Shown here: piece after piece, positions 1 through 59,844 of the stretch
Numbering within the stretch: the first letter of the stretch is position 1
How the letters are laid out: every line of letters begins with the position of its first letter
Origin: Candidatus Nomurabacteria bacterium RIFCSPLOWO2_01_FULL_39_18
GTDB lineage: Bacteria > Patescibacteriota > Minisyncoccia > Phycocordibacterales > UBA9973
Assembly (NCBI GenBank): GCA_001787005.1
Contig: MFUV01000009.1
Span: 1,929 to 61,772, forward strand
Length of the DNA: 59,844 nucleotides
Direction of reading: 5' to 3'
Program-made: the position numbers and the translations under genes
Notes under the pieces: generated by a model
Seen by the model: the letters and a program-made list of their open reading frames with translations, nothing else
What the model was told of the DNA's origin: nothing
The model's database searches: none

Positions 1-16
1 GCTGGGTTCAGACCGT

Positions 17-362
17 TTAGAACCTCACCCCCAACCCCTCTCCTTGTCAAGGAGAGGGGGGCCGAAAGGTCGGGTGAGGTGCTGGACAGTTTGAACCCTC
101 AGAGGAATTTAAGAACTATATTGAACTTAATCTGTTATGTAACCAAGTGCATTAAATTGCACATCACGGCGGCGTATTGCAGAAATGCAGTATGGCAAGC
201 TAACTTATATCGGCGAAATCCTAATCATCAATGGTGAAGGATAATGCCGAGGGAATACTTTATTAAAATAAAGCACCCGTAGAGACTGAATGTTAGCGAT
301 CCTGAGAAAATTCTAAGGATTATGTCACAGTCCAATCCCCAAAGTAATTTGGGATGTAGATG
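17..362 (+). ncRNA. Probable ORF-less group I intron in 23S rRNA, at the equivalent of E. coli U2593/C2594
   Basis: The 5' exon ends in T and the insertion ends in G. P7-like pairing GACTG (284-288) with CAGTC (328-332) sits in GTAGAGACTGAATG / ATGTCACAGTCC contexts that resemble the group I R and S elements. Exon GGTTCAGAC (5-13) pairs with intron GTTTGAACC (~100-108). There is no ORF. Confidence 0.6.
22..80. repeat. Family-1 nested palindrome, copy A (inside the 23S intron)
   Basis: ACCTCACCCCC-AA-CCCCTCTCC-TTGTCAA-GGAGAGGGG-GGCCGAAAGGTC-GGGTGAGGT. The same architecture recurs at 5970, 6858, 7743 and 22894. Confidence 0.85.
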
Positions 363-414
363 CGTGAGACAGGTTGGTCTCCTATCTACTGCACTCGTTG
401 ATTCTTGAGAAGAT

Positions 415-445
<31 letters not shown>

Positions 446-728
446 TGACCTCTGGTGTACGAGCTGTCCTGCCAAGGGCACTGCTCGGTAGCTATGTCGG
501 GAATGGATAACCTCTGAAAGCATCTAAGAGGGAAGCCAGCTTCAAGATTAGGAATCGTTAAGAACCCTGAGAGATGATCAGGTTGATAGGCTTTAAGTGT
601 AAGGCGAGTAATCGCTTCAGCTGAGAAGTACTAATGTTTCGATTCCTGTTAAGAAATTTGGAAACCACACCCCAGTAGTAGAGCATAGCTCACTACGGGG
701 CAAGAAAAATATAAAACTTGAATATAAT

Positions 729-840
729 GTTCTGGTGCTTTGACGGCGGAGTCACATCTCTTCCCATTCCGAACAGAGCAATTAAGCCCGCTAGTGCCGA
801 TGATAGTCTTCATGGCGAAAGTAGGTAGGCGCCAGAACAA
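729..840 (+). rRNA. rrf: 5S rRNA
   Basis: Helix I is GTTCTGGTGC (730-739) paired with GCGCCAGAAC (830-839). The loop C motif CCCATTCCGAACAGAG and GCCGATGATAG...AAGTAGG are present. It lies directly downstream of the 23S gene. Confidence 0.85.
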
Positions 841-843
841 TGT

Positions 844-883
844 ATTTGAGGAAATAAAAATAGCCTCAAATAAGGTTATTTTT
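844..883 (+). terminator. Terminator-like hairpin after 5S
   Basis: ATTTGAGG (844-851) pairs with CCTCAAAT (864-871), and a T-rich tract follows. The loop is long at 12 nt. Confidence 0.4.
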
Positions 884-1123
884 ACTACCAATATTATATA
901 TTGACTTTATCCACATTTTGATTAGTATGTATTTTAACGAGCGTTTGTTATAATTATCCTAATGGGACGTCATTAATAATTGAGAATTGATTCTTAGTTT
1001 TTTTAGGAATTAGCTCTTATTAATTAATGGTGAAATTATTAAAAGAATAACATAAGAGGTCGGAAAGGTTTTTTCCTTTTGTTTTTTTGAAAATTATTGT
1101 TAGGTAAGTACAGGAAGTAAATG

Positions 1124-1209
1124 TGGGCTTAACGAGATTCGAACTCGTACAACCTAGGCAGGATAGTGGTTTTGGAGACCACCGCGTCTACCAATTCCGC
1201 CATAAGCCC
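1124..1209 (-). tRNA. 86-nt type-II-like tRNA (Leu-like body) with anticodon CCA
   Basis: Reverse complement is GGGCTTA-TG-GCGGAATTGGTAGACGC-G-GTGGT-CTCCAAA-ACCAC-(17-nt variable region)-ACGAG-TTCGAAT-CTCGT-TAAGCCC-A. The D arm GGCGGAATTGGTAGACGCG is the bacterial tRNA-Leu signature. The anticodon loop has U33, then CCA, then A37. The discriminator is A73. Confidence 0.65.
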
Positions 1210-1292
1210 CTACTTTATATTACTTCCTGTGCTCACCCAATAATAAAATATTGAGTGAACAAAGTTTTGCAACAAACTTTAGTTTGAAAAAG

Positions 1293-1321
1293 GCTACGAA
1301 ATTATTTTCGTGGCTTTTTTC
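1293..1321 (+). terminator. Intrinsic terminator
   Basis: GCTACGAAA-TTAT-TTTCGTGGC forms a 9-bp stem followed by TTTTTTCTTT. Confidence 0.6.
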
Positions 1322-1894
1322 TTTCCGCTTCGGTGGTTTGCGGATGATTCTCGGCGTACGACTTTTTCACGTACTTACCAGTAACCGAACTTCTATAGTT
1401 TTTACCCATAGAGTTTAATCGATTTTACATTTCGACAAATGGAGGATACAGGAGCGTGTCCTCACTATATACTATGCGGCCCCCTTTCAGACAGGTAAGG
1501 AAGTGTGCCTAAAAGGAAGTCGAATAATAAACATTTTATTAAATTTTATAGACAAAATAGAACTCGTCCTGAACGGTGGGATGTGGCGAGTAGACATCTC
1601 TTTCGAGACAGCTAACGCCCCATGCGGGACATTAGGTAGAAAATTTACCAAGCATCCCACTGTTCAAGACAGGTTGAACTCTGTCTACTTCTTTTACTTC
1701 GTTTTTCTACGACGAAGGTTAAACGTACTCTACATATAATTATACAGCACAGATAATATTTATAGCAAGTGGAAAACTCTTTTTTTTGTCGCAAGTTGTC
1801 CCGCCTTACAGGCGCAGTACACCTTTTGGACTTTTTCATTCACTTCGTTCTGAAAAATTCTCAAAAGCTCTTGCGCTTGGGTCCCTATCCCAAG

Positions 1895-1990
1895 CTCACC
1901 TCTTCCCATTCCGGACAGAGAAGTTAAGCCTTGTAGAGCTGATGATACTCTTCATGGGGAAAGTAAGCAGTCGCCAACACAAAGTATTTA
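1895..1990 (+). pseudogene. Partial second 5S rRNA copy (loop C to 3' end) with no helix I partner
   Basis: CACCTCTTCCCATTCCGGACAGAGAAGTTAAGCC...GCTGATGATACTCTTCATGGGGAAAGTAAGCAGTCGCCAACACAAAGTATTTA aligns with 5S positions ~753-850. The upstream sequence cannot pair with the 3' end. Confidence 0.6.
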
Positions 1991-2003
1991 ATAAATTAAT
2001 TGA

Positions 2004-2170
2004 GCCGATGATAGGCTGAATGGTGAGAAGCGTAGCTTCGCAAGGCCGGAAGCGCGAAGGCGCTGAGGCGGGGTCGCGAGCAAAGAAAGCTTTCTTTGAC
2101 TGTGACAAAGTAGGCAGCCCGCCTTGGCTCGATGTCAAATCGAGGCAGTCGCCAGCACCGAGTACTTGAT
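2004..2170 (+). repeat. Third 5S 3'-half-like copy carrying two internal insertions
   Basis: GCCGATGATAG...GACAAAGTAGGCAG...CAGTCGCCAGCACCGAGTACTTGATTT parallels GCCGATGATAG...GAAAGTAGGTAGGCGCCAGAACAATGTATTTGA of the intact 5S. Confidence 0.45.
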
Positions 2171-3118
2171 TTAAAATTCAGAGAGAATTTTCTTTAAAAT
2201 TTCTAAGGCTTTTTCCGCGACCTCTTTATGACCTTCCTTTGTTCTGGGAAGTGCTACTGTTGTGGCACGTACAGCCAAATATTTAATAACTATAGGATCA
2301 TCCGCCAGTTTTCCATATCCCTTTTTGAAAAAATCTTTTTCTTTGTTATTTTGATATAGTAGACTTTTTGCAATATCATTCCTAGGATCGCCGGCCTGTA
2401 ACCGTCCCAGGTCGATTATTCCTGTGATTTTGCCGTGATTAATAAAGATATGTTCTTTTTTTAGATCTCTATGCAGAAGGGAAGCTTGCCCGAAATTCAA
2501 AGAATTTATTTCCTTTATAATTCTGTGCAGTTTCTCTGCTTCCTCGGGCGTTATTAAATTATTTTTTACCAAAGTGTTAACTACTTCATTGTAATTATTT
2601 TCTTGTGAGTGACAATATTCTTCATAACTTTTATATTTGCCCCTCAACTTTCCATCAACTACCTCAAGTGTACCAAACCCTTCTAGCTTAATTTCGTTTA
2701 TTCTCCTTAAAATTTCTCCCCAACTTTGATAGATCTTTTCCTTTTCTGTTTCGGATAGGTTTGTTTCTTCGAGGCTTACTCCTTCCGCAGCCTCTATTAT
2801 CATAGTTGGATGCCCAATTGTCGGTGGATTTTCTTGGTATGAAATAACTTGCGGTACGGGTATACTTTCCTCTCTAAGCATTTTATATCCCAAGCTCTCA
2901 ACTTCAAATGCCACCCCTTTTTTATTTATTCTGATGAATACCATTCTTCCTTCAGTAGTTTTTGCTCTGTATACCTCGCTTTGATAACCTTTGGCAGTTT
3001 TTTCTACTGCTGTTAAGACAATTCCAAAATCACTTTTTATAGCTTCTCCCAAACGAACGGGATCCATTTCTATTACCGTCAGTTTTGGAGTTGCTGGTTT
3101 TGGGTCCATATTTTTCAT
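2171..3118 (-). CDS. Phosphotransferase of the APH/choline-kinase (protein-kinase-like) family
   Basis: 315-aa ORF with a Brenner-type catalytic loop LLHRDLKKEHIF and the downstream GIIDLGRLQAGDPRNDI motif. Confidence 0.7.
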   Translation of the reverse strand: MKNMDPKPATPKLTVIEMDPVRLGEAIKSDFGIVLTAVEKTAKGYQSEVYRAKTTEGRMVFIRINKKGVAFEVESLGYKMLREESIPVPQVISYQENPPTIGHPTMIIEAAEGVSLEETNLSETEKEKIYQSWGEILRRINEIKLEGFGTLEVVDGKLRGKYKSYEEYCHSQENNYNEVVNTLVKNNLITPEEAEKLHRIIKEINSLNFGQASLLHRDLKKEHIFINHGKITGIIDLGRLQAGDPRNDIAKSLLYQNNKEKDFFKKGYGKLADDPIVIKYLAVRATTVALPRTKEGHKEVAEKALEILKKILSEF

Positions 3119-3134
3119 TATAACTTATTTTTAA

Positions 3135-3197
3135 CGAAAGTAGGTTATTTCTGAGAGTCTCAGACTCGATGAGCAGTCGCCAGAACAATGTATTTAA
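3135..3197 (+). repeat. Fourth 5S 3'-end fragment
   Basis: CGAAAGTAGGT-(28-nt hairpin insert)-CAGTCGCCAGAACAATGTATTTAAG. The last 24 nt are nearly identical to the trailer of the intact 5S (831-853). Confidence 0.55.
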
Positions 3198-3515
3198 GAA
3201 AACTAACTTTATAAATGAAGTGCTGTCGCCGTCCCGGTGGAACGGCGACGCACTTTTACTGGCATAGTGACGTTCCGTATTTTACGCCGAGGCGGAAGGC
3301 CAAGACGAGAAATATGAGGAAGAACACTATGTAAATCGCGATAAGGATTCTTCGGAGACCCTTACAGGTTTCCGTGATCCGACCGCAAACAGCCTCGATC
3401 TGTGTCACAGGTACCTCCGTGTTTATTGTACTATATATGTTAGAATTTTTTTTGCGTTGCCTGCCCACCCTTGGAGGGCTTGCTTTTGAAATCTGATAGT
3501 GTAGGATTGCTTTAT

Positions 3516-3596
3516 CCAGAGAGGAGGGGTGCATCGTCGGGATCGAAACGTCCCCAAAAGCTGATTTTTAGGCCTAACCAGGCACCCCCCTCTTGG
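3516..3596 (+). ncRNA. Long hairpin A of an ORF-poor structured region
   Basis: CCAGAGAGGAGGGGTGC (3516-3532) pairs with GCACCCCCCTCTTGG (3582-3596), about 15 bp with two bulged A residues. An intrinsic terminator lies 30 nt downstream. Confidence 0.35.
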
Positions 3597-3625
3597 ATAC
3601 CAGATTTGTTCTTAATCGTTTCGTC

Positions 3626-3661
3626 GCCCGAGTTCGTCCATGTGATGAACCGGGCTTTTTT
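3626..3661 (+). terminator. Intrinsic terminator
   Basis: GCCCGAGTTC (3626-3635) pairs with GAACCGGGC (3647-3655), followed by TTTTTT. Confidence 0.6.
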
Positions 3662-3702
3662 CATGCTTGACTTGGGAAATTTAATAACTTACCATTAACT
3701 TG

Positions 3703-3780
3703 CCTGGAGAGGGAGGATGCATGTTGTAGTTGGGAGACGCGCCCCTGACCACAACCGATACCCCGCACCTCCTTCTCTGG
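3703..3780 (+). ncRNA. Long hairpin B, a paralogue of hairpin A
   Basis: CCTGGAGAGGGAGGATGC (3703-3720) pairs with GCACCTCCTTCTCTGG (3765-3780). It has the same purine-arm / pyrimidine-arm design and the same GC-AT apical start as hairpin A. Confidence 0.35.
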
Positions 3781-4046
3781 GTGGGGATGTTCTTTTATAT
3801 ATTTTTTGGTATTCATCGTTTTTTTTGCCCATTTCGTATTTCGCGGAGTGGGTTTTGTGTTTTTATATTGCATGTGGGAAAATGAGTGGGGGTACTCTAA
3901 AATGAGGATCACGTTCTTAACTTCCTGGATAAAGTTGTTCCAGGGATTCATCCGGGTATTGCGCATGTCCGGGTGGTGATATCGCTGGGCCTGTAGTTTG
4001 GTCTTTTCGACGAATTACAGGCGTCCAGCTTTTATTTTTATTTTCA

Positions 4047-4055
4047 TGTTACAAT
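4047..4055 (+). promoter_or_regulatory. Extended -10 promoter (TGtTACAAT), 6 nt before the ATG at 4062
   Basis: The motif and its spacing were read directly. No Shine-Dalgarno sequence lies between them. Confidence 0.5.
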
Positions 4056-4061
4056 GTTTTT

Positions 4062-4844
4062 ATGACTTGGGCGTTCAAGAGGCAAGCTTTTTATATCAGT
4101 ATTCTTATTTTGGTTGTTTTGGTGTTCGGATTTATAATAATTTATCCAAGTTTAAACCAGCCGCCAACCTGCGCAGACAACGAGCAAAATGGAGATGAAA
4201 CAGGGGTGGACTGCGGAGGCTCCTGTCTCCGGGCGTGCATAGCGCAGATGGATGAAGTTTCTGTTCTCTGGTCTCGAGCTTTTAGAGTCGTGCCGGGGCG
4301 CTATAACGCAGTCGCTTATCTTATCAATCACAACCAAGACACAGCTATCAATAAAATAAGTTACCGATTTCGCTTTGCGGATGAAAATAATGTTTATATA
4401 GGCAAGCGCGACGGCACTACTTTTATCCCCCCAGCGGGCAAATTTACCATCTTTGAGCCGGCAATAGATGTCGGGCATTCTATTCCTGTATACGCGACTT
4501 TTGAATTTACGCAGGCGCCCGAATGGATCCAAGTGTCTAAAGAAAAAGTTAACCAAATAAAAATGTTGGTTTCAAACATAACTCTCACAGACGAACAAGT
4601 AAGCCCTAGACTCTCTGCTACCATCAAGAATGATTCACTCTTTATTGTTCCAGAAGTGGATGTGGTTGCGATTTTATATGATGCTTCCGGCAACGCGCTC
4701 GCCGCCAGCCGTACTTATCTGGATGTATTAAATGGGGAAGAGAGCAGAGATTTAAATTTTACATGGCCAGAGCCCATCTCTGGAGTAGTGACCCTCAAAG
4801 AGATAATTCCGATGTACAATATTTTTTCGGCTAAGTTAAAATGA
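4062..4844 (+). CDS. Membrane-anchored secreted protein of unknown function
   Basis: 260-aa ORF with an N-terminal TM helix and the Cys-rich CADNEQNGDETGVDCGGSC segment. Its stop overlaps the next start (ATGA). Confidence 0.6.
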   Translation: MTWAFKRQAFYISILILVVLVFGFIIIYPSLNQPPTCADNEQNGDETGVDCGGSCLRACIAQMDEVSVLWSRAFRVVPGRYNAVAYLINHNQDTAINKISYRFRFADENNVYIGKRDGTTFIPPAGKFTIFEPAIDVGHSIPVYATFEFTQAPEWIQVSKEKVNQIKMLVSNITLTDEQVSPRLSATIKNDSLFIVPEVDVVAILYDASGNALAASRTYLDVLNGEESRDLNFTWPEPISGVVTLKEIIPMYNIFSAKLK

Positions 4845-5971
4845 TAGAAAAAATTTCTAACAGGATAGATTGGATGCTGGTCTTTTTCATACTTCCCATA
4901 ATTGCCGCGGGGCTTGTGACAATGAAATCATTTACGGGAGGAGAAAATATTGGCGGATTTTTCGACAAACAGATTATCTGGGTGCTGGTGGGTTTCTCTG
5001 TTTTCTTCATTTTTTCTTTTATTGATTTTCGATTTTTAAAACGTACTTCCGTAATAGTGTTTTTATTTCTTTTGATTTCCTTAATTTTGCTTACACTTTT
5101 TATTTTGGGGCGTGTTTCTCACGGCGCAACGAGTTGGTTTGACTTCGGGTACTTTTCTTTTCAACCGGTTGATATGATGAAGCTGGTGCTGGTGCTCATT
5201 TTAGCAAAGTATTTTTCCCGGCGTCACGTGGAAATCAAGGACATCAAGCACATTTTTATATCATTTTTCTATGCTCTCATTCCTCTCATTTTGGTTTTGC
5301 TTCAGCCGGATTTCGGTTCGACGATGATCATATTTTTTATTTGGCTAGGCATGGTCTTTGTTTCTGGAATTTCCAAAACGCATTTATTTTTGGTTTTTTC
5401 TTCTGGTGTGGCAATCTTCGCCATGATGTGGTTTCTAGTTTTCGCGCCTTATCAAAAAGCCCGTATTTTTAATTTCATAAATCCATTAGCCGATATTCAT
5501 GGAACAGGTTACAATGCTTTCCAGTCAACTATTGCTGTCGGCTCAGGCGAGATTCTAGGCAAGGGTCTAGGCTTCGGTACGCAGTCGAGATTGAAATTTT
5601 TACCAGAGCCCCAGTCTGATTTTATTTTTGCCGCTTTTGCCGAAGAATGGGGCCTAGTCGGTAGTGTTTTGATCCTGTTACTTTATGGTCTTGTTATTTG
5701 GAGGATTCTTTATTTTTCTGCCCTGGGAGCGTCTAATTTCGAGATACTTTTCGGCATGGGCATTGCTATTTTTTTCATGAGTCATATATTCATAAATATT
5801 GGCATGAACCTGGGGCTCTTGCCCGTGACTGGCATTCCGCTTCCTTTTATGAGCTATGGCGGCTCGCATCTTTTGGCTGAGTTTGCCGGCTTGGGTATAT
5901 TAATGAGCATGCGTAGATACGCAAGGCCCGCGCATCGCGACGATATGAAAAATGAATTTCTGGGAGCATGA
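4841..5971 (+). CDS. SEDS-family peptidoglycan polymerase (FtsW/RodA)
   Basis: 376-aa polytopic ORF with SEDS hallmarks: QPDFGS, FAEEWGLVG, GLLPVTGIPLPFMSYGGS. Confidence 0.85.
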   Translation: MIEKISNRIDWMLVFFILPIIAAGLVTMKSFTGGENIGGFFDKQIIWVLVGFSVFFIFSFIDFRFLKRTSVIVFLFLLISLILLTLFILGRVSHGATSWFDFGYFSFQPVDMMKLVLVLILAKYFSRRHVEIKDIKHIFISFFYALIPLILVLLQPDFGSTMIIFFIWLGMVFVSGISKTHLFLVFSSGVAIFAMMWFLVFAPYQKARIFNFINPLADIHGTGYNAFQSTIAVGSGEILGKGLGFGTQSRLKFLPEPQSDFIFAAFAEEWGLVGSVLILLLYGLVIWRILYFSALGASNFEILFGMGIAIFFMSHIFINIGMNLGLLPVTGIPLPFMSYGGSHLLAEFAGLGILMSMRRYARPAHRDDMKNEFLGA

Positions 5972-6025
5972 CCTCACCCCTTCGCCCCTCTCCTTGTCAA
6001 GGAGAGGGGTTGGGGGAGAGGTGAA
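5970..6025. repeat. Family-1 nested palindrome, copy B (intergenic, SEDS/folD)
   Basis: GACCTCACCCC-TTCG-CCCCTCTCC-TTGTCAA-GGAGAGGGG-TT-GGGGGAGAGGTGAA. Confidence 0.85.
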
Positions 6026-6032
6026 TTATTAT

Positions 6033-6914
6033 ATGGAAATTATTGATGGGAGGAAATTAAATAAAGAAATTTTGGGAAAAGTGAAGGCGGAGGTCGTTTC
6101 GCTTTCCTTCCAGCCGATTTTTTGCGATGTCTTGGTGGGGAGCGACCCGGCAAGTGTTCAGTATGTGGGGATGAAAGCAAAAACGGCAGAAGCGGTGGGG
6201 ATGAAATTTCACAGTGCGAATTTCCCCGCATCCATAACCACGGAGGAGCTGATAAAAGAAATAAAAATTCTGAACAAAGTAGAAAATATGTGCGGAATAA
6301 TTATTCAGCTTCCATTGCCTCCTCATATTGAAAAACAATTAGCGCTTGACGCTCTTGACGTGCATCTTGATGTGGACTGCCTGGGTACGATAGCGAGTGA
6401 AAAATTTTATCAAGGTGAAACCTTGATAAAATATCCTACTGCGCTGGCTTGTATGGCGCTTCTTGATTCAATTAATTTAGACTTAACGCAGAAAAAAATA
6501 GTTGTTTTTGGGCAGGGGATGCTGGTGGGCAAGCCTGTGACAGCCCTGCTCAAATTTAGAAATTTGTCGCCAACAATTATTACTAGCAAAACTTCCGATA
6601 AAGAAAAAATTATTAAGCAAGCAGATGTTATAATTTCAGGCATAGGGAAGGGGAAATACATTACAGGTGATATGATTAAAGAAGGAGCAGTTTTGATTGA
6701 TGCTGGAACTTCTGAATCCGGAGCCGGCATCGTGGGCGATGTTAATTTGGAGTCTGTCAAAGATGTGGCAGGATTTGTTTCTCCCGTGCCCGGCGGCGTG
6801 GGGCCCGTAACTGTGGCCATGCTTCTCAAGAATGTGTTAACCGTGGCGAAGAACAAAGACCTCACCCCAGCCCCTCTCCTTGTAAAGGAGAGGGGAAGAG
6901 AGATTTTTAAATAA
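6033..6914 (+). CDS. folD: Bifunctional methylenetetrahydrofolate dehydrogenase/cyclohydrolase
   Basis: MEIIDGRKL..., GIIIQLPLP and VPGGVGPVTVAMLLKNV are present. The start was moved to the ATG at 6033 because the upstream 27 codons only translate the palindrome. The C-terminal tail DLTPAPLLVKERGREIFK is encoded by repeat copy C. Confidence 0.85.
   Translation: MEIIDGRKLNKEILGKVKAEVVSLSFQPIFCDVLVGSDPASVQYVGMKAKTAEAVGMKFHSANFPASITTEELIKEIKILNKVENMCGIIIQLPLPPHIEKQLALDALDVHLDVDCLGTIASEKFYQGETLIKYPTALACMALLDSINLDLTQKKIVVFGQGMLVGKPVTALLKFRNLSPTIITSKTSDKEKIIKQADVIISGIGKGKYITGDMIKEGAVLIDAGTSESGAGIVGDVNLESVKDVAGFVSPVPGGVGPVTVAMLLKNVLTVAKNKDLTPAPLLVKERGREIFK
6858..6895. repeat. Family-1 palindrome, copy C (left outer arm plus inner palindrome only)
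   Basis: GACCTCACCCC-AG-CCCCTCTCC-TTGTAAA-GGAGAGGGG. The right outer arm is absent. Confidence 0.8.
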
Positions 6915-6919
6915 AAATC

Positions 6920-7384
6920 ATGACAACTGACGAACTAAAAAAGCTAGTACAAGAAATTGTTGCTGAATCATATCGTTTAAATTTAGCTCATACTTCTGAG
7001 AGAAATGCACCAGTTAATTATGCATGTGTATTCACACATAGTTCAGATAAATATGAGGAAATTATTAATGTAGCTCAACAACTTGGACCAGTAGTGCAAG
7101 ACACTACAATGGGTTTAGTATTTCATATTTCTGCACTCCCAACTGTTGCTGGAATTCTTAACCTATTAAAAATACGTCGTTCTGATACAAAACGGACGGA
7201 ACGTGGAGATGCAGATTTTACTATCACTGACTATGAAAATTTCAAGAGGACATATCTTGGAAAATCTGGTTTTAGTATAATTAAACGACCCGAGATTGAA
7301 ATGATTGAGCTTTTAGACCCATCCTTCAATGTAATTGCTTATTATTCCAATCCTCCGCTCGCTACTGTATTAAAAATCAAATAA
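6920..7384 (+). CDS. Hypothetical protein
   Basis: 154-aa ORF with no motif I recognise. It lies between palindrome copies C and D. Confidence 0.5.
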   Translation: MTTDELKKLVQEIVAESYRLNLAHTSERNAPVNYACVFTHSSDKYEEIINVAQQLGPVVQDTTMGLVFHISALPTVAGILNLLKIRRSDTKRTERGDADFTITDYENFKRTYLGKSGFSIIKRPEIEMIELLDPSFNVIAYYSNPPLATVLKIK

Positions 7385-7396
7385 TATTATATAGTT

Positions 7397-7783
7397 ATGA
7401 CTTTATTAAAAAACAAATCCAAATTATTACCGAGACGGAGAGAATTAAGGAAAAATCAAACCAAGCACGAGGAAATTTTATGGGAGCATATAAGAAATCG
7501 AAAACTTGGATTTAAGTTTAAAAGGCAGTACAGTATAGGTGGTTATGTTTTAGATTTTTATTGTCCAAAAATCAAATTAGCCATCGAGTTAGACGGGAAC
7601 CAGCATTTAGAAAAAGAAAATTTTTTATACGATGAAGACAGAACTAATTTTTTAAAAGTTTTGGATTGTAAAGTTTTAAGGATTAGAAATTTAGAATTGG
7701 AAACAAATTTAAAAGAAGTTTTATTAAAAATTAAGCATTTTTCCCCTCTACTTGATAAGGAGAGGGGTTTAGGGGTGAGGTGA
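7397..7783 (+). CDS. DUF559 (Vsr-like / restriction-endonuclease-fold) domain protein
   Basis: ELRKNQTKHEEILWEHIRNRKLGFKFKRQYSIGGYVLDFYCPKIKLAIELDGNQH...DRTNFL...VLRIRN fits the DUF559 pattern. The C-terminus PLLDKERGLGVR is encoded by repeat copy D. Confidence 0.8.
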   Translation: MTLLKNKSKLLPRRRELRKNQTKHEEILWEHIRNRKLGFKFKRQYSIGGYVLDFYCPKIKLAIELDGNQHLEKENFLYDEDRTNFLKVLDCKVLRIRNLELETNLKEVLLKIKHFSPLLDKERGLGVR

Positions 7784-7785
7784 AT
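7743..7785. repeat. Family-1 palindrome, copy D (inner palindrome plus right outer arm only)
   Basis: CCCCTCTA-CTTGATAA-GGAGAGGGG-TTTA-GGGGTGAGGTGAA. The left outer arm is absent. Confidence 0.8.
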
Positions 7786-7787
7786 TT

Positions 7788-8318
7788 ATGAATAATCAAA
7801 TCTTTTTCTTTTTTTATAATTTAGCGCATCAGTCGAAATTTCTCGACCAAGTGGTTGTCTTTTTTGCTGTTTATTTTCCATACGTTGTGATTTTTTTGGC
7901 AGGAATATTTCTCTTGATGCATCATGAAGTTTTTAAAACGGAAAGCACTTTCCAAGTTTTTCTAGAAAAAAAGAAGGAAATATTTAGTTCTTTTTTAACC
8001 GGAATTTTAGCTTGGATCTTAACTCATGCTCTGAAATTTCTGTTTTCTTCTATGAGACCCTTTGAAGTACTTCCCCAAATACAGCCATTAATTTCGAAAA
8101 CAAGTTCCGCTTTTCCATCCGGGCATGCGGCTTTCTTTATGGCTTTAGCAATTTCTATTTTCTTTTTCCATAAAAAAGCTGGCTACTGGTTCATGCTTTT
8201 TGCACTTGTGATTGGCATTGCTCGCGTCATCGCCGGGGTACATTTTCCGATTGATATTCTAGGCGGTTTTATCTTCGGCGCCCTGATTGCTTATTTTGTG
8301 AAAAGTGTAAAATTATGA
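7788..8318 (+). CDS. PAP2-family lipid phosphatase (undecaprenyl-diphosphatase-like)
   Basis: The three PAP2 motifs are present: KFLFSSMRPF, PSGHAAF, ARVIAGVHFPIDILGG. Confidence 0.8.
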   Translation: MNNQIFFFFYNLAHQSKFLDQVVVFFAVYFPYVVIFLAGIFLLMHHEVFKTESTFQVFLEKKKEIFSSFLTGILAWILTHALKFLFSSMRPFEVLPQIQPLISKTSSAFPSGHAAFFMALAISIFFFHKKAGYWFMLFALVIGIARVIAGVHFPIDILGGFIFGALIAYFVKSVKL

Positions 8319-8330
8319 AATAATTTTCTT

Positions 8331-9203
8331 ATGGAATATAGACCTAGATTATCTGGCCAGCTTTTTTCTCCGCCACAATTAACCCCCGAACAAATAAGGG
8401 AAAAATTAGAAGATCCAGCCTACTTGCCGCATCTCGCAGAAATACTGACAGCCTTTGCTCCTGACAGAAACAAGGAAATTAGCGAAGAAGAAGAACTAGC
8501 GTATATAAAATTATGGCAAAACTATTTAAACAGAGAGGGCAGCCCTGTTTACGAATTTTTAAGTGAAGAGTTTCTGATTGCATTGTCAAACTATCTTTCA
8601 CAACGAATTAAGACCGTTTATCATGGAACAAAAGCTAGCCCAGTCGTTATATTAGAAGTTGCGGCGGGTGATGGTCGGCTAACTCATTTCTTGTCACAAA
8701 AACTAGAAAAACTTGTTGGAAAATGTGTCAAAATTATTTCGATGGATTCAGGGAAAGACTATGTCGATCCCCACGTTAGAATAACACCAAAATTTCCCGT
8801 TGAAAGAATTTCTCAAGTAGATGCCCTAGTAAAATATAGGCCCACAATTGTGATCTGCTCTTGGATGCCCGAGGATGTTGATTTCACTAGAGAGTTTCGA
8901 CATACTAGTACTGTTAAAGAGTATGTCCTGATAGGAGAAGACGATGGGGGCTGTTGCGGTAAACCTTGGGATACGTGGGGCTATGGAGCCAACCATAAAA
9001 AACACGAAGGGGAACTTGCCCCTTATCAAAAAGAAGGTTTCACAAGACAATACGTTGAAGCAACGCAACATACTCAGCTTTGCCGGTCTGATAAGCCACA
9101 AGATATAACCACACACCAGTTTTCTAAAGAGAAAAACAAAATGGAAGAAATAATTGAAACATCGAGTCATTCCAGCACAGTATCATTCAGACGTGTACTC
9201 TAA
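8331..9203 (+). CDS. Putative class I SAM-dependent methyltransferase-like protein
   Basis: Contains the motif I-like VILEVAAGDGRLTHFL. The rest is unrecognised. Confidence 0.4.
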   Translation: MEYRPRLSGQLFSPPQLTPEQIREKLEDPAYLPHLAEILTAFAPDRNKEISEEEELAYIKLWQNYLNREGSPVYEFLSEEFLIALSNYLSQRIKTVYHGTKASPVVILEVAAGDGRLTHFLSQKLEKLVGKCVKIISMDSGKDYVDPHVRITPKFPVERISQVDALVKYRPTIVICSWMPEDVDFTREFRHTSTVKEYVLIGEDDGGCCGKPWDTWGYGANHKKHEGELAPYQKEGFTRQYVEATQHTQLCRSDKPQDITTHQFSKEKNKMEEIIETSSHSSTVSFRRVL

Positions 9204-9289
9204 TTTCTCCAGTTGCTTATTTTGTAAAAAAAATCTCTAAATCTCACTAGGCAAGACCTAGTGATCTAAAACAAGACCTAATTAAAGAA

Positions 9290-9646
9290 TTACATACCTT
9301 TTTCTTCCATAGTGGGAACCCTGAGTCCTCTTCTTTCGATTTCTTTCCTTAATTTTCCAAGGTCCGTAAATCCAACTTCTATTCTTCCCTGACTTTCTTC
9401 GGGTGTTGAAATTTTATCTAATTCAGATCCAATCACATCCTTATGACGTACTTCACCTGGATGATCTCGTCTCTCGATGTCATCTCTTGTCCATGCTTGA
9501 GATGTTTCATAATGAGAAAGTAAATCCTCGTCGCTCAATTCTTCTATAGTAACTTTTTTTTCTTCACTTATATCCATTCTGTTCCTCTCCACATATGACA
9601 TGTTTTCTCTTTTTTTGTCTCCCCCAAATCCCAAGTTTTCAAGCAT
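9290..9646 (-). CDS. Hypothetical acidic protein
   Basis: 118-aa ORF on a segment flanked by direct repeats (9210-9249 and 9727-9774). Confidence 0.4.
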   Translation of the reverse strand: MLENLGFGGDKKRENMSYVERNRMDISEEKKVTIEELSDEDLLSHYETSQAWTRDDIERRDHPGEVRHKDVIGSELDKISTPEESQGRIEVGFTDLGKLRKEIERRGLRVPTMEEKGM

Positions 9647-9773
9647 AATTTTAATTGTTAAATAATAATAATAATTTAATTATACCCCCATCGAATAAAA
9701 TAACAAGAATCAAGTTTTAGATATGCAAAATCTCACTATTAAGTTGCCCTGATTGCTTATTTTGTAAAAAAAA

Positions 9774-9844
9774 TATACCCCCACACTTAATTCATTTTTA
9801 TCAAACTAACCTTATATTTTTGACTTTTTAAGTGTGGGGGTATA
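9774..9844. repeat. 17-bp perfect inverted repeat immediately upstream of secD
   Basis: TATACCCCCACACTTAA (9774-9790) and TTAAGTGTGGGGGTATA (9828-9844) are separated by a 37-nt loop. TATACCCCCA also occurs at 9681. Confidence 0.7.
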
Positions 9845-9860
9845 GAATTACCCTACATTT

Positions 9861-11255
9861 ATGAAAATATGGGGAATGTCAAAGACATTTAAGAAAGTAA
9901 TTTTGGCTATTATCGTGCTTATGTTCGGCGCAGGTATTGGTCTTTTTGTTTATAAATCAGAACCGAAATTAAACAAAAATTTTGAGACAGAAAGAACATT
10001 TTTCAAAAATCACCCATTTCGTCTTGGTCTCGACCTCTCTGGAGGTAGTCACTTGATATACAAGGCAGATGTGAGCGGGGTGCCGGGGGATCAAATTTCT
10101 GATTCTATGGATGCTTTGAGGGATGTCATTGAGCGCAGAGTCAATCTTTTTGGAGTTTCTGAGCCGGTGGTGCAGGTGCAGGGAGGGGGATTTATTTCAG
10201 GCGGGGAAAATAAGCTGATTGTTGATCTTCCTGGAATCACCGATGTAGAGAAAGCGACAGCTATGATTGGAGAGACCCCGCTTTTGGAATTTAAAATTGA
10301 AAGATCCAAAGACGAGCCAATAACTATAAAACCAGGCAAAGACGGGAAGATAGACGCGGAAGCCTTAAATGCACAGCAACAATTTGTTTCTACCGAACTG
10401 ACGGGCAGATATTTACAAAAGGCAACCTTGGAATTTGATCAAAATACCCGCGCGCCGAATATAAGTTTACAGTTTGACGATACAGGCACAAAGCTTTTTG
10501 CGGAGATCACAAAAAATAATATTGGCAAAATGGTGGCAATATATTTAGACGGTCTGCCCATCTCTACTCCGGTAGTTCGCGAGGTGATTCCCAATGGCCA
10601 AGCGGTGATTTCTGGCAGTTTCATTCCCACTGAAGCGAGAGAGCTTGTGCGTAATTTAAATTACGGCGCACTGCCGCTACCCATCAGTCTTCTTTCTAAG
10701 CAAACTATCGGTGCTACGCTCGGAGACAACGCAGTTGTGGCAGGGGTGAAGGCTACTATCATCGGATTTCTGCTAGTGATTTCCTTTTTAATATTATGGT
10801 ATCGCTTGCCAGGGCTAGTGGCCGCTCTTTCTTTGTGTATTTTTATCACTATCATGCTCTCGCTCTTTAAATTAGTACCAGTAACTTTGACTGCGGCAGG
10901 TATCGCCGGATTTATAATTTCTATTGGCATAGCGGTGGATGCCAATGTGCTCATTTTTGAACGCATTAAAGAAGAATTGTGTTCTGGCAGAAGCGTGACG
11001 GATGCCATCTCAGCCGGTTTTTCTCGTGCTTGGTTTTCAATTCGCGATTCTAATATTTCAAATTTCATTACCGCCCTTATTCTTTTCTGGTTTGGCACAT
11101 CTTTGATTAAAGGATTCGCGCTAACACTCGGCATGGGAGTGCTTGTTTCAATGTTTAGCGCTATTACCGTTACCAGGATTTTTCTTTCTTTGTTTAATTT
11201 TGTGGGAGATGGCAAGGTCGCTAAATTTTTATTTAGTTCTGGCATAACGAGATAG
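9861..11255 (+). CDS. secD: Protein translocase subunit SecD
   Basis: Has GLDLSGGSHLIYKAD, a periplasmic domain, and a C-terminal six-TM block with DANVLIFERIKEE. Confidence 0.9.
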   Translation: MKIWGMSKTFKKVILAIIVLMFGAGIGLFVYKSEPKLNKNFETERTFFKNHPFRLGLDLSGGSHLIYKADVSGVPGDQISDSMDALRDVIERRVNLFGVSEPVVQVQGGGFISGGENKLIVDLPGITDVEKATAMIGETPLLEFKIERSKDEPITIKPGKDGKIDAEALNAQQQFVSTELTGRYLQKATLEFDQNTRAPNISLQFDDTGTKLFAEITKNNIGKMVAIYLDGLPISTPVVREVIPNGQAVISGSFIPTEARELVRNLNYGALPLPISLLSKQTIGATLGDNAVVAGVKATIIGFLLVISFLILWYRLPGLVAALSLCIFITIMLSLFKLVPVTLTAAGIAGFIISIGIAVDANVLIFERIKEELCSGRSVTDAISAGFSRAWFSIRDSNISNFITALILFWFGTSLIKGFALTLGMGVLVSMFSAITVTRIFLSLFNFVGDGKVAKFLFSSGITR

Positions 11256-11300
11256 AGGTTTAGCCTCTATCTAAAGTCTAAAACTCTATCGCAAAACATT

Positions 11301-12200
11301 ATGTTTATCATTAAACACAAAAAAATATTTATCAGCTTCTCGATATCTCTAGTGGTTCTTTCTTTGCTTTCGCTTTTAATTTTTGGATTAAAAGTCGGTA
11401 TTGATTTTAAGGGCGGAGCTTTGACGGAAGTAGTTTATACTACCCTACGTCCAGCGCAGGCTGATCTAGATACTGCGCTTCAGTCTTTAGAGCTGGGTTC
11501 TGTCCTTGTCCAGCCGACGGGGAATACGGGCTATATTATAAAATCTCGCGATTTAAATGATGCCGAACACGCCTTGGTTCTAAAGACTCTCTCGCTCGGA
11601 GGAAAGAATGAGTTGACCGAAACAAGCTTTAATTCAATCGGACCCTCAGTTGGAAAGGAATTAACAAGGAAGGCCGTTATTGCTATTATTTTGGTTTCGC
11701 TTGCGATAGTTTGCTTTATCGCCTTTGCTTTTAGAAAAGTCTCTCGTCCGGTTTCGTCCTGGCGATATGGGTTTATCGCAATTATTACATTACTGCATGA
11801 TGTTATCATCCCGATTGGTCTTTTTACTATTCTTTCACATTTTTATGGCGCGGAGTTGGACACTCTTTTTGTGGTTGCGATTCTCACCATACTTGGTCTC
11901 TCTGTCTCGGACACAATCGTTATTTTTGACAGGATTCGAGAAAATCTAAACAATCAAGTGAATATATCAAAATCTAATTTTAGTGAGATAGTGGGCGGGA
12001 GCCTCGAACAATCATTTGTCCGGTCCATATGCACTTCGCTCACAGTCATCTTGGTGCTACTTGCGCTCTTCACTTTTGGCCCTGTTTCTACAAAGTACTT
12101 TGCTCTCATGCTCACCACTGGCATGTTTTTCGGCACATATTCGTCAATTTTTTTGGCATCTCCGCTTTTGGTGTTAGTGGAAGAATGGCAAAAAAGGTGA
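11301..12200 (+). CDS. secF: Protein translocase subunit SecF
   Basis: Has GIDFKGG and DTIVIFDRIREN, and is adjacent to secD. Confidence 0.9.
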   Translation: MFIIKHKKIFISFSISLVVLSLLSLLIFGLKVGIDFKGGALTEVVYTTLRPAQADLDTALQSLELGSVLVQPTGNTGYIIKSRDLNDAEHALVLKTLSLGGKNELTETSFNSIGPSVGKELTRKAVIAIILVSLAIVCFIAFAFRKVSRPVSSWRYGFIAIITLLHDVIIPIGLFTILSHFYGAELDTLFVVAILTILGLSVSDTIVIFDRIRENLNNQVNISKSNFSEIVGGSLEQSFVRSICTSLTVILVLLALFTFGPVSTKYFALMLTTGMFFGTYSSIFLASPLLVLVEEWQKR

Positions 12201-12206
12201 TACAAT
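12198..12206 (+). promoter_or_regulatory. Extended -10 (TGaTACAAT) overlapping the secF stop, 7 nt before the lemA ATG
   Basis: Motif and spacing were read directly. Confidence 0.45.
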
Positions 12207-12213
12207 AAAATAT

Positions 12214-12765
12214 ATGAAATACATTTTAATTGTTTTGGGAGCTTTGGTGCTATGGGCGATTTATATTTATAATGGTTTCGTTTCTCTAAAAAATAGAGCA
12301 CAGGAGGCCTGGGCGGATATTGAGGTGCAATTAAAGCGCCGATACGACTTGATTCCGAACCTGGTGAATACAGTGAAGGGTTATGCCACCCATGAATCAA
12401 GCGCTTTTGAGAATGTTACGAAGGCGAGGTCTATGGCTATGGGGGCATCTGGTCCCACCAAGGAGCATGCAAAAGCGGAAAATATGCTAACCGGGGCGCT
12501 GAAATCTATTTTTGCTATTTCTGAAGCGTATCCAGATTTAAAAGCGAACACAAACTTTCTTGAACTTCAGCGTGAGCTTTCTGACACCGAAAATAAAATC
12601 CAAGCGGCGCGAAGATTCTACAATGCGAACGTCCGTGACTTGAATACCAAGATCGAATCTTTCCCTTCCAACATTCTTGCCGGGATTTTTCATTTTTCAA
12701 AAATAGAATTCTTCGACCTTGCGGACAATGACGCCGCGCAAAACCCCGTCGAAGTAAAATTCTAA
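12214..12765 (+). CDS. lemA: LemA family protein
   Basis: N-terminal TM helix, NRAQEAWADIEVQLKRRYDLIPNLV and ARRFYNANVRDLNTKIESFPSNI. Confidence 0.85.
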   Translation: MKYILIVLGALVLWAIYIYNGFVSLKNRAQEAWADIEVQLKRRYDLIPNLVNTVKGYATHESSAFENVTKARSMAMGASGPTKEHAKAENMLTGALKSIFAISEAYPDLKANTNFLELQRELSDTENKIQAARRFYNANVRDLNTKIESFPSNILAGIFHFSKIEFFDLADNDAAQNPVEVKF

Positions 12766-12770
12766 ACTAG

Positions 12771-13256
12771 ATGAATAATTTTTTTGGTTCAAAATTAAAT
12801 AGCGTGCTCCTAATAGTCCTCATTATTTTGATGATTTTTGCTATTAAAATAATGCTGAAGGAAAAAGAGAAATATTTTCCTATACTGACGCCTACCAAAG
12901 AAGAACCGACTCCAAATTCTCAAATCTTGGGTAACAAAGATGATTTAGTAACATTCTCTATTTTACCCAGTTCAAAAGTTCATGGAGTCTTGTCTTATCG
13001 AGGAGTCATTAAAGGCGCATACTTTTTTGAGGCGAACATCGTGATAAATATTTTAGATTTAAATAAAAATGTTCTACAGAGAAGTAACGCCATGGCTACT
13101 AGCGACTGGATGACTTCGGGACCAGTGGATTTTGAAGGTAATTTCGACTTTGGAGGGCTACCGAAGGGTCCCGCTTATTTTGAAATCCACAACGACAACC
13201 CTTCAGATATGCGCCAAAATGACAAATCCATCCTCATTCCTATTGTGATAGAATAA
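12771..13256 (+). CDS. Membrane-anchored protein with a Gmad2-like Ig domain
   Basis: N-terminal TM helix. The C-terminal GAYFFEANIVINILD...GPVDFEGNFDF pattern resembles Gmad2. Confidence 0.45.
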   Translation: MNNFFGSKLNSVLLIVLIILMIFAIKIMLKEKEKYFPILTPTKEEPTPNSQILGNKDDLVTFSILPSSKVHGVLSYRGVIKGAYFFEANIVINILDLNKNVLQRSNAMATSDWMTSGPVDFEGNFDFGGLPKGPAYFEIHNDNPSDMRQNDKSILIPIVIE

Positions 13257-13260
13257 GTGA

Positions 13261-14172
13261 ATGGCTACGCTTTATACTCACCAAACTCAAAATATTACAA
13301 AAACTTGGATTTTAATGACCTTGTTTTTTGTCGTTATCATCGGGCTCGGCTGGTTTTTTAGTTTTTATTACGGCAATCCAGACATTCTATATTTTTTTGT
13401 TGCCTTCAGTATTCTGATGAATATTTTCTCATATTGGTTTTCAGATAAAATTGTTCTGACACTCGCAGGGGCAAAGCTAGCCAAGAGGGAAGAGTATTTT
13501 GATCTATATACCAGCGTTGAGAATCTTTCAATTACGGCTGGGCTACCGATGCCGAAAGTCTATGTAGTGGAAGATCCAGCGCCGAATGCTTTCGCCACAG
13601 GGCGGAACAAAGAGCATGCTGTCGTCTGCGTCACGACCGGGCTTCTTAAAATTTTAGAGAAAAATGAGCTAGAGGGCGTGATAGCCCACGAGCTCTCCCA
13701 TATCGGCAATCGTGATATGTTGCTTTCTACTGTTGTGGTGGTGCTGGTTGGTTTTGTTTCCATTATTGCAGATGTGTTCAGGCGCAATTTATTTTTTAGC
13801 AGGAGCAGAGACAGCGACAATAAAGCGCAAGGTATAATTTTGCTTATCGGAATAATTCTTTCAATTTTAGCGCCGATTTTTGCCATACTTATCCAGCTGG
13901 CCATCTCTCGCAAACGCGAATTTCTAGCAGATGCCTCCGGAGCATTGCTCATGCGCTATCCAGAAGGACTCTCTAATGCATTGCGTAAAATTTCTCAGAA
14001 TAGCAAACCGATGACTCGCCAATCCAATACTATTGCGCATCTATACATTGCCGACCCGAAAGGAACTGGAGTTGGCCTGCCTGCGCAGGCAGGCAAAAAA
14101 ATCAGCGGCCTCTTCGCTACCCATCCGCCGGTAGAAGAGAGAATCAAGGCTTTGGTTGGACAAAAGGAATGA
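13261..14172 (+). CDS. htpX: M48 zinc metalloprotease HtpX
   Basis: Has HELSHIGNRD (HExxH), four TM segments and a C-terminal LFATHPPVEERI. Confidence 0.9.
   Translation: MATLYTHQTQNITKTWILMTLFFVVIIGLGWFFSFYYGNPDILYFFVAFSILMNIFSYWFSDKIVLTLAGAKLAKREEYFDLYTSVENLSITAGLPMPKVYVVEDPAPNAFATGRNKEHAVVCVTTGLLKILEKNELEGVIAHELSHIGNRDMLLSTVVVVLVGFVSIIADVFRRNLFFSRSRDSDNKAQGIILLIGIILSILAPIFAILIQLAISRKREFLADASGALLMRYPEGLSNALRKISQNSKPMTRQSNTIAHLYIADPKGTGVGLPAQAGKKISGLFATHPPVEERIKALVGQKE
14075..14094. repeat. Family-2 palindrome (GCCTGCCTGCGCAGGCAGGC), in frame inside htpX
   Basis: A perfect 20-bp palindrome that encodes GLPAQAG. Related copies lie at 31152, 31216, 31619 and 48224. Confidence 0.8.
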
Positions 14173-14294
14173 ATCCCGTACGAAGTCGCTCGGTTTAACA
14201 AAATCACAGAAGGTGCTATAATAGCTACGTCTTTTTATGTCATTATTAGTAAAATAACTACGGAAATCTAAAGATTTCCTACTTCGTACGGGAT
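14173..14294. mobile_element. 122-bp MITE-like element with 14-bp perfect terminal inverted repeats
   Basis: ATCCCGTACGAAGT (14173-14186) and ACTTCGTACGGGAT (14281-14294). It fills the whole htpX-gatC spacer, and the flanks read GAATGA| and |GAAT. Confidence 0.55.
14214..14222 (+). promoter_or_regulatory. Extended -10 (TGcTATAAT) inside the 122-bp element, facing gatC
   Basis: Motif was read directly. Confidence 0.4.
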
Positions 14295-14565
14295 GAATAT
14301 CAAAGATGTAGAAAACCTTGCAAAACTTGCCAGGATTGAGCTTACTGAAGAAGAAAAAAGTGAATTGCTGTCCGACATGGACAGCATTTTGGAGTATGTC
14401 AAGCAGGTTGAAGAAATGAAAGTTGAGGACACGAAGTCAGAATTATCCACTTACAATGTTTGGCGAGAGGACAAAATAGAATCCCGGGATTTCTCCAGAG
14501 AGCTTATTACAAAACAATTTCCCGCTTCAAAAAATGGATTTTTGAAAGTAAAAAAGATTTTATGA
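14293..14565 (+). CDS. gatC: Glu/Asp-tRNA amidotransferase subunit C
   Basis: Has LAKLARIELTEEEKSELLSDMDSILEYV. Its stop overlaps the gatA start (ATGA). Confidence 0.85.
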   Translation: MNIKDVENLAKLARIELTEEEKSELLSDMDSILEYVKQVEEMKVEDTKSELSTYNVWREDKIESRDFSRELITKQFPASKNGFLKVKKIL

Positions 14566-15989
14566 CAATAGACTTAAAAAATCTGACAATAAAAAAAGCG
14601 AGGATGGCGCTAGATGAGAAAGAATTTTCGGCAGTGGATTTGGCGCAGGCGTATTTAGGTAAGATAAAAGAGAAAAACAAAGAACTCAATGCGTACCTTG
14701 AAGTTTATGATGATGTATTAGAGCAAGCAAAACTTGCCGATGAAAAAATCGGGAGAGGGGAGAGTTCCCCGCTTCTCGGCATTCCTCTAGCTATCAAAGA
14801 TGTTATTCTGGTGAAAAATAAAAAAGTTTCCTCCGCATCAAAGATTTTGGAAAATTATGTGGCGTCCTATGATGCTACGGTGATTGCCAAGCTAAAGGAG
14901 CAAGGAGCAGTGTTTTTAGGCAGGACTAATATGGATGAATTCGCCCTGGGATCCTCGACGGAGAATTCAGCTTTCGGAGTAACGCGAAATCCTTATGATC
15001 TCTCGCGGGTAGCCGGCGGGACTTCGGGCGGATCAACTGTTGCCGTAGCGAGCGATATGGCGCTCGGCGCTCTAGGATCAGACACAGGGGGGTCAGTTCG
15101 CCTGCCTGCTGCCTTTTGCGGAGTTGTGGGACTAAAACCGACTTATGGTAGAGTCTCACGATATGGTTTGATCGCGGCGGCCTCATCTTTTGACTGCGTA
15201 GGTCAGATTGCCAAGAATATAGAAGATGCAGAAATAATCTTTAATGCTATTTCCGGGCATGATATTTTAGACAGCACTAGTGTTAATTATGAAGCGGACT
15301 CAAAATTATCCAGTAAAAAAGAGTTAGTGATTGGCGTGCCCTGGAATTTAATCAACCAAGAAGGAATTGAGCCAAACGTCAAAGAGAATTTCCAGAAAAT
15401 TGTAAAAAGTTTTGAGAGTTCGGGATATAAAATTAAAGATATCAGTCTCCCCAACTGCATTGCCCTGTATTACATTATCAACTTCGCTGAAGTATCTTCC
15501 AATTTATCGCGTTTTGATGGAGTCCGGTATGGTCTCCATAAAGATGGTAAGAATTTACTTGAAGATTATTTATTGACCAAAGGGCAAGGCTTTGGCAAAG
15601 AGGCCAGGAGGAGAATCCTACTTGGCACCTTCGTGCTTTCAGCTGGTTATTATGACGCCTATTATGGCAAGGCGCAGAGAACTCGTGACGCCTTGAGGAA
15701 AGAATTCAAAAAATTATTTTCTGAAATTGATTTGATATTAACACCGACTTCTCCGATACCCGCCTGGAAAATCGGGGAGAAAAGCGACCCCCTTTCTATG
15801 TATTTGGCTGATATTTTTACTGTGACAGCAAACATCGTTGGTATTCCAGCTATTTCCTTGCCGTCAGGTTTTATGGAAGTGGCAGGGAAGAAAGTTCCAC
15901 TAGGTATCCAGTTTATGGCGCCGCACGGCAGAGAAGAATTTCTTTTCGAGGTAGGTAAGAAATTAGAGATGATAGAGGGCAGTAATTAA
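14562..15989 (+). CDS. gatA: Glu/Asp-tRNA amidotransferase subunit A
   Basis: Has the amidase signature GGTSGGSTVAVAS...GSDTGGSVRLPAAFCG. The start was set at MTIDLKNL; the ORF-track extension overlaps gatC. Confidence 0.9.
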   Translation: MTIDLKNLTIKKARMALDEKEFSAVDLAQAYLGKIKEKNKELNAYLEVYDDVLEQAKLADEKIGRGESSPLLGIPLAIKDVILVKNKKVSSASKILENYVASYDATVIAKLKEQGAVFLGRTNMDEFALGSSTENSAFGVTRNPYDLSRVAGGTSGGSTVAVASDMALGALGSDTGGSVRLPAAFCGVVGLKPTYGRVSRYGLIAAASSFDCVGQIAKNIEDAEIIFNAISGHDILDSTSVNYEADSKLSSKKELVIGVPWNLINQEGIEPNVKENFQKIVKSFESSGYKIKDISLPNCIALYYIINFAEVSSNLSRFDGVRYGLHKDGKNLLEDYLLTKGQGFGKEARRRILLGTFVLSAGYYDAYYGKAQRTRDALRKEFKKLFSEIDLILTPTSPIPAWKIGEKSDPLSMYLADIFTVTANIVGIPAISLPSGFMEVAGKKVPLGIQFMAPHGREEFLFEVGKKLEMIEGSN

Positions 15990-16033
15990 TGGCTTTTCCA
16001 TGATATAATTACATTGCTTTACAAAAAATTTCC

Positions 16034-16699
16034 ATGAAAGATTTTTCAGTCGAATTGATTATTCTGGTTATCATTATACTCGTTTTTATTTCCGGGGCTT
16101 CTTTTCTTAAATCTCAATTTCTTAATCCCGATTATTTGTTTAATGAAGGCTCTTCACTATCTGTCCAATTATTTGATAAAATTTTTAACCCAAAAACAAT
16201 ATCTCTTTTTCGTACCTTGCTCTTTTTGTTAACTGCATTTTTTTTTACAATTATCACTTATTGCTTTGTTCGGATGTTCGAAATCAGGAAGAAAGAGCAT
16301 GCGCATCTACAGCAAGAGATTAGGGAATATGCCCATCGCCAGGCAGAAAGGGAAACTAAACTGCAAGAGGGGATGGATGTATCTAAAAATGAAAGGTGGA
16401 ATAAAACACTCGTCTATCTCTTCTCCGAAAGTTCTAGTGACTGGAAATTGGCTGTTATTGAAGCAGACGCTATACTCGAGAGTCTGATGACAGAGCTCGG
16501 ATTTAAGGGTGAAAATTTGGGCGAAAAATTAAAATCTGCCAACCAGGAAGATTTCCGCAATCTTACCACCGCCTGGGAGGTGCATACTGTCAGGAATAGA
16601 ATAGCGCACGAAGGCTTGTCATTTAATCTCTCGCAACACGAGGCAAAAAGAGTGATCGCTCTTTATGAAAGAATTTTCCGCCAGTACGGGTATATTTAG
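16034..16699 (+). CDS. Hypothetical membrane protein
   Basis: 221-aa ORF with two N-terminal TM helices and a C-terminal WEVHTVRNRIAHEG motif. Confidence 0.5.
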   Translation: MKDFSVELIILVIIILVFISGASFLKSQFLNPDYLFNEGSSLSVQLFDKIFNPKTISLFRTLLFLLTAFFFTIITYCFVRMFEIRKKEHAHLQQEIREYAHRQAERETKLQEGMDVSKNERWNKTLVYLFSESSSDWKLAVIEADAILESLMTELGFKGENLGEKLKSANQEDFRNLTTAWEVHTVRNRIAHEGLSFNLSQHEAKRVIALYERIFRQYGYI

Positions 16700-16725
16700 C
16701 GTCTAAAAACAAAAACAATAAATTG

Positions 16726-17042
16726 TTGCGGGAGGCCGAATCGAACGGCCGTCTCAAGGTTATGCTTTACCACCATAGTTTTCACTACCCTTCAAATACT
16801 TTTAGGTTTGTGGTCTGGACTATACCATCTCCTTTTTTGAAAAACCAAAATTAAGGAGCTCATCGTCTAGTCTCTACACTTTTATTTCTGAAAAAATTCA
16901 GAAAATTTAGCTCGGAATTGTCTTTCTGTTTTCTCACAGAGAGGATTTCTCCGAATTTGATGAGTTCATACCTCAAAGTTTCCCAAGAGGGGGCCCATAG
17001 AATAACGCTGAGCCTTGCGAGATGCCTCTTCTCTATCCCGCT
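16726..17042 (-). tRNA. tRNA-Met(CAU), initiator-like, split by a 246-nt group I intron in the anticodon loop
   Basis: Exon 1 is AGCGGGA-TA-GAGA-AGAGGCA-TCTC-G-CAAGG-CT. Exon 2 is CATAA-CCTTG-AGAC-GGCCG-TTCGATT-CGGCC-TCCCGCA-A. The acceptor resembles E. coli tRNA-fMet (CGCGGGG/CCCCGCAA), with an unpaired 1:72 position and A73. Confidence 0.7.
16765..17010 (-). ncRNA. Group I intron (ORF-less) in the tRNA-Met anticodon loop, between U33 and C34
   Basis: The 5' exon ends in U and the intron ends in G. Exon GGCU can pair with intron GGCC (P1, with a U.G pair). GTAGAGACTAGAC and GGTATAGTCCAGAC match the R and S (P7) consensus elements. Confidence 0.7.
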
Positions 17043-17117
17043 ATACAAATCAGTCTATATTAAATTAAAAATATTTGCAAGTTGTTTTTGTACCCATTAT
17101 AGTACATAATATACCTT

Positions 17118-17795
17118 ATGTACTATCCACAAATAAAAGAGACAGCCAGATCAATGCGAAAAGGTGGTGTAAGTTTAGGCGATATCTCTAAAAAACTCCA
17201 TGTTACAAAATCCACGCTTAGTTTTTGGTGCAAAGATATCTTTCTTAAAAAATCGGCAATTTTAAAGATAAAAACAAAAGGCAAAGCAAAATCCATTATG
17301 GGTCTTCTACGGTATTCCGAGTCTAAACGAAAAGAGAGGATAGAAAGAAATATTCTGCAAAGAAGAGAAGGTGTTGAAATGTTAGGTAAAATATCGAACA
17401 GAGATATGTTAATGATTGGTTTAGGGTTGTATTGGGGAGAAGGTTATAAATATGAAAATGGTGAGCTTGGATTTACCAACAGCAATCCTTACATGATACG
17501 CTTTTATTTTAAATGGCTACAGTTATGGAGTGTCGAAAAAGATTCTCTTATATTTCGCTTAACTATAAATGAATTTTTTAGAAAGGAAGAAGATGATATA
17601 AAAAATTTCTGGTTGAATTTTCTAGGCGTTAAGAAAGAACAATTTTCAAAAACCACCTTTATAAAAACCAATCTGAAAAAAGGTTCTTTTAAAAACATTC
17701 AAAAATACAAAGGTATCTTAAGAGTTAAAGTAAGAAAAGGTACCGCTTTAAGAAATAAGATTCTTGGAGCGTTGGAACATGTCGCAAATGATTAA
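17118..17795 (+). CDS. HTH-LAGLIDADG endonuclease-like protein (free-standing)
   Basis: Has an N-terminal HTH (GVSLGDISKKLHVTKSTLSFW) and a LAGLIDADG block MLMIGLGLYWGEGYK. It is a paralogue of 20570..21190. Confidence 0.7.
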   Translation: MYYPQIKETARSMRKGGVSLGDISKKLHVTKSTLSFWCKDIFLKKSAILKIKTKGKAKSIMGLLRYSESKRKERIERNILQRREGVEMLGKISNRDMLMIGLGLYWGEGYKYENGELGFTNSNPYMIRFYFKWLQLWSVEKDSLIFRLTINEFFRKEEDDIKNFWLNFLGVKKEQFSKTTFIKTNLKKGSFKNIQKYKGILRVKVRKGTALRNKILGALEHVAND

Positions 17796-17836
17796 AACTT
17801 TCGTTTTTGCAAATTTTCTGTTATATTTCTTCTATT

Positions 17837-17912
17837 GTCGGGGTAGCTCAGTTGGTAGAGCAGAGGGATCATAATCCTCAGGTCGTGGGTTCAATCCCCA
17901 CCCCCGACACCA
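17837..17912 (+). tRNA. tRNA with CAU anticodon (elongator Met or Ile2), CCA encoded
   Basis: GTCGGGG-TA-GCTC-AGTTGGTA-GAGC-A-GAGGG-ATCATAA-TCCTC-AGGTC-GTGGG-TTCAATC-CCCAC-CCCCGAC-A-CCA. Confidence 0.85.
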
Positions 17913-18017
17913 AAAAAACAAACCTTTGAAATTATACGATTTTATGTATAATAGACTAGACGCATCAAGTATTTTACTGGAGAGGAAAAGAGTCGTGTTT
18001 CAAAAATACTTAAAAAT

Positions 18018-18089
18018 GCGGCTGTAGCTCAACGGTAGAGCACCCGCCTGTCACGTGGGAGGCCGTGGGGTCAGCACCCATCAGCCGCG
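18018..18089 (+). tRNA. tRNA-Asp(GUC) with a non-canonical T-loop
   Basis: GCGGCTG-TA-GCTC-AACGGTA-GAGC-A-CCCGC-CTGTCAC-GTGGG-AGGCC-GTGGG-GTCAGCA-CCCAT-CAGCCGC-G. The T-loop has G54 and G58 where T54 and A58 are expected. Confidence 0.7.
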
Positions 18090-18160
18090 CAGAGGAGAAT
18101 TTTTAAATATAACCTTTTAATGGTAAGGACTTTTTGGTTCCAACCTGATATACTTTTGGT

Positions 18161-18600
18161 ATGGAAGACAAAAAAATTATCATTAAAGTTCGGGCAGTTA
18201 TTTTACATGAAGGAAAGTTATTGGTAGTGCGACATATCCCCACGACACAAGTTTTGTGGCACTGCCTGGCGGCCATTTAGAATGGAGAGAAGATATAAAG
18301 GAATGTTTATCTAGGGAGATTATTGAAGAACTTGGAGTAAAACCAGAAATAGGAAAACTACTTTATATCAATAATTTTACACAAACAGATAATAAACAAT
18401 ATGTGGAGTTTTTCTTTGAGGTAAAGAACGGAGTAGATTATTTAGACACTCAAAAACTTACTCGTTCTCACGCCCACGAGATTGCTGAAATAGTATGGGT
18501 ATCTCCTAACGAGGATATTCACATACTTCCTAAAAATCTAGGTGAGGATTTTAAGGCAGGAAAGATAGTTTCAAATGAAGTTCGGTATATTAAAGGATAG
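18161..18600 (+). pseudogene. NUDIX hydrolase with a 1-nt frameshift near the T-run at 18252-18255
   Basis: Frame A gives MEDKKIIIKVRAVILHEGKLLVVRHIPTTQV, stopping at 18278-18280. Frame B continues FVALPGGHLEWREDIKECLSREIIEELGV, which is the NUDIX box. Confidence 0.7.
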
Positions 18601-18696
18601 AATGACCTTAGTATAGCAATCCACAAACTATTGCCGAAATCCAGCATGGTTGCCTAATATGGGTATGTGGTATACTATACGCATATATAAAAATTT

Positions 18697-18888
18697 ATGG
18701 ATATTCTTCCAAAGGAAAGATTCTTTCGTGTATATGCAAATTTGCCAGTTGGCTTGAGAGACCAAGTTGTTATTGTTGTACCCGAAGTTGGGCCAATGAG
18801 TTGGAATGCCGCATATGCTGAAGTTAGCAATAATACTAAGATCGGAGACACGATTGTTGAGAAGCTCATTGAACAAAAAATAATTTAA
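18697..18888 (+). CDS. Small hypothetical protein, first gene of a three-gene operon
   Basis: 63-aa ORF with TGgTATACT at 18668-18676. It shares an NLP...G...V...G..IVE pattern with the next ORF. Confidence 0.5.
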   Translation: MDILPKERFFRVYANLPVGLRDQVVIVVPEVGPMSWNAAYAEVSNNTKIGDTIVEKLIEQKII

Positions 18889-18893
18889 TTATT

Positions 18894-19127
18894 ATGGAAA
18901 CAGAACAAGAAATTATTGATTTGGTAGTTGCGCGTTTGCAAAACTTACCATCAAATAAAGATATTTCAGTTGGCTCTTCTGGTGAGTTTACTAAGAGCGA
19001 GCTTATTGAACATGTCAAAAAAGCTGATGATGTTGGCAAGAAAATGATTGCAATCGAAATGGATTTCTTGAGATCAATGAAAGACGGAATATTCTATGAG
19101 CAACATAGCATTAGTAACAACGCCTAG
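18894..19127 (+). CDS. Small hypothetical protein, an apparent paralogue of the preceding ORF
   Basis: 77-aa ORF with a 5-nt gap from the previous gene. Confidence 0.5.
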   Translation: METEQEIIDLVVARLQNLPSNKDISVGSSGEFTKSELIEHVKKADDVGKKMIAIEMDFLRSMKDGIFYEQHSISNNA

Positions 19128-19752
19128 CTCAGACTCTACAACTAGGTATATTTCAACTTGGGCCGAAGAAACAACCAAAAAGTTGGAGTCAAAACAACTT
19201 AAGTTTATTTTACTTAAAAAAGATCGAGCTACAGCCTCAATTGTAGAAAGTATGCTCAAAAAACATAGCCCATCACTATTATTTTTAAATGGACATGGTG
19301 GCCCCGACTCAGTGTGTGGTCATAACGATGAAATTTTGGTACAAGCCGGTAAGAATGGAATAGCTCTTAAAGGGGTTGTTGCATACGCTTTATCATGTAG
19401 TTCTGCAAAGACTCTTGGTCCAGCTACAGTTCAAGCCGGAGCTATCGCTTATATTGGCTATACCGAAGATTTTATATTCTTTATATCTCCGGAGAAGATG
19501 AAAAGGCCACAAGAGGATAAGACTGCAGAGATGTTTCTAGCACCCGCAAATCATGTCGTAGTTTCTCTTGCTAAAGGTCATACCACAGGAGAAGCAACTA
19601 ATGCGGCAAAAAATTACTTTCTCAAAAGTATTCAAAAACTTATCTCAAGTGAATCATCTGTTGACGAAAGGGAATATATAAGATATTTGATGTGGGACAT
19701 GCGTAGTCTTGTATGTCAGGGCGATCGTGATGCTGTGGTTGTTAGTAAGTAA
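19096..19752 (+). CDS. Hypothetical protein with a clan-CD (caspase/gingipain-fold)-like His-Cys dyad
   Basis: SLLFLNGHGG (His67) and VVAYALSC (Cys101) each follow a hydrophobic strand, which is the clan CD arrangement. It overlaps the upstream ORF by 32 nt. Confidence 0.4.
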   Translation: MSNIALVTTPSSDSTTRYISTWAEETTKKLESKQLKFILLKKDRATASIVESMLKKHSPSLLFLNGHGGPDSVCGHNDEILVQAGKNGIALKGVVAYALSCSSAKTLGPATVQAGAIAYIGYTEDFIFFISPEKMKRPQEDKTAEMFLAPANHVVVSLAKGHTTGEATNAAKNYFLKSIQKLISSESSVDEREYIRYLMWDMRSLVCQGDRDAVVVSK

Positions 19753-20022
19753 ATTGTTTTAATTTAAAAGGCTGGAATGTAGATTGTAGTATCATCTCCA
19801 CCAGCTACGATAAGTACCTGATGTGGCTTTTGTTCGGGTACCATGTTTAAACTATATCATTTCTGGATAAAAGGTGTTAGAAGATTCTACTCCTTCCAGA
19901 GATTTACTCCTTCTTGGCTCTGAGTTTAACCTAACTTTTCTCTAAAACTAGGTATATAAATATAACCCTTATGGTTGATGATTCGCTGAATTTTTCTTAA
20001 AAGAGGTGTATAATTAAGTTAT

Positions 20023-20469
20023 ATGAATATACAAAAAATAGTATTGCTCAAGTTGCGTTTTGTGATGGCATTTATTTTTCTCTGGGCATTTTTTGATAAA
20101 CTGTTGGGTCTTGGTTTTGCCACAACCAGTGAGAAAGCGTGGATTCACGGAGGTTCTCCAACGACTGGATTTTTATCAATGGGCGTCCAGGGGCCATTTG
20201 CCGAGGTATTTCATAGTTTGGCAGGAGTAGCAGTTGTGGATTGGCTGTTTATGCTCGGGCTTCTTTTCATTGGTGCTACCTTGCTTTTTAATAGATATGT
20301 TTTGTGGGGCGCCGTGGCTGGGATAGTAATGATGGTCTTGATGTGGCTTGCCCTTCTTTTCCCAGCAAACAATCCCATTATTGATGATCATATCGTTTAT
20401 GCCCTAGTCCTTACACTTCTTGCAATCAAAGATAAAACAGGCGAACTTTCAATTGGTGGCCGTTTCTGA
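20023..20469 (+). CDS. DoxX-family membrane protein
   Basis: 148 aa with four TM helices and the N-terminal LRFVMAFIFLWAFFDKLLGLGF pattern. Confidence 0.6.
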   Translation: MNIQKIVLLKLRFVMAFIFLWAFFDKLLGLGFATTSEKAWIHGGSPTTGFLSMGVQGPFAEVFHSLAGVAVVDWLFMLGLLFIGATLLFNRYVLWGAVAGIVMMVLMWLALLFPANNPIIDDHIVYALVLTLLAIKDKTGELSIGGRF

Positions 20470-20569
20470 CATCATACACCAAGTCGCTTTTTTGCAAAAT
20501 ATAGCAAAATAAACTAATAAATAGCTTTTCCAATTGAATTTTACATTATTTTGATGTTTATGGTAGACT

Positions 20570-21190
20570 ATGTATATACACCTTATAAGGTCTGCTATGG
20601 ATAAAAAGATTTTAGAAAATTTATATATAACAAAAAAACTCTCGTCTGCTGATATTGCTAGAAAATTTAGTTGCTCAGAAACCAAAATTAATTACTGGCT
20701 AGCTTTTCACAAGATAAAGAAAAGAACAATATCCGAGGCTATATATCAAAAAAACAATCCAAAAGGTGACCCCTTTTTATTTAATCGTCCGAGAACCCGT
20801 AATCAAATGTTTCTTTTTGGATTAGGGCTTGGTTTGTATTGGGGTGAGGGTACAAAAAGAAATCTCCATATGGTTAGGTTGGGTAATTCAGATCCACAAT
20901 TAATAAAGAAATTTATTGATTTTTTGGTTGATATCTATAATATTAATAAAAAAAGATTAAGGTTCCAACTACAAATTTATGATGACCTAAATTCAAATGA
21001 ACTTCTTAAGTTTTGGGCAAAATATTTATCAGTAAAAAATACTCAATTTTCTAAAACAACCATCTTAAAAAGAAGAGGAAAAGGAACTTATCTAGAAAAG
21101 ATGAAATACGGTGTAATAATTGTTGGTTTTGGAAATGTAAAATTAAGGAATCTTATTTGTGCTCAAATTGCAAACATGGAGAATTTATAA
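20570..21190 (+). CDS. HTH-LAGLIDADG endonuclease-like protein (free-standing, second paralogue)
   Basis: Has an HTH (LSSADIARKFSCSETKINYWL) and a LAGLIDADG block MFLFGLGLGLYWGEGTK. An alternative start exists at 20597. Confidence 0.7.
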   Translation: MYIHLIRSAMDKKILENLYITKKLSSADIARKFSCSETKINYWLAFHKIKKRTISEAIYQKNNPKGDPFLFNRPRTRNQMFLFGLGLGLYWGEGTKRNLHMVRLGNSDPQLIKKFIDFLVDIYNINKKRLRFQLQIYDDLNSNELLKFWAKYLSVKNTQFSKTTILKRRGKGTYLEKMKYGVIIVGFGNVKLRNLICAQIANMENL

Positions 21191-21213
21191 TACTATTTAC
21201 AAACAGTTAATAA

Positions 21214-21288
21214 GCCGTCGTAGCTTAGTGGTAAAGCACGTCATTGGTAATGACGAGACCGTGAGTCCGATCCTCACCGACGGCTCCA
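21214..21288 (+). tRNA. tRNA-Thr(GGU), CCA encoded
   Basis: GCCGTCG-TA-GCTT-AGTGGTA-AAGC-A-CGTCA-TTGGTAA-TGACG-AGACC-GTGAG-TCCGATC-CTCAC-CGACGGC-T-CCA. T-loop position 55 is C. Confidence 0.8.
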
Positions 21289-21361
21289 GCCACCCTAGCT
21301 CAGTTGGTAGAGCACGACTTTCGTAAAGTCGGGGTCCGCAGTTCGATCCTGCGGGGTGGCT
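21289..21361 (+). tRNA. tRNA-Thr(CGU)
   Basis: GCCACCC-TA-GCTC-AGTTGGTA-GAGC-A-CGACT-TTCGTAA-AGTCG-GGGTC-CGCAG-TTCGATC-CTGCG-GGGTGGC-T. It abuts the previous tRNA and the following ATG. Confidence 0.85.
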
Positions 21362-21362
21362 C

Positions 21363-21614
21363 ATGCCATATTATGTTTATTTTTTAAAAAGTTTGAAAGA
21401 TGGAAGATATTATGTTGGCGTCTCAAACGATGTAACAAGACGATTAGAAGAACACAATAAAGGACTTTCAAAATTTACAGCGCCTTTTAGTCCTTATGAA
21501 TTAAAAAGAGTTGAAAAATTTGTCAAAATAGAGGATGCTTATAAAAGAGAAAATTTTATTAAGAAAAAGAAAAGCAAAAAAATTATTGAATTAATTATTA
21601 ATTCGCCGATATAG
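21363..21614 (+). CDS. Mini GIY-YIG nuclease-domain protein
   Basis: Has YYVYFLKSLKDGRYYVGVSNDVTRRLEEHN (GIY...YVG...R...H/N). It is wedged between two tRNA-Thr(CGU) genes with no spacer. Confidence 0.75.
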   Translation: MPYYVYFLKSLKDGRYYVGVSNDVTRRLEEHNKGLSKFTAPFSPYELKRVEKFVKIEDAYKRENFIKKKKSKKIIELIINSPI

Positions 21615-21740
21615 TCCCGATGCTCTTGCATAGCAAGAAATCGGGATCCCGATTTCGCGAAAGCGAACATCGGGACTCAGCTGGCAGAACACTACTTTCG
21701 TAAAGTAGGAACGTGGGTTCGATTCCCACTTTCGGCTCCA
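21605..21740 (+). tRNA. Second tRNA-Thr(CGU)-like gene, interrupted after nt 10 by a 61-nt double hairpin. May be a pseudogene
   Basis: GCCGATA-TA-G[61 nt]CTC-AGCTGGCA-GAAC-A-CTACT-TTCGTAA-AGTAG-GAAC-GTGGG-TTCGATT-CCCAC-TTTCGGC-T-CCA. The acceptor stem pairs at 6 of 7 positions. Confidence 0.45.
21615..21675. repeat. Family-3 tandem hairpins (TCCCGAY...RTCGGGA, two units)
   Basis: TCCCGAT-GCTCTTGCATAGCAAGAA-ATCGGGA followed by TCCCGAT-TTCGCGAAAGCGAAC-ATCGGGA. Related units lie at 35355 and 37418. Confidence 0.75.
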
Positions 21741-21745
21741 GGTTT

Positions 21746-22048
21746 TTATTCTCCTATCAATATTCCGGCAGTAAGCCCGACCATTAAAGCAATTCCGCCC
21801 AGTATTAATATTCGAAGTCCTGATTTAAGGATTGGTTGTTTAGTAAATTTTGTCATGCTCATCCCAAGCGTGAAGAGCCCAATCAGAGTTATTACTATAG
21901 ACAGAGGTAGGGCATTTTTAATAGATAATACAAGATAAAAAAACAATGGGACGATACCACCCAAGATATACGCAAGAAACATATAAAATCCGCCCTTCAG
22001 AGATACGGATTTTTGGTTGTCTGAAATTCTTAGCTCGTGCGTGACCAT
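21746..22048 (-). CDS. VIT1/CCC1-family transporter, C-terminal (TM) half
   Basis: MVTHELRIS...GGIVPL with three TM helices. It is in frame with the upstream half. Confidence 0.6.
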   Translation of the reverse strand: MVTHELRISDNQKSVSLKGGFYMFLAYILGGIVPLFFYLVLSIKNALPLSIVITLIGLFTLGMSMTKFTKQPILKSGLRILILGGIALMVGLTAGILIGE

Positions 22049-22054
22049 TTCTTT

Positions 22055-22441
22055 TTAAATGAGTTTCTCATTTCGTGAAGCTTCTTCTGACATTTGCCTT
22101 GCTAAATTTTCTGACCAACCATTTTCTAAATACATTTCATAAAGTTCCTCCTTTTCCTCTTTTGGAAATTTTTTTAGTTCCTCCTTTTCTTCTTTTATTT
22201 TCCTCTCCTCTATTTCTTCTTGGGAACGATTTGACAAATAAGATCCTATGCCCATGGAGATAGATTCTACGGAAATGATGACTATTCCCGCCAGAATAAC
22301 TGTGGCGCGACTGTTGCTACCAATGGCTATGCCCGTGATTGAACCCAAGGTGGAAACCATGCCGTCTTCCATGCCGAAAACCACTTCTCTAAATACATTC
22401 GCAATAGAAGACTTTTGGTGATGTATATAATCTTTGTTCAT
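22055..22441 (-). CDS. VIT1/CCC1-family transporter, N-terminal half, ending at an in-frame TAA
   Basis: FREVVFGMEDGMVSTLGSITGIA plus a Glu-rich cytoplasmic segment. The junction reads KLI-TAA-KE-MVTHEL. Confidence 0.6.
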   Translation of the reverse strand: MNKDYIHHQKSSIANVFREVVFGMEDGMVSTLGSITGIAIGSNSRATVILAGIVIISVESISMGIGSYLSNRSQEEIEERKIKEEKEELKKFPKEEKEELYEMYLENGWSENLARQMSEEASRNEKLI

Positions 22442-22508
22442 TTTTCTTTACACTCCTGTTTCGATAAGTATAGCAAATATGTTTGATTTTTGATAAAGTA
22501 AGCTCAGG

Positions 22509-22565
22509 ATGAATATAGGATTTACAAAAATGCATGGTTTGGGAAATGACAAAAATTATGCCTGA
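22509..22565 (+). pseudogene. 18-codon relic of the diaminopimelate epimerase (DapF) N-terminus
   Basis: Encodes MNIGFTKMHGLGNDKNYA*. FxKMHGLGNDF is the conserved DapF N-terminus. The relic overlaps the prfB start out of frame. Confidence 0.45.
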
Positions 22566-23490
22566 TGATACACACGATATAGATGAACAAATTAGGAAAC
22601 TAGAGGAAGGTATGGCACTTCCGGATTTTTGGAATGATAAGGTTAAGGCGCGGGCGGTACTCCGAGAACTGGCGGAGCTGAAGAATAAAAAGGAAGGCTT
22701 AGGAAAATATGATAAAGGCAATGCCATACTTACAATAATTTCTGGCGCGGGCGGAGACGATGCCGAAGATTTCTCCGCTATGCTTTTGTCGATGTATCTG
22801 AAATATGCTGACAGAAAAGGATGGGGCATTTCTTTTATTCATGAACACAAGAATGATCACGGGGGTTATAGGAATACCACAATAGAAATTTCTGACCCCA
22901 CCCTTCGCCCTCCCCTTGCCAAGGGGAGGGTTGGGGAGAGGTCGGGTCCCTACGGGACCTTGAAAAACGAATCCGGCGTGCACCGCCTGGTGCGCATTTC
23001 TCCCTTTAATGCCAAGAAGCTACGCCACACGTCCTTTTCTCTAGTTGAAGTTTTGCCGAAATTTTCAAAATTAGAAGAACGCGATGTGGCTATACCTGAA
23101 GCGGATTTAAAAATAGAATTTGCTCGCTCGTCAGGCCCGGGAGGTCAAAATGTGAATAAAAGAGAAACAGCTGTCAGGATTGTGCACGTGCCGACCGGCA
23201 TTTCTGCGCAAGCTTCCGGCGAACGCTCCCAAGAACAGAATCGTGAGTCTGCTCTGTCCATCTTGCGGGCGAAGATCTTCAAAAAAGCGCAGGATGAGAA
23301 AAAGAGCATTGAGGAAAGCTTGAAAATAAATAAAGGCACAGAAATAGAATGGGGGAGTCAGATACGTTCATACGTACTTCATCCTTATAAAATGGTCAAA
23401 GATCATAGAACTGGAGCGGAGACTTCGAACATTGATGCGGTTTTGGATGGTGATATAGACTTATTTGTGGATGCAGAAAAAGACTTGTAA
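22534..23490 (+). CDS. prfB: Peptide chain release factor 2 (short form, no recognisable +1 frameshift site)
   Basis: Has SPF (HRLVRISPFN), GGQ (SSGPGGQNVNK) and WGSQIRSYVLHPY. At 318 aa it has a much reduced domain 1. Alternative starts are at 22546 and 22558. Confidence 0.85.
   Translation: MVWEMTKIMPDDTHDIDEQIRKLEEGMALPDFWNDKVKARAVLRELAELKNKKEGLGKYDKGNAILTIISGAGGDDAEDFSAMLLSMYLKYADRKGWGISFIHEHKNDHGGYRNTTIEISDPTLRPPLAKGRVGERSGPYGTLKNESGVHRLVRISPFNAKKLRHTSFSLVEVLPKFSKLEERDVAIPEADLKIEFARSSGPGGQNVNKRETAVRIVHVPTGISAQASGERSQEQNRESALSILRAKIFKKAQDEKKSIEESLKINKGTEIEWGSQIRSYVLHPYKMVKDHRTGAETSNIDAVLDGDIDLFVDAEKDL
22894..22944. repeat. Family-1 palindrome, copy E, a 51-nt in-frame insertion in prfB
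   Basis: GACCCCACCC-TTCG-CCCTCCCC-TTGCCAA-GGGGAGGG-TT-GGGGAGAGGTCG encodes DPTLRPPLAKGRVGERS, between TIEIS and GPYGTLKNESGVHRLV. Confidence 0.85.
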
Positions 23491-23505
23491 TGTTGTTGTG
23501 TCCTG

Positions 23506-23514
23506 TGATATAAT
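23506..23514 (+). promoter_or_regulatory. Extended -10 (TGaTATAAT), 6 nt before the ATG at 23521
   Basis: Motif and spacing were read directly. Confidence 0.5.
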
Positions 23515-23520
23515 GCATAC

Positions 23521-23754
23521 ATGACCACAGTAACTTTGAAAAAAATTGAATACATGAAATTAAAAAGGGAGGCGAATGCTTATCGTAATATTAAGATGCA
23601 CCTTTTTGAATCTTTGGTTCAGGATCCAGTAGACGGGGTCATACAAGATTTTGCTCAAACAAAACTTTACTCCAAAGCTTTTTTGCAAGATCTAGAAAGA
23701 GGTCTTCGTCGATCCTCGTTTGGATTATTGGCAAAGGTCAAGAGCCTCAAATAA
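23521..23754 (+). CDS. Small hypothetical protein, possibly an orphan antitoxin
   Basis: 77-aa ORF followed by a truncated RelE/ParE-like reading frame. Confidence 0.35.
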   Translation: MTTVTLKKIEYMKLKREANAYRNIKMHLFESLVQDPVDGVIQDFAQTKLYSKAFLQDLERGLRRSSFGLLAKVKSLK

Positions 23755-23861
23755 GCAAAAGTGCCGCTAAGGTAAGACTCGATCAATTACCAACAGACAT
23801 TCGTCAAGATATTGCTAATCATCAGGAGGTACAAAATGTTTTTCCCGGGTTAGGAAAATAA
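23751..23861 (+). pseudogene. Truncated RelE/ParE-like toxin relic
   Basis: ISKSAAKVRLDQLPTDIRQDIANHQEVQNVFPGLGK* resembles the N-terminal a.kdlkkLPk.iq.ri...i..l...P.pg pattern. It has no start codon and stops after ~36 codons. Confidence 0.3.
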
Positions 23862-23871
23862 ATTATTTTCA

Positions 23872-23880
23872 TGATATAAT
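23872..23880 (+). promoter_or_regulatory. Extended -10 (TGaTATAAT), 6 nt before the ftsE GTG
   Basis: Motif and spacing were read directly. Confidence 0.45.
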
Positions 23881-23886
23881 CAGAAA

Positions 23887-24561
23887 GTGATTTACTTTAA
23901 TAATGTTTCGAAAAATTATAAAGATTCTAGGGCGCTCGATGATGTAACTTTCACCGTTACGGCAGGGGAATTCGTTTCCATTGTCGGACATTCAGGGGCG
24001 GGCAAGACCACCTTGACTAAAATGATTTTGGCTGACGAGAATCCAACAGAAGGCACAGTATTTTTCGAATCCATTAATGTGCATAAATTAAGAAATAGCG
24101 ATTTAACCAAGCTTCGTCGGCGCATCGGAGTGGTATTTCAAGACTTTAAATTATTGTCGAATAAAACCGCCTATGAAAACATCGCTTTTGCCATGGAGGC
24201 GGCGGGCAAAACAGACGAGGAAATAGCCAATGATGTACCGCATGTCTTAGAGCTGGTTGATTTAGGAAACAAAATCTTGCACTTTCCCAACCAGCTCTCC
24301 GGCGGCGAGCAGCAGCGTTTGGCGATAGCCCGAGCTATTATTAACCAGCCGGAGCTCATAATTGCCGATGAGCCGACAGGAAATCTAGATCCCATCAATA
24401 CGCATGAAGTAGTCCAAATTTTAAAAAAGATAAATGATCTCGGAACGACCATTATTTTAACCACGCACAATAGAGGGGTGATCGACTCAGTCGGGAAAAG
24501 GGTTATCACCATGGAAAATGGTAAAATTGTCAGAGACAGCAAAGAGGGGAATAGGTTATGA
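23887..24561 (+). CDS. ftsE: Cell division ATP-binding protein FtsE
   Basis: Has Walker [24 protein letters not shown] and Walker [12 protein letters not shown]. ftsX follows. Confidence 0.85.
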
Positions 24562-24575
24562 TACAATAATTAATT

Positions 24576-25496
24576 ATGATAACAGAATTAAAAAGAGTAA
24601 TAAAAGCGGGGGTCATTAACTTTACTCGGAATGGGATCATTTCTTGGGCGGCTGTTCTGGTGGTTACCATCACTCTTTCTGTCATTACCACGATCATTCT
24701 TCTGCAAGCAGTATTGTATTTTTCACTTAATCTGATTAAAGATAAAGTGGATGTGACGATTTACTTTAATGTCGGAGCTCCGCCCGAGAGAATAATGTTA
24801 TTAAAAGATTCTCTTTTGAAACTGCCCGAAGTGGCCGAAATTTCCTATACCAGCGCTGAGGAAGCGCTGGAACTTTTCCGCTCTCGCCACCAGAATGACT
24901 ACCCGACAATCCAAGCGTTGGATGAGATAGGGGAGAATCCGCTAGGAGCATATTTGAACGTCAAGGCTAAAGAAATTTCTCAATATGAAAGTATTGCCAA
25001 TTTTTTAAAGAGCGACAACGTCCTGGTTTCAGGCTCTACCAACATAATCGACAAAGTAAATTATCACCAAAATAAATTAGTCATAGACAGATTGAGCGCG
25101 ATAATTTCTGGCGCGCAGAAACTTGGTTTTCTCATTACTCTCCTTTTGATAATTATTTCCATCATCATTACTTTCAATACCATTCGATTGACCATCTTCA
25201 TTTCCAAAGAGGAAATAGGGGTGATGCAGTTGGTCGGAGCCTCCAAAATGCGCGTGCGCGGACCCTTTATGATCGAGGGAGCTATTTATGGTATTATTGC
25301 CACAATATTGACGCTGATCATCTTCTGGCCAGCTACGGCTTGGGTGGGGCGCAATATGACCGGTTTTCTTGGAATTAACATGTACGATTACTACATTTCC
25401 AACTTCTTTCAAATTTTTGTGATTATTTTATTATCAGGTATACTGTTGGGGATGATTTCGAGTTTCCTGGCGATTAGAAGATATTTGAATAAATAA
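24576..25496 (+). CDS. ftsX: Cell division permease-like protein FtsX
   Basis: Has one N-terminal TM helix, a periplasmic domain and three C-terminal TM helices. It is adjacent to ftsE. Confidence 0.8.
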   Translation: MITELKRVIKAGVINFTRNGIISWAAVLVVTITLSVITTIILLQAVLYFSLNLIKDKVDVTIYFNVGAPPERIMLLKDSLLKLPEVAEISYTSAEEALELFRSRHQNDYPTIQALDEIGENPLGAYLNVKAKEISQYESIANFLKSDNVLVSGSTNIIDKVNYHQNKLVIDRLSAIISGAQKLGFLITLLLIIISIIITFNTIRLTIFISKEEIGVMQLVGASKMRVRGPFMIEGAIYGIIATILTLIIFWPATAWVGRNMTGFLGINMYDYYISNFFQIFVIILLSGILLGMISSFLAIRRYLNK

Positions 25497-25502
25497 ATAG
25501 AA

Positions 25503-27137
25503 ATGTCGAAAAAAGAAACAAAGTATATTTTTGTAGTGGGAGGGGTGATGTCAAGTGTTGGAAAAGGCATAGCTGCCTCCTCAATTGGTAAAATTTTGCA
25601 GTCTCGTGGATATCGCATTGCTAATCTAAAAGCGGATATGTATGTCAATATCGATGCTGGTACTATCCGTCCCGCCGAACATGGCGAAGTTTTTGTCGGC
25701 GAGGACGGGATCGAAGCAGACCAAGATCTCGGCAATTATGAACGTTTTACCAATCAAGTCAGCACTCGAGAAAATTATATTACCACTGGTCAAGTATATG
25801 CAGAAGTCATCAGACGTGAACGCAATTTAGAGTATGGAGGAGAAGATGTAGAGGTTTACCCAGACATACCTAAAGAAATAATCAGACGCATAAAAGCTTG
25901 CCAAGAAAAGAATAAATCAGAAATTGTGGTCATAGAATATGGCGGTACAGTTGGGGAGTATCAACTTTTGCCGTTCTTGGAAGCGGCAAGAATGATGAAA
26001 TCCAAAAATCCAAACGATGTTTTTATAGTTTTGATAAGTTATTTACCAACGCCAGTTCTGCTCGGAGAGCAAAAATCAAAACCAACTCAACATGCCATCA
26101 CAGATCTTCACTCAGTCGGTCTTAACCCCGACTTTGTCATTTGTCGTTCTGATCTTCCAGCTACGTCTGATATCAAGCAAACTATTAGTAATGTATGCAG
26201 TCTGCCCATTGAAAGAATAATTTCCGCACCCGATGTTTACTCTATTTATGATGTACCGGTTAATTTTGAAAAAGAGAATTTTGGCACAACCTTACTAAAG
26301 ACCTTAAGCTTGCCACCCCGGAGTAAGGATTTGGCTGACTGGACAGCCCTTGCTTCTAAAATCAAAAAGATAAAAAAGGAAGTTCGCATAGGTATTGTGG
26401 GTAAGTATTTTAACTTCAAATCATGCAAGGATACTTATATTTCTGTTATCGAATCCGTCAATCATGCGGCTTGGGCGATGAACCTGAAACCAAAAATTAT
26501 TTGGCTTGATTCTGAAAAATACGAAAAAAATCCTAAATTGTTGAGTGAACTCGATAAGCTAGACGGTATCATTGTGCCGGGAGGATTTGGCAAACGTGGC
26601 ACGGAGGGGATTATTCTAGCCACAGATTATGCACGCAGAAAGAAGATTCCATACCTCGGCTTGTGTTTCGGTATGCAACTTCTAACCATAGCTTACGCTC
26701 GACATGTTTTAGGTTTTCGTGATGCCAATTCCACAGAAATGGATCCTCATACCAAATATCCAGTCATCGCCACCATGGCTGACCAGGTTGATAAGATAAA
26801 AAACAAAAATTATGGGGCAAGTATGCGCCTCGGTGCTTATGATTGCGTACTCACCAAGGACACTGTTGCCTTCGGAGCCTACAAGGCTTCTAAAATTTCT
26901 GAACGGCACCGTCATCGATACGAAGTTAATATAAAATACATTGCCGAATTAGAAAAAGCTGGTTTGGTATTCTCCGGCAGATCCCCCAATGGAGTTTTGA
27001 TGGAGATAGCAGAGCTACCGAAGAAGAAACACCCGTTTTATCTTGGAACACAATTCCATCCTGAATTTAAGTCTAGACCGTTGAAACCGCATCCGCTTTT
27101 CTCAGCTTTCATCAAAGCTTGTGAGAGGAAGAAATAA
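25503..27137 (+). CDS. pyrG: CTP synthase
   Basis: Has KYIFVVGGVMSSVGKGI, YLGLCFGMQ and HRHRYEVN. Confidence 0.92.
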   Translation: MSKKETKYIFVVGGVMSSVGKGIAASSIGKILQSRGYRIANLKADMYVNIDAGTIRPAEHGEVFVGEDGIEADQDLGNYERFTNQVSTRENYITTGQVYAEVIRRERNLEYGGEDVEVYPDIPKEIIRRIKACQEKNKSEIVVIEYGGTVGEYQLLPFLEAARMMKSKNPNDVFIVLISYLPTPVLLGEQKSKPTQHAITDLHSVGLNPDFVICRSDLPATSDIKQTISNVCSLPIERIISAPDVYSIYDVPVNFEKENFGTTLLKTLSLPPRSKDLADWTALASKIKKIKKEVRIGIVGKYFNFKSCKDTYISVIESVNHAAWAMNLKPKIIWLDSEKYEKNPKLLSELDKLDGIIVPGGFGKRGTEGIILATDYARRKKIPYLGLCFGMQLLTIAYARHVLGFRDANSTEMDPHTKYPVIATMADQVDKIKNKNYGASMRLGAYDCVLTKDTVAFGAYKASKISERHRHRYEVNIKYIAELEKAGLVFSGRSPNGVLMEIAELPKKKHPFYLGTQFHPEFKSRPLKPHPLFSAFIKACERKK

Positions 27138-27161
27138 AAACAATATCAATACTATTTAGGA

Positions 27162-27677
27162 CTATTTAGGTGTGATTTCTTGAAAATTAACGTTGGTTGG
27201 GATAGCGAATTTTGACTGGTCTACGCTCCAAGCTACGCAATTGTAGTCTCCAATTTGCGAAGCATATCCATATGTCCCGGAATAACTTGTATCTTCTCCG
27301 GTACTGCTATTCACCTCATTTTTTATCTTAAAACCCGTGGGCAGTGTGGAAGTCCAGCTGTATGTGTAGCCATCTCTGATTATCATGATGGAGGTCATAT
27401 CTACTCCCTCCACCTTAGTATTATATTCTCCACGGATCATTCCATTGTTTACGTATGTTGTGCCCTTTGTTTCAAAATCGTCTACAGTCTGATTGACTTC
27501 GCATTTATAAGGTCCTCCCTGCTTCAAGAATTCTCCGAAAGCCATTTTTTTATTTGTTTCTTCTTTTGCTGTCGCATCAGTATTTTGATTTTCTTCAGAC
27601 TTTGGTTTGCTAAAAATGAAATATCCGGCTACAACTACTACTATAACTACCAGAATCGCTATTGATGTTTTTGACAT
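27162..27677 (-). CDS. Membrane-anchored hypothetical protein
   Basis: 171-aa ORF with an N-terminal TM helix. Confidence 0.5.
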   Translation of the reverse strand: MSKTSIAILVVIVVVVAGYFIFSKPKSEENQNTDATAKEETNKKMAFGEFLKQGGPYKCEVNQTVDDFETKGTTYVNNGMIRGEYNTKVEGVDMTSIMIIRDGYTYSWTSTLPTGFKIKNEVNSSTGEDTSYSGTYGYASQIGDYNCVAWSVDQSKFAIPTNVNFQEITPK

Positions 27678-27858
27678 AAAATTTGTTTATTAAATTAATA
27701 ATTTGAATTATTTGATAGGTCAGCAGTATCCTCTATTGCCCCTTACAACAATCCGATAATAAAAAGTATTATCATACTATGATGATACTCCTTTATATAT
27801 TCAAATCAAGGGCCTCAAAAAAATCCGTTTATAAGGAAATTCATCTTCTAGTCCGAAT

Positions 27859-29601
27859 TTATCCAAATGTGAAAGTAAAGACTTGTAATCTTGCTTTTGG
27901 TATCACTATATGTAATTCATGTTTTCCATAATCACTTCCTTCTATCATAGAATAAAGCATCTCGTTTTTAATAGTTATTTTCTTTACAAACACATCGTCT
28001 TTGTAAATTTCTATCTCTACTCCCTCAGATGATCCAGCCGCCATATAGACATTCTTCGCCTCGTAGTTAAAAACAATACTTGCCGTGTTTTTATTTTCCG
28101 CATATTCATAGTTGAAGACCCAGATTCCTTCTAGATAAAGTTTGTTTGGGAGAATACTCTTCGGCAGAGTGAAAACTTGTTCTCCTGTGGCACTAGCTAC
28201 GCCATTTCCCAAAAACTCATTTCGACCCCAACCGAAATAAATTTCTAGACTTCTAACTTTACTCGAATCAACAGACACGACATTTTCTGGACTAGATATA
28301 TTTGAAGACACCTCCATATCCATGTTTAGCCTATCTGCGCGTTCCATAAGAGCTTTTTGTATTGCCACTTCTGTTTCTTTATACTGACCTTCGCCAGCGT
28401 GATCGTAGACAATGTACCCGTCTACATCTATCAGATACTTCCTAGGCCAATATCTGTTCTTATATGCATTCCACGTGGAAAAATCATTATCAAGTACTAC
28501 TGGATATTTTATCCCAAAGTCTTTTGCCGCCTTCTCTACGTTCTTTTGAACTTTCTCAAAAGAGAATTCTGGAGTATGCAGACCGATAATTACAAGCCCT
28601 TCGCCTTCATATTTTTTATGCCACTCTTTTAGATACGGAATAGTGCGCTGGCAATTGATACAGCTATATGTCCAAATGTCTAATAACACAACTTTTTTAC
28701 CTTTAAATTCACTTATGGTGATAGGTAAATTGTTGGTGTTTATAAAACCATCGGGAGTACTAATGTCAGGTGCCAGTGTAAATTTTTTTTTCTTCTCTTC
28801 AAGACTTATAAAGTTGTTTTCTTTTATGCTAGGTTTTTCTGCAACTTCAGTATTCTCATTAGCATCTTTTTCCTCATTTTTATCCAACAATTTTTGTTCA
28901 ATTTTTGTAACATCTAAAAATCCGGCATCGAGTAAACTGATTTGAAGTTTCTTATCATATCCGGAAATAATAGCTATTGCTACCAGAATAAAAACAATAC
29001 CGAATATTTTTTTAAACCATCCTCTCGGGTCTGAGACACGGCCTATTTTTATCATGATGCGTTCGCCTATAAGGGCGATAACTATAAGGGCGAGCGACAA
29101 ACCCAAAACATAACTAAAAAGGTAGACAATTCCTAAGAAAAAGGATACCGGCAGGACCGTGGCTAGAATAACAAAATAGGTTGGACTACAGGCAGAAAAA
29201 ATGGGTCCGAGAGATGCCCCAATTATCACATCCCCCCAAATACTATTTTTTTGATACCCTGTTGCTAAAACTTTATTTGATTTAAGATTTAAAGTATTTG
29301 CGAGAGAAAAACCTTCCCATATATTAGGAAAAAGCATAGTCAAACCAAAAAAGAAAATTATGCCACCCGAAATCCATTTCCAGAAATCTTCTGGAATATC
29401 AATCAATAACGTGCTTGCCTTGAGAAGAAGTGTGAAAAGTACAATGGAAATTCCAAGTGAAAGAACGACCACAAAAAGTCTTCTTCTGCTCGGAGTAGCG
29501 TCTGTTATGGAATGTCCGACGATCACCGGCAGAAGCGGTAAAATACACGGCGCCAGTATCGTCAAAATTCCAGCTACAAATGAGGTAACCAGTAGCAACA
29601 T
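27859..29601 (-). CDS. DipZ-like fusion: CcdA/DsbD-type membrane domain, thioredoxin-like domain and C-terminal beta domain
   Basis: Has an N-terminal TILAPCILPLLP... polytopic domain, and a redoxin domain with WTYSCINCQRTIP (CxxC). Confidence 0.75.
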   Translation of the reverse strand: MLLLVTSFVAGILTILAPCILPLLPVIVGHSITDATPSRRRLFVVVLSLGISIVLFTLLLKASTLLIDIPEDFWKWISGGIIFFFGLTMLFPNIWEGFSLANTLNLKSNKVLATGYQKNSIWGDVIIGASLGPIFSACSPTYFVILATVLPVSFFLGIVYLFSYVLGLSLALIVIALIGERIMIKIGRVSDPRGWFKKIFGIVFILVAIAIISGYDKKLQISLLDAGFLDVTKIEQKLLDKNEEKDANENTEVAEKPSIKENNFISLEEKKKKFTLAPDISTPDGFINTNNLPITISEFKGKKVVLLDIWTYSCINCQRTIPYLKEWHKKYEGEGLVIIGLHTPEFSFEKVQKNVEKAAKDFGIKYPVVLDNDFSTWNAYKNRYWPRKYLIDVDGYIVYDHAGEGQYKETEVAIQKALMERADRLNMDMEVSSNISSPENVVSVDSSKVRSLEIYFGWGRNEFLGNGVASATGEQVFTLPKSILPNKLYLEGIWVFNYEYAENKNTASIVFNYEAKNVYMAAGSSEGVEIEIYKDDVFVKKITIKNEMLYSMIEGSDYGKHELHIVIPKARLQVFTFTFG

Positions 29602-29602
29602 G

Positions 29603-30088
29603 TTATTTTACTTCAGCTACAAGAGCAGAAAGGGTGGGACTACCGCTCCATTTTTTGATTAGATTTCCATCTTTATCAACTTGCACAAATGTATGCTGAT
29701 AGGTAACTCCGTATTTTTGTTTAAGTGAAGATGAATCATCGTAATTTACATCAAGAATCGCAAGATCTGAAGGAATTTTTGATAAATTGGCTTTAATGTC
29801 TGTATCTACCGCCCTACAGGTAGGACACCAACTTGCTCTAAAAAACAAAACTACATTCTGAGTAGAGGAAGCAAGAGCTACTTTTTCCGGTGCGTAAGCC
29901 TCATATGATCCAGACGCCATCATCACATCACTTTTTTCCGTCATAGCACTTTCATCTTTTTTCATCACATCAGGCTCTGTAGAATCTTTCACCATCGTTA
30001 CAACATCTTCTTTTTTTGTTGATGAATAAATGATACCTGCAATTATAATCACCACAACACCCAAAATTATTCCTATATTTTTATTCAT
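29603..30088 (-). CDS. Membrane-anchored thioredoxin-family protein
   Basis: Has an N-terminal TM helix and FFRASWCPTCRAV (CxxC). Confidence 0.75.
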   Translation of the reverse strand: MNKNIGIILGVVVIIIAGIIYSSTKKEDVVTMVKDSTEPDVMKKDESAMTEKSDVMMASGSYEAYAPEKVALASSTQNVVLFFRASWCPTCRAVDTDIKANLSKIPSDLAILDVNYDDSSSLKQKYGVTYQHTFVQVDKDGNLIKKWSGSPTLSALVAEVK

Positions 30089-30140
30089 ATAAATTTTATT
30101 AAACTAGTAATATAAAGAATTATAAGAAATAAATAGACCA

Positions 30141-30160
30141 ATGTAAAGCCAACTTTACAT
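30141..30160. promoter_or_regulatory. Palindromic operator candidate ATGTAAAG-N4-CTTTACAT upstream of the trx-dipZ operon
   Basis: Perfect 8-bp arms. On the minus strand it lies 16 nt upstream of a TATAAT box. Confidence 0.45.
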
Positions 30161-30180
30161 TAAATATGTGGATAAGTGTC

Positions 30181-30543
30181 TTAGAGGTTTTTGTCACTCC
30201 AAATACGAGTAGTAATTTTTACTATTATCATAGCTATTAGAGCAATGACCAGCCAAGGATCTACGGAATGAGAATAACCTTCAATGACGATACTTAGCAT
30301 TAGTATCGTTGCGCCGGCAAGGAATGCGTTTCGTCCAGCAAGAGTTCGGTGGATGATATCTCGTTCATCAAATACCTTTTCTCTTAAAATAAAACTCGCG
30401 AATATTCCAAAGATAACTAACGCAAAAGCAAGCATAGCCATAACCATCATGTCTGGCATCCAAAAGTGAAATGGGTTTAAAAGCAAAATAGCGATAGCAA
30501 TAAGGCAAACAGTTACTATTGTTTCTTTTATATTATTTTTCAT
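30181..30543 (-). CDS. Small four-TM membrane protein (partner of the XRE regulator)
   Basis: The start was set at MKNNIKETIV. It overlaps the XRE gene stop by 11 nt. Confidence 0.55.
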   Translation of the reverse strand: MKNNIKETIVTVCLIAIAILLLNPFHFWMPDMMVMAMLAFALVIFGIFASFILREKVFDERDIIHRTLAGRNAFLAGATILMLSIVIEGYSHSVDPWLVIALIAMIIVKITTRIWSDKNL

Positions 30544-30745
30544 ATGATATTTTAAATACTTTTTCAACCGGCACTTTAAAAAAGCCAGCAATTTTAATTG
30601 CTAATAAAACTGACGGAGTATAGTGTCCTTTTTCTAGGGCTATAATAGTTTGACGACTAACACTAACATTACAAGCGAGATCTTCTTGGGTTACTCCAGC
30701 ACGCAATCGTAATGTTTCAACTTCATTTTTTATATATTCTTGCAT
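30533..30745 (-). CDS. XRE-family HTH transcriptional regulator
   Basis: LRLRAGVTQEDLACNVSVSRQTIIALEKG. The start was set at MQEYIKNE, 7 nt after a TATAAT box. The ORF-track start is 30763. Confidence 0.75.
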   Translation of the reverse strand: MQEYIKNEVETLRLRAGVTQEDLACNVSVSRQTIIALEKGHYTPSVLLAIKIAGFFKVPVEKVFKISYEK

Positions 30746-30773
30746 TAATTTCATTATACACACGAAATATCTT

Positions 30774-30793
30774 ATGTAAAGTTGTCTTTACTT
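30774..30793. promoter_or_regulatory. Second copy of the operator candidate (ATGTAAAG-N4-CTTTACTT) upstream of the XRE gene
   Basis: Matches 7 of 8 positions of the palindrome. On the minus strand it lies 15 nt upstream of the XRE -10 box. Confidence 0.45.
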
Positions 30794-30860
30794 TAAGTAA
30801 TGTGGTCATCCACGATACAGTACTGGGTGTGGCTGGATGTATGGGGCGATGTTGGAACTT

Positions 30861-31118
30861 TTACCCTGTAGCAAGCATGATCCATATAAAGGCAAAGATG
30901 GCGACCACGATTATGCCTGCAGCAATCTTGCCTCCACGATGGGCAATTTTATTGGTCACGAATGTATACGTGAAACCAAGAATATTGAAAAATACCCAAG
31001 CAAAAATAAATTCTCCTGGACCCCAATTCCACCTATCCACAAATAACTGTCCAAGAATCGGAATAATGAGAGCAGCCGTTGAGCAGGTAACAATTCTAAT
31101 GATTTGTTTCTTTTGCAT
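30861..31118 (-). CDS. Small membrane protein
   Basis: The start was set at MQKKQIIRIV. The longer ORF-track version only translates tRNA-like and palindrome sequence. Confidence 0.45.
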   Translation of the reverse strand: MQKKQIIRIVTCSTAALIIPILGQLFVDRWNWGPGEFIFAWVFFNILGFTYTFVTNKIAHRGGKIAAGIIVVAIFAFIWIMLATG

Positions 31119-31151
31119 ATTTATAATATCACGAGCTGCGGGACTTGGAGT

Positions 31152-31170
31152 CCATGCCTGCGCATACAGG
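31152..31170. repeat. Family-2 palindrome, degenerate copy
   Basis: CCATGCCTGCGCATACAGG. Confidence 0.5.
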
Positions 31171-31215
31171 GAACCAAGATTCATTGCTCCAGAGGCAATT
31201 TGCCTACCGTTAGAC

Positions 31216-31231
31216 CTGCCTGCGCAGGCAG
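31216..31231. repeat. Family-2 palindrome copy
   Basis: CTGCCTGCGCAGGCAG, a perfect 16-bp palindrome. Confidence 0.75.
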
Positions 31232-31263
31232 ACGATCTCCCAATATCTGATTCCTGCACAGAG

Positions 31264-31334
31264 CTGGGAGACTTGGATTCGAACCAAGATGACACCCTCC
31301 AGAGGGGTGAATCCTACCATTAGATGATCTCCCA
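31264..31334 (-). tRNA. tRNA-Gln(CUG)
   Basis: TGGGAGA-TC-ATCT-AATGGTA-GGAT-T-CACCC-CTCTGGA-GGGTG-TCAT-CTTGG-TTCGAAT-CCAAG-TCTCCCA-G. U1:A72 and G73 are typical of bacterial tRNA-Gln. Confidence 0.85.
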
Positions 31335-31407
31335 GCTCTGCGCGGGAACTACTATTATTCAATTTCAAAATTTTTTATTATTTTTTCCTTTTCAATTCTC
31401 TTGTTTT

Positions 31408-31602
31408 TTAGAGCCTTTCATAACTTCTGGCCTCCTTTTCTGAGCTAAATTCTTTTTTAAAAATTAAATGAAATGGTCTATAAGCTTTTGTCGACAGAAC
31501 TCTACCTTCATTGTGTTCCTTAAAGCGTGTAGATAATCTATTTGTACTACCTACGTAATACCATTTCTTAATAGAACTTTTTAGCATGTATACGTACCAC
31601 AT
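31408..31602 (-). CDS. Mini GIY-YIG nuclease-domain protein (C-terminally short)
   Basis: Encodes MWYVYMLKSSIKKWYYVGSTNRLSTRFKEHN.... Its ATG lies 2 nt after a tRNA-Gln 5' fragment. Confidence 0.7.
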   Translation of the reverse strand: MWYVYMLKSSIKKWYYVGSTNRLSTRFKEHNEGRVLSTKAYRPFHLIFKKEFSSEKEARSYERL

Positions 31603-31604
31603 AT

Positions 31605-31646
31605 GTCCTACCGTTAGACCTGCCTGCGCAGGCAGGCGATCTCCCA
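31605..31646 (-). pseudogene. tRNA-Gln 5' fragment (acceptor plus D arm) with a family-2 palindrome after nt 10
   Basis: TGGGAGA-TC-G[CCTGCCTGCGCAGGCAGG]TCT-AACGGTA-GGAC, followed directly by the GIY-YIG start codon. Confidence 0.55.
31619..31636. repeat. Family-2 palindrome copy
   Basis: CCTGCCTGCGCAGGCAGG, a perfect 18-bp palindrome. Confidence 0.8.
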
Positions 31647-31703
31647 ATTGCTTTACAATAATACAAAAAAAGCTTTTAATCAAATGTAAGTTTGACTAAA
31701 GTT

Positions 31704-31712
31704 TGCTATACT
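31704..31712 (+). promoter_or_regulatory. Extended -10 (TGcTATACT), 6 nt before the ATG at 31719
   Basis: Motif and spacing were read directly. Confidence 0.45.
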
Positions 31713-31718
31713 ACTTTT

Positions 31719-32261
31719 ATGAAAGTAGTTTTAATGCATGGAAAAGACACAGACCCAACCCAGAAATGGTATCCATGGTTCGCAAAAGAAGTTAAAAATT
31801 TTTTAATGGATTTTTTCGCTCCCGCATTGCCTGATTCTAGCGATCCCTCTATTGATAAATGGATTGCAGAATTAGAAAAAACAAATCCAGACGAAGATAC
31901 AATTCTAGTTGGACATTCTCGCGGGGGCGTCACTATTTTAAGATGGCTGGAAGAACTTCCCATAAATAGAAGAGTTCAAAAAGTAATTCTAATTGGAACC
32001 AATTCAGGAAATTCAGAAAAAATGATTGGAACAGAAAACAGCAAAGGGTTTTTTACAAAAGAAGGGTATGATTTTAAAAAAATAAAACTGCACTGTAACA
32101 ATTTTGTCGTTCTACATTCACGCGATGATGAATGGGTGCCATTTCAAGCAGGAGAGGAAAATGCTAAAGGTTTAAACGCAAAATTCTTAAAATTCGATAA
32201 TCGGGGCCATTTTGGTAAAAAAGTAAGTACAATACCTGAATTATTACGGGAAATTAATTAA
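31719..32261 (+). CDS. Alpha/beta serine hydrolase (YdeN/RBBP9-like)
   Basis: Begins MKVVLMHG and has the nucleophile elbow LVGHSRGG and a C-terminal HSRDDEWVP...RGHF. Confidence 0.6.
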   Translation: MKVVLMHGKDTDPTQKWYPWFAKEVKNFLMDFFAPALPDSSDPSIDKWIAELEKTNPDEDTILVGHSRGGVTILRWLEELPINRRVQKVILIGTNSGNSEKMIGTENSKGFFTKEGYDFKKIKLHCNNFVVLHSRDDEWVPFQAGEENAKGLNAKFLKFDNRGHFGKKVSTIPELLREIN

Positions 32262-32315
32262 AATATTTTGGATATTAATGTCCCAGCTTAACGCCGTACA
32301 GTCAACTAGTGAATT

Positions 32316-32324
32316 TGCTATAAT
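32316..32324 (+). promoter_or_regulatory. Extended -10 (TGcTATAAT), 6 nt before the ATG at 32331
   Basis: Motif and spacing were read directly. Confidence 0.5.
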
Positions 32325-32330
32325 AAGTAC

Positions 32331-32759
32331 ATGCAACCAAAACCATCCGAAGTTCCAAAAACATTTTATAGAGTAAGTATTAAAGCACTTATTTTAGACG
32401 AAACCCGTAAGAAATTTGCTGTTATTTTGGAAGATAATGGCTGGTGGGAATTGCCGGGCGGAGGACTTGATTGGCCTGAAAAACCTGAAGAATGTCTCAA
32501 GCGTGAACTTAAAGAAGAAATGGGTCTTACGATAACTGAAGTTAGTAAATTTCCTTCATATTTTTTAGTGGGCGAAAACATGAAAGGCAATAGAAGTGTG
32601 AATGTGGTATTTGAAGTAAAAGTTAAAGACCTAAATTTTACTCCTAGCAGGGAATGTCTAGAGATGAAATTTATGTCGCCAGAAGAAGTCGGATCTATTA
32701 ATGCCTTCAGGACTGTCAAAGAATTAGCGGTATTATTCGATAGTTCTAAACATAACTAG
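32331..32759 (+). CDS. NUDIX hydrolase
   Basis: Has the NUDIX box GGGLDWPEKPEECLKRELKEEMGL. Confidence 0.8.
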   Translation: MQPKPSEVPKTFYRVSIKALILDETRKKFAVILEDNGWWELPGGGLDWPEKPEECLKRELKEEMGLTITEVSKFPSYFLVGENMKGNRSVNVVFEVKVKDLNFTPSRECLEMKFMSPEEVGSINAFRTVKELAVLFDSSKHN

Positions 32760-32827
32760 GGTTGTTGTTGATTATTGTTCAGCATTGTCCCGCACGGCCA
32801 GCAAAAAAATTTGATATAATCATCATT

Positions 32828-33268
32828 ATGGAACTAAAATTGCAAAATAGTAAAAAACCTACCCCAGAAACATTACCACTTGTAAAATGCGCTGTTGTTA
32901 AAGCAGAACCTACTTTAACTCCAGAATTATTTCAGCATTTCACCCATGGCGCAGAATCAATAATTATTACTTCTTTCGCTAATGGTACAGTGCCCAATAG
33001 ATTATCTGCAGTAATTAAATTAAAGGTTGATTCCGGAATTCCTGTATTTTTGATTTCTAATAACTCAGGTGATAATCACGGAATTGAAAGATTAAAATAC
33101 CAAGTGCAAGTTGATATAGCCCAAGCCGGAGCAATAGCACTTAAAAAAGTTAATATAAATAATATAGAATCCGTGATAAGGGCAATTCAGGAAGAAACTG
33201 TTCTAGGGAAAAAGGGCTCGGATTTAGAAAGAGCAATAAGCGAAAGATTTGGAGTAGCAACAAGTTAG
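32828..33268 (+). CDS. Asparaginase C-terminal-domain-like protein
   Basis: IIITSFANGTVPNRL...SGIPVFLISNNSGDNHG resembles the G.G..P / GIPVV block. The start was set at MELKLQN, 7 nt after TGaTATAAT. Confidence 0.3.
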   Translation: MELKLQNSKKPTPETLPLVKCAVVKAEPTLTPELFQHFTHGAESIIITSFANGTVPNRLSAVIKLKVDSGIPVFLISNNSGDNHGIERLKYQVQVDIAQAGAIALKKVNINNIESVIRAIQEETVLGKKGSDLERAISERFGVATS

Positions 33269-33343
33269 GAAGCTGCGGACTTTAGTAAACCAGTTCCAAC
33301 TTCACGCCACACGACCGGCAAATTAATTTGATATAATATAAAC

Positions 33344-33493
33344 ATGAACGAATTACTAGAAACATACAATTTAGACGGGACTTTCTTGGCTACTCAAGAC
33401 AGAGAAGCATTTTATGACGAAGTTAAAAAAGAATTTAGCGAGAAAGGCTCAATTTCTAGAAAAGTAAAAACTATTCGAGTTCCTATTAAATAA
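33344..33493 (+). CDS. 49-aa ORF, possibly a truncated NUDIX/IDI-like N-terminal fragment
   Basis: Has a leaderless-type promoter (TGaTATAAT at 33329-33337). Begins MNELLETYNLDGTFLATQDRE.... Confidence 0.3.
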   Translation: MNELLETYNLDGTFLATQDREAFYDEVKKEFSEKGSISRKVKTIRVPIK

Positions 33494-33683
33494 TTTTGTT
33501 TCGATTTTACGCCACGCATTCAGGCTCAATTTTGCGGTATTTGTAACATTACCTCTCCAATTTCGTCATAGTATACAGGTGTAAACTATTGTCCTTTACA
33601 AAGGCGGATGTCGAGTGCATCCGTCTTTTCGCGTTATGAATAAAAATAAGGAAATATTATAGGATTAGTTATATAATTACACT

Positions 33684-34367
33684 ATGCCAATGGGAATAAT
33701 TGAAAACATTATATCCATGTTTAATCAGAGACATAAAGACGAGAAAGTATATTTAGATACTATCTTGACTGATTATAAAAACAAACGTCCAAGTTATGAA
33801 GAATTCCGCGTGGCCGCGCACAAGACCCTAGAAGCGCTTCTCGAAGAAAGTGGATATAAATATCAGATTTTTTCCAGAACAAAGGTGCCTGAGCGGCTAG
33901 AGGAAAAACTTATTCGCAAAAGAGCGGAAGGTGTTTATTATTATGCGGTTGAAGACATAGAAGACTTAGTGGGCATCAGGGTGGTTTTCTACACCGAGCG
34001 GGACAAGGAGAAGTTTATAAAAAAAATTAAAAATGAAATCGGCGGATTTTTGAAAGTCAAAGAAAGAGATAAGCAAAATGGATACAAAGCCACCCACGTC
34101 ATAATGTCCTTCGGTCGCAAGCGGTTGAAGTTGAGCGAGTACAAGCATTTCCGGGGTCTGAAAAGTGAGATACAAATTACTTCGATTTTACATCACGCCT
34201 GGGCGGAAATTGAACATGACTTGATTTATAAAGACATCAATAATTTGAAGATTCAAAATCCGGGTAAATTTGCTTTAATGAAGCAGAAAATGAACGGGCT
34301 GATGGAGAAATATATTAAAAAAGCCGCCACGGAGCTCGAAGAAATCATAGATGAAAGTATTAGCTAA
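33684..34367 (+). CDS. RelA/SpoT-domain small alarmone synthetase-like protein
   Basis: Has SRTKVPERLEEKL, DLVGIRVVFY, GYKATHVIM and EIQITSILHHAWAEIEHDLIYK. Confidence 0.8.
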   Translation: MPMGIIENIISMFNQRHKDEKVYLDTILTDYKNKRPSYEEFRVAAHKTLEALLEESGYKYQIFSRTKVPERLEEKLIRKRAEGVYYYAVEDIEDLVGIRVVFYTERDKEKFIKKIKNEIGGFLKVKERDKQNGYKATHVIMSFGRKRLKLSEYKHFRGLKSEIQITSILHHAWAEIEHDLIYKDINNLKIQNPGKFALMKQKMNGLMEKYIKKAATELEEIIDESIS

Positions 34368-34407
34368 AAATTAAAAAATTTTTGCTAAAATTGGTATAAT
34401 TAAGAAC

Positions 34408-34491
34408 ATGAATTCAGCAAAACAATATAGCGGATTTTCTCTCATAGAACTTCTGGTAGTTATAGTGATTATTGGAATACGGCTGGAATAA
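34408..34491 (+). pseudogene. 27-codon remnant of a type IV pilin-like gene
   Basis: Encodes MNSAKQYSGFSLIELLVVIVIIGIRLE*, the prepilin N-terminal methylation motif, followed by a stop. Confidence 0.55.
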
Positions 34492-34527
34492 TTCTCAAAA
34501 ATATTTACAGGTTTCGAATTAAAAATT

Positions 34528-35256
34528 ATGCAATTAAAAATCTTATCTTGGAATATATGATGTGGAACTCATCTGGAAAAAGTAATCGAATTTTTGAAAA
34601 TTGCCGATGCTGACATTATTGCTCTGCAAGAAATTTTAGAAGACGAAAAAGGAAATTCTGCTCTTACTTTAGCAAACATTTTGGGATACGAATGTGTATT
34701 TGATATAGGTATGCAGATGCCAGAAAAGTTTCTAGGTGATCCTCTAAGGAAATCCGAGGAAATTATTAGATTTGGCAATGCAATTTTAAGCAAGCATAAA
34801 ATACTTGCACACAAAATTTATAATTTGTCTCCAGAGGGAGAGGAAAGCCGGACAATGGTCCAGGCTGATATACAAATTGCAGATGAAATTGTTCATGCAT
34901 TCAGTCTTCATTTGAAACACAGTCATCAACAACCATTAGAATTACAGAATCAGCAAGCGAATAAATTAATCAGCATACTGCCGACGGGAAAATTAATCGT
35001 TATGGGGGATTTCAATGCTCTACCAGTGAGTTATCCAGTAGAAAAAATGCGGAATATTTTACAAGATGCAGAACCAGGGCAAGCTACACCGACATGGAGT
35101 GTTTACCCCGGAGGCTGTAGTGTTTGCAAGGAAGAGGGCGTCCACTATAAATTGGACTACATTTTCACTAGTAAAGATATTAAGATAAAATCTTTTGAAA
35201 TCGGGAAAACAAAAGGCTCAGATCATTTACCCCTCTACTCTATAATTGAGATATAA
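34528..35256 (+). pseudogene. Endonuclease/exonuclease/phosphatase (EEP) family gene with an in-frame TGA at 34558-34560
   Basis: Reads MQLKILSWNI-TGA-CGTHLEKVIEFLKIADADIIALQE...GDFNA...SDHLPL. The TGA sits where the family has the conserved Trp of SWNIW. Confidence 0.65.
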
Positions 35257-35354
35257 TTCAATATCATTTTCAAAAGTCTGTGGTGGCGGATTTTCTTTTG
35301 AATAAGTTAGCTTGTTTTCATTCCCCTTCTGTTGTTATAATAGTAGTATTATAA

Positions 35355-35375
35355 GTCCCGACGGAAAGTCGGGAT
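35355..35375. repeat. Family-3 hairpin in the 5' leader of the DUF1761 gene
   Basis: GTCCCGAC-GGAAA-GTCGGGAT, starting 14 nt after the TGtTATAAT box at 35333-35341. Confidence 0.7.
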
Positions 35376-35423
35376 TCCAGCCCGGATAGTCGTTTGGCGT
35401 TGGAATTTAAATAAACAACAAAT

Positions 35424-35846
35424 ATGACAATAAATTATTTAGCGGTTTTGATTTCCGGCATAGCCGCCATGGTTGTGGGCTTCGTGTGGTACGGACCTTT
35501 GTTTGGAAAAGCGTGGATGCAAATTATGGACGCAGACAGTATGTCGCCCGAGCAAAGAGAAGCAATGAAAAAGGGAATGTGGGGGATGTATCTTTTGCAG
35601 TTCATTCTTTCTCTTATAACTGCGGGTGTGCTTTCTGTTCATATTGCTTATTGGTCAGATATCACAACCGGAGCGGTGGTGATAGCAATTTGTAGTTGGT
35701 TTGGATTTGTGATGACTACGACTGCTGGCGCAGCCCTCTGGAGCGGTAGGCCTAAAAATGTGGCGTGGAAAATGTTTTTAATTTCTGCTGGAGGGCACCT
35801 CGTTACCTTCATTGTGTTCGGAATCATTCTTGGGATGTGGCAGTAG
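35424..35846 (+). CDS. DUF1761-family membrane protein
   Basis: Has GFVWYGPLFGKAWMQIM and four TM helices. Confidence 0.55.
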   Translation: MTINYLAVLISGIAAMVVGFVWYGPLFGKAWMQIMDADSMSPEQREAMKKGMWGMYLLQFILSLITAGVLSVHIAYWSDITTGAVVIAICSWFGFVMTTTAGAALWSGRPKNVAWKMFLISAGGHLVTFIVFGIILGMWQ

Positions 35847-35847
35847 C

Positions 35848-36267
35848 ATGAAAACTATTTTACACGAAGGTAGTCAATTCGTGCTCCGGTTCGACAGGGG
35901 AGACGAAATAGTTTCTCTTCTTAAAGATTTTTGCCAAAAAGAAAAAATAGACTCTGGATTTTTTCATGCCCTAGGCGCTTCTAAAAATTTAAAACTTTCT
36001 TACTATAATTTCCAGCTCAAAAAATATTTAGAGAAAGAATTTAATGAAGATTTAGAAATCGCCAACTTGGTTGGCAACATCAGCCAGTCCGATGAGGGAC
36101 TGGTTGTCCACGTGCATGGTACTTTTTCCGACAAGGAATTCAAAGCTTTTGCTGGGCATGTGGTGGCAGTAGAAATCGGCGTAACTTGCGAAATGGTTCT
36201 CACCAAGTTTGACCATTCCATGGTTCGCAAATTTAATCCTGGAGTTGGCATAAAAATTTTGGATTGA
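35848..36267 (+). CDS. PPC (DUF296) domain protein
   Basis: Has ALGASKNLKLSYYN...LVGNISQSDEGLVVHVHGTFSD...GHVV. The start was set at MKTILHEG. Confidence 0.5.
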   Translation: MKTILHEGSQFVLRFDRGDEIVSLLKDFCQKEKIDSGFFHALGASKNLKLSYYNFQLKKYLEKEFNEDLEIANLVGNISQSDEGLVVHVHGTFSDKEFKAFAGHVVAVEIGVTCEMVLTKFDHSMVRKFNPGVGIKILD

Positions 36268-36295
36268 TTTTGTAAAGAATTTATAAAATTCAAAT

Positions 36296-37336
36296 ATGAA
36301 GAGATTTTACGGAGAACATAAGGGGAAGGTCATAGAAACCGATAGTCAATTTAAGCATGTAATGGCTATCACTCTCAACCCTCGTACGAATTACAAAGAT
36401 GGCGTAGCTCGATGTATCACAAGCCGTTCTGGAGATTTGGCATTAAAGGGTAATATCGATAGAAGCGAATTACATAAAATAACTGGGAGTTCTCTAGAGC
36501 ATTATAAAATAGGGGAAAGATTAAATATAAAAAATGAGAAAGAGATTATCGATAAACTTGTCGGCAATGATGGAGATTTTATAGGTTTGGAAGACCCAGA
36601 TATTTGGATAGAGGAAAAAACCAATTTAATACATTTATATTTTACTATTCCTATTCGTACCGTAGATAAAGATTTAAATAGAATTGGAAAGACGAGAGTT
36701 CATTTGGGTCATACAGTGGGTCCGGATTTAGATTCTTTGGAAATGACCAAGCCAGTCCTTATGGATAATGGTAAATTTCGCGCAAAAGAAGTTTCTATTG
36801 CGCCAATAAATAAAAGGGGTTTCCGTTTTAATTTAATTGAGTCAAAAGATCGCCGAGTTGAGACATCGTATTCAATTGTTCAGGTGGCAATTGCTAAAGA
36901 TATGGGGGGATCTTGGGAATACGGCGATATTGCATTTCACCCAGCTGAAAATAATCTCCCATGGATTGGCGGGCATGCTTCACCCGGACCTCTTTTTTCA
37001 AAAAACTTTATTGATGTGGGGGCAGGCAAGCTTCTCGGCGTGATAAATGGATGTAAGGCAGATAAAATTGTGGGAGGCGAAACAACATATGGGACTTTTT
37101 CTATCGGTCTTTTTATTTATGATTATGAAAATGGGAAAATTAACTGGGTATCTCCTGAGCCATTTATAGAAGACAGTGAGGCGGGTAAGGGTGGAGGAAG
37201 AGCCATCACTTTTGCCAGCCAATTTGTGGAAACAGGGCAGGGAGAAGGAATTCTGTATACCCATGTGGACGATTCATTTGTCCGTGCCTATACGCTGAAA
37301 GCCCAAGATATTAAATCGTTGTTGCCCAGTCCGTAG
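36296..37336 (+). CDS. Hypothetical protein, possibly a beta-propeller glycosidase-like fold
   Basis: 346-aa ORF. Only a weak resemblance was seen (GLEDPDIWIEE). Confidence 0.3.
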   Translation: MKRFYGEHKGKVIETDSQFKHVMAITLNPRTNYKDGVARCITSRSGDLALKGNIDRSELHKITGSSLEHYKIGERLNIKNEKEIIDKLVGNDGDFIGLEDPDIWIEEKTNLIHLYFTIPIRTVDKDLNRIGKTRVHLGHTVGPDLDSLEMTKPVLMDNGKFRAKEVSIAPINKRGFRFNLIESKDRRVETSYSIVQVAIAKDMGGSWEYGDIAFHPAENNLPWIGGHASPGPLFSKNFIDVGAGKLLGVINGCKADKIVGGETTYGTFSIGLFIYDYENGKINWVSPEPFIEDSEAGKGGGRAITFASQFVETGQGEGILYTHVDDSFVRAYTLKAQDIKSLLPSP

Positions 37337-37417
37337 ATTTTCCTTAAAGATGTTGTCCTGGGGTTTCGTGCTATAATACTACTTATAGCTTATTAGAGTT
37401 ATAATTAAATATTATTA

Positions 37418-37462
37418 GTCCCGACGTAAAGTCGGGATCCCGACCCTAAAAGGCGTCGGGAT
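37418..37462. repeat. Family-3 tandem hairpins in the 5' leader of the DUF4870 gene
   Basis: TCCCGAC-GTAAA-GTCGGGA followed by TCCCGAC-CCTAAAAGGC-GTCGGGA, downstream of the TGcTATAAT box at 37369-37377. Confidence 0.75.
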
Positions 37463-37479
37463 TAATAAATTAAAAATAT

Positions 37480-37854
37480 ATGGACGTTCAAAATAATAAT
37501 AATACAACAGAAGAAAAAAATACTCCAGAGGTTGGAGCGGAAGCGGGGAAGCATGAAAAGGGTCTTTTGATGGGAGTTTTGGCATATCTTGGACCATTAG
37601 TCATCATACCTTATATGGTGGCGGAAGATAATCCATTCGTAAAGTTTCATATCAAGCAGGGTCTTGTATTGCTTGCTTTCCATGTTATTCTTTGGGTCCT
37701 TACCCCTATGTTTTTTCCTGGAATGTGGAGTATTGTGAAGTTGATAAATTTGGCGCTAACAGTGCTTTCAATAATAGGCATTGTGAATGTACTCCAGAAA
37801 AAAGAAAGAATTCTCCCCGTTATTGGTGGCCTATCTTCATATCTTAAGTTTTAA
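37480..37854 (+). CDS. DUF4870-family membrane protein
   Basis: Has LAYLGPLVIIPYMVAEDNPFVKFHIKQGLVL. Confidence 0.5.
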   Translation: MDVQNNNNTTEEKNTPEVGAEAGKHEKGLLMGVLAYLGPLVIIPYMVAEDNPFVKFHIKQGLVLLAFHVILWVLTPMFFPGMWSIVKLINLALTVLSIIGIVNVLQKKERILPVIGGLSSYLKF

Positions 37855-37861
37855 TTTTATA

Positions 37862-38860
37862 ATGAAAAATATTTGTGGAAAACTTATCTCACTTAGCCTT
37901 TTTCTCTTGATTGCGATTATGGTTTTCCCATCTAGTACGTCAGCGCAGTATAGTGGACGTGGATATTCGAGTTCGCTCCGCAGAAAAATCAATGAACTAG
38001 CTGATCGCAAAATGGTCAACGTTCCCGTGCCTATTTTGTTTGGTGTAACGCCGGACAATATTACCTCTGATTTTGGAGATCCTAGATCAGGCGGTCGGCA
38101 ACACGAAGGGCAGGATATTATGGCGCCCAAGGGCGCGCCTATTGTAACGCCCACAGAAGCAGTGGTGCTTCGCACTGACACGGGGGATAGTGCTGGGAAA
38201 TATGTTTACACAGCGAACCCAGGCAGGGAGACTTTTGCCTACATGCATTTAAACGAAATTGCAGACATTGATGAGGGTGACGTGCTAAAGAAGGGCGACT
38301 TAATCGGCTATGTCGGTAATACTGGCAATGCATCTTCGGGGGTGCCGCATCTTCATTTTGAAATACATAACGACGATGGCGACCCCATGAATCCCTACCC
38401 GCGGCTTACACGCATCTTTCCTCTGGCAGATAAAATAAAATACTTGGAAAGTATTCTGAAAGATGCGGATGACGAAGAAGAGCTGGCGGAGTTCTTGGTA
38501 AAGATGTACCGCAGTGAGTTGGTGCTTGCTAGAACTCTCGGTATTATTCTCCCTCCCGAAATAATAAATGCGTTAGAAATTGTTCCCGTCTCTCTTTCTC
38601 CTCTCCCAGCTTATGTACCTCAGGCATTAAATATACCCGTCGGAGATCTTTCTCTAGGTTCGCGGGGTCTAGACGTTGTCGCTCTTCAGAATTTTCTAAT
38701 CAGCAAAAATGCTGGTTTTTACAATGGGGTTGTGGCTGATGGGGTCTTCGGTCTCGTTACACAGAGGGCGCTGATTGACTATCAGACTGACGTTGGCATA
38801 AAACCAGCACTCGGATACTACGGCGCTATTACTCGCGCTTATATCGTAGCTCATCCATAG
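37862..38860 (+). CDS. M23 peptidase with a C-terminal peptidoglycan-binding domain
   Basis: Has HEGQDIMAPKGAPI, GNTGNASSGVPHLHFEIH and a PG_binding_1-like VVALQNFL...DGVFGLVTQRALIDYQ. The start was set at MKNICGK. Confidence 0.8.
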   Translation: MKNICGKLISLSLFLLIAIMVFPSSTSAQYSGRGYSSSLRRKINELADRKMVNVPVPILFGVTPDNITSDFGDPRSGGRQHEGQDIMAPKGAPIVTPTEAVVLRTDTGDSAGKYVYTANPGRETFAYMHLNEIADIDEGDVLKKGDLIGYVGNTGNASSGVPHLHFEIHNDDGDPMNPYPRLTRIFPLADKIKYLESILKDADDEEELAEFLVKMYRSELVLARTLGIILPPEIINALEIVPVSLSPLPAYVPQALNIPVGDLSLGSRGLDVVALQNFLISKNAGFYNGVVADGVFGLVTQRALIDYQTDVGIKPALGYYGAITRAYIVAHP

Positions 38861-38866
38861 CATGCT

Positions 38867-39658
38867 ATGTCGATTCTTAAAAATTTCTTGAAAGAATTTT
38901 TAGTTTTTGGATTCAAACAAGGCAGAGCCGCCATATTCGCCGGGTCATTTTTCGTTCTGCTTTTTTTGTCCAACCACATACACATCTCTGGGCTGGCTCG
39001 GTATGACTTTTTATTTATAACTGCTGTTTTAATTCAGCTGATTCTTTATCTAACGAAATTAGAAACCAAAGATGAAGTAAAAGTTATTTTCTTATTTCAT
39101 ATTATTGGGCTCTGCCTTGAACTGTATAAGACGAATCCCGCCATAGGATCTTGGAGCTATCCGGAGGATGCATACTTTAAGATAGCCACTGTGCCGCTAT
39201 ACAGTGGCTTCATGTATGCGGCGGTTGGGAGCTATATCAGTCAAGCTTGGAAAATTTTTAAACTAAAACTTACGAATTACAATCATTACATTATAAGCGT
39301 CATCCTTTGTCTTCTTATCTATCTCAACTTTTTTACCAATCACTTCATCTATGACTTTCGTTTATTTCTTATCGCGGCAGTTTTTATTTTCTTTTGGAAA
39401 GTCGGGGTATATTTTATTGTAATTGAAAAGGTGCGTTTCATGCCCCTCAATTTAGCATTCCTACTGATAGCATTTTTTATCTGGATTGCCGAGAACATCT
39501 CTACCTATTTCGGTGCTTGGCAATATCCGAACCAAGTCCACGCCTGGAGAGCTGTGTCTACCCAGAAAATTACGTCTTGGTTTTTGATGGTCATCATCAG
39601 CTTCATTATTGTCGCCTATTTAAAACATTTCAAAAGAGATATATTAAAAAGACTCTGA
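38867..39658 (+). CDS. Polytopic membrane protein, possibly DUF817 family
   Basis: 263 aa with about 8 TM helices. The family assignment is from memory only. Confidence 0.35.
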   Translation: MSILKNFLKEFLVFGFKQGRAAIFAGSFFVLLFLSNHIHISGLARYDFLFITAVLIQLILYLTKLETKDEVKVIFLFHIIGLCLELYKTNPAIGSWSYPEDAYFKIATVPLYSGFMYAAVGSYISQAWKIFKLKLTNYNHYIISVILCLLIYLNFFTNHFIYDFRLFLIAAVFIFFWKVGVYFIVIEKVRFMPLNLAFLLIAFFIWIAENISTYFGAWQYPNQVHAWRAVSTQKITSWFLMVIISFIIVAYLKHFKRDILKRL

Positions 39659-39681
39659 TCTGGTATACTGTATAGGCACTA

Positions 39682-40836
39682 ATGAAAAAAGACTTTTTTC
39701 ATAAATTTAAAAGCATGTTTAACGTTGCCCATTTTGGGCTTTTTGTGACTCTTTTGGTTGCTTTTTTTGTATTATTTTTTCTATTTCCTGAGTTTTTTGC
39801 AAGCGGGGTAACATATGTCAGAGATAGTGAAACTATCAAGTCTATAAAAAAATCAATAAAGCCCACCCTCCCGCCGCTTGATACAATTCTATATGACAAA
39901 AAAATAAATGAATTAGCCAACAATCCGCCTCCGAAACCACCGACCACCAAGGTCGTAAAAGACCCGCAGACGGGAGTTGAGACGACGGTTACCGTAGAAC
40001 CGAAGCCAATTATTTATCCTTGGCCGGTGAAGACAGTATATCCGAATGCCGGAGCGATTCTGCCATTCAAGCGCATTATCGCTTATTACGGAAATTTATT
40101 TTCCACCAAGATGGGAGTGCTCGGGGAGTATCCCCCAGATGAGATGTTGCAAAGACTCAATGTTGAAGTAAAAAAATGGGAACTTGCCGATCCTTCCACT
40201 CCCATAGTCCCGGCGCTTCACTATATCGCAGTTGTGGCGCAAGCTAGCCCCGGGGCAGATGGCAAGTACAGAGCCCGCATGCCCCATTCTGAGATAGACA
40301 AAGTTCTTGCTATGGCAGAGAAAGTAAATGCGATTGTTTTCTTGGACATACAGGTTGGATTTTCTACTTTACAGGCAGAGCTTCCAGTTTTTGAAAAATA
40401 TTTTAAACTACCCAATGTGCATTTGGGTGTTGATGCCGAATTTTCCATGAAGAGCGGTATTAGACCGGGGAAGGTGGTAGGTACTTATGACGCGGAAGAT
40501 ATAAATTTTGCGGCAAATTATCTGGCCAAGATTATTAAAGAAAACAATCTCCCGCCGAAAGTTCTGGTCGTTCATCGCTACACGCAAAAAATGATTACAA
40601 ACTATAAAGAAATAAAACCCCTACCGGAAGTGCAGATTGTAATGCATATGGATGGCTGGGGCGGCAAGGCCAAGAAAATTAACACCTATCAGCAGTTTAT
40701 TTACAAAGAACCAGTGCAATTCACCGGCTTTAAATTATTCTATAAGAATGATATTCTAACTCCCGGAACTATATTGATGACTCCAAATGACTTATTAAAA
40801 TTAAGTCCACAGCCTATCTACGTACAATATCAGTAA
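39682..40836 (+). CDS. Secreted or membrane-anchored hypothetical protein
   Basis: 384-aa ORF with an N-terminal TM helix. Confidence 0.5.
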   Translation: MKKDFFHKFKSMFNVAHFGLFVTLLVAFFVLFFLFPEFFASGVTYVRDSETIKSIKKSIKPTLPPLDTILYDKKINELANNPPPKPPTTKVVKDPQTGVETTVTVEPKPIIYPWPVKTVYPNAGAILPFKRIIAYYGNLFSTKMGVLGEYPPDEMLQRLNVEVKKWELADPSTPIVPALHYIAVVAQASPGADGKYRARMPHSEIDKVLAMAEKVNAIVFLDIQVGFSTLQAELPVFEKYFKLPNVHLGVDAEFSMKSGIRPGKVVGTYDAEDINFAANYLAKIIKENNLPPKVLVVHRYTQKMITNYKEIKPLPEVQIVMHMDGWGGKAKKINTYQQFIYKEPVQFTGFKLFYKNDILTPGTILMTPNDLLKLSPQPIYVQYQ

Positions 40837-40887
40837 AAAATGTGCTACAATAGACGGAGAAAATTATAAGATTAATTATTAAATTTT

Positions 40888-41349
40888 ATGAAAAACACAC
40901 ACATTATAATAATCATTTTAGTTTTGATATTGGGGGGTCTGTTTTTGTTTGGCAGGGGTAGCAAATTAGAAGCGCCAACCGGGGGAAGCGTCGAAAATGT
41001 AACTGATTCAACCAGTTTAGCGGGCAGTGAAAATATACCAATGGACACTCCTGGTATTGTAGAAATCCCAATCGTAAAAGAGTTTTCTGTTTCAGGAAAA
41101 AACTTTTCCTTCACGCCATCCACCATAAAAGTCAAGAAAGGTGACAGAGTAAAAATAACTTTTAAAAATAGCGCGGGCTTCCATAATTTTGTCATAGGTG
41201 AATTTGGCGTTACCACAAAACAAGCCCAGGCTCCTTACGAAGAAGTTCTAGAATTTACCGCAGATAAGGCTGGTAGTTTCGAGTATTACTGTTCCGTCGG
41301 GAGCCACCGGGCTACGGGCATGAAGGGCACCTTGGTAATTGAAGAATAA
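40888..41349 (+). CDS. Cupredoxin (plastocyanin/azurin-like) domain protein
   Basis: Has an N-terminal TM helix and type-1 copper ligand spacing FHNF...YYCSVGSHRATGM. Confidence 0.7.
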   Translation: MKNTHIIIIILVLILGGLFLFGRGSKLEAPTGGSVENVTDSTSLAGSENIPMDTPGIVEIPIVKEFSVSGKNFSFTPSTIKVKKGDRVKITFKNSAGFHNFVIGEFGVTTKQAQAPYEEVLEFTADKAGSFEYYCSVGSHRATGMKGTLVIEE

Positions 41350-41350
41350 T

Positions 41351-41740
41351 ATGGCAGACAAAGCAGATGAAGAAAAAGCCTGGCGTGAAATAAAATACAG
41401 TAAAAAATTTGCACACGCCCTGCGCGGGCTGTATGTCCTCTGGGTAACTACCAAAACATCGCATCTAGTGACATATATGGTAGCGAGCATAGCAGTGGTG
41501 ATCCTGGGGTTTTATTTTCATGTTTCGAGTTTTGAGTGGATTGCTCTCGTTTTCTCCATCGGCTTTGTTCTAGTTTCAGAGGCATTTAATACCGCGATTG
41601 AAATAGACATAGATTTAACTTCTCCAGAATATCATCCTTATGCCAGGGATACCAAAGACGCAGCCGCCGCGGCAGTATTATTATCCACATTTGTGGCAGT
41701 TGTCGTTGGCCTTATTGTTTTCTTGCCCAAGATTTTGTGA
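41351..41740 (+). CDS. dgkA: Diacylglycerol/undecaprenol kinase (DgkA family)
   Basis: Has FAHALRGL, EAFNTAIE and DTKDAAAAAVL. Confidence 0.8.
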   Translation: MADKADEEKAWREIKYSKKFAHALRGLYVLWVTTKTSHLVTYMVASIAVVILGFYFHVSSFEWIALVFSIGFVLVSEAFNTAIEIDIDLTSPEYHPYARDTKDAAAAAVLLSTFVAVVVGLIVFLPKIL

Positions 41741-41746
41741 TATAAT
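41738..41746 (+). promoter_or_regulatory. Extended -10 (TGaTATAAT) overlapping the dgkA stop, 6 nt before the ATG at 41753
   Basis: Motif and spacing were read directly. Confidence 0.5.
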
Positions 41747-41752
41747 GGCTTT

Positions 41753-42139
41753 ATGACCAACGTTAAAATTTTCTTTTCAGTTATTGCTGTTCTCATTGTG
41801 GGGACAGTTGCAACAGCTATATTGCGATCGAGTGAGACCCCTCCAGGTCCTGGCAAGTATGATGCTTTTGCGCAATGCTTGAAAGACAAAGGCGCTCTGT
41901 TTTATGGAGCTTTCTGGTGCCCGCATTGTCAGGCACAGAAAAAGTTTTTCGGCTCATCAGAGAAATTGCTACCCTACGTCGAATGTTCTACTCCTAATGG
42001 CAATGCCCAAACTCAAATTTGTATCGACAAAGGGATTACCGGGTATCCAACATGGGAGTTTGCCGACGGCACGCGCTTAAATGGAGAGATTCCACTTACG
42101 CAATTGTCTGAAAAGACTAGCTGTGAGTTGCCTATATAA
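41753..42139 (+). CDS. Membrane-anchored thioredoxin-like protein (of the type found fused to VKOR)
   Basis: Has FYGAFWCPHCQAQKKFFG and GITGYPTWEF. Confidence 0.65.
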   Translation: MTNVKIFFSVIAVLIVGTVATAILRSSETPPGPGKYDAFAQCLKDKGALFYGAFWCPHCQAQKKFFGSSEKLLPYVECSTPNGNAQTQICIDKGITGYPTWEFADGTRLNGEIPLTQLSEKTSCELPI

Positions 42140-42147
42140 ATATTTAT

Positions 42148-42696
42148 ATGAATCCTGTTACGGTACATTACTTAAATATTTTTTTGGGAACAGGCGCGAT
42201 AATATTGCAAATTCTTTCCGTTGTGGCTCTGTTTTTGCTTTTCTTGGGTCCAAAGAAAAACTCTTATCTTTCTTTCATTGACAAACATTACTTGACGCTT
42301 GGTTTCATTATTGCCCTTTCTTCATCTTTATTCTCCCTTGTCTATTCTGAGATTGTCGGATTTGTGCCCTGCTATCTGTGTTGGTATCAGAGGGTATTTA
42401 CCTTCCCCCTCTTCTTTATTTTTGGCGTAGCTATTTGGTACAAAGATCGCAAAATAGTAAAATACGTTTTACCCCTACTTTCTGTCGGCTTCATAATGTC
42501 TGTTTATCAGAATTTCATTTATTATTTTGCGGCTGACGCTTCGAACCTGCCCTGCGATGCCTCTGGAGTATCTTGCTATCAGCATTTAATTTCAGAATTC
42601 GGCGGATATATCTCTATCCCAATGCTGGCCTTGACCAGCTTCCTCGCTTTGATTACTATTGTTTTAGTTGCTCATTTTTACAAAAAGGAAGATTAA
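42148..42696 (+). CDS. Disulfide bond formation protein DsbB/BdbC family
   Basis: Has four TM helices, VPCYLCWYQR (CxxC) and a second Cys pair LPCDASGVSC. Confidence 0.75.
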   Translation: MNPVTVHYLNIFLGTGAIILQILSVVALFLLFLGPKKNSYLSFIDKHYLTLGFIIALSSSLFSLVYSEIVGFVPCYLCWYQRVFTFPLFFIFGVAIWYKDRKIVKYVLPLLSVGFIMSVYQNFIYYFAADASNLPCDASGVSCYQHLISEFGGYISIPMLALTSFLALITIVLVAHFYKKED

Positions 42697-42775
42697 TGAA
42701 AAAATACTTGTCCCGTTTAAAAATCAACGAGACTTGAATTAAAGATAAAAATTATTAGTTAAATTTTTTAATGGG

Positions 42776-43399
42776 ATGAATAAATACATAAGCTTCGTCA
42801 TCGTGATTGCCTTAACTGTTCTAGGTATTTGGTTTTTCACGAAAGGTGGAGGCGAAGGTGCAATTAATAATTTTCCGCCAGAAGCGGATCAGCCTACGGC
42901 TGAAGATAACCAAGAAAAAGTTATGAAAGCAACACTAAACACCAATAAGGGAAATATAACTATTGAATTTTTTGCAACACAAGCTCCGAATACCGTGGCC
43001 AACTTTACCAAACTCGCTAAAGAAAATTTTTACAATGGAGTCAAATTTCATCGCGTCATCAAAGGTTTTATGATTCAAGGGGGAGATCCGCTGACGAAGG
43101 ACGATTCCAAGGTGAGCTTATGGGGTACCGGAGGACCAGGCTATTCTTTTGCGGACGAGATAGGGCCCAATAACAGAAATGACATAGGGACTATTGCCAT
43201 GGCAAACTCTGGACCGAACACCAACGGTAGCCAATTTTTTATCAACACCACTTCTAATAATTTTTTAGATGGGAAGCACACTGTTTTCGGCAAAGTGGTG
43301 GCAGGCATGGATATTGTAACGAAAATCGAAAATACGCCAACCGGTCCTTCAGATAGACCAATTGAACCCGTAGTGATAAATAGTATTACACTGGAATAA
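42776..43399 (+). CDS. Cyclophilin-type peptidyl-prolyl isomerase, membrane-anchored
   Basis: Has FHRVIKGFMIQGGDP, GTIAMANSGPNTNGSQFFI and HTVFGKV. Confidence 0.9.
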   Translation: MNKYISFVIVIALTVLGIWFFTKGGGEGAINNFPPEADQPTAEDNQEKVMKATLNTNKGNITIEFFATQAPNTVANFTKLAKENFYNGVKFHRVIKGFMIQGGDPLTKDDSKVSLWGTGGPGYSFADEIGPNNRNDIGTIAMANSGPNTNGSQFFINTTSNNFLDGKHTVFGKVVAGMDIVTKIENTPTGPSDRPIEPVVINSITLE

Positions 43400-43404
43400 G
43401 ATAT

Positions 43405-44046
43405 ATGAATAAAAAAACAATCGTTCTTACCATTATATTAGCTCTTATTGTTGTAGCCGGATGGTTTTATTGGAAGCAAGAGACAATGAAAAATGCTCCT
43501 AAATGCGGCGGAATCGCAGGTTTAATGTGTCCCGAAGGATATGAATGTGAAATGGGAGTATACAAGCATCCAGATCAAATGGGTTATTGCAAGAAAACAG
43601 ACTCTACAACTCAACCTGTGAAAACCACCAATGAAACAAACGATCGGAAAACATATGCAAATACTGAATATGGATTTGAGTTTAAATATTCACCCGATGA
43701 GAAAATTGAAATGTTAGATAAATCATCAACCCCTCAAGATAATACTGGGGAAAAAGTAATTTCGATATATTTAGAAGATTCTAAGGATAAACTGACTTGT
43801 ATTGATGGGGAAGATGTTAGATGCAAAAATATTGCGAACAGTGATTATAACATAGTAGAGCAATTGCCAATGACTGGTGGTATTCTTGTCAGTATTGACC
43901 TTATGAATGGTAAAGCCGTATTTTTATCATTAAGTTGCGATTCTATGGGGATAGGGATGACTGGTAAAAATGATTATTGTGAAATATCAACCCAAAGACA
44001 GGAAGTCTTTGAAAACCTACTTTCCACTTTTAAATTTACCAAATAG
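43405..44046 (+). CDS. Membrane-anchored Cys-rich hypothetical protein
   Basis: 213-aa ORF with an N-terminal TM helix and CGGIAGLMCPEGYEC. Confidence 0.5.
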   Translation: MNKKTIVLTIILALIVVAGWFYWKQETMKNAPKCGGIAGLMCPEGYECEMGVYKHPDQMGYCKKTDSTTQPVKTTNETNDRKTYANTEYGFEFKYSPDEKIEMLDKSSTPQDNTGEKVISIYLEDSKDKLTCIDGEDVRCKNIANSDYNIVEQLPMTGGILVSIDLMNGKAVFLSLSCDSMGIGMTGKNDYCEISTQRQEVFENLLSTFKFTK

Positions 44047-44052
44047 TTTTTT

Positions 44053-45792
44053 ATGAAAATTTTATTTAATTACTTAAAAAAGTACTGGAAGCTTTTGGTT
44101 TTGGCTTTAGTTTTGGCGGCGGTGAACCAAATTTTTTCCCTGCTGGATCCTTACATTTTCCGGCTTATTCTGGATGATTTTGCTACCAAGTTTGAACAAT
44201 TGTCCAAGTCGGAATTTTTTACAGGCGTTACCATACTGCTTCTCTTGTCGATGGGCACCAACTTAGTTTCCCGCATTGCCAAAAATTTCCAGGATTTTTA
44301 CGTCAATACGATTACCCAGAAATTGGGGGCGAAAATGTATACCGATGGATTAGCACACAGTTTAAAGCTGCCGTACCAGGTTTTTGAAGACCAAAGAAGC
44401 GGGGAAACCTTAGAGAAGCTCCAACGAGTGAGGTCAGATACCCAGGTGCTCATTACCTCTTTTATCAATGTTATTTTTACCACGTTGATTGGTTTTGTTT
44501 TTGTAATAATCTACGCTTTTTCTGTAAGCTCCGTAATTGCGGTGGTTTATTTAGCAATGGTGCCTATTTTGGGCTTACTTTCGGCTTTTTTAAGTAAAAA
44601 AATCAAGACTGTACAAATAAAAATCGTGGCGCAGACTACAGCTCTGGCGGGATCTACCACGGAGAGTTTGCGAAACATCGAACTGGTCAAATCTTTAGGG
44701 CTTTCAGATTCGGAGATCAAACGTCTGAACGATACCACCAATGATATTTTAAAATTAGAATTAGAAAAAGTTAAATATTTGCGCGCCCTGAGCTTCCTGC
44801 AGGGTACGACAATTAATTTTTTACGCACCGTGATTCTTTTTGTCATGATGTACTTGGTGTTTACTCGTGTGGTAACCTTGGGAGAATTTTTCTCTCTTTG
44901 GATTTACTCTTTCTTTTTGTTTAATCCCCTTCAAGAGCTAGGCAATACTGTGAATTCTTACCGTGAAGCCGAGGCTAGTTTGGAGAACTTTAGAATAATT
45001 TTACATACAGAAAAGGAGCCGGTACCTAAAAATCCTAAAGCTGTCGGCCGGCTTTCTAAAATTGCTTTTAATTCTGTTTCTTTCCAACACCCGAGCGCCA
45101 ACCGCAATGCTCTTGAGAATGTTAGTTTTATCGGCAAGAGCGGAGAAACTATTGCTTTCGTTGGACCTTCGGGTAGCGGGAAGACAACACTAGTTAAATT
45201 ATTGGTGGGGTTGTATAAACCGAAAACAGGAAAAGTTTTGTACAACAATGTAGACATAACCGAAGCGGATCTAGAAGGAATGCGCAGCCAGATCGGGCTA
45301 GTCACGCAGGATACCCAATTATTTGCCGGTACGATTCGTGACAACTTAAAGTTTGCTAACCCCAAAGCCACAGATGAGCAAATATTAATAGCGCTAAAAA
45401 AGTCCTCAGCTGATAGTCTAATGCAGAGGGCCACAGACGGACTCGATACTGTAATCGGCGAAGGTGGGGTGAAAGTTTCAGGAGGGGAGAAGCAACGCTT
45501 GTCTATTGCGCGGGCGCTCCTTCGAGATCCGAAACTTTTAGTTTTTGATGAGGCGACTTCATCGCTTGACTCTTTAACCGAAGAGCAAATCACCTCTACT
45601 ATAAGGGAGCTGAGTGAACAAAACCACGTTACTGTAATCATTGCTCATCGTCTTTCTACCGTCATGCATGCGGACACCATATATGTATTAGAAAAAGGAA
45701 CAATTGTTGAATCTGGGTCGCATCAAGCTCTTCTTGACCTAAGGGGTTTATACTCCGCGATGTGGCGACAGCAAATTGGGGAAACGAGTTAA
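44053..45792 (+). CDS. ABC exporter, fused permease and ATPase (MsbA/MdlB-like)
   Basis: Has a six-TM domain, Walker A GPSGSGKTT, the signature VSGGEKQRLSIARA and Walker B LLVFDEATS. Confidence 0.88.
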   Translation: MKILFNYLKKYWKLLVLALVLAAVNQIFSLLDPYIFRLILDDFATKFEQLSKSEFFTGVTILLLLSMGTNLVSRIAKNFQDFYVNTITQKLGAKMYTDGLAHSLKLPYQVFEDQRSGETLEKLQRVRSDTQVLITSFINVIFTTLIGFVFVIIYAFSVSSVIAVVYLAMVPILGLLSAFLSKKIKTVQIKIVAQTTALAGSTTESLRNIELVKSLGLSDSEIKRLNDTTNDILKLELEKVKYLRALSFLQGTTINFLRTVILFVMMYLVFTRVVTLGEFFSLWIYSFFLFNPLQELGNTVNSYREAEASLENFRIILHTEKEPVPKNPKAVGRLSKIAFNSVSFQHPSANRNALENVSFIGKSGETIAFVGPSGSGKTTLVKLLVGLYKPKTGKVLYNNVDITEADLEGMRSQIGLVTQDTQLFAGTIRDNLKFANPKATDEQILIALKKSSADSLMQRATDGLDTVIGEGGVKVSGGEKQRLSIARALLRDPKLLVFDEATSSLDSLTEEQITSTIRELSEQNHVTVIIAHRLSTVMHADTIYVLEKGTIVESGSHQALLDLRGLYSAMWRQQIGETS

Positions 45793-45874
45793 AAGAATTT
45801 ATTCTGTGATATAATGTGTGCATAATTTAGGATTATTAATTAATTTTTTTATCCCGCCATGGCGGGGGAATTTT

Positions 45875-45940
45875 ATGGGAAAAGGAAATAATGCTTACAG
45901 AAAGGACGTGAAGAAGCCAAAAAAGAATAAAAAGAAATAA
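45875..45940 (+). CDS. 21-aa Lys-rich micro-ORF translationally coupled to guaA
   Basis: Encodes MGKGNNAYRKDVKKPKKNKKK*. Its TAA overlaps the guaA ATG (TAATG). It is preceded by the hairpin TCCCGCC-ATG-GCGGGGGA. Confidence 0.3.
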   Translation: MGKGNNAYRKDVKKPKKNKKK

Positions 45941-47490
45941 TGGCTAATGTAGAGATACTCATAATTGACCTGGGGAGTCAATATACACAGGTTATCAGGC
46001 GTTCCTTGCGTTATCTCGGCTTTCACTCAACCATTCTCCCACCCCACAAGTCTCTTGAATGGATTAAAGAAAATAAGCCAAAAGGGGTAATTCTCTCCGG
46101 TGGTAGCGCGAGTGTGTATGATACTGATGCGCCCAAAATTCCAAAAGAAATACTTGATTTCAAAATTCCAATTTTAGGAGTTTGTTATGGCATGCAATGG
46201 CTTGCGTATATTAATGACAAGAATTCTGTTCATAAAGTGAAAGAGGGGAAGTCCTACGGACCAGTAAAAATTAATTTTGAAAAAGGGACAAAAAGCAAAC
46301 TATTTGAAGGGCTCGGGGGGGGTATCAATGCTTGGTCTTCTCATGGAGATTCTGTCGCGTATGCTCCGAAGGGTTCAGCGCAGAATTTTAAGGTAACTGC
46401 CACTTCAAGGAGCGGGAAAGTTATTGAGGCGATGGAGTGTGCACCAGAGAGGATTTATGCCGTGCAATTTCATCCAGAAGTTGAGCAAACAGAAGATGAA
46501 AATATTATTTTAAATAATTTTGTTCTAAATATTTGCGGTTGCAAGAAAAATTATTTTAAAAAAGATGTTATAAAGGAGATAGGAGAGAATACAAAAAAGA
46601 TATTGGGGGATAAAACGGCAATCATCGGGGTTTCAGGCGGGGTAGATTCTACAACCCTGGCCGCGATACTAACACCGGTGTTGGGCAAACAACTGAAGGC
46701 CTTCATAATAGATACTGGCGGTATGCGTAAGGGTGAGATAAAAAAAATACAGGATATTGCCAAGAGGGCAAAAATAAATCTTGAGGTGATTGAGAAGTAT
46801 AAAAATAAATTCATAAAAAGTGTGGGCAAAACTATAGACGCGGAAGAAAAACGCGCGAAATTTAGAAAAGTTTACGGAGAAGTCTTTCTCTCAGTTGCCC
46901 GCTCATATGGGGCAACTCATATGGTTCAGGGCACTCTTGCCACCGACTTGATCGAGTCTGGAAGTACCGGCAAGTCGGCGCTTATCAAAACACATCATAA
47001 TGTCGGCCTTAATTTGGGTCTAAAAGAAATTATGCCGCTGGCTGACTTTTTTAAATTTGAAGTACGTGAAATGGCGAGAATGTTTGGACTCGACGAACTT
47101 CTGGCCGGCCGGCAACCTTTCCCAGGTCCGGGGTTATATTTGCGCATTGTGGGTGTGCCTGTCACCCTGGAGCTTCTTGACCTAGTGCGCGAAGCTGACC
47201 ATGAGGTCACGGAAATCCTTAAAAAGCACAAACTCTACAATAAAATTTCGCAAACAATTGTAGCACTTTTGGGAGTCAATACTGTGGGCGTGAAGGGCGA
47301 TGGACGAGTCTATGGATATTCATTTGCGGTACGTACAGTAGAAACAGTGGATTTCATGACGGTCAAAGGCTTCTATTTGCCAAAAGAAGTCTGCGAAGAA
47401 ATTACCAGTACCTTGGTCAGACATCCAAAAATCGTTCGCGTATTCTATGACTGGACAACCAAACCTCCAGCCACGACAGAGTTTGAATAA
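45940..47490 (+). CDS. guaA: GMP synthase (glutamine-hydrolysing)
   Basis: Has the GATase domain GVCYGMQ, the PP-loop GVSGGVDST and the C-terminal dimerisation domain ending PPATTEFE. Confidence 0.92.
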   Translation: MANVEILIIDLGSQYTQVIRRSLRYLGFHSTILPPHKSLEWIKENKPKGVILSGGSASVYDTDAPKIPKEILDFKIPILGVCYGMQWLAYINDKNSVHKVKEGKSYGPVKINFEKGTKSKLFEGLGGGINAWSSHGDSVAYAPKGSAQNFKVTATSRSGKVIEAMECAPERIYAVQFHPEVEQTEDENIILNNFVLNICGCKKNYFKKDVIKEIGENTKKILGDKTAIIGVSGGVDSTTLAAILTPVLGKQLKAFIIDTGGMRKGEIKKIQDIAKRAKINLEVIEKYKNKFIKSVGKTIDAEEKRAKFRKVYGEVFLSVARSYGATHMVQGTLATDLIESGSTGKSALIKTHHNVGLNLGLKEIMPLADFFKFEVREMARMFGLDELLAGRQPFPGPGLYLRIVGVPVTLELLDLVREADHEVTEILKKHKLYNKISQTIVALLGVNTVGVKGDGRVYGYSFAVRTVETVDFMTVKGFYLPKEVCEEITSTLVRHPKIVRVFYDWTTKPPATTEFE

Positions 47491-47495
47491 AACAT

Positions 47496-47527
47496 ATACG
47501 TATTTAAATACGTATACGAATACGTAT
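47496..47527. promoter_or_regulatory. Three ATACGTAT octamers at exact 12-bp spacing, overlapping the promoter of the next gene
   Basis: Octamers lie at 47496-47503, 47508-47515 and 47520-47527. The first two form a perfect 20-bp palindrome. Confidence 0.45.
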
Positions 47528-47536
47528 AAAAATAAA

Positions 47537-48190
47537 ATGTTTTTATTTACCCAAAAAGAAATAGCATTTTTAAAAAAAATAAACACACCATCTAAAGTGC
47601 AGGATTTTTTGAATAATTTGCCATTTAATTTTGAGAAGGAGGGAGAAACTTTGAAGTCGCCACTTCTTACTCTCAGACAGGAAAAGGCGCATTGTTTCGA
47701 GGGAGCGTTATTGGGGGCATATATATTATCCCTTCATGGATTTACACCGTTCGTGCTTCATTTAAAGACTGTAAAACACGACTACGACCATGTCGTAGCT
47801 CCATTTAAGATTTCTGGTATGTGGGGCGCGCTTTCTAAAACAAATCACGCGGTATTGCGGTATCGGGAACCAATTTATAGGAATATTCGCGAACTAGCAA
47901 TGTCCTATTTTCATGAATACTTTTTGAATTCAGGCACGAAGACCCTGCGGCAATATTCTGAACTTTTCAATTTAAATACTTTACCCCAAAATTGGGCTAT
48001 GCGTGGAGATGATCTCTGGGATATAGATAAAAAATTAGATAAAATCAAACATTACGATATCGTGCCTAAGGTGTACATCAAGAAACTACGCAGGGCAGAT
48101 AGAGTAGAAATTAGAGCGGGCAAGATTGTAGAATATCCCAGTAGTAGAACAAGTTCACTACGGGACAGGCAAAAAATAAAGAGGGGCTAG
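47537..48190 (+). CDS. Hypothetical protein, possibly a transglutaminase/papain-like fold
   Basis: Has EKAHCFEGALLGAYIL and a downstream DHVVAP. The start was set at MFLFTQKE. Confidence 0.35.
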   Translation: MFLFTQKEIAFLKKINTPSKVQDFLNNLPFNFEKEGETLKSPLLTLRQEKAHCFEGALLGAYILSLHGFTPFVLHLKTVKHDYDHVVAPFKISGMWGALSKTNHAVLRYREPIYRNIRELAMSYFHEYFLNSGTKTLRQYSELFNLNTLPQNWAMRGDDLWDIDKKLDKIKHYDIVPKVYIKKLRRADRVEIRAGKIVEYPSSRTSSLRDRQKIKRG

Positions 48191-48204
48191 TTTTGTTTTA
48201 AGTT

Positions 48205-49233
48205 TTACTCTTCTTTTTTATCTCCTGTCTGCGCAGGCAGGTCTTTTTTTTCTCCCTTATGCCCATGAGCATCAACTTCGTAGGAAGTATTTTGTTGTTC
48301 AAAGAAGTTTACCAGTTCAAAAACGTCTGTCGCGGTGGACATCCACTTGGCTGGATTGGTTACGCCGAAATGCGCCTCAAGTCCCAGCTCTTCGAGTCTT
48401 CTGTCTGCTACGTATTGCACGTATTGATTTACATAGTCCGCGTTTAACCCCAGGATTCCTTTAGGGAACATGTCTTTATTGTAATTAACTTCCAAGTCAA
48501 CTCCTTCAATAATTATATTTCTGATTTCTTCAGCAAACTCCGCAGTTAGAAGTTCTGCGTTTTCTTCGAGAACTGTGTGGATGAGCTGGATGCCAAACTT
48601 CAGATGAAGACTTTCGTCGCGGAGCACCCAGTTTATCAAAGAACCAAAATTACGTAGTTGGTTTCTTTGTCTGAAGGATAAGGCAACCATAAACCCTGAA
48701 TAAAACCAAATTCCTTCCATGACTATATTATACGCAACGAGGTTGCGGATGAAATCTTTTTTTCCTTCTGTGGTTTCAATATCGAGCGATTGTTCGGTCA
48801 TTCTTGTCAGATATTGATTAATGAAGGCTTCCTTTCTTTGCATTGAAGGAAGTTCAAGATGAGTATCGTAGACCTTGCTTCTATCAAGAGGAAAAGTCTC
48901 AAGAACATATTCAAAAGCCACACAGTGGTTTGCTTCTTCGAACATTTGTTTTGCCAGGTACAGGTGACATTCAGGTGATTTAAGATATGGGTATACGCCC
49001 AGGGCGAGAGTTCTATTCACAATAAGCTCAGCCGGATTAAAAAATGACATTAAAAACTGAACAGCAAATCTTTCATCGCTTGTCATTGATTTCCAATCGG
49101 CCAGGTCCTCCCCGAGCGCTATTTCATGAGGAAACCAGCTGTTTCTGACAGCTTGGTTATAGAGCTCGTAAGCCCATTTGTACTTCATGGGGTGTAAATT
49201 TACATCCGTTGGAGATGTTTTTCCTAGAATCAT
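48205..49233 (-). CDS. nrdB: Ribonucleotide reductase class I beta subunit
   Basis: Has di-iron ligand motifs FEEANHCVAFEYV and MEGIWFYSGF...RDESLHL. The tail DLPAQTGDKKEE is encoded by a family-2 palindrome. Confidence 0.9.
   Translation of the reverse strand: MILGKTSPTDVNLHPMKYKWAYELYNQAVRNSWFPHEIALGEDLADWKSMTSDERFAVQFLMSFFNPAELIVNRTLALGVYPYLKSPECHLYLAKQMFEEANHCVAFEYVLETFPLDRSKVYDTHLELPSMQRKEAFINQYLTRMTEQSLDIETTEGKKDFIRNLVAYNIVMEGIWFYSGFMVALSFRQRNQLRNFGSLINWVLRDESLHLKFGIQLIHTVLEENAELLTAEFAEEIRNIIIEGVDLEVNYNKDMFPKGILGLNADYVNQYVQYVADRRLEELGLEAHFGVTNPAKWMSTATDVFELVNFFEQQNTSYEVDAHGHKGEKKDLPAQTGDKKEE
48224..48241. repeat. Family-2 palindrome copy in the nrdB 3' end
   Basis: CCTGTCTGCGCAGGCAGG, with one mismatch. 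Confidence 0.7.
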
Positions 49234-49239
49234 ATATTT

Positions 49240-51885
49240 TTATTGGCAACCTTCACATAATAACGCGTCTTGCGGATCTTCGGAGATATGAATTTTTAGT
49301 TCTGGAGTTGTTTCCGCTTTTGATATTTGAGAAATAGTCGCGGAAACATTTTGTGTAGGGGTTACCGTTTCGGGAACTTTATTTTCTATTATTCTCATAC
49401 TTATAATTCCAGAAACGGGGGCAGGGGACGAAGTTATTATTTCACCTTCCTTTTTTTCTCCTACTGGTTGTTGTTTATCTCGAAGTACCGCAAAACCTCT
49501 CTTGCCCAGCGCTTCTGCCTTGTTCACTGTGGTTGTAGATTGCTCAGCCGAATGGCGTGGCTTCATGTGCAGATAGTAGGTTGTCTTCAGTCCCTTATCC
49601 CAAGCAGTGGTATAAATATTCATAATTTCATTTATATCGCGAACTTCTAGATACATGTTACGGGAAATTCCCATATCAACCCATTTCTGCGCTCGAGCAG
49701 CTACTTCCACGTAGGCATAAGGAGAAACAGAAAAAGATGTTTTGTAAATTTTCTTAATATGATCAGGGATCTCGGCGATACTCTCGATGTCACCATGATT
49801 TTCAAGTATTGTCTCTCGGGTTCTTTCCCAGAGGTTTTCTGCCTTTAGCGCTTCCATTAAATTTCCATTTACTTCGAGATATTTTCCGGATATTTTATTT
49901 CTAGAAAACATTTGCGTAAATCTCGGATCAATACCAGGAGAAGTTCCAGCCACCAGCCCAATATTCGCATTCGGAGCTATGGCCAGGAGAGTGGCATTGC
50001 GTATTCCGCGTTTAACTTTTCTGCGAACAGAATCCCAGTCAAGGAGTGGAAGCAATTTAGCGGATTCTTTTTTAACAGTCAACTCGCGTTCTCGGTCGGC
50101 TTCAAGTTTTTTAATTGTATCTATAGGAACTTCTCCCTTTGACCAGCCCGAACCCTTGAAATTATTATATGTTCCGCGTTCTTCTGCTAAATTTGCAGAT
50201 TCATCGATGGCCATATAGGAAATGAATTCAAAAATTTGATCAGCAAAATCATAAGCCTCATTGTCTTCATATGAATATCCAAGCTGTTCAATGGAGTCAG
50301 CAAATCCCATCAACCCCAAGCCTACCGCTCTGTTTTCATTATCAGCGCGCTTGGCCTCAGGTATTGGGAGTTCATTAATATCAATCAAGTTATCGAGCTG
50401 GCGGGTTGCCAGACGGACAGATTCTTCCAATCTGTGCCAATCTACCTGCCCATTTACTATGTGTCGTGCCATGTTGATCGAAACTAGGTTACAAACTGCC
50501 ACATTTCCTCTGTCTGTCGGCAGAGTTACTTCTGTACAAAGGTTGGAACAATGAATAGTACCAGTATTGTTATTTAATGCGCGGACGTTTATTGCGTCTT
50601 TCCAAGTAAGCCAAGGGTGGGAGGTTGTTTCGAGCGAAACTAGGATGTTCTTGTATTGTTGGCGGGCAGGAATGACGTTATACATTTTCATCTTTCCTTG
50701 TTTCGCCAATCCCACATACTCATTGTATCTTTTCGAAAACTCTTTTCCCACAAGTTCGTTTAAATCTTTGACTTCATTTGGATCAAACAGATACCATTCA
50801 TCATTTTCCAATACTCGCTTCATGAATTCATCAGATATAAATACCGCAGTGTTGGCAGTTCTGGTTCTTCTGTAATCGTCTCCATTGTTTTGTTTTAAAT
50901 CTAAAAAGTCTTGAAAATTTAAATGCCAGTTTTCCATATAAAAACAAAGCGCGCCCTTTTTCTTCCCGCCTCGTTGCACTGAACGTACAGCTGAGTCTAT
51001 TATGTGCATGAAAGGTATAGGACCAGAAGAGAGAGTGTTGTTTGATTTTAAAACTGATCCCTCTGAGCGAAGTTTGGTGACTGAAAGTCCAATCCCACCA
51101 GTTGCTTTTGATAGAAGCAGTACATCCGAAACAGTTTTACCGATGTGTTCCATGTCATCCTGAATCTCCATTAGAAAACAATTTGAAAGTTTGGGATGCG
51201 GTGTGCCCGCTCCGATGTTCGAACTTCCCGCAGAAAGATATTCCAGTTTAGACATTTTTTCATAAAACTTTTTTGCCCACATCGTGGGTTCTTCTTCATT
51301 CAAAGACATGCCCATGGCGACTCTCATCCAAAAATATTGCGGTGTCTCGAGCGGGGCCTGGTTCTCGTTTTTCATTAAGTAACGATTCTGCATCGTAGAG
51401 AGACCAGAATATTTGTAAAGTTCATCATTTTCTATTCTTAAACTTAAAGCCAAATCATCCAAGTCAAAAGTTGTTGCCATTCTGCTGTCGAGCAATTTAT
51501 TCTCGACTGCATTTAAGACATATTCTTTGAAATGTGTATTGTGGAGTTTGATAAATTCTTCTTTAGTCAGGACCTTGCTTTCATCATTGTCGTAGTCTCC
51601 GATGACTTTTTTATAAATATTCTTAAGAAGCAGGCGGGTTGCTATCTTGTCGAACTCCATGCCGTACTGAGCGTTCTGCAGAGCAGCATTTATGGTGGCC
51701 GCATCCATCTCTTCGGTAGTAATGCCGTCGTAGAGGGTGAGTCTCGTCTCTGTTGCTATCTGGATGACCTTGCTTATGGGGTCCTGTATTCCGTAGCAAG
51801 CTCTCTCAATGGATTTATTTATTCGGTCAGCGTTGAAGGGTGCCTTTGTCCCGTCTCTTTTCGTAATTGTAAGCGTCATAGGCAT
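49240..51885 (-). CDS. nrdA: Ribonucleotide reductase class I alpha subunit
   Basis: Has an ATP-cone (ITKRDGTKAPFNADRI), the catalytic NLCTEV and a C-terminal CEGCQ pair. The start could be the second ATG (51879), which lies 8 nt after a TATAAT box. Confidence 0.92.
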   Translation of the reverse strand: MPMTLTITKRDGTKAPFNADRINKSIERACYGIQDPISKVIQIATETRLTLYDGITTEEMDAATINAALQNAQYGMEFDKIATRLLLKNIYKKVIGDYDNDESKVLTKEEFIKLHNTHFKEYVLNAVENKLLDSRMATTFDLDDLALSLRIENDELYKYSGLSTMQNRYLMKNENQAPLETPQYFWMRVAMGMSLNEEEPTMWAKKFYEKMSKLEYLSAGSSNIGAGTPHPKLSNCFLMEIQDDMEHIGKTVSDVLLLSKATGGIGLSVTKLRSEGSVLKSNNTLSSGPIPFMHIIDSAVRSVQRGGKKKGALCFYMENWHLNFQDFLDLKQNNGDDYRRTRTANTAVFISDEFMKRVLENDEWYLFDPNEVKDLNELVGKEFSKRYNEYVGLAKQGKMKMYNVIPARQQYKNILVSLETTSHPWLTWKDAINVRALNNNTGTIHCSNLCTEVTLPTDRGNVAVCNLVSINMARHIVNGQVDWHRLEESVRLATRQLDNLIDINELPIPEAKRADNENRAVGLGLMGFADSIEQLGYSYEDNEAYDFADQIFEFISYMAIDESANLAEERGTYNNFKGSGWSKGEVPIDTIKKLEADRERELTVKKESAKLLPLLDWDSVRRKVKRGIRNATLLAIAPNANIGLVAGTSPGIDPRFTQMFSRNKISGKYLEVNGNLMEALKAENLWERTRETILENHGDIESIAEIPDHIKKIYKTSFSVSPYAYVEVAARAQKWVDMGISRNMYLEVRDINEIMNIYTTAWDKGLKTTYYLHMKPRHSAEQSTTTVNKAEALGKRGFAVLRDKQQPVGEKKEGEIITSSPAPVSGIISMRIIENKVPETVTPTQNVSATISQISKAETTPELKIHISEDPQDALLCEGCQ

Positions 51886-51996
51886 ACATTATACTCTAAT
51901 TTAAAATGGAAGAGCAAGTTTATTTCTCAAAAACTATCACAACAGAAAGTTATTGTAAGCTCGTCAATATGGGGTCTTAAAAATCCTTTAGAATTT

Positions 51997-52005
51997 TGGT
52001 ATAAT
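51997..52005 (+). promoter_or_regulatory. Extended -10 (TGgTATAAT), 6 nt before the ATG at 52012
   Basis: Motif and spacing were read directly. Confidence 0.5.
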
Positions 52006-52011
52006 ACCCCT

Positions 52012-52449
52012 ATGTCGGAGAAAAATAGACAAACTAGGATAATGGTTTTTGGAACTTTCGATGGATTACACAGGGGACACATCAATTTTTTAAAACAAGC
52101 AAAAAAATTATCCTCCGAGAGTTTTTTAGTAGTTTCTGTCGCGCGAGATCAGAATGTAATCAAGATAAAAGGAGTGCCGGTGTCGTTAAATGAGAAAAAA
52201 AGAAAAATTTTAGTTCAAAAATGCAAGCTAGCTGACAAAGTGATTCTCTCTGGAATCAAAAATCATATTCCACATATAGTGAAAGAAAAACCAGACATAA
52301 TTGCCCTAGGTTACGATCAAAAAGCTTACGTTAAAAATCTGAAAAAAGACTTAAAAAATAAAGGTCTTTCTGTTAAAATAGTTCGCTTAAAATCTTACAG
52401 GGAAAAAATTTATAAAAATCACTTGCTAAAAACGAAAAGGCGAATATAA
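52012..52449 (+). CDS. Cytidylyl/adenylyltransferase-like protein (RibL/TagD-like nucleotidyltransferase)
   Basis: Has VFGTFDGLHRGHINFL (HxGH). The long ORF-track N-terminal extension is antisense to nrdA and was discarded. Confidence 0.65.
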   Translation: MSEKNRQTRIMVFGTFDGLHRGHINFLKQAKKLSSESFLVVSVARDQNVIKIKGVPVSLNEKKRKILVQKCKLADKVILSGIKNHIPHIVKEKPDIIALGYDQKAYVKNLKKDLKNKGLSVKIVRLKSYREKIYKNHLLKTKRRI

Positions 52450-52458
52450 TGGATAATT

Positions 52459-53844
52459 ATGCAAGAATTAGATCCAAATAAACTTCTTTCGAGTGAATGG
52501 CCAGACGCAAAAAAAAATGTTCAGGCAACTAAAATTGATATCGAGTCAGAAAGTTTAATATCTCTCATAAAAAAAAGTTTTTCACAAAATAATTTTCTTC
52601 CTATTTTTCTGACAAATCTGTTTTCTTTATTTTTAATTTTTTTAATTGGATTTTGTTTAGTTTGGTATTTCCGAGCTCCACTCTTCGGATTTTTTGCGAA
52701 AGAATATTTGCAAGATATACAAAACCAAAATGGAGGTGAAAAAATTTCTTCAGGAATTTTCGAAGGACAGTCTGTTTTTTCAGAAGAACGATTGGTGGTT
52801 GACGCAGTCAAGAAAACAAGTCCGGCAGTCGTGTCTTTAGTTATTTCAAAAGAAGTTCCCAAATACGAAACTTATATCAATCCGAATAATCAGAATAATC
52901 CGTTCGGTAATTTGTTTCCAGGTTTTAATTTTAACTTTAACATTCCGCAATATCGCCAAAATGGAACTGAAATAAAAGAAATTGGCGGCGGGTCGGGATT
53001 TTTTGTTTCAGATGACGGATTAATTGTCACCAACAAGCATGTAGTTTTGCAAAAGGACGTCGAGTATACAGTTTTTACCAATGATGGTGAAAAACATGAA
53101 GCGAAAGTTATCGCGCGTGACCCGATTTTAGACATAGCTCTAATAAAAATCGAGGGGTCAGATTTCCCATTTCTTTCTCTAGGTAATTCTGACTCTATCG
53201 AGGTGGGGCAGAGCGTGATAGCCATTGGGAATGCATTGGCAGAATTTAGAAATACTGTCTCGGTGGGCGTTGTTTCTGGCCTGGCGCGCTCTATTACGGC
53301 CGGGGATAGTGCTGGGAACATAGAAGTTCTAGATAAAGTGATTCAAACTGATGCGGCCATCAATCCAGGCAATTCGGGCGGCCCATTGCTTGATCTCTCT
53401 GGAAAGGTAGTTGGCGTTAATGTCGCCGTGGCGCAAGGTTCGCAGAGTATTGGCTTCGCTCTGCCGATCAATAGCATCAAAAGCGCAATCGAATCAGTAA
53501 AGACAACAGGAAAAATCGTCAGACCATATATTGGCGTTCGGTATGTTGTTGTGAATACCGACATGAAAGAAAAAAACAATCTTGCTGTAGACTATGGGGT
53601 CTTGGTAAAGTCTGGGGTAAGTCAAAACGAGCTGGCAGTTATTCCAGGATCTCCTGCGGACAAAGCTGGTATCGTTGAGAATGACATAATTCTAGAAATT
53701 GATGGAGTCAAGCTGGATAATAAAACGAGTTTTGCCTCTATTGTTCGAGAAAAAAGCATTGGGCAAGTTGTTACTCTGAAAATTCTTCATCGGGGTGAAG
53801 AGAAAACTCTTTCTGTCACCCTCGAAGTAGCGAAAGATAATTAA
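52459..53844 (+). CDS. HtrA/DegP-family serine protease with a PDZ domain
   Basis: Has an N-terminal TM helix, the His/Asp/Ser triad context (TNKHVV, DIALIKI, GNSGGPLLD) and a C-terminal PDZ domain. Confidence 0.88.
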   Translation: MQELDPNKLLSSEWPDAKKNVQATKIDIESESLISLIKKSFSQNNFLPIFLTNLFSLFLIFLIGFCLVWYFRAPLFGFFAKEYLQDIQNQNGGEKISSGIFEGQSVFSEERLVVDAVKKTSPAVVSLVISKEVPKYETYINPNNQNNPFGNLFPGFNFNFNIPQYRQNGTEIKEIGGGSGFFVSDDGLIVTNKHVVLQKDVEYTVFTNDGEKHEAKVIARDPILDIALIKIEGSDFPFLSLGNSDSIEVGQSVIAIGNALAEFRNTVSVGVVSGLARSITAGDSAGNIEVLDKVIQTDAAINPGNSGGPLLDLSGKVVGVNVAVAQGSQSIGFALPINSIKSAIESVKTTGKIVRPYIGVRYVVVNTDMKEKNNLAVDYGVLVKSGVSQNELAVIPGSPADKAGIVENDIILEIDGVKLDNKTSFASIVREKSIGQVVTLKILHRGEEKTLSVTLEVAKDN

Positions 53845-53925
53845 CCACCATCCCGTCCAAATTAATTTAGGCACTTCTACTTAATAAGGAGGAAAGGGGC
53901 TTAGACCCTGTACTCTTTATTAAAA

Positions 53926-53944
53926 ACGGAAGCCTTGCTTCCGT
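53926..53944. repeat. Family-4 hairpin (ACGGAAGC-CTT-GCTTCCGT), 5' flank of the tyrosine transposase gene
   Basis: The 23-nt string AAAAACGGAAGCCTTGCTTCCGT (53922-53944) is repeated identically at 54662-54684. Confidence 0.8.
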
Positions 53945-53970
53945 CTCTTAGCTGGTATATAGTATATATT

Positions 53971-54663
53971 ATGTCTATAAGAAAAACCGATTTTATTAAA
54001 GGTGAGTATTATCATATATATAATAGAGGTAATAGTAAACAGAAAATTTTTCTAGATGATAAAGATCGAGAAAGATTTTTGAAACTCTTGTATCTTTGTA
54101 ACTCCAAACAAAGAATCGATTTTAGAGACGATATTGTAAAAAAGAAAATAAATGTTTGGGATTTTGAAAAAGGAGAATCAATAGTTAGTATTGGTGCCTG
54201 GGTTTTGATGCCAAATCATTTTCATTTATATCTTGCTCAAAAAACGGAAGCAAGGCTTCCGTCAGGTGGTGCGATTACTGATTTTCTACACAGGGTTCTG
54301 ACTGCTTACTCAAAGTATTTTAATGCTAAATATCACAGAACTGGTTCTTTATTTGAAGATAAGTTTAAATCTGTTCACATAAGTAAAGATAATCAGGCTA
54401 GATATCTATTTTCATATATACATCTTAATCCAGTAAAATTAATCAATTCAAAATGGAAAGAGCAGGGAATTAAAGAAAAAAATAAAACTCTAAACTTTTT
54501 GGATTCATATAAATGGAGTAGTTATTTTGATTATTTAGAAATTGTTCGACCAGAAAAAAGAATAATAAATAGGATTAATTTTTTAAACTGCTTCAAAACT
54601 AGGCGTGATTTTCAAAAAGAGATTTTCGATTGGATAAAAATCAAATCAGATAAAAACCAATAA
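53971..54663 (+). CDS. IS200/IS605-like Y1 (HUH) transposase of the REP-associated (RAYT) type
   Basis: Has YYHIYNRGN, the HUH motif PNHFHLYL, YFNAKYHRTGSLFEDKFKS and the catalytic Tyr context YIHLNPVK. Confidence 0.8.
   Translation: MSIRKTDFIKGEYYHIYNRGNSKQKIFLDDKDRERFLKLLYLCNSKQRIDFRDDIVKKKINVWDFEKGESIVSIGAWVLMPNHFHLYLAQKTEARLPSGGAITDFLHRVLTAYSKYFNAKYHRTGSLFEDKFKSVHISKDNQARYLFSYIHLNPVKLINSKWKEQGIKEKNKTLNFLDSYKWSSYFDYLEIVRPEKRIINRINFLNCFKTRRDFQKEIFDWIKIKSDKNQ
54244..54262. repeat. Family-4 hairpin, inverted copy inside the transposase ORF
   Basis: ACGGAAGC-AAG-GCTTCCGT is the exact reverse complement of the flanking hairpins. It encodes part of KTEARLPSG. Confidence 0.8.
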
Positions 54664-54665
54664 AA

Positions 54666-54684
54666 ACGGAAGCCTTGCTTCCGT
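54666..54684. repeat. Family-4 hairpin, 3' flank of the transposase gene
   Basis: Identical to 53926-53944 and begins 3 nt after the stop codon. Confidence 0.8.
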
Positions 54685-54762
54685 TTTTGAAAGAGGATTA
54701 CACTTCACTCGAAATAAATTTCGGGTACTTCTCCTTGTGGAGGAGGGTCTGGGTGGTGATTC

Positions 54763-55911
54763 CTATATATCCCCCTTCCTAATAGTGGACGAAAGGTAAA
54801 CCCCGTAGAGCATGAGGGCGCAGAGGACCAGGTAGATAAAGTTGAACGGAACAAAAAGAAAGATAAAAGAAGCAAGGAGGGGACCCAGGATATAAGAGAG
54901 TGGCGCGGTGCTCCGGTAAACCCCAATGTATTGCTCATTCTCAGGTTTAATGTGTTTGAAAAAATAAGCATCACTCATTACTTCAATGATGGACGCCCCG
55001 ACGCGCGAGAACAGGAGAAGAATTGTCCAAATTATTATGCCACCATTTGCTTTGAAAAATATTGCGAGCGTGGCAAAACCAGCGACTAAAAATCCAACCA
55101 TGAGCATTTTTCGCTCACCAAATGTGTCACCATATTTTCCCAAGTGAAATGGCAAAACAAGAAAAGGAATGAGCATGATCGCAAACATAATTCCAATCTG
55201 GTTCCAGGAAAAACCCAAGTGAATGGAGAGATAAATAGTGGTATAAATTATCATCCAAGAGTAAAAAATCTGTAAGAGTAAATTGATACCATAGGCCCTC
55301 AGTAAATTTTTTTTCTTAAAAAATTCTTTGATAAATCTCACATGAGTCACTTTGTCGTATTCGGGCTCGGGAGCATTACGGAAGATGAAGATTGATACAA
55401 GAAGAAAGAAAGCAGTCAGGAGCGAGCTTGCTAAATAAACACTCGCGAATGATTTTGATCCCCAATAAAGCCAAACTGAAAGCTGTGTTAGGATGAATGC
55501 AACATGAGTGACGATGAGCACAATGCCGCGTACGCGGCCAAGCCAGCTATTTTTAGAAAAAATTTTTAAAAATTCGTCGAGCGCGAACGACACCAAAATA
55601 TTTAGCGAAAAACCCAGCACAAAGACAGTCGAGATCCAAAGCATCCCGCGAGTTTTGGCAAGTATGAAAAAATAAATAACGTCAAGCGCCGCGACCCAAA
55701 TTAAAAATTTATACGCGCCGATACGTCTAAAAATTATCGGAACGAAAGAGAGAACCGCCAGTGAGCTGATCGAGCCCAAAGTATAAAGCAAACCAACAAA
55801 CTTTTCACCCACCGTGGCCGTGATAAAACTCGAATTAATATAGTGAGTGAGGGCAAAGGGGACGGAGGAGAGAAAAACCGCCCAATATATTATTTTTCTA
55901 TTATTTTTCAT
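54763..55911 (-). CDS. MFS transporter
   Basis: 382 aa with about 12 TM helices. The loop motif GRVRG is similar to the MFS signature. Confidence 0.7.
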   Translation of the reverse strand: MKNNRKIIYWAVFLSSVPFALTHYINSSFITATVGEKFVGLLYTLGSISSLAVLSFVPIIFRRIGAYKFLIWVAALDVIYFFILAKTRGMLWISTVFVLGFSLNILVSFALDEFLKIFSKNSWLGRVRGIVLIVTHVAFILTQLSVWLYWGSKSFASVYLASSLLTAFFLLVSIFIFRNAPEPEYDKVTHVRFIKEFFKKKNLLRAYGINLLLQIFYSWMIIYTTIYLSIHLGFSWNQIGIMFAIMLIPFLVLPFHLGKYGDTFGERKMLMVGFLVAGFATLAIFFKANGGIIIWTILLLFSRVGASIIEVMSDAYFFKHIKPENEQYIGVYRSTAPLSYILGPLLASFIFLFVPFNFIYLVLCALMLYGVYLSSTIRKGDI

Positions 55912-55963
55912 GATTCTATTTTATCACCATGACCCTGAATTTATTTGAATGGGTCATATCGCA

Positions 55964-57934
55964 TCATACGCTCAATATCACCGGTATGACCAAGGGCCTC
56001 TTGGCCGTTTTCTGATACAAGAATTTTGAGATATTTTCACCCAAATTCGCTTTTATGTGGTCAAAGTCCACCCCGTTTCCGGACATTTTTAAATTCACAT
56101 CCTCAATTGATTTTTTTATTATTATTCTGACTTGACGCAAGAGTTCTTGATTTTCTTTTAAATAAACGAATCCGCGGGAAATCAAATCCGGAGATTTTTT
56201 CAATTTTCCGGTTTTTTGATCTATTAGTGCAATGACGACAAACATCCCATCCTGCGCTAGCATCACACGATCGCGAATGACCACGTCTTGGGTGTCACTA
56301 ATAGAGACGCCGTCCACCATCATGATGCCACTAGGAGCTTTTTCTTTACGCAGAGTCATTTTCTGTCCGTCATTTGAAATTTCAATAATAGAACCATTGT
56401 CCGGAACAATAATATTTTCTTCTGACATTCCGAGTTCCATTGCCAGCTCCTTATGCAGTACCAAGCGATAATGATTTCCATGAATCGGGATGAAGAATTT
56501 TGGATGTGTTTTTCTATGCAGCCATTTGATATCTTCTTGATTGCCGTGTCCCGTAGCGTGTACGAAGTCTTCACCGGCTGTTCGATAACTTATTATTCGT
56601 ACTCCTTGTCTGGTCAGGCCATCTTTCATCTTCTCTACCGCTCTTTCATTTCCGGGAACGATGGAAGCGGAGAGTATGATCGTATCTCCCCTCTGAAGTG
56701 AAAACTTTGTGTGAGTTTTATTGGCGGCCCTGTTGAGCGCCGCAAACTCTTCACCTTGCGCGCCAGTCATCAGCACGACAACTTTATTTGGCGGATAATT
56801 ATTTACTTCCTCTATTGGTATGAGAGTGTTCTTTTTTGGGGAAAAGAGTCCGGCTTCAATTGCCACTTCGATATTTGTTCTCATCGAACGTCCATCCAGT
56901 GCTATTTTTTTACCCAAAGCTTCGGCTACCTTGACCACATGCGCGAGTCTGGTGATGTGGGAAGCGAAAGCGGCAATAATTATTCTACCGCTTACTTTTT
57001 TTATCAAATTTTCGAGTCCTTGATGCACTTTTATCTCTGGCAGGGAAAAGCCCTCGTTTTCAATATTAGTTGAGTCGGTCAAGAGAAGAAGAACTTTCGC
57101 TTTGTCAAAAATAGAATATTCCGCTTCTTCTTCTTTTGAAACGATTCCGTCAATCTGGTCGAGCTTGTAATCTCCCGGGGTAACAATCCATCCATGTTCG
57201 GTCTCTATGATTATTCCCATCGAATCTGGGATGGTGTGGGTCACTCCAAAAAACCTGATTTTTATTTTTCCGCAAGTTATTGTTGAATCTTTTTCAACTA
57301 TATGTTCGTTTACTTTCGGCAGATGCGGGAATTCTGCTTGGCGCTTTCTCATCATTAAGATAGAAAGATTTCTTGAATATACTGGAGGGTTTCCAATGCG
57401 AGAGAGTACCAGCGGGACACCTCCAATATGGTCTAAGTGTCCATGGGTTATAATAAGCGCGCGCACTTTTTCCTTGCGTTCTTCAAGATATGTCGTATTT
57501 GGAATTACATAATCCACTCCCGGTGTTTCTTCGTTAGAAAAATGCATACCAGCATCAATGACGACAATATCTTCCCCGATTTCTATTGCGGTCATGTTCT
57601 TGCCGATCTCTTCTGTTCCTCCCAAGGGGATTATGCGAATCACTCCTTTTTCTACTGGAGGAATTTTCATTGCGTTTAAGTTTTTATTTTGTGTTTGGGC
57701 GCCGAATGATTTTGATCTTCTGTTTTGTCCCTTACCAAACTTAGAATACTGGTAAGTAGAACTTTTCATCATTCTTTTCTTGTCTCCTCCCTGACGTCTT
57801 CCACCAGGAGTGTTTTGTCTGCTCAAATCGCGCGTAGCTTCATCACGAACGGGCATAATGTTCTTAGCAAGAGAATTTTCTTCATTTTTATTTTCAATGC
57901 TGATAGAACTGAAAGATAGTCTTGTTTTTTTCAT
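55964..57934 (-). CDS. rnj: Ribonuclease J with a ~95-aa basic N-terminal extension
   Basis: Has the metallo-beta-lactamase motif ITHGHLDHIGG, a beta-CASP region and IRIIPLGGTEEIGKNM. The true start is uncertain. Confidence 0.85.
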   Translation of the reverse strand: MKKTRLSFSSISIENKNEENSLAKNIMPVRDEATRDLSRQNTPGGRRQGGDKKRMMKSSTYQYSKFGKGQNRRSKSFGAQTQNKNLNAMKIPPVEKGVIRIIPLGGTEEIGKNMTAIEIGEDIVVIDAGMHFSNEETPGVDYVIPNTTYLEERKEKVRALIITHGHLDHIGGVPLVLSRIGNPPVYSRNLSILMMRKRQAEFPHLPKVNEHIVEKDSTITCGKIKIRFFGVTHTIPDSMGIIIETEHGWIVTPGDYKLDQIDGIVSKEEEAEYSIFDKAKVLLLLTDSTNIENEGFSLPEIKVHQGLENLIKKVSGRIIIAAFASHITRLAHVVKVAEALGKKIALDGRSMRTNIEVAIEAGLFSPKKNTLIPIEEVNNYPPNKVVVLMTGAQGEEFAALNRAANKTHTKFSLQRGDTIILSASIVPGNERAVEKMKDGLTRQGVRIISYRTAGEDFVHATGHGNQEDIKWLHRKTHPKFFIPIHGNHYRLVLHKELAMELGMSEENIIVPDNGSIIEISNDGQKMTLRKEKAPSGIMMVDGVSISDTQDVVIRDRVMLAQDGMFVVIALIDQKTGKLKKSPDLISRGFVYLKENQELLRQVRIIIKKSIEDVNLKMSGNGVDFDHIKANLGENISKFLYQKTAKRPLVIPVILSV

Positions 57935-57938
57935 TTTT

Positions 57939-59702
57939 TTATTTTGTAAATATTTTCCAAACGCCTTCTGTATCTATGTACCAGGAATACACATTCAGGA
58001 AACGATCTCTTGGTGTGGTGATAGAATCGATATCCAACCCTTTAAGTTTTTTTGATACTGTGTATATAAAATCAGGACTATACAAAAAAACTGCCGGCAT
58101 GTCTTTTTTTATTTCTTCTTCGAATTGAACATATTTTTTTATTCTAGATGCCTCATCAGTTGTGATGAATGCATCTTCCAAAATTTTATCTACTTTTGCG
58201 TTGGTATACATCGCGACATTAAGTCCAGGATCTTTTCTTTGCGAAGAGTGCCAGAAAGCAAATAGATCAGACTCGTGGTTTATAATTTCTCCGAACAAAA
58301 GAGTGTCGTATTTGCGTGGGCGAATCACACTTTGATTTAAGTTTCCAATTTCAAAAGTTTTTATCTCAACCTTCATGCCGATCATGGATAGGTCTTTTTT
58401 TATTAACTCTGCAGTTTTTGCAAGTTCGGGAGCATTGCCCGTTGAAATAGAAAACGAGAGGGGAACAGTTGTTTTCTTGCCTTTTGTCGTTGTAGTTTTT
58501 TCTAAAAATCCTTCCTCATTCTTTTTCCAGCCGCTCCTAGAGAGGTCATCCTGTATTTTTTGTAATATTTCTTCGCGCGGCATATTACTTTTTTCGCTTA
58601 ATTTTTGGTACTGTATCATATTGGGTGGTATAGGATCGTCGATAGCAGTGCCATAACCAGATAATACCTCACGGACAATTCTATCTTTATCGATCGCTCT
58701 GTCTATGGCAGAAGTTATAGTTTTGTCGATAAAAAGTTGGTTTTGATTTTGGTTAAAGAAAAGTCCGAATACCCTAGGCAGGACGGAAGATCCTATTTGA
58801 TATTTTTTCTCTCCAAGAATTTCGGCATTTTGAGGCGTGATCGAGCTTATTTGATCCACCTCTCCCGCAAGAAGCGCTGCTACGAGATCATCTTCGTTTT
58901 GATAAAAACGCAAAGTCATATTTTTAATATATGGCTCGCCCAATGCGAATTTTTTAAATGATGCTAATTCATAATAATCAATAACCCCAGATGACTGCTT
59001 GCTTATCTCTGAAATTCGGTAAGGCCCCGATCCCACAGGATTGGTATTGGCATCATTGAGTTCAATATGAGAATCATTCCACAGATATTCCGGCATGATA
59101 CCAAGCGTTGCGTTCTCTAGAAATGACGCATATGGCTGTTTTAGATTAAATCGAATAGTTTTTTCATCAATTTTCTCGACATTTATTCCATCCCAATTTA
59201 TTTTATGCTGATTTTTAATGACCGGATCCTTAACTTTATTTATAGTGAAAACTACATCAGAAGCAGTGACGGGTTTTCCATCATGAAAATGAAGGTTGTC
59301 TTTCAAGATAAAAGTATAAACTAAACCATCTTTCGATCCTTCAACTTTTTCTGCCAAATCAGGTACCAATGTTCCATCAGGATTTTTTCTCATTAGACCA
59401 GAATAAACGAGCAAAACCAGGTCTTGATCGGCGGGGGAACTTGCCAGAATCGGGTTGACGAAACGGGGAGTACCGACAATACCATCAACTATCTCTCCTC
59501 CGTTTATCGGCACTCTCACCATAAAAGATTTATTGATGCTCTCTAGTATTGATATTGTGCTAAATACGAGTACCACCAGTAGTGAGACAAAAACAATCCA
59601 TTCGTTTTTTGAGAAAGAAGAAAAAACCAAATTTATTTCACGTTTTTTGGGCAATCCACCAATGATTTTCAACTGGCGCATACGACTATAGAAATTTTCC
59701 AT
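57939..59702 (-). CDS. ABC transporter substrate-binding protein, family 5 (peptide/nickel type), membrane-anchored
   Basis: 587 aa with an N-terminal TM helix and an SBP_bac_5-like pattern (GTPRFVNPILA..., WDGINVEKIDEKTIRFNLKQP). Confidence 0.75.
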   Translation of the reverse strand: MENFYSRMRQLKIIGGLPKKREINLVFSSFSKNEWIVFVSLLVVLVFSTISILESINKSFMVRVPINGGEIVDGIVGTPRFVNPILASSPADQDLVLLVYSGLMRKNPDGTLVPDLAEKVEGSKDGLVYTFILKDNLHFHDGKPVTASDVVFTINKVKDPVIKNQHKINWDGINVEKIDEKTIRFNLKQPYASFLENATLGIMPEYLWNDSHIELNDANTNPVGSGPYRISEISKQSSGVIDYYELASFKKFALGEPYIKNMTLRFYQNEDDLVAALLAGEVDQISSITPQNAEILGEKKYQIGSSVLPRVFGLFFNQNQNQLFIDKTITSAIDRAIDKDRIVREVLSGYGTAIDDPIPPNMIQYQKLSEKSNMPREEILQKIQDDLSRSGWKKNEEGFLEKTTTTKGKKTTVPLSFSISTGNAPELAKTAELIKKDLSMIGMKVEIKTFEIGNLNQSVIRPRKYDTLLFGEIINHESDLFAFWHSSQRKDPGLNVAMYTNAKVDKILEDAFITTDEASRIKKYVQFEEEIKKDMPAVFLYSPDFIYTVSKKLKGLDIDSITTPRDRFLNVYSWYIDTEGVWKIFTK

Positions 59703-59844
59703 AAAAAGAAATCATAAAAGAATTCAGTATAAAGCCTATTCTATTTAGCTGTTAGCTTTTATTATTATACTGAGAAGCGCGAATAAAGCAAAAAGGATTC
59801 CGCAAATAATAGATAAGTAAAAAAGAAATTTTTCAAAACCACGG

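Follow-up and report, generated by a model that had tools for sequence, protein, structure and literature searches.

Small GIY-YIG nuclease genes beside hairpin-interrupted tRNA copies in uncultured bacteria: a probable tRNA-gene-associated cassette

Three tRNA-like sequences in a contig of Candidatus Nomurabacteria bacterium RIFCSPLOWO2_01_FULL_39_18 are broken at the same point, directly after G10: one resembling tRNA-Thr(CGT) by 61 nt, and two resembling tRNA-Gln by 18 nt each. An earlier note, made from the letters of the DNA, had pointed to this shared insertion site, which we confirm, and had proposed either that insertion is directed at tRNA gene DNA or that the inserts are D-arm intervening sequences removed from the RNA. 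The arrangement raises the question of whether the interrupted sequences are working genes, and of what brought palindromes of different families to one position. The whole stretch analysed, referred to here as the window, is 59,844 nt long; its gene content is bacterial, and it also holds rRNA. An organellar source, suspected at first from the rRNA, group I introns and palindromes, was rejected in view of this gene content and of the contig being a Rifle groundwater MAG.

By direct reading, the interrupted tRNA-Thr(CGT) gene (no. 2 of two, plus strand) starts with G1 at 21605 and runs as GCCGATA-TA-G to G10 at 21614; these positions 1-10 (GCCGATATAG, 21605..21614) match the intact orthologues at loci L012 and L013 exactly. 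A family-3 double hairpin of 61 nt follows (21615..21675), made of two units in inverted orientation, TCCCGATGCTCTTGCATAGCAAGAAATCGGGA and TCCCGATTTCGCGAAAGCGAACATCGGGA, each with a TCCCGAT / ATCGGGA stem, and folding gives two autonomous hairpins. On the 3' side the tRNA continues with CTCAGCTGGCAGAAC, has the anticodon CGT, and closes with TTTCGGC-T-CCA at 21740, its CCA end being encoded; this part (positions 11-76 plus CCA, 21676..21740, plus strand) is 94-97% identical to the intact orthologues. Neither ARAGORN nor Rfam calls the gene as it stands, and ARAGORN returns tRNA-Thr(cgt) once the insert is excised. The sole acceptor mismatch of the excised tRNA, T6.T67, is also present in the intact orthologues. 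Placement of the insert at 11/12 (21616-21676) is equally possible and yields a perfect GTTC/GAAC D stem, the same as in the uninterrupted orthologue.

This gene ends a longer Thr module (21204..21738, plus strand), delimited by its identity to relatives. Upstream of it lie, all on the plus strand, an intact tRNA-Thr(GGT) (21214..21288; ARAGORN, Rfam tRNA 68.2 bits), an intact tRNA-Thr(CGT) no. 1 (21289..21362; ARAGORN, Rfam 60 bits) and an ORF for an 83-aa GIY-YIG nuclease (21363..21614; Pfam PF01541, E 8.8e-14). The parts are tightly packed: tRNA-Thr(CGT) no. 1 abuts the ATG of the nuclease ORF, and the final 10 nt of that ORF are positions 1-10 of the interrupted tRNA, with its stop codon TAG at tRNA positions 8-10. 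The small GIY-YIG genes of this locus and of the Gln locus, and a palindrome in a T loop at the latter, had escaped the earlier note. At the orthologous loci L012 and L013, tRNA-Thr(CGT) no. 2 is uninterrupted and copy no. 1 is absent, unlike the window, where the interrupted gene is accompanied by an additional intact one. We therefore take no. 1 to be the working copy that replaces no. 2. The GIY-YIG ORFs of L012 and L013 are 84-86% identical to that of the window, and both loci carry a 5' stub of tRNA-Thr(GGT), consisting of GCCGTCGTAG, the double hairpin and CTTAG, upstream of a replacement tRNA-Thr(GGT).

The 535-bp Thr module is 99.25% identical to its counterparts at L004, L007 and L008, where the flanking genes have 66-76% DNA identity to those of the window, and the high identity stops where the interrupted tRNA ends. 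Given that the module is 99% identical while its flanking genes are at about 70%, the sequences indicate that it moved recently between diverged genomes, and it behaves as one transferable unit. The same module is present in independent ENA, JGI and NCBI assemblies. Identity comparison also suggests that L001 is an assembly chimera joined at the shared module. An ORF next to the module (20570-21190) has no sequence match in Pfam, NCBIfam or PDB; a GLGLGLYWGEG motif seen by eye had raised a LAGLIDADG endonuclease as a candidate, which was dropped when those searches came back empty.

At the second locus, on the minus strand, GlnC (31605..31646) was recognized by direct reading and palindrome search as the 5' remnant of an old tRNA-Gln: positions 1-10, TGGGAGATCG (31646..31637), are followed by the palindrome CCTGCCTGCGCAGGCAGG (31619-31636) and by TCTAACGGTAGGAC (31618..31605). 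GlnC is a 5' fragment only, reaching position ~24-26, and it stops at the ATG of a second GIY-YIG ORF of 64 aa (31408..31602, minus strand; Pfam PF01541, E 8.6e-16). In alignment this ORF lacks the C-terminal helix owing to an early stop, and it is probably decaying. The intact tRNA-Gln(CTG) (31263..31334, minus strand; ARAGORN, Rfam 53.7 bits) is the working copy. GlnB (31137..31242, minus strand) is a full-length old tRNA-Gln(CTG) with two family-2 palindromes, of which the first (31215-31232), the same 18 nt as in GlnC, follows G10 in the 5' strand of the D stem, and the second, related to it, lies in the T loop (31152-31170). It has mismatches in the acceptor stem (G3.G70, A5.C68) and in the D stem, and ARAGORN calls it tRNA-Gln only with both palindromes removed. 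The Gln junction is uncertain by one base (9/10 or 10/11) due to a flanking G. GlnB and GlnC hardly differ in their 5' parts, and their D-stem palindromes probably represent one insertion that was duplicated later. Hence, of the claim that three insertions from two families share one position, the position holds, while the near-identity of GlnB and GlnC means that the window probably contains two independent D-arm events, not three. In both window loci, the GIY-YIG ORF lies between an intact and an interrupted tRNA of one anticodon.

Palindromes of the three families found in the window are scattered over coding, leader and RNA contexts. A second family-3 double hairpin (37419..37461) lies upstream of ORF 37480-37854, and a single family-3 hairpin followed by a degenerate second one (35356..35374) lies upstream of a DUF1761 gene; both are in 5' leaders, about 14 nt after GTTATAAT boxes. 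Palindrome search further placed family-2 copies in frame in two genes, one for a peptidase M48 (14076..14093) and one for the small subunit of ribonucleotide reductase, where the copy has one mismatch and lies at the gene's 3' end (48224..48241); a release-factor gene also has an in-frame palindrome copy. In shuffled versions of the window, the expected counts are 0.00 for family-3 hairpins and 0.02 for family-2 palindromes. The exact CCTGCCTGCGCAGGCAGG makes up 60 of the 120 metagenome matches listed, and the family-2 palindrome lies mostly outside tRNAs among these matches, with some copies of CCTGCCTGCGCAGGCAGG flanked by direct repeats of 7-11 bp.

The double hairpin (TCCCGAY..RTCGGGA, twice) has at least 120 matching stretches, whose sources include CPR, Omnitrophota, Margulisiibacteriota and further phyla. 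With the exception of ten protein-seeded loci, these surveys were seeded on the hairpin itself, and their counts apply among the matches listed. An intact tRNA lies within 300 nt of 43 of the 113 double hairpins listed, and 21 of the same 113 are flanked by TAG/CT, against a background of 0.11% (p ~6e-40). Among the matches listed, 30 junctions could be mapped onto the neighbouring tRNA; 23 are upstream of the intact copy, and position 10 (junction 10/11) is the mode (8/30, p ~2.5e-8 versus a uniform distribution). Given these two p values, the shared position is not due to chance. Family-3 hairpins lie within tRNA sequence well in excess of chance. Most favoured is the D stem's 5' strand, at 10/11 to 11/12, a preference seen across several phyla and at least nine tRNA species; this supports and extends the idea of directed insertion into tRNA gene DNA. 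A second site that both families share is the T loop behind GGTTC, where family-3 copies lie at L064 and L098 and a family-2 copy in GlnB. A single target word was considered and rejected: TAG/CT fits the 21 of 113 listed matches but not CGT/CTAG in Glu, TCG/TCT in Gln, or the T-loop site after GGTTC. Since the junction sequences vary, the preference is positional and not for one word.

One layout, namely tRNA positions 1 to 10-16, hairpin, continuation to position ~26, ORF and intact tRNA, recurs for Thr, Ala, Glu, Pro, Arg, Val, His and Leu; at L083, L098 and L191, the 3' part of the old gene is retained downstream of a sequence-divergent new tRNA. The hairpin is a unit plus its inverted copy and so is two-fold symmetric, each unit with a conserved purine-purine mismatch. 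Among the matches listed, 89 of 113 first units have a G directly after TCCCGAY, 93 of 113 second units have a C directly before RTCGGGA, and the Y:R pair covaries (C-G in 76, T-A in 25). Phage carriage was considered and dropped, as the sole match to a viral contig was a spurious coding repeat.

When the ORFs within 1 kb of hairpins were clustered, small GIY-YIG ORFs formed the only recurrent family (15 ORFs in 13 loci among the matches listed), at a median distance of 77 nt from the hairpin. In the same clustering no transposase, Y1 or other, recurs within 1 kb among the matches listed, and a RAYT-like or other transposase was therefore rejected as the hairpin's partner; by Pfam and ORF clustering, no recombinase adjoins the loci either. 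Ten GIY-YIG/tRNA loci were chosen without regard to hairpins, through protein homology or because they were already in the window; all ten contain remnants with hairpins, and in nine the hairpin sits at 10/11 to 11/12. The 3' end of the ORF overlaps or abuts a same-strand tRNA in 17 of 30 cases. The hairpin-plus-nuclease arrangement occurs in many uncultured bacterial phyla. At L235, a GIY-YIG ORF and a family-2 palindrome lie within an RNase P RNA gene.

The 83-aa protein is the catalytic domain alone, with no linked sequence-specific DNA-binding domain. Its nearest solved structures are UPF0213 (1zg2, 1ywl) and SLX1, and the NCBIfam group I intron endonuclease model gives the GIY-YIG ORFs 16-22 bits against a cut-off of 56. 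The small nuclease family has about 3000 detectable members, annotated merely as 'GIY-YIG nuclease family protein'. Hairpin type and nuclease lineage tend to go together, the types being the TCCCGAY double hairpin, the TCCCGCC variant and the CCTGCC palindrome, as suggested by nucleases beside one type being 44% (CCTGCC pair) or 57% (TCCCGCC pair) identical, a correlation made up of few pairs with long branches.

In our judgement, the interrupted tRNA-Thr and tRNA-Gln sequences are probably disabled old tRNA copies belonging to a selfish cassette with a small GIY-YIG nuclease. This reading starts from what was directly observed: how the loci are built, that this layout recurs across phyla, that the interrupted copies are redundant, that hairpin, nuclease and tRNA are specifically associated, and that the Thr module was recently transferred. 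The cassette would have a single protein, the SLX1/UPF0213-type nuclease of ~83 aa, whose ORF is pressed against the 5' end of a tRNA, usually with its stop codon inside it. By supplying or regenerating an intact tRNA of the same anticodon, the cassette would cause no loss to the cell. The displaced copy, or its 5' stub, bears the GC-rich hairpin, which mostly lies at 10/11 to 11/12 in the D stem's 5' strand and more rarely in the T loop or in lieu of the anticodon arm, and the hairpin would move together with the cassette. Spread may proceed by double-strand-break repair or recombination, with conserved tRNA sequence as the homology arms.

The hairpin would act at the DNA level, where its two-fold symmetry would suit a dimeric structure-specific nuclease on an extruded cruciform. 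Three functions can be inferred for it: a substrate or cut site of the nuclease; a spoiler that would render the old copy immune to cutting; and/or a spacer that would interrupt the short direct repeat formed by old and new positions 1-26 and so prevent deletion of the ORF. The intact neighbour frequently matches the hairpin-bearing stub in local sequence (e.g. at L262); hence a simple model of a spoiled cleavage site does not explain why the intact copy is spared. Integration of the attP x attB kind through the hairpin fits L191 and L098, where both flanking repeats hold the hairpin at one and the same position, but not L083. More speculatively, and with a rather low probability in our view, nuclease and cognate hairpin may form a structure-guided tRNA gene-replacement drive, in which the nuclease would recognize a DNA shape and not a sequence, be it the folded D-arm region of a tRNA gene or the extruded hairpin, and would cut where the D stem begins on its 5' side. 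Were this true, the cassette would install its own tRNA while the hairpin disables the resident copy, making the host dependent on it. In a bolder form of the idea, the hairpin and its tRNA-derived arms would be a nucleic-acid guide for a nuclease without a DNA-binding domain.

The cassette reading has to be set against the possibility that the hairpins are themselves autonomous, selfish repeats, palindromic like REP/BIME or Rickettsia RPE and with an insertion preference of their own, which persist where they are harmless, including tRNA stubs left by other events, the GIY-YIG gene being coincidental or a mobiliser in trans, as RAYT is. We regard this as possible, with a minor share of the probability. 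Among the matches listed, about 60% of double hairpins lie far from any tRNA or GIY-YIG gene, some in coding sequence and 5' leaders, and for this reason the double hairpin must also lead an independent existence outside these loci. The scatter of the three families in the window and of CCTGCCTGCGCAGGCAGG in metagenomes points the same way, as do the unit-plus-inverted-unit structure resembling BIME/REPIN doublets and the hairpins flanking the nuclease gene as REPs flank RAYT genes. However, stub hairpins in ten out of ten GIY-YIG/tRNA loci are a regularity beyond passive accumulation, the varied junctions leave the shared position unexplained by one target word, no transposase recurs near the listed hairpins, and hairpin copies within one genome vary in their distal stems, unlike a recently amplified repeat. 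It is improbable, in our estimate, that the hairpins instead act in RNA, where they would stabilise, terminate or throttle a nuclease mRNA made from the tRNA promoter or serve as processing sites, their stub position merely following from that of the ORF. In most loci they do separate the ORF from the presumed tRNA promoter; in the Thr module, L032 and L267 they come directly after the stop codon, and in two leaders of the window they lie behind GTTATAAT boxes. Their predicted stability is high (z = -6.4). Yet two-fold symmetry, which gives the same hairpin on both strands, is needless for an RNA element; hairpins also occur inside ORFs and in the 3' remnants downstream of the new tRNA at L083, L098 and L191; there is no U tract 3' of them; and neither they nor the interrupted tRNAs match any Rfam family at gathering thresholds or at E<=1.

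That the inserts are non-canonical D-arm intervening sequences, spliced from the RNA of functional genes, has in its favour that the excised Thr-like gene makes a good tRNA with an encoded CCA and a T6.T67 mismatch common to its intact orthologues. Excision, however, restores a complete tRNA in just 2 of the 114 hosts among the matches listed, the other 112 being fragments, and this led us to replace the intron idea with that of remnants. Hosts that are complete, or nearly so, all have an intact tRNA of the same anticodon beside them; GlnC amounts to a 24-nt stub, and in GlnB the stems are broken and a second insert is present. The predicted fold of the Thr-like RNA consists of an acceptor stem, two self-contained hairpins, an anticodon arm and a T arm, and no bulge-helix-bulge (3-4-3) forms at 21614/21615 or 21675/21676. 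Nor is there room for a ribozyme: group I introns, the classical bacterial kind, have a core of ~200 nt or more and sit in the anticodon loop, as does the genuine 246-nt one in tRNA-Met of the same window (~16725-17042), whereas the inserts measure 61 and 18-19 nt and lie in the D stem or T loop. Splicing is thus very improbable. The remaining reading, that the shared position is chance or that the inserts are mis-assemblies at repeats, can draw on the window having no more than two independent D-arm events and on the probably chimeric L001, where an assembler seems to have switched genomes at the module. We give it next to no weight, as the identical module recurs in the independent assemblies named above and the pattern is seen in more than 100 loci from unrelated projects (p < 1e-7). 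The positional coincidence is therefore upheld, and its reading as a bacterial D-arm intron is corrected.

If the cassette reading is right, a compact mobile element of ~0.3-0.5 kb contributes to the turnover of tRNA genes in streamlined uncultured bacteria, across species boundaries. The minimal nuclease and its conserved two-fold symmetric hairpin make a testable enzyme-substrate hypothesis, possibly of a nuclease that reads shape. Annotation is affected as well, given that ARAGORN and Rfam are blind to hairpin-bearing stubs and pseudo-tRNAs and that the ORF overlaps a tRNA gene, and metagenome assemblers are able to join different genomes at a shared module, as at L001.

In the mostly open-access literature searched, we came across no account of tRNA remnants interrupted by hairpins, nor of small GIY-YIG genes linked to tRNAs; the one related report concerns GIY-YIG ORFs within CPR rRNA insertions. 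Several known systems nevertheless share parts of the arrangement. Integrase-driven islands insert into a tRNA gene, restore it with a carried copy and leave a partial duplicate. The cassette too restores an intact tRNA and leaves a partial duplicate, but it duplicates the 5' segment (positions 1 to ~26) and not the 3' one, has no integrase, measures ~0.3 kb, and has a hairpin on the leftover. REP/BIME (REPIN) elements are extragenic, and their associated protein, RAYT, is a Y1 transposase of the IS200/IS605 type. They resemble our hairpins as dispersed, short, GC-rich imperfect palindromes, often in inverted doublets, that flank an associated nuclease gene. In contrast to them, the partner here is a GIY-YIG nuclease, the hairpins lie inside tRNAs and in frame in ORFs and not just between genes, and the stem sequence is common to several phyla. 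Rickettsia palindromic elements are 100-150 bp long and confined to one lineage; families 1 and 2 of the window are, like them, tolerated in frame in protein-coding genes and in RNA genes. To our knowledge, RPEs have no nuclease partner and no preference for a tRNA position.

Free-standing GIY-YIG homing endonucleases are typified by T4 SegB, encoded in the phage tRNA gene cluster, and I-TevI. Like them, the cassette has a GIY-YIG catalytic domain and a selfish ORF among tRNA genes, with signs that the ORF recently spread sideways together with its adjacent markers, and a stage of decay in the truncated ORF at 31408-31602. Its protein differs in having no DNA-binding domain and in grouping by sequence with UPF0213/SLX1 and not with I-TevI, and its ORF differs in overlapping the 5' end of a tRNA. 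The ORF comes with a tRNA that duplicates or replaces the old one, and the displaced copy bears a conserved hairpin; such features are not known to be described for Seg enzymes. In CPR rRNA genes, GIY-YIG-encoding insertions that are not introns have been reported and judged by their authors to lie outside a homing context (PMC11270868). The organism group, the protein superfamily and the use of structured RNA genes as sites are the same as here; the sites in that report, however, are in rRNA, and it mentions no tRNA genes, replacement copies or hairpins. Non-canonical tRNA introns with a bulge-helix-bulge, known from Archaea and Cyanidioschyzon (PMC3728597, PMC3978253), likewise insert in the D arm, whereas here the host is bacterial, the interrupted genes are mostly truncated and accompanied by a working twin, and the bulge-helix-bulge is absent. 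Taken together, the cassette is best filed close to free-standing homing nucleases and to palindromic-repeat elements.

The Thr-like gene on the forward strand begins GCCGATA-TA-G. A 61-nt insert (21615-21675) sits directly after G10 (21614) and forms a pair of hairpins, both built on a TCCCGAT/ATCGGGA stem; beyond it the gene resumes with CTCAGCTGGCAGAAC, the anticodon CGT, a T arm and TTTCGGC-T-CCA. On the reverse strand, two Gln sequences each read TGGGAGATCG, then the 18-nt perfect palindrome CCTGCCTGCGCAGGCAGG (31619-31636 and 31215-31232, −), then TCTAACGG. The interrupted sequences escape both ARAGORN and the Rfam tRNA model, even at E≤1; with the inserts excised, ARAGORN reports a tRNA-Thr(cgt) and a tRNA-Gln(ctg). 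The upstream Gln sequence (31605-31646, −) is a mere stub that extends to about position 24-26, while the downstream, full-length copy (31137-31242, −) carries a further, related palindrome within the T loop (31152-31170), along with mismatches in the acceptor and D stems. The earlier note counted three insertions, from two palindrome families, at one tRNA position. Three interrupted sequences do exist, but since the two Gln 5′ parts are near-identical, they probably go back to a single insertion that was later present in two copies. Likewise, both families can be read as following G10, but for Thr a placement at 11/12 is equally possible, and the GTTC/GAAC D stem of the orthologue is then restored.

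The note also described the hairpins at both loci and missed their setting, as each locus holds a small GIY-YIG nuclease ORF (Pfam PF01541). The Thr locus consists of tRNA-Thr(GGT) (21214-21288), an intact tRNA-Thr(CGT) (no. 1, 21289-21362) and an 83-aa GIY-YIG ORF (21363-21614), whose final ten bases are tRNA positions 1-10 and whose stop codon, TAG, is positions 8-10; on its 3′ side lie the double hairpin and the remainder of the interrupted tRNA-Thr(CGT) (no. 2). The Gln locus (−) runs from the palindrome stub through a truncated 64-aa GIY-YIG ORF (31602..31408, −) and an intact tRNA-Gln(CTG) to the full-length copy with its two palindromes. Just upstream of the Thr module, a 206-aa ORF (20570-21190) has a GLGLGLYWGEG motif that is LAGLIDADG-like by eye, and finds no match in Pfam, NCBIfam or PDB sequences.

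By sequence comparison, the interrupted copies are redundant and derived. Related contigs (L012, L013-L018) encode a nuclease 84-86% identical to that of the Thr locus, followed by an uninterrupted orthologue of the Thr-like gene (GCCGATATAGTTCAGTGG...), which ARAGORN calls Thr(cgt). These genomes are without copy no. 1; thus, the presence of the insert goes with that of an extra intact copy. The T6.T67 acceptor mismatch of the Thr-like gene is no sign of decay, since the intact orthologues have it too. The D arm, immediately 3′ of the hairpin, accounts for all differences from L013 (T11C, an additional C at position 17 and a change at position 20). Upstream of their tRNA-Thr(GGT), these relatives also have a stub, GCCGTCGTAG/double hairpin/CTTAG, so that the family-3 hairpin (the TCCCGAY..RTCGGGA type) occupies the same position as in the window, in a different tRNA-Thr.

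One genome per bacterial species was scanned for TCCCGAY-N(6-30)-RTCGGGA-TCCCGAY-N(6-30)-RTCGGGR, and the double hairpin was found in at least 120 stretches. Hosts among the matches listed include many CPR classes, Omnitrophota (one complete genome), Margulisiibacteriota/Saganbacteria, WOR-1 and others. An intact tRNA lies within 300 nt of 43 of the 113 copies listed, against roughly 3% expected, a rough estimate from typical bacterial tRNA density. When ORFs within 1 kb of the hairpins were clustered, small GIY-YIG proteins were the sole recurrent family among the matches listed (15 ORFs at 13 loci, median distance 77 nt); no other family occurs in more than three loci, and no transposase recurs.

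Base-by-base reading gives a common layout: an old tRNA from position 1 to 10-16, the hairpin, a continuation to about position 24-28, the ORF, and an intact tRNA with the same anticodon, within which the ORF's stop codon falls. It was found for Thr, Ala, Glu, Pro, Arg, Val, His, Asp and Leu, and for 17 of 30 small GIY-YIG ORFs the 3′ end runs into or adjoins a tRNA on the same strand. Three loci (L083, L098 and L191) keep the old gene's 3′ portion downstream of the new tRNA, and the acceptor stems of old and new genes are unlike; hence, the cassette came with its own tRNA. L191, a GIY-YIG and tRNA-Leu cassette, has the window's family-2 palindrome (the CCTGCC-type 18-mer) at both sides. In L098 and L019 the anticodon arm is replaced by a single hairpin.

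A profile of these nucleases finds 2974 homologues. As a check independent of the hairpins, five loci were picked solely by protein homology, and a hairpin-bearing remnant lies beside the ORF in all five. The four tRNA-Glu loci read GGCCCCATCGT/double hairpin/CTAG (11/12); in the tRNA-Pro locus, hairpins replace the D arm directly 3′ of the stop codon and also split the T loop. With L012, L013, L019 and the two window loci added, the remnant bears a hairpin in 10 of 10 loci and has it in the 5′ strand of the D stem in 9 of 10. The claim of a defined tRNA position is borne out in that the 5′ strand of the D stem is preferred. Among the matches listed, 30 junctions align to an intact tRNA in their own locus: 8 are at position 10 (p about 2.5e-8 against a uniform expectation), 5 at 11-13, 4 at 15-16, and the others spread out to the T loop and the 3′ strand of the acceptor stem. 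The junction lies upstream of the intact copy in 23 of 30. TAG/CT flanks occur in 21 of the 113 copies listed versus a 0.11% background (p about 6e-40); junction sequences vary (TAG/CT, CGT/CTAG, TCG/TCT), and thus the common feature is the position, not a target word.

A different GC-rich palindrome follows GGTTC in the T loop of a tRNA-Phe(GAA)-like sequence in Kerfeldbacteria (L053, about 2100-2230), the same site as in the full-length Gln copy. On a metagenome contig (L235, a Ga0207698-type locus), a GIY-YIG ORF between inverted repeats and a family-2 palindrome lie inside an apparent gene for RNase P RNA, recognised by its GAGGAAAGUCCG motif; similar ORFs between inverted repeats occur in L111 and L130.

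The note's other suggestion was that the inserts are D-arm intervening sequences removed from the RNA. This is very unlikely, because a bulge-helix-bulge motif was sought and none found, the inserts lack a ribozyme core, and the host sequences are incomplete and accompanied by working twins. Of the 114 cases listed, just two, each with an intact twin alongside, yield a whole tRNA once the hairpin is excised (the Thr gene of the window and a tRNA-Pro of L093); the usual host is therefore a fragment. In contrast, tRNA-Met(CAT) of the same window (about 16725-17042, −) has a classical bacterial tRNA intron: a genuine 246-nt group I intron in the anticodon loop (ARAGORN -i; core at 16791-17020, Rfam Intron_gpI, 60.8 bits), which the orthologue in a related species lacks (L004, 2521-2592).

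The Thr module (21204-21738) starts shortly ahead of tRNA-Thr(GGT) and runs up to the interrupted tRNA's 3′ end. Over this stretch it shares 99.25% identity with its counterparts in three related contigs (L004, L007 and L008), whereas flanking genes are 66-76% identical at the DNA level and the neighbouring release factor 73% at the protein level. This indicates that the entire module, interrupted tRNA included, was recently transferred or converted. Its boundaries coincide with the terminal tRNA genes or fall barely beyond them. L001 is 100% identical to the window through the module's end and thereafter continues as the other species, that of L004; it is probably an assembly chimera joined at the shared 535-bp module. 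Beyond the module, a VIT1-family gene (21746-22441, −) is broken into two ORFs of 128 and 100 aa; the related species lacks this whole segment and has the release factor gene directly after the tRNA module.

The window DNA is bacterial, with about 40% G+C, tightly packed ORFs, 5S rRNA and the 3′ end of a 23S rRNA gene with a group I intron. It matches contig MFTP01000017.1 (GCA_001785325.1, a groundwater metagenome-assembled genome), several independent assemblies contain near-identical contigs, and the related genomes are members of the Candidate Phyla Radiation (CPR, Patescibacteria). Between two 5S rRNA matches separated by about 1 kb (731-837 and 1875-1979; 58 and 45 bits), on the opposite strand, sits an odd 87-nt tRNA with anticodon CCA (Trp; 1123-1209, −). 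Its long variable arm (including CCTGCCTAGG), discriminator A and tRNA-Leu-like D arm (GGCGGAATTGGTAGACGC) look like a tRNA-Leu(CAA) body with a single anticodon change. Palindromes of a third family (CCCCTCTCCTTGnCAAGGAGAGGGG, flanked by CCTCACCCC..) occur at 22908-22930, 35-59, 5985-6009 and 6871-6895. One copy adds an in-frame, 15-residue insert to the peptide-chain release factor gene, missing from the 73%-identical L001 orthologue; others lie at the FolD C-terminus, in the ftsW-folD gap and beside the 23S 3′ region. Family-2 palindromes also occur in frame in a peptidase M48 gene (14076-14093) as well as at the 3′ end of the gene for the ribonucleotide reductase small subunit (48224-48241). 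The exact 18-mer makes up half of the CCTGCCT-N4-AGGCAGG metagenome matches listed, some with flanking direct repeats of 7-11 bp (L144, L186 and L205).

The inserts thus mark disabled tRNA copies in a mobile GIY-YIG/tRNA cassette, of which the hairpin is a regular component, placed by preference in the 5′ strand of the D stem. We favour a role for it at the DNA level, tied to the nuclease: it might be the enzyme's substrate or cut site, might confer immunity on the old tRNA copy, or might break a 26-nt direct repeat whose recombination would otherwise delete the ORF. The stem has seven conserved base pairs, the seventh covarying (C-G 76, T-A 25); in 89 of 113 first units a G comes after the stem and faces a purine, and 93 of 113 second units have the mirror-image C. 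The double hairpin thus consists of one unit and an inverted copy of it, giving an identical mismatched hairpin on both strands, a symmetry that would suit a dimeric enzyme on DNA better than an RNA signal. Nucleases beside the same hairpin type tend, over few cases, to be mutually closer relatives. Nevertheless, the intact neighbour often retains the same local sequence (L262), a weak point of this view, and since most hairpins in the surveyed genomes lie away from tRNAs and nucleases, the hairpin may also spread independently, in a REP/RAYT-like relation to the nuclease.

The nearest solved structures to the nuclease are UPF0213 proteins (1zg2 and 1ywl), then SLX1, a structure-specific nuclease, and weakly I-TevI. 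The small protein is the catalytic domain alone and scores far under the cut-off of the group I intron endonuclease model. GIY-YIG ORFs are known from non-intron insertions in CPR rRNA genes (PMC11270868), and GIY-YIG genes are listed among those exchanged by Patescibacteria (PMC12455944); in our incomplete coverage of the literature, we found no description of tRNA-linked small GIY-YIG genes, of replacement tRNAs or of hairpin-bearing stubs. The observation of tRNA inserts is real, then, and leads to something larger than was proposed: a cassette best filed with the free-standing homing-nuclease and palindromic-repeat elements, as a variant of them.

Follow-up and report, generated by a model that had tools for sequence, protein, structure and literature searches.

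Why does a tRNA-Gln gene lie in pieces around a small nuclease gene, and why are two of the pieces interrupted by an 18-nt palindrome? The window, i.e. the whole stretch of 59,844 nucleotides that we analysed, holds on its minus strand, in this order, a palindrome-split tRNA-Gln 5′ fragment (31646-31605), a GIY-YIG ORF (g1, 31408..31602), an intact tRNA-Gln(CUG) (31264..31334) and a third tRNA-Gln(CUG) copy (31136..31242). All four had been located in a sequence-only reading of the same DNA, and each was recovered at these positions. We consider it reasonably probable (about 0.6) that a tRNA-Gln gene has here been occupied by a tiny selfish cassette, made up of a GIY-YIG nuclease gene and its own 18-nt palindrome (PAL), which spreads in an Ssn-like, hairpin-guided manner. 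At least 38 further Patescibacteria species share this layout, which suggests a selfish element, not described until now, with tRNA genes as its landing sites; our literature search found no paper linking these nuclease genes to tRNA genes.

The 5′ fragment is composed of TGGGAGATCG, CCTGCCTGCGCAGGCAGG and TCTAACGGTAGGAC. The first part, tRNA-Gln nt 1-10 (31637..31646, minus strand), lies 45 nt from a divergent Ser-hydrolase gene, the position expected for the promoter and 5′ end of a tRNA gene. PAL copy 1 (CCTGCCTGCGCAGGCAGG, 31619..31636) is a perfect 18-nt palindrome between tRNA nt 10 and 11. The D-arm remnant (31605..31618, minus strand) comprises tRNA-Gln nt 11 to ∼ 24-26 and is followed by AT and then by the ATG at 31602. 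A scan of the locus for sigma-70 and terminator consensus sequences returned nothing, including no sigma-70 promoter upstream of the fragment; -10-like boxes were noticed by eye, and the suggested promoter is read from these and from position alone. PAL is predicted to form a hairpin in RNA.

The intact tRNA-Gln(CUG) on the minus strand was called by ARAGORN and scored 53.7 bits with the Rfam tRNA model; its nt 10 is A, not G. Its acceptor stem is extended by an inverted repeat (5′ arm TCCCGCGCAGAGC, 31335..31347, minus strand; partner GCTCTGTGCAGGA, 31264-31252) with a DNA fold z-score of -5.7, and one related locus (L008) has GCAGAGC/GCTCTGC at matching positions. At a permissive threshold Rfam gave, besides the intact tRNA, only a spurious miRNA-hairpin match produced by the inverted repeat that surrounds it.

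The third copy (minus strand) is a pseudogene with two 18-nt inserts, PAL (TCTGCCTGCGCAGGCAGG, 31232-31215) at nt 10/11 and the variant PAL-c (CCTGTATGCGCAGGCATG, 31170-31153) in the T-loop. As it stands it forms no uninterrupted cloverleaf with a paired acceptor and is called by neither ARAGORN nor Rfam; after removal of both inserts in silico, ARAGORN returned a tRNA-Gln(ctg) of 72 nt, in which two acceptor pairs are mismatched and the D stem has 3 bp. The first 40 nt of this copy are identical to the fragment at 39/40 positions, so that the fragment has its match in the third copy and not in the intact tRNA, a relation that had been missed. The 3′ acceptor strand fits another acceptor type, TGCGGGA. 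The weakened acceptor stem described earlier is the signature of a chimera. The window contains the 40-nt fragment-plus-PAL string two times, whereas 100 shuffles never gave it, and the resemblance is not accidental; the 9-mer core CTGCGCAGG occurs eight times in the window (0.12 expected). Logan contigs from four independent runs gave the same sequence, confirming the assembly and a frameshift in the nuclease gene (see below). Candidate 'joints' between the two 40-nt repeats, considered as an excised or empty form, were single short contigs and constitute no evidence for such a form.

The g1 ORF (minus strand) encodes 64 amino acids plus stop and matches Pfam PF01541 (E = 8.6e-16), as does a second ORF of the window, g2 (E = 8.8e-14); both thus belong to the GIY-YIG superfamily. 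A 1-nt deletion near 31411/31412, visible as a gap in the DNA alignment and overlooked before, cuts g1 short, and an out-of-frame remnant of the last 18 codons extends to 31355. The homologues have 80-83 residues and end in ...YERLLKDKRIEKEKII.., and Y5, Y16, G18, R26, H30 and E62 are invariant in 17 sequences. An AF2 model (pLDDT 91.9) has the GIY-YIG fold in a single compact domain. The nearest solved proteins by both sequence and fold are UPF0213 BH0048 and EF2693, then Slx1 (TMq 0.58-0.71), with fold-match E-values of 3e-4 to 1e-2 for UPF0213/Slx1 compared with ∼ 0.5-0.7 for I-TevI and UvrC. No separate DNA-binding domain is present, the whole protein having 82 residues. As judged from sequence and model, the nuclease is a stand-alone, predicted Slx1/UPF0213-type GIY-YIG domain. 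PADLOC matched no defence family, and the GIY-YIG gene is the sole ORF of the cassette, which contains no HUH/Y1 transposase. There are 9,230 clusters at 50% identity that relate to this nuclease clade.

We compared the window with 38 related Gln loci from independent species-level genomes of many Patescibacteria lineages. PAL sits at nt 10/11 of an upstream tRNA-Gln fragment, 12-44 nt ahead of the ATG, in 36 of the 38 and is perfect in 27; in the two exceptions (L008 and L021) it sits at nt 10/11 of a second full-length tRNA copy. The gene, typically for an 82-residue GIY-YIG protein, is followed by an intact tRNA-Gln within a few nucleotides of the stop codon in 35/38 loci (14 CUG, 21 UUG), and the other three are truncated at contig edges. 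Downstream of the gene, PAL is also found in the window, L008, L021 and L033. Across the loci, mean pairwise identity of PAL is 0.972 compared with 0.417 at third codon positions of the ORF, which itself shows 0.60 nucleotide and 0.585 amino-acid identity. The conserved core reads TCG-PAL-TCTAA, with the TCTAA beside PAL at least 93% conserved and conservation dropping towards the ATG. A Shine-Dalgarno-like GGTAGGA ahead of the ATG is degraded in several loci, and a role as such is weakened because it lies in the least conserved part of the fragment. The 3′ edge of the fragment differs among loci (∼ nt 26, 30, 31 or 36), and ORFs are damaged in L009, L015 and L043 as well as in the window. From this recurrence, the conserved unit is, at the level of sequence, PAL at nt 10/11, a D-arm remnant, the ORF and a complete tRNA copy, and PAL is a near-invariant recurring part of the putative element rather than a product of decay. 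Two earlier proposals have to be given up accordingly: a simple insertion of the gene at about position 26, given the varying edge and the inclusion of PAL at nt 10/11 in the unit, and the view of the palindromes as incidental interruptions.

The 5′ part of the fragment tracks the acceptor of the local tRNA, matching it at 7.74/8 positions compared with 6.05/8 for non-local tRNAs (permutation p < 1e-4). An accidental resemblance, or a pseudogene simply decaying beside an unrelated small ORF, could draw on nothing but the general AT-richness of the region; it is refuted by the shuffle controls, the recurrence in 38 species-level genomes and this permutation test, and we give it practically no weight.

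PAL also occurs by itself. The only two solo copies in the 60 kb lie in protein genes, one in an M48 (HtpX-like) peptidase gene (14076..14093), where it encodes in frame ..GVG-LPAQAG-KK.., and one (CCTGTCTGCGCAGGCAGG, 48224..48241) in the part of the ribonucleotide reductase small-subunit gene (minus strand) that codes for the C-terminal tail, where it is read in frame as ..D-LPAQTG-DKKEE*. Among tRNA copies it is found in an anticodon loop (L008) and in a T-loop (the window), and where one PAL is nested in another the insertion is always after position 7 of the outer copy. No shared target sequence emerged from the insertion points (TCG|TCT, TTC|GAC, TTG|GAG, CCT|GCG and others), and 84 kb of other loci, empty sites included, contained no PAL. 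Judged by these placements, PAL appears to move on its own.

Could the interrupted copies instead be functional, their hairpins being removed or tolerated as in intron-like or expanded tRNAs and the fragment serving as a split-tRNA half? The inserts are exactly 18 nt long and lie in or near the D, anticodon and T loops, the cloverleaf returns once they are taken out, and the genome has an intron-containing tRNA(CAU). To our knowledge, however, bacteria lack the archaeal splicing endonuclease. An uninterrupted copy always stands beside the interrupted one, what is usually seen is a mere 26-nt fragment, the third copy of the window combines its acceptor mismatches with a chimeric origin, and the same 18-mer occurs in protein genes. 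We regard functional interrupted tRNAs as very improbable.

Evidence for insertion came from the nearest dnaX relatives of one filled locus, L019. In all six genomes (L084-L089; DnaX 67-72% identical), dnaX is followed by a plain tRNA-Gln with neither nuclease gene nor palindrome, and the L019 fragment occupies the exact place of the native tRNA 5′ end behind dnaX. The site thus exists as filled and empty alleles of the homing type. Since six related genomes are cleanly empty, the cassette is an insertion, as had been proposed for the nuclease gene, and the 5′ fragment is where the tRNA gene originally began. For the lineage of the window itself, a synteny search of JGI metagenomes with the neighbouring Ser-hydrolase yielded two loci, neither with an adjacent tRNA-Gln and hence no empty site, and an exact-protein look-up of the hydrolase matched only the same locus (L001, identical). 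Viral contigs in IMG/VR contained no PAL cassette; their 14 distant GIY-YIG matches were not beside tRNAs.

Nuclease and DnaX identities agree at shallow depth (L023/L026, L019/L017), and much of the spread may therefore be vertical; overall, the nuclease shows no clear correlation with the host marker (Spearman 0.15). The shallow agreement would suit a domesticated, mostly vertical module with a host function, in which PAL acts as an operator, attenuator or RNA 5′ hairpin that tunes expression of the nuclease and the co-transcribed tRNA-Gln, or else as an ssDNA restriction mark. Purifying selection acts on the ORF (0.585 amino-acid identity, but 0.42 at third positions), whose catalytic residues are invariant, the ATG is preceded by PAL and this in turn by the presumed tRNA promoter, an RNA hairpin is predicted, and the PAL copies of the window flank nuclease gene and tRNA much as in an NTS-gene-NTS arrangement (PMC11893778). 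Yet the module is cleanly missing from 6/6 of the closest dnaX relatives of L019, copies including that of the window are pseudogenized, and no clear overall correlation with the host is seen. PAL moreover kills redundant tRNA copies and enters coding sequences, which is selfish behaviour, and selection on a stem alone would permit covariation although the sequence is invariant. A host module is therefore an improbable explanation.

A second locus of the window follows the same logic with a different order of parts, so that the pattern repeats, as had been claimed, but not in its arrangement. Here the order is tRNA-Thr(GGT), tRNA-Thr(CGT), g2 and an interrupted tRNA-Thr(CGT). The g2 ORF (83 aa, 21363..21614, plus strand) starts directly after tRNA-Thr(CGT) (21289-21362), and its stop codon TAG forms nt 8-10 of the next tRNA-Thr copy (21605..21740, plus strand); relatives with 84-86% identity show the same overlap with tRNA-Thr(CGT). 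That copy is interrupted exactly between nt 10 and 11 by a 61-nt double hairpin (21615-21646 and 21647-21675, each TCCCGAT...ATCGGGA; DNA fold z = -6.0), and with the hairpins removed ARAGORN calls tRNA-Thr(cgt). Linkage of GIY-YIG genes to tRNA genes, presumed in the sequence-only reading, turned out to be general: besides the 38 Gln loci, sister clades combine a hairpin-interrupted tRNA copy, an ORF and an intact tRNA in the case of Pro, Ser, Glu, Phe, Asp, Gly, Cys and Thr. In these clades, some ORFs lie between inverted repeats or inside split palindromes instead. The nuclease clades group by tRNA target, and the hairpin arms CCTGCCTGC/GCAGGCAGG are common to the Gln-linked and Ser/His-linked clades.

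Filled and empty alleles at a highly conserved target also raise the question whether the protein is a free-standing homing endonuclease in the classical sense, akin to SegB or I-TevI. It would recognize the double-stranded tRNA-Gln D-arm and break both strands, with repair from the filled allele copying the gene; PAL at nt 10/11 and the ORF after nt 26 would just abolish the recognition site in the leftover fragment, as an immunity scar. Indeed, both tRNA-Gln isoacceptors are struck at the same position, the degenerate copies are those expected of a homing cycle, and hairpins lie in the D-arm region in every clade. T4 SegB, a GIY-YIG homing enzyme encoded in a tRNA gene cluster, recognizes a conserved tRNA-gene motif, in the T-arm, and spreads itself with neighbouring tRNA genes (PMC2330249); it shares with our loci the GIY-YIG gene among tRNA genes and the filled and empty alleles. 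However, SegB and I-TevI are phage elements, whereas the window cassette is chromosomal, and they possess a separate DNA-binding domain, cut double-stranded DNA, belong to the homing endonuclease/UvrC lineage and have no associated palindrome. Our ∼ 82-residue protein without a DNA-binding domain resembles Slx1/UPF0213 rather than I-TevI/UvrC in fold and sequence, and scored 20.9 bits with NCBIfam TIGR01453 (cutoff 56). In most loci the D-arm of the intact tRNA, ∼ 330 bp away, is identical to that of the interrupted copy and would be cut; the intact copy of the window differs at nt 10 (A instead of G), and the site in the fragment is split by PAL. A scar needs no 97% sequence conservation and would not recur in T-loops, anticodon loops, coding sequences and itself. 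Classical homing is thus an unlikely, though somewhat better placed, account of the locus.

The cassette resembles, by analogy of layout and size, the recently described Ssn ssDNA nucleases. [quoted passage not shown] Our homologues fall, with 80-83 residues, within the range of ∼ 80-95 for a single-domain GIY-YIG protein, their gene lies beside a GC-rich hairpin repeat that recurs in the genome, and nuclease clades and hairpin sequences change together. An IS-like order of repeat, gene and repeat is complete in type C loci and in the window (PAL, gene, tRNA, PAL). The differences are considerable. The published SRM consensus HGTCWYN(0-2)YYVSBRHN(0-5)WNVSBRGN(0-2)RNCYNB had no match in the window and none in 352 kb covering 80 related loci; PAL is a perfect 18-nt palindrome without orientation, has few genomic copies and occurs in Patescibacteria. 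Our cassette lies inside tRNA genes with partial target duplication, and the word 'tRNA' does not occur in PMC11893778. UPF0213 and Slx1, the closest relatives with solved structures, are kept apart from Ssn as families of their own by the authors of that work (PMC11893778); membership of the Ssn family (cd10448) and ssDNA specificity are putative here. Against the cassette reading we count these relatives, the missing SRM match, the non-directional PAL, the two solo copies, the spared D-arm of the intact tRNA, the shallow agreement of nuclease and DnaX, the absence of a sigma-70 promoter and the degraded GGTAGGA.

Other systems share single features. UPF0213/Slx1-like proteins (BH0048, 1ZG2; EF2693, 1YWL; Dunin-Horkawicz et al., 2006, PMC1564403) give the best matches in sequence and fold, do not differ in size and likewise lack an auxiliary domain and the C-terminal Asn of the UvrC lineage, but no function or genomic rule is known for them; the 2006 survey reported only a fusion to a TrmH-like tRNA (Gm18) methyltransferase and no tRNA-gene linkage (PMC1564403). 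REP/RAYT (IS200/IS605-like Y1) and Rickettsia palindromic elements likewise combine a small gene with flanking repeats thought to be mobilized by it; these repeats are scattered, in some cases lie within one another and in some cases are read in frame in protein genes (here LPAQAG and LPAQTG). PAL is much shorter than these repeats (18 nt) and has far fewer copies; GIY-YIG, unlike the HUH/Y1 enzymes of RAYT, is hydrolytic, and strand transfer would need host repair. Integrase islands and prophages also land in tRNA genes and duplicate a tRNA piece that keeps a functional copy, whereas our cassette has no integrase, its whole insert is ∼ 330 bp, the 5′ and not the 3′ tRNA part is duplicated, and the leftover copy is interrupted by a hairpin.

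As to how the cassette spreads, we infer that a hairpin guides the cutting of ssDNA, with repair or gene conversion to follow, or else that classical homing operates. By analogy with SsnA, the nuclease would bind its own palindrome in DNA that becomes single-stranded during replication or DNA uptake and cut nearby. Recombination or gene-conversion repair through tRNA-derived homology would then copy hairpin and gene into tRNA-Gln genes and could also yield the local duplications, with only those arrangements surviving that leave one intact tRNA. The captured tRNA promoter probably transcribes the cassette together with the downstream tRNA, whose complete copy, as we read it, keeps the cell supplied with tRNA-Gln. 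In the window the cassette would be old, its frameshifted nuclease gene decaying; transfer of fragment plus PAL into the 5′ part of the resident tRNA-Gln(CUG), together with a second palindrome in the T-loop, would have killed that gene, and two further PAL copies would have landed in frame in protein genes. A bolder proposal, which we put forward as speculative and rather doubtful, is that GIY-YIG gene and PAL form an autonomous ssDNA mobile element, a hydrolytic counterpart of REP/RAYT or a mobile form like the ancestor of Ssn. Such an element would recognize the folded, cloverleaf-like ssDNA of tRNA genes, and insert its hairpin at a specific site (nt 10/11 in tRNA-Gln and tRNA-Thr); in Patescibacteria and other phyla alike it would cause tRNA gene copies to be duplicated, replaced and killed. 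If true, it would be the first natural evidence for a role of an Ssn-type nuclease outside Neisseria.

Stand-alone GIY-YIG proteins (UPF0213, COG2827-like, Ssn) number in the thousands, with a known activity only for SsnA. The loci described here amount to a natural experiment, with a precise, repeated genomic rule, filled and empty sites and a near-invariant 18-nt hairpin as candidate recognition site. Should our reading hold, such nucleases are or were mobile elements for which tRNA genes are a safe place to land. The odd tRNA fragments, the tandem tRNA copies and the tRNA pseudogenes with hairpin interruptions in reduced genomes would then have an explanation, and biochemists would have a defined pair of enzyme and site (82-residue protein, 18-nt palindrome) for ssDNA tools. 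The loci also affect annotation: gene callers stretch ORFs into the tRNA fragment (P0001, P0003 and P0010), and tRNA finders miss the interrupted copies.

Read on the minus strand, the tRNA-Gln locus begins with nt 1–10 of tRNA-Gln (TGGGAGATCG, 31646–31637), followed by a perfect, GC-rich 18-nt palindrome, PAL (CCTGCCTGCGCAGGCAGG, 31636–31619), and a D-arm piece (TCTAACGGTAGGAC, 31618–31605). An AT spacer separates this segment from the ATG (31602) of the GIY-YIG ORF g1 (Pfam PF01541, E 8.6e-16). Behind g1 lie the intact tRNA-Gln(CUG) (31334–31264; ARAGORN, and Rfam at 53.7 bits) and a third tRNA-Gln(CUG) copy (31242–31136), which carries PAL and a second 18-nt insert in its T-loop (CCTGTATGCGCAGGCATG, 31170–31153). 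ARAGORN calls the third copy once both inserts are taken out in silico, as a 72-nt tRNA-Gln(ctg) with two acceptor mismatches. Its 5′ 40 nt, PAL included, are identical to the fragment-PAL-D-arm segment at 39 of 40 positions. The sequence-only reading had noted the fragment, the ORF, the intact tRNA and the third copy; all are confirmed, and chance similarity is countered by shuffle controls, in which 0 matches to the 40-mer of fragment plus PAL are expected and the 9-mer core, present in 8 copies, is expected 0.12 times. The partner of the fragment is the third copy and not the intact tRNA, which deviates from the fragment at nt 10, 16 and 25. The intact tRNA also lies in the loop of a ~20-bp inverted repeat, whose arms (31347–31335, TCCCGCGCAGAGC; 31264–31252, GCTCTGTGCAGGA) lengthen the acceptor stem by 13 nt per side; GCAGAGC/GCTCTGC occur at the matching places in the related locus L008. 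An Rfam match to mir-1419 at this tRNA is spurious and is produced by the inverted repeat.

The window's g1 ends after 64 codons. Homologs have 80–83 aa and go on with ...YERLLKDKRIEKEKII..., a tail that is present in the window in another frame; DNA alignment reveals a 1-nt deletion. The frameshift is real, since 31262–31631 is found without difference in the Logan contigs of four metagenome runs. The third tRNA copy is a chimera. Its 5′ acceptor strand (TGGGAGA) is that of the fragment and the intact tRNA, whereas its 3′ strand (TCCCGCA) is fully complementary to TGCGGGA, the acceptor seen most often at other loci; TGGGAGA and TGCGGGA differ at two positions, and precisely these give the two acceptor mismatches. 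Its 3′ part matches the tRNA of L027, another related locus, at 39 of 45 positions, against 35 of 45 for the window's intact tRNA. This suggests that a resident tRNA-Gln received its present 5′ part as a copy of the fragment together with PAL.

When one genome per species was scanned with an alignment of close homologs, 80 loci were retrieved, 38 of them in the Gln clade. tRNA-Gln lies a few nt past the stop codon, or overlaps it, at 35 of the 38 (14 CUG, 21 UUG), the other three being cut by contig ends. The order tRNA-Gln nt 1–10, PAL, nt 11 to ~26 is found 12–44 nt before the ATG at 36 of the 38 loci, with a perfect PAL 18-mer in 27. The remaining two, L008 and L021, are without the upstream fragment and carry PAL at the same nt 10/11, in another full-length tRNA-Gln that follows the intact one; in L008 the anticodon loop holds an additional palindrome. 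The acceptor part of the fragment tracks the local tRNA (7.74/8 vs 6.05/8 for non-local tRNAs; permutation p<1e-4). Among the 28 full-length loci, ORF identity is 60% for DNA, 42% for third codon positions and 58.5% for the protein, whereas PAL is 97.2% identical; TCG-PAL-TCTAA is the most conserved stretch, and conservation drops toward the ATG. PAL is thus under selection as part of the element and is no scar. Its position is invariant, whereas the fragment stops at different points on its 3′ side (mostly nt 26, but ~30 in L019, ~31 in L034, ~36 in L007). Damaged ORFs are found at L009, L015, L043 and in the window.

At 14 Gln-clade loci the element lies behind dnaX. Six loci were taken whose DnaX proteins are 67–72% identical to that of L019, a filled locus. 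In all six, the dnaX stop is followed by ~12–16 nt with a TAGAAT/TATAAT-like box and then by a plain tRNA-Gln(UUG), with neither nuclease gene nor palindrome. L019 has the same box, then nt 1–10, PAL, nt 11–30, 17 nt, the ORF, 4 nt and the intact tRNA-Gln. Because box and nt 1–10 match the layout of the empty loci, the fragment is the native 5′ end of the tRNA gene, kept in promoter position. The proposal that the nuclease gene had inserted in tRNA-Gln is borne out in part, for the insertion as such and for the tRNA linkage; it overlooked that the nuclease has PAL as its conserved partner. The identities of nuclease and DnaX go together in the closest pairs, yet overall they do not (Spearman 0.15), which is consistent with a patchy distribution and some vertical descent.

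PAL also behaves like a small mobile sequence. It is nested within itself at four loci (L020:2432–2467, L029, L036:2440–2475 and L039), the inner copy being an 18-nt variant that in every case follows outer position 7, and redundant tRNA copies carry it in their anticodon and T loops. Two recurrent variants from different genomes (CCTGCCCGCGCAGGCGGG, CCTGCATGCGCAGGCATG) have the form A-B-CG-A′-B′, with positions 5–8 complementary to 15–18, and not simple hairpin symmetry. Both solo copies of the window lie in coding sequence in one common reading frame: PAL adds LPAQAG to an M48/HtpX-like peptidase (14076–14093) and LPAQTG to the C-terminal tail of the ribonucleotide reductase small subunit (48224–48241), reminiscent of Rickettsia palindromic elements.

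In the more distant loci of the scan, the ORF is flanked by two copies of one tRNA, the one intact, the other partial and interrupted by a hairpin, and its stop codon is often within the tRNA. The targets are Pro(GGG), in two gammaproteobacterial MAGs, Ser(GCU), Ser(GGA), a His-like tRNA, Glu, Phe and Asp; with Gly, Cys or Ser, the intact copy is upstream and a 3′ fragment downstream. The hairpins are always in the D-arm region at clade-specific positions (8/9, 10/11, 15–17 or 21), the arms CCTGCCTGC/GCAGGCAGG are common to the Gln-linked and the Ser/His-linked clades, and the nuclease proteins cluster by target in a neighbour-joining tree. The tRNA-Thr locus, which had been taken as an independent repeat of the pattern, proved to be one in substance. 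Relatives of its ORF g2 (84–86% identity) show tRNA-Thr nt 1–10, two TCCCGA..TCGGGA hairpins and nt 11–16, then tRNA-Thr(GGU), the ORF and an intact tRNA-Thr(CGU) that overlaps its TAG stop; the order is equivalent, with tRNA-Asp, in a 46% relative. In the window, the two hairpins interrupt the downstream tRNA-Thr(CGU) at nt 10/11, with one more intact CGU copy upstream. No tRNA was found beside distant viral GIY-YIG homologs, and no PAL cassette in IMG/VR. Another set of ORFs, of distant members of the GIY-YIG family, sits inside a split palindrome, i.e. between inverted repeats (L038, L040, L044, L045, L051, L055, L057, L058, L061, L068; L069, L070, L076, L077, L081) of the TTTACCCCCACACCAAAT...ATTTGGTGTGGGGGT or ACCCCGTTAGAGAT type, the same repeat-gene-repeat layout as ssnA. 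At L040 (~2420–2470), >13 CAGG units lie just 3′ of the GIY-YIG gene; CAGG is a repeated block of the PAL arms too.

By sequence, the best solved relatives of the nuclease are UPF0213 BH0048 (E 2.5e-8) and EF2693, then Slx1. The AlphaFold model of P0002, an intact 82-aa homolog (pLDDT 91.9), matches BH0048 and the nuclease domains of Slx1 (TMq 0.58–0.71), and UvrC and I-TevI far more weakly. A 2006 superfamily survey places minimal bacterial GIY-YIG proteins in the Slx1 lineage, separate from that of homing enzymes and UvrC (PMC1564403). Protein size and lineage are thus unfavourable to the chief rival, a classical double-strand homing enzyme, as are the conservation of the PAL sequence and its independent spread. 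A domesticated host function is conceivable. The survey also describes a prokaryotic fusion of a Slx1-like GIY-YIG domain with a TrmH-like tRNA (Gm18, D-loop) methyltransferase (PMC1564403), a second and independent hint that this lineage is tied to the tRNA D-arm.

Ssn (CDD cd10448) is a single-domain GIY-YIG nuclease of ~94 aa that binds its hairpin repeat only as single-stranded DNA and cuts upstream of it (2025, PMC11893778). Its genes are typically flanked by cognate hairpin repeats, and an analogy to REP/RAYT and IS elements has been drawn (PMC11893778). A stand-alone GIY-YIG nuclease with cognate hairpin repeats is common to Ssn and the present cassette; new here are its lodging in tRNA genes and the partial target duplication. 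tRNA is not mentioned in the Ssn paper (PMC11893778), and we found no literature linking such stand-alone genes to tRNA genes. It is reasonable to suppose that the nuclease works like Ssn; membership in Ssn is not established, and the published repeat consensus has no match in the window or in 352 kb of the 80 related loci. The nuclease would recognize PAL, probably as a single-stranded-DNA hairpin, and cut near it. Repair, by recombination or gene conversion over tRNA-derived homology, would then copy hairpin and gene into tRNA-Gln genes, making duplications, and selection would retain only arrangements with one intact tRNA. The captured tRNA promoter may drive expression of the cassette. The chief weakness of this mechanism is that the intact tRNA is spared although its D-arm sequence is the same in most loci.

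Gene callers push the ORF starts of the homologs P0001, P0003 and P0010 into the tRNA fragment and palindrome (e.g. LGDRLPAQAGLTVGH-M..., ...GAGRSNGRTY-M... and MVGL-M...), so that many database entries of the family carry false N-terminal extensions. Many homolog cluster representatives match only from residue 20–35 on.

Another type of mobile element also occupies a tRNA gene in the window: an Rfam group I intron (16791–17020) interrupts the anticodon loop of a CAU-anticodon tRNA (~17040–16730, minus strand; 5′ half GCGGGAT...CAAGGCTCA, 3′ half TAACCTTG...TCCCGCA), for which ARAGORN makes no call. A tRNA called Trp (anticodon CCA; 1123–1209, minus strand) differs from the usual bacterial tRNA-Trp: it has 87 nt, its variable arm is long and its D-arm is Leu-like. 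Unrelated to PAL is a second family of GC-rich palindromes, CCCCTCTCCTTG(T/C)(C/A)AAGGAGAGGGG, whose complementarity extends into longer flanks, GACCTCACCCC...GGGGAGAGGT; its four copies (35–59, 5985–6009, 6871–6895 and 22908–22930) lie in some cases at the end of a gene. A group I intron adjoins the 23S rRNA 3′ end, and two 5S rRNA matches lie ~1.1 kb apart (143–354, 399–642, 731–837, 1875–1979).
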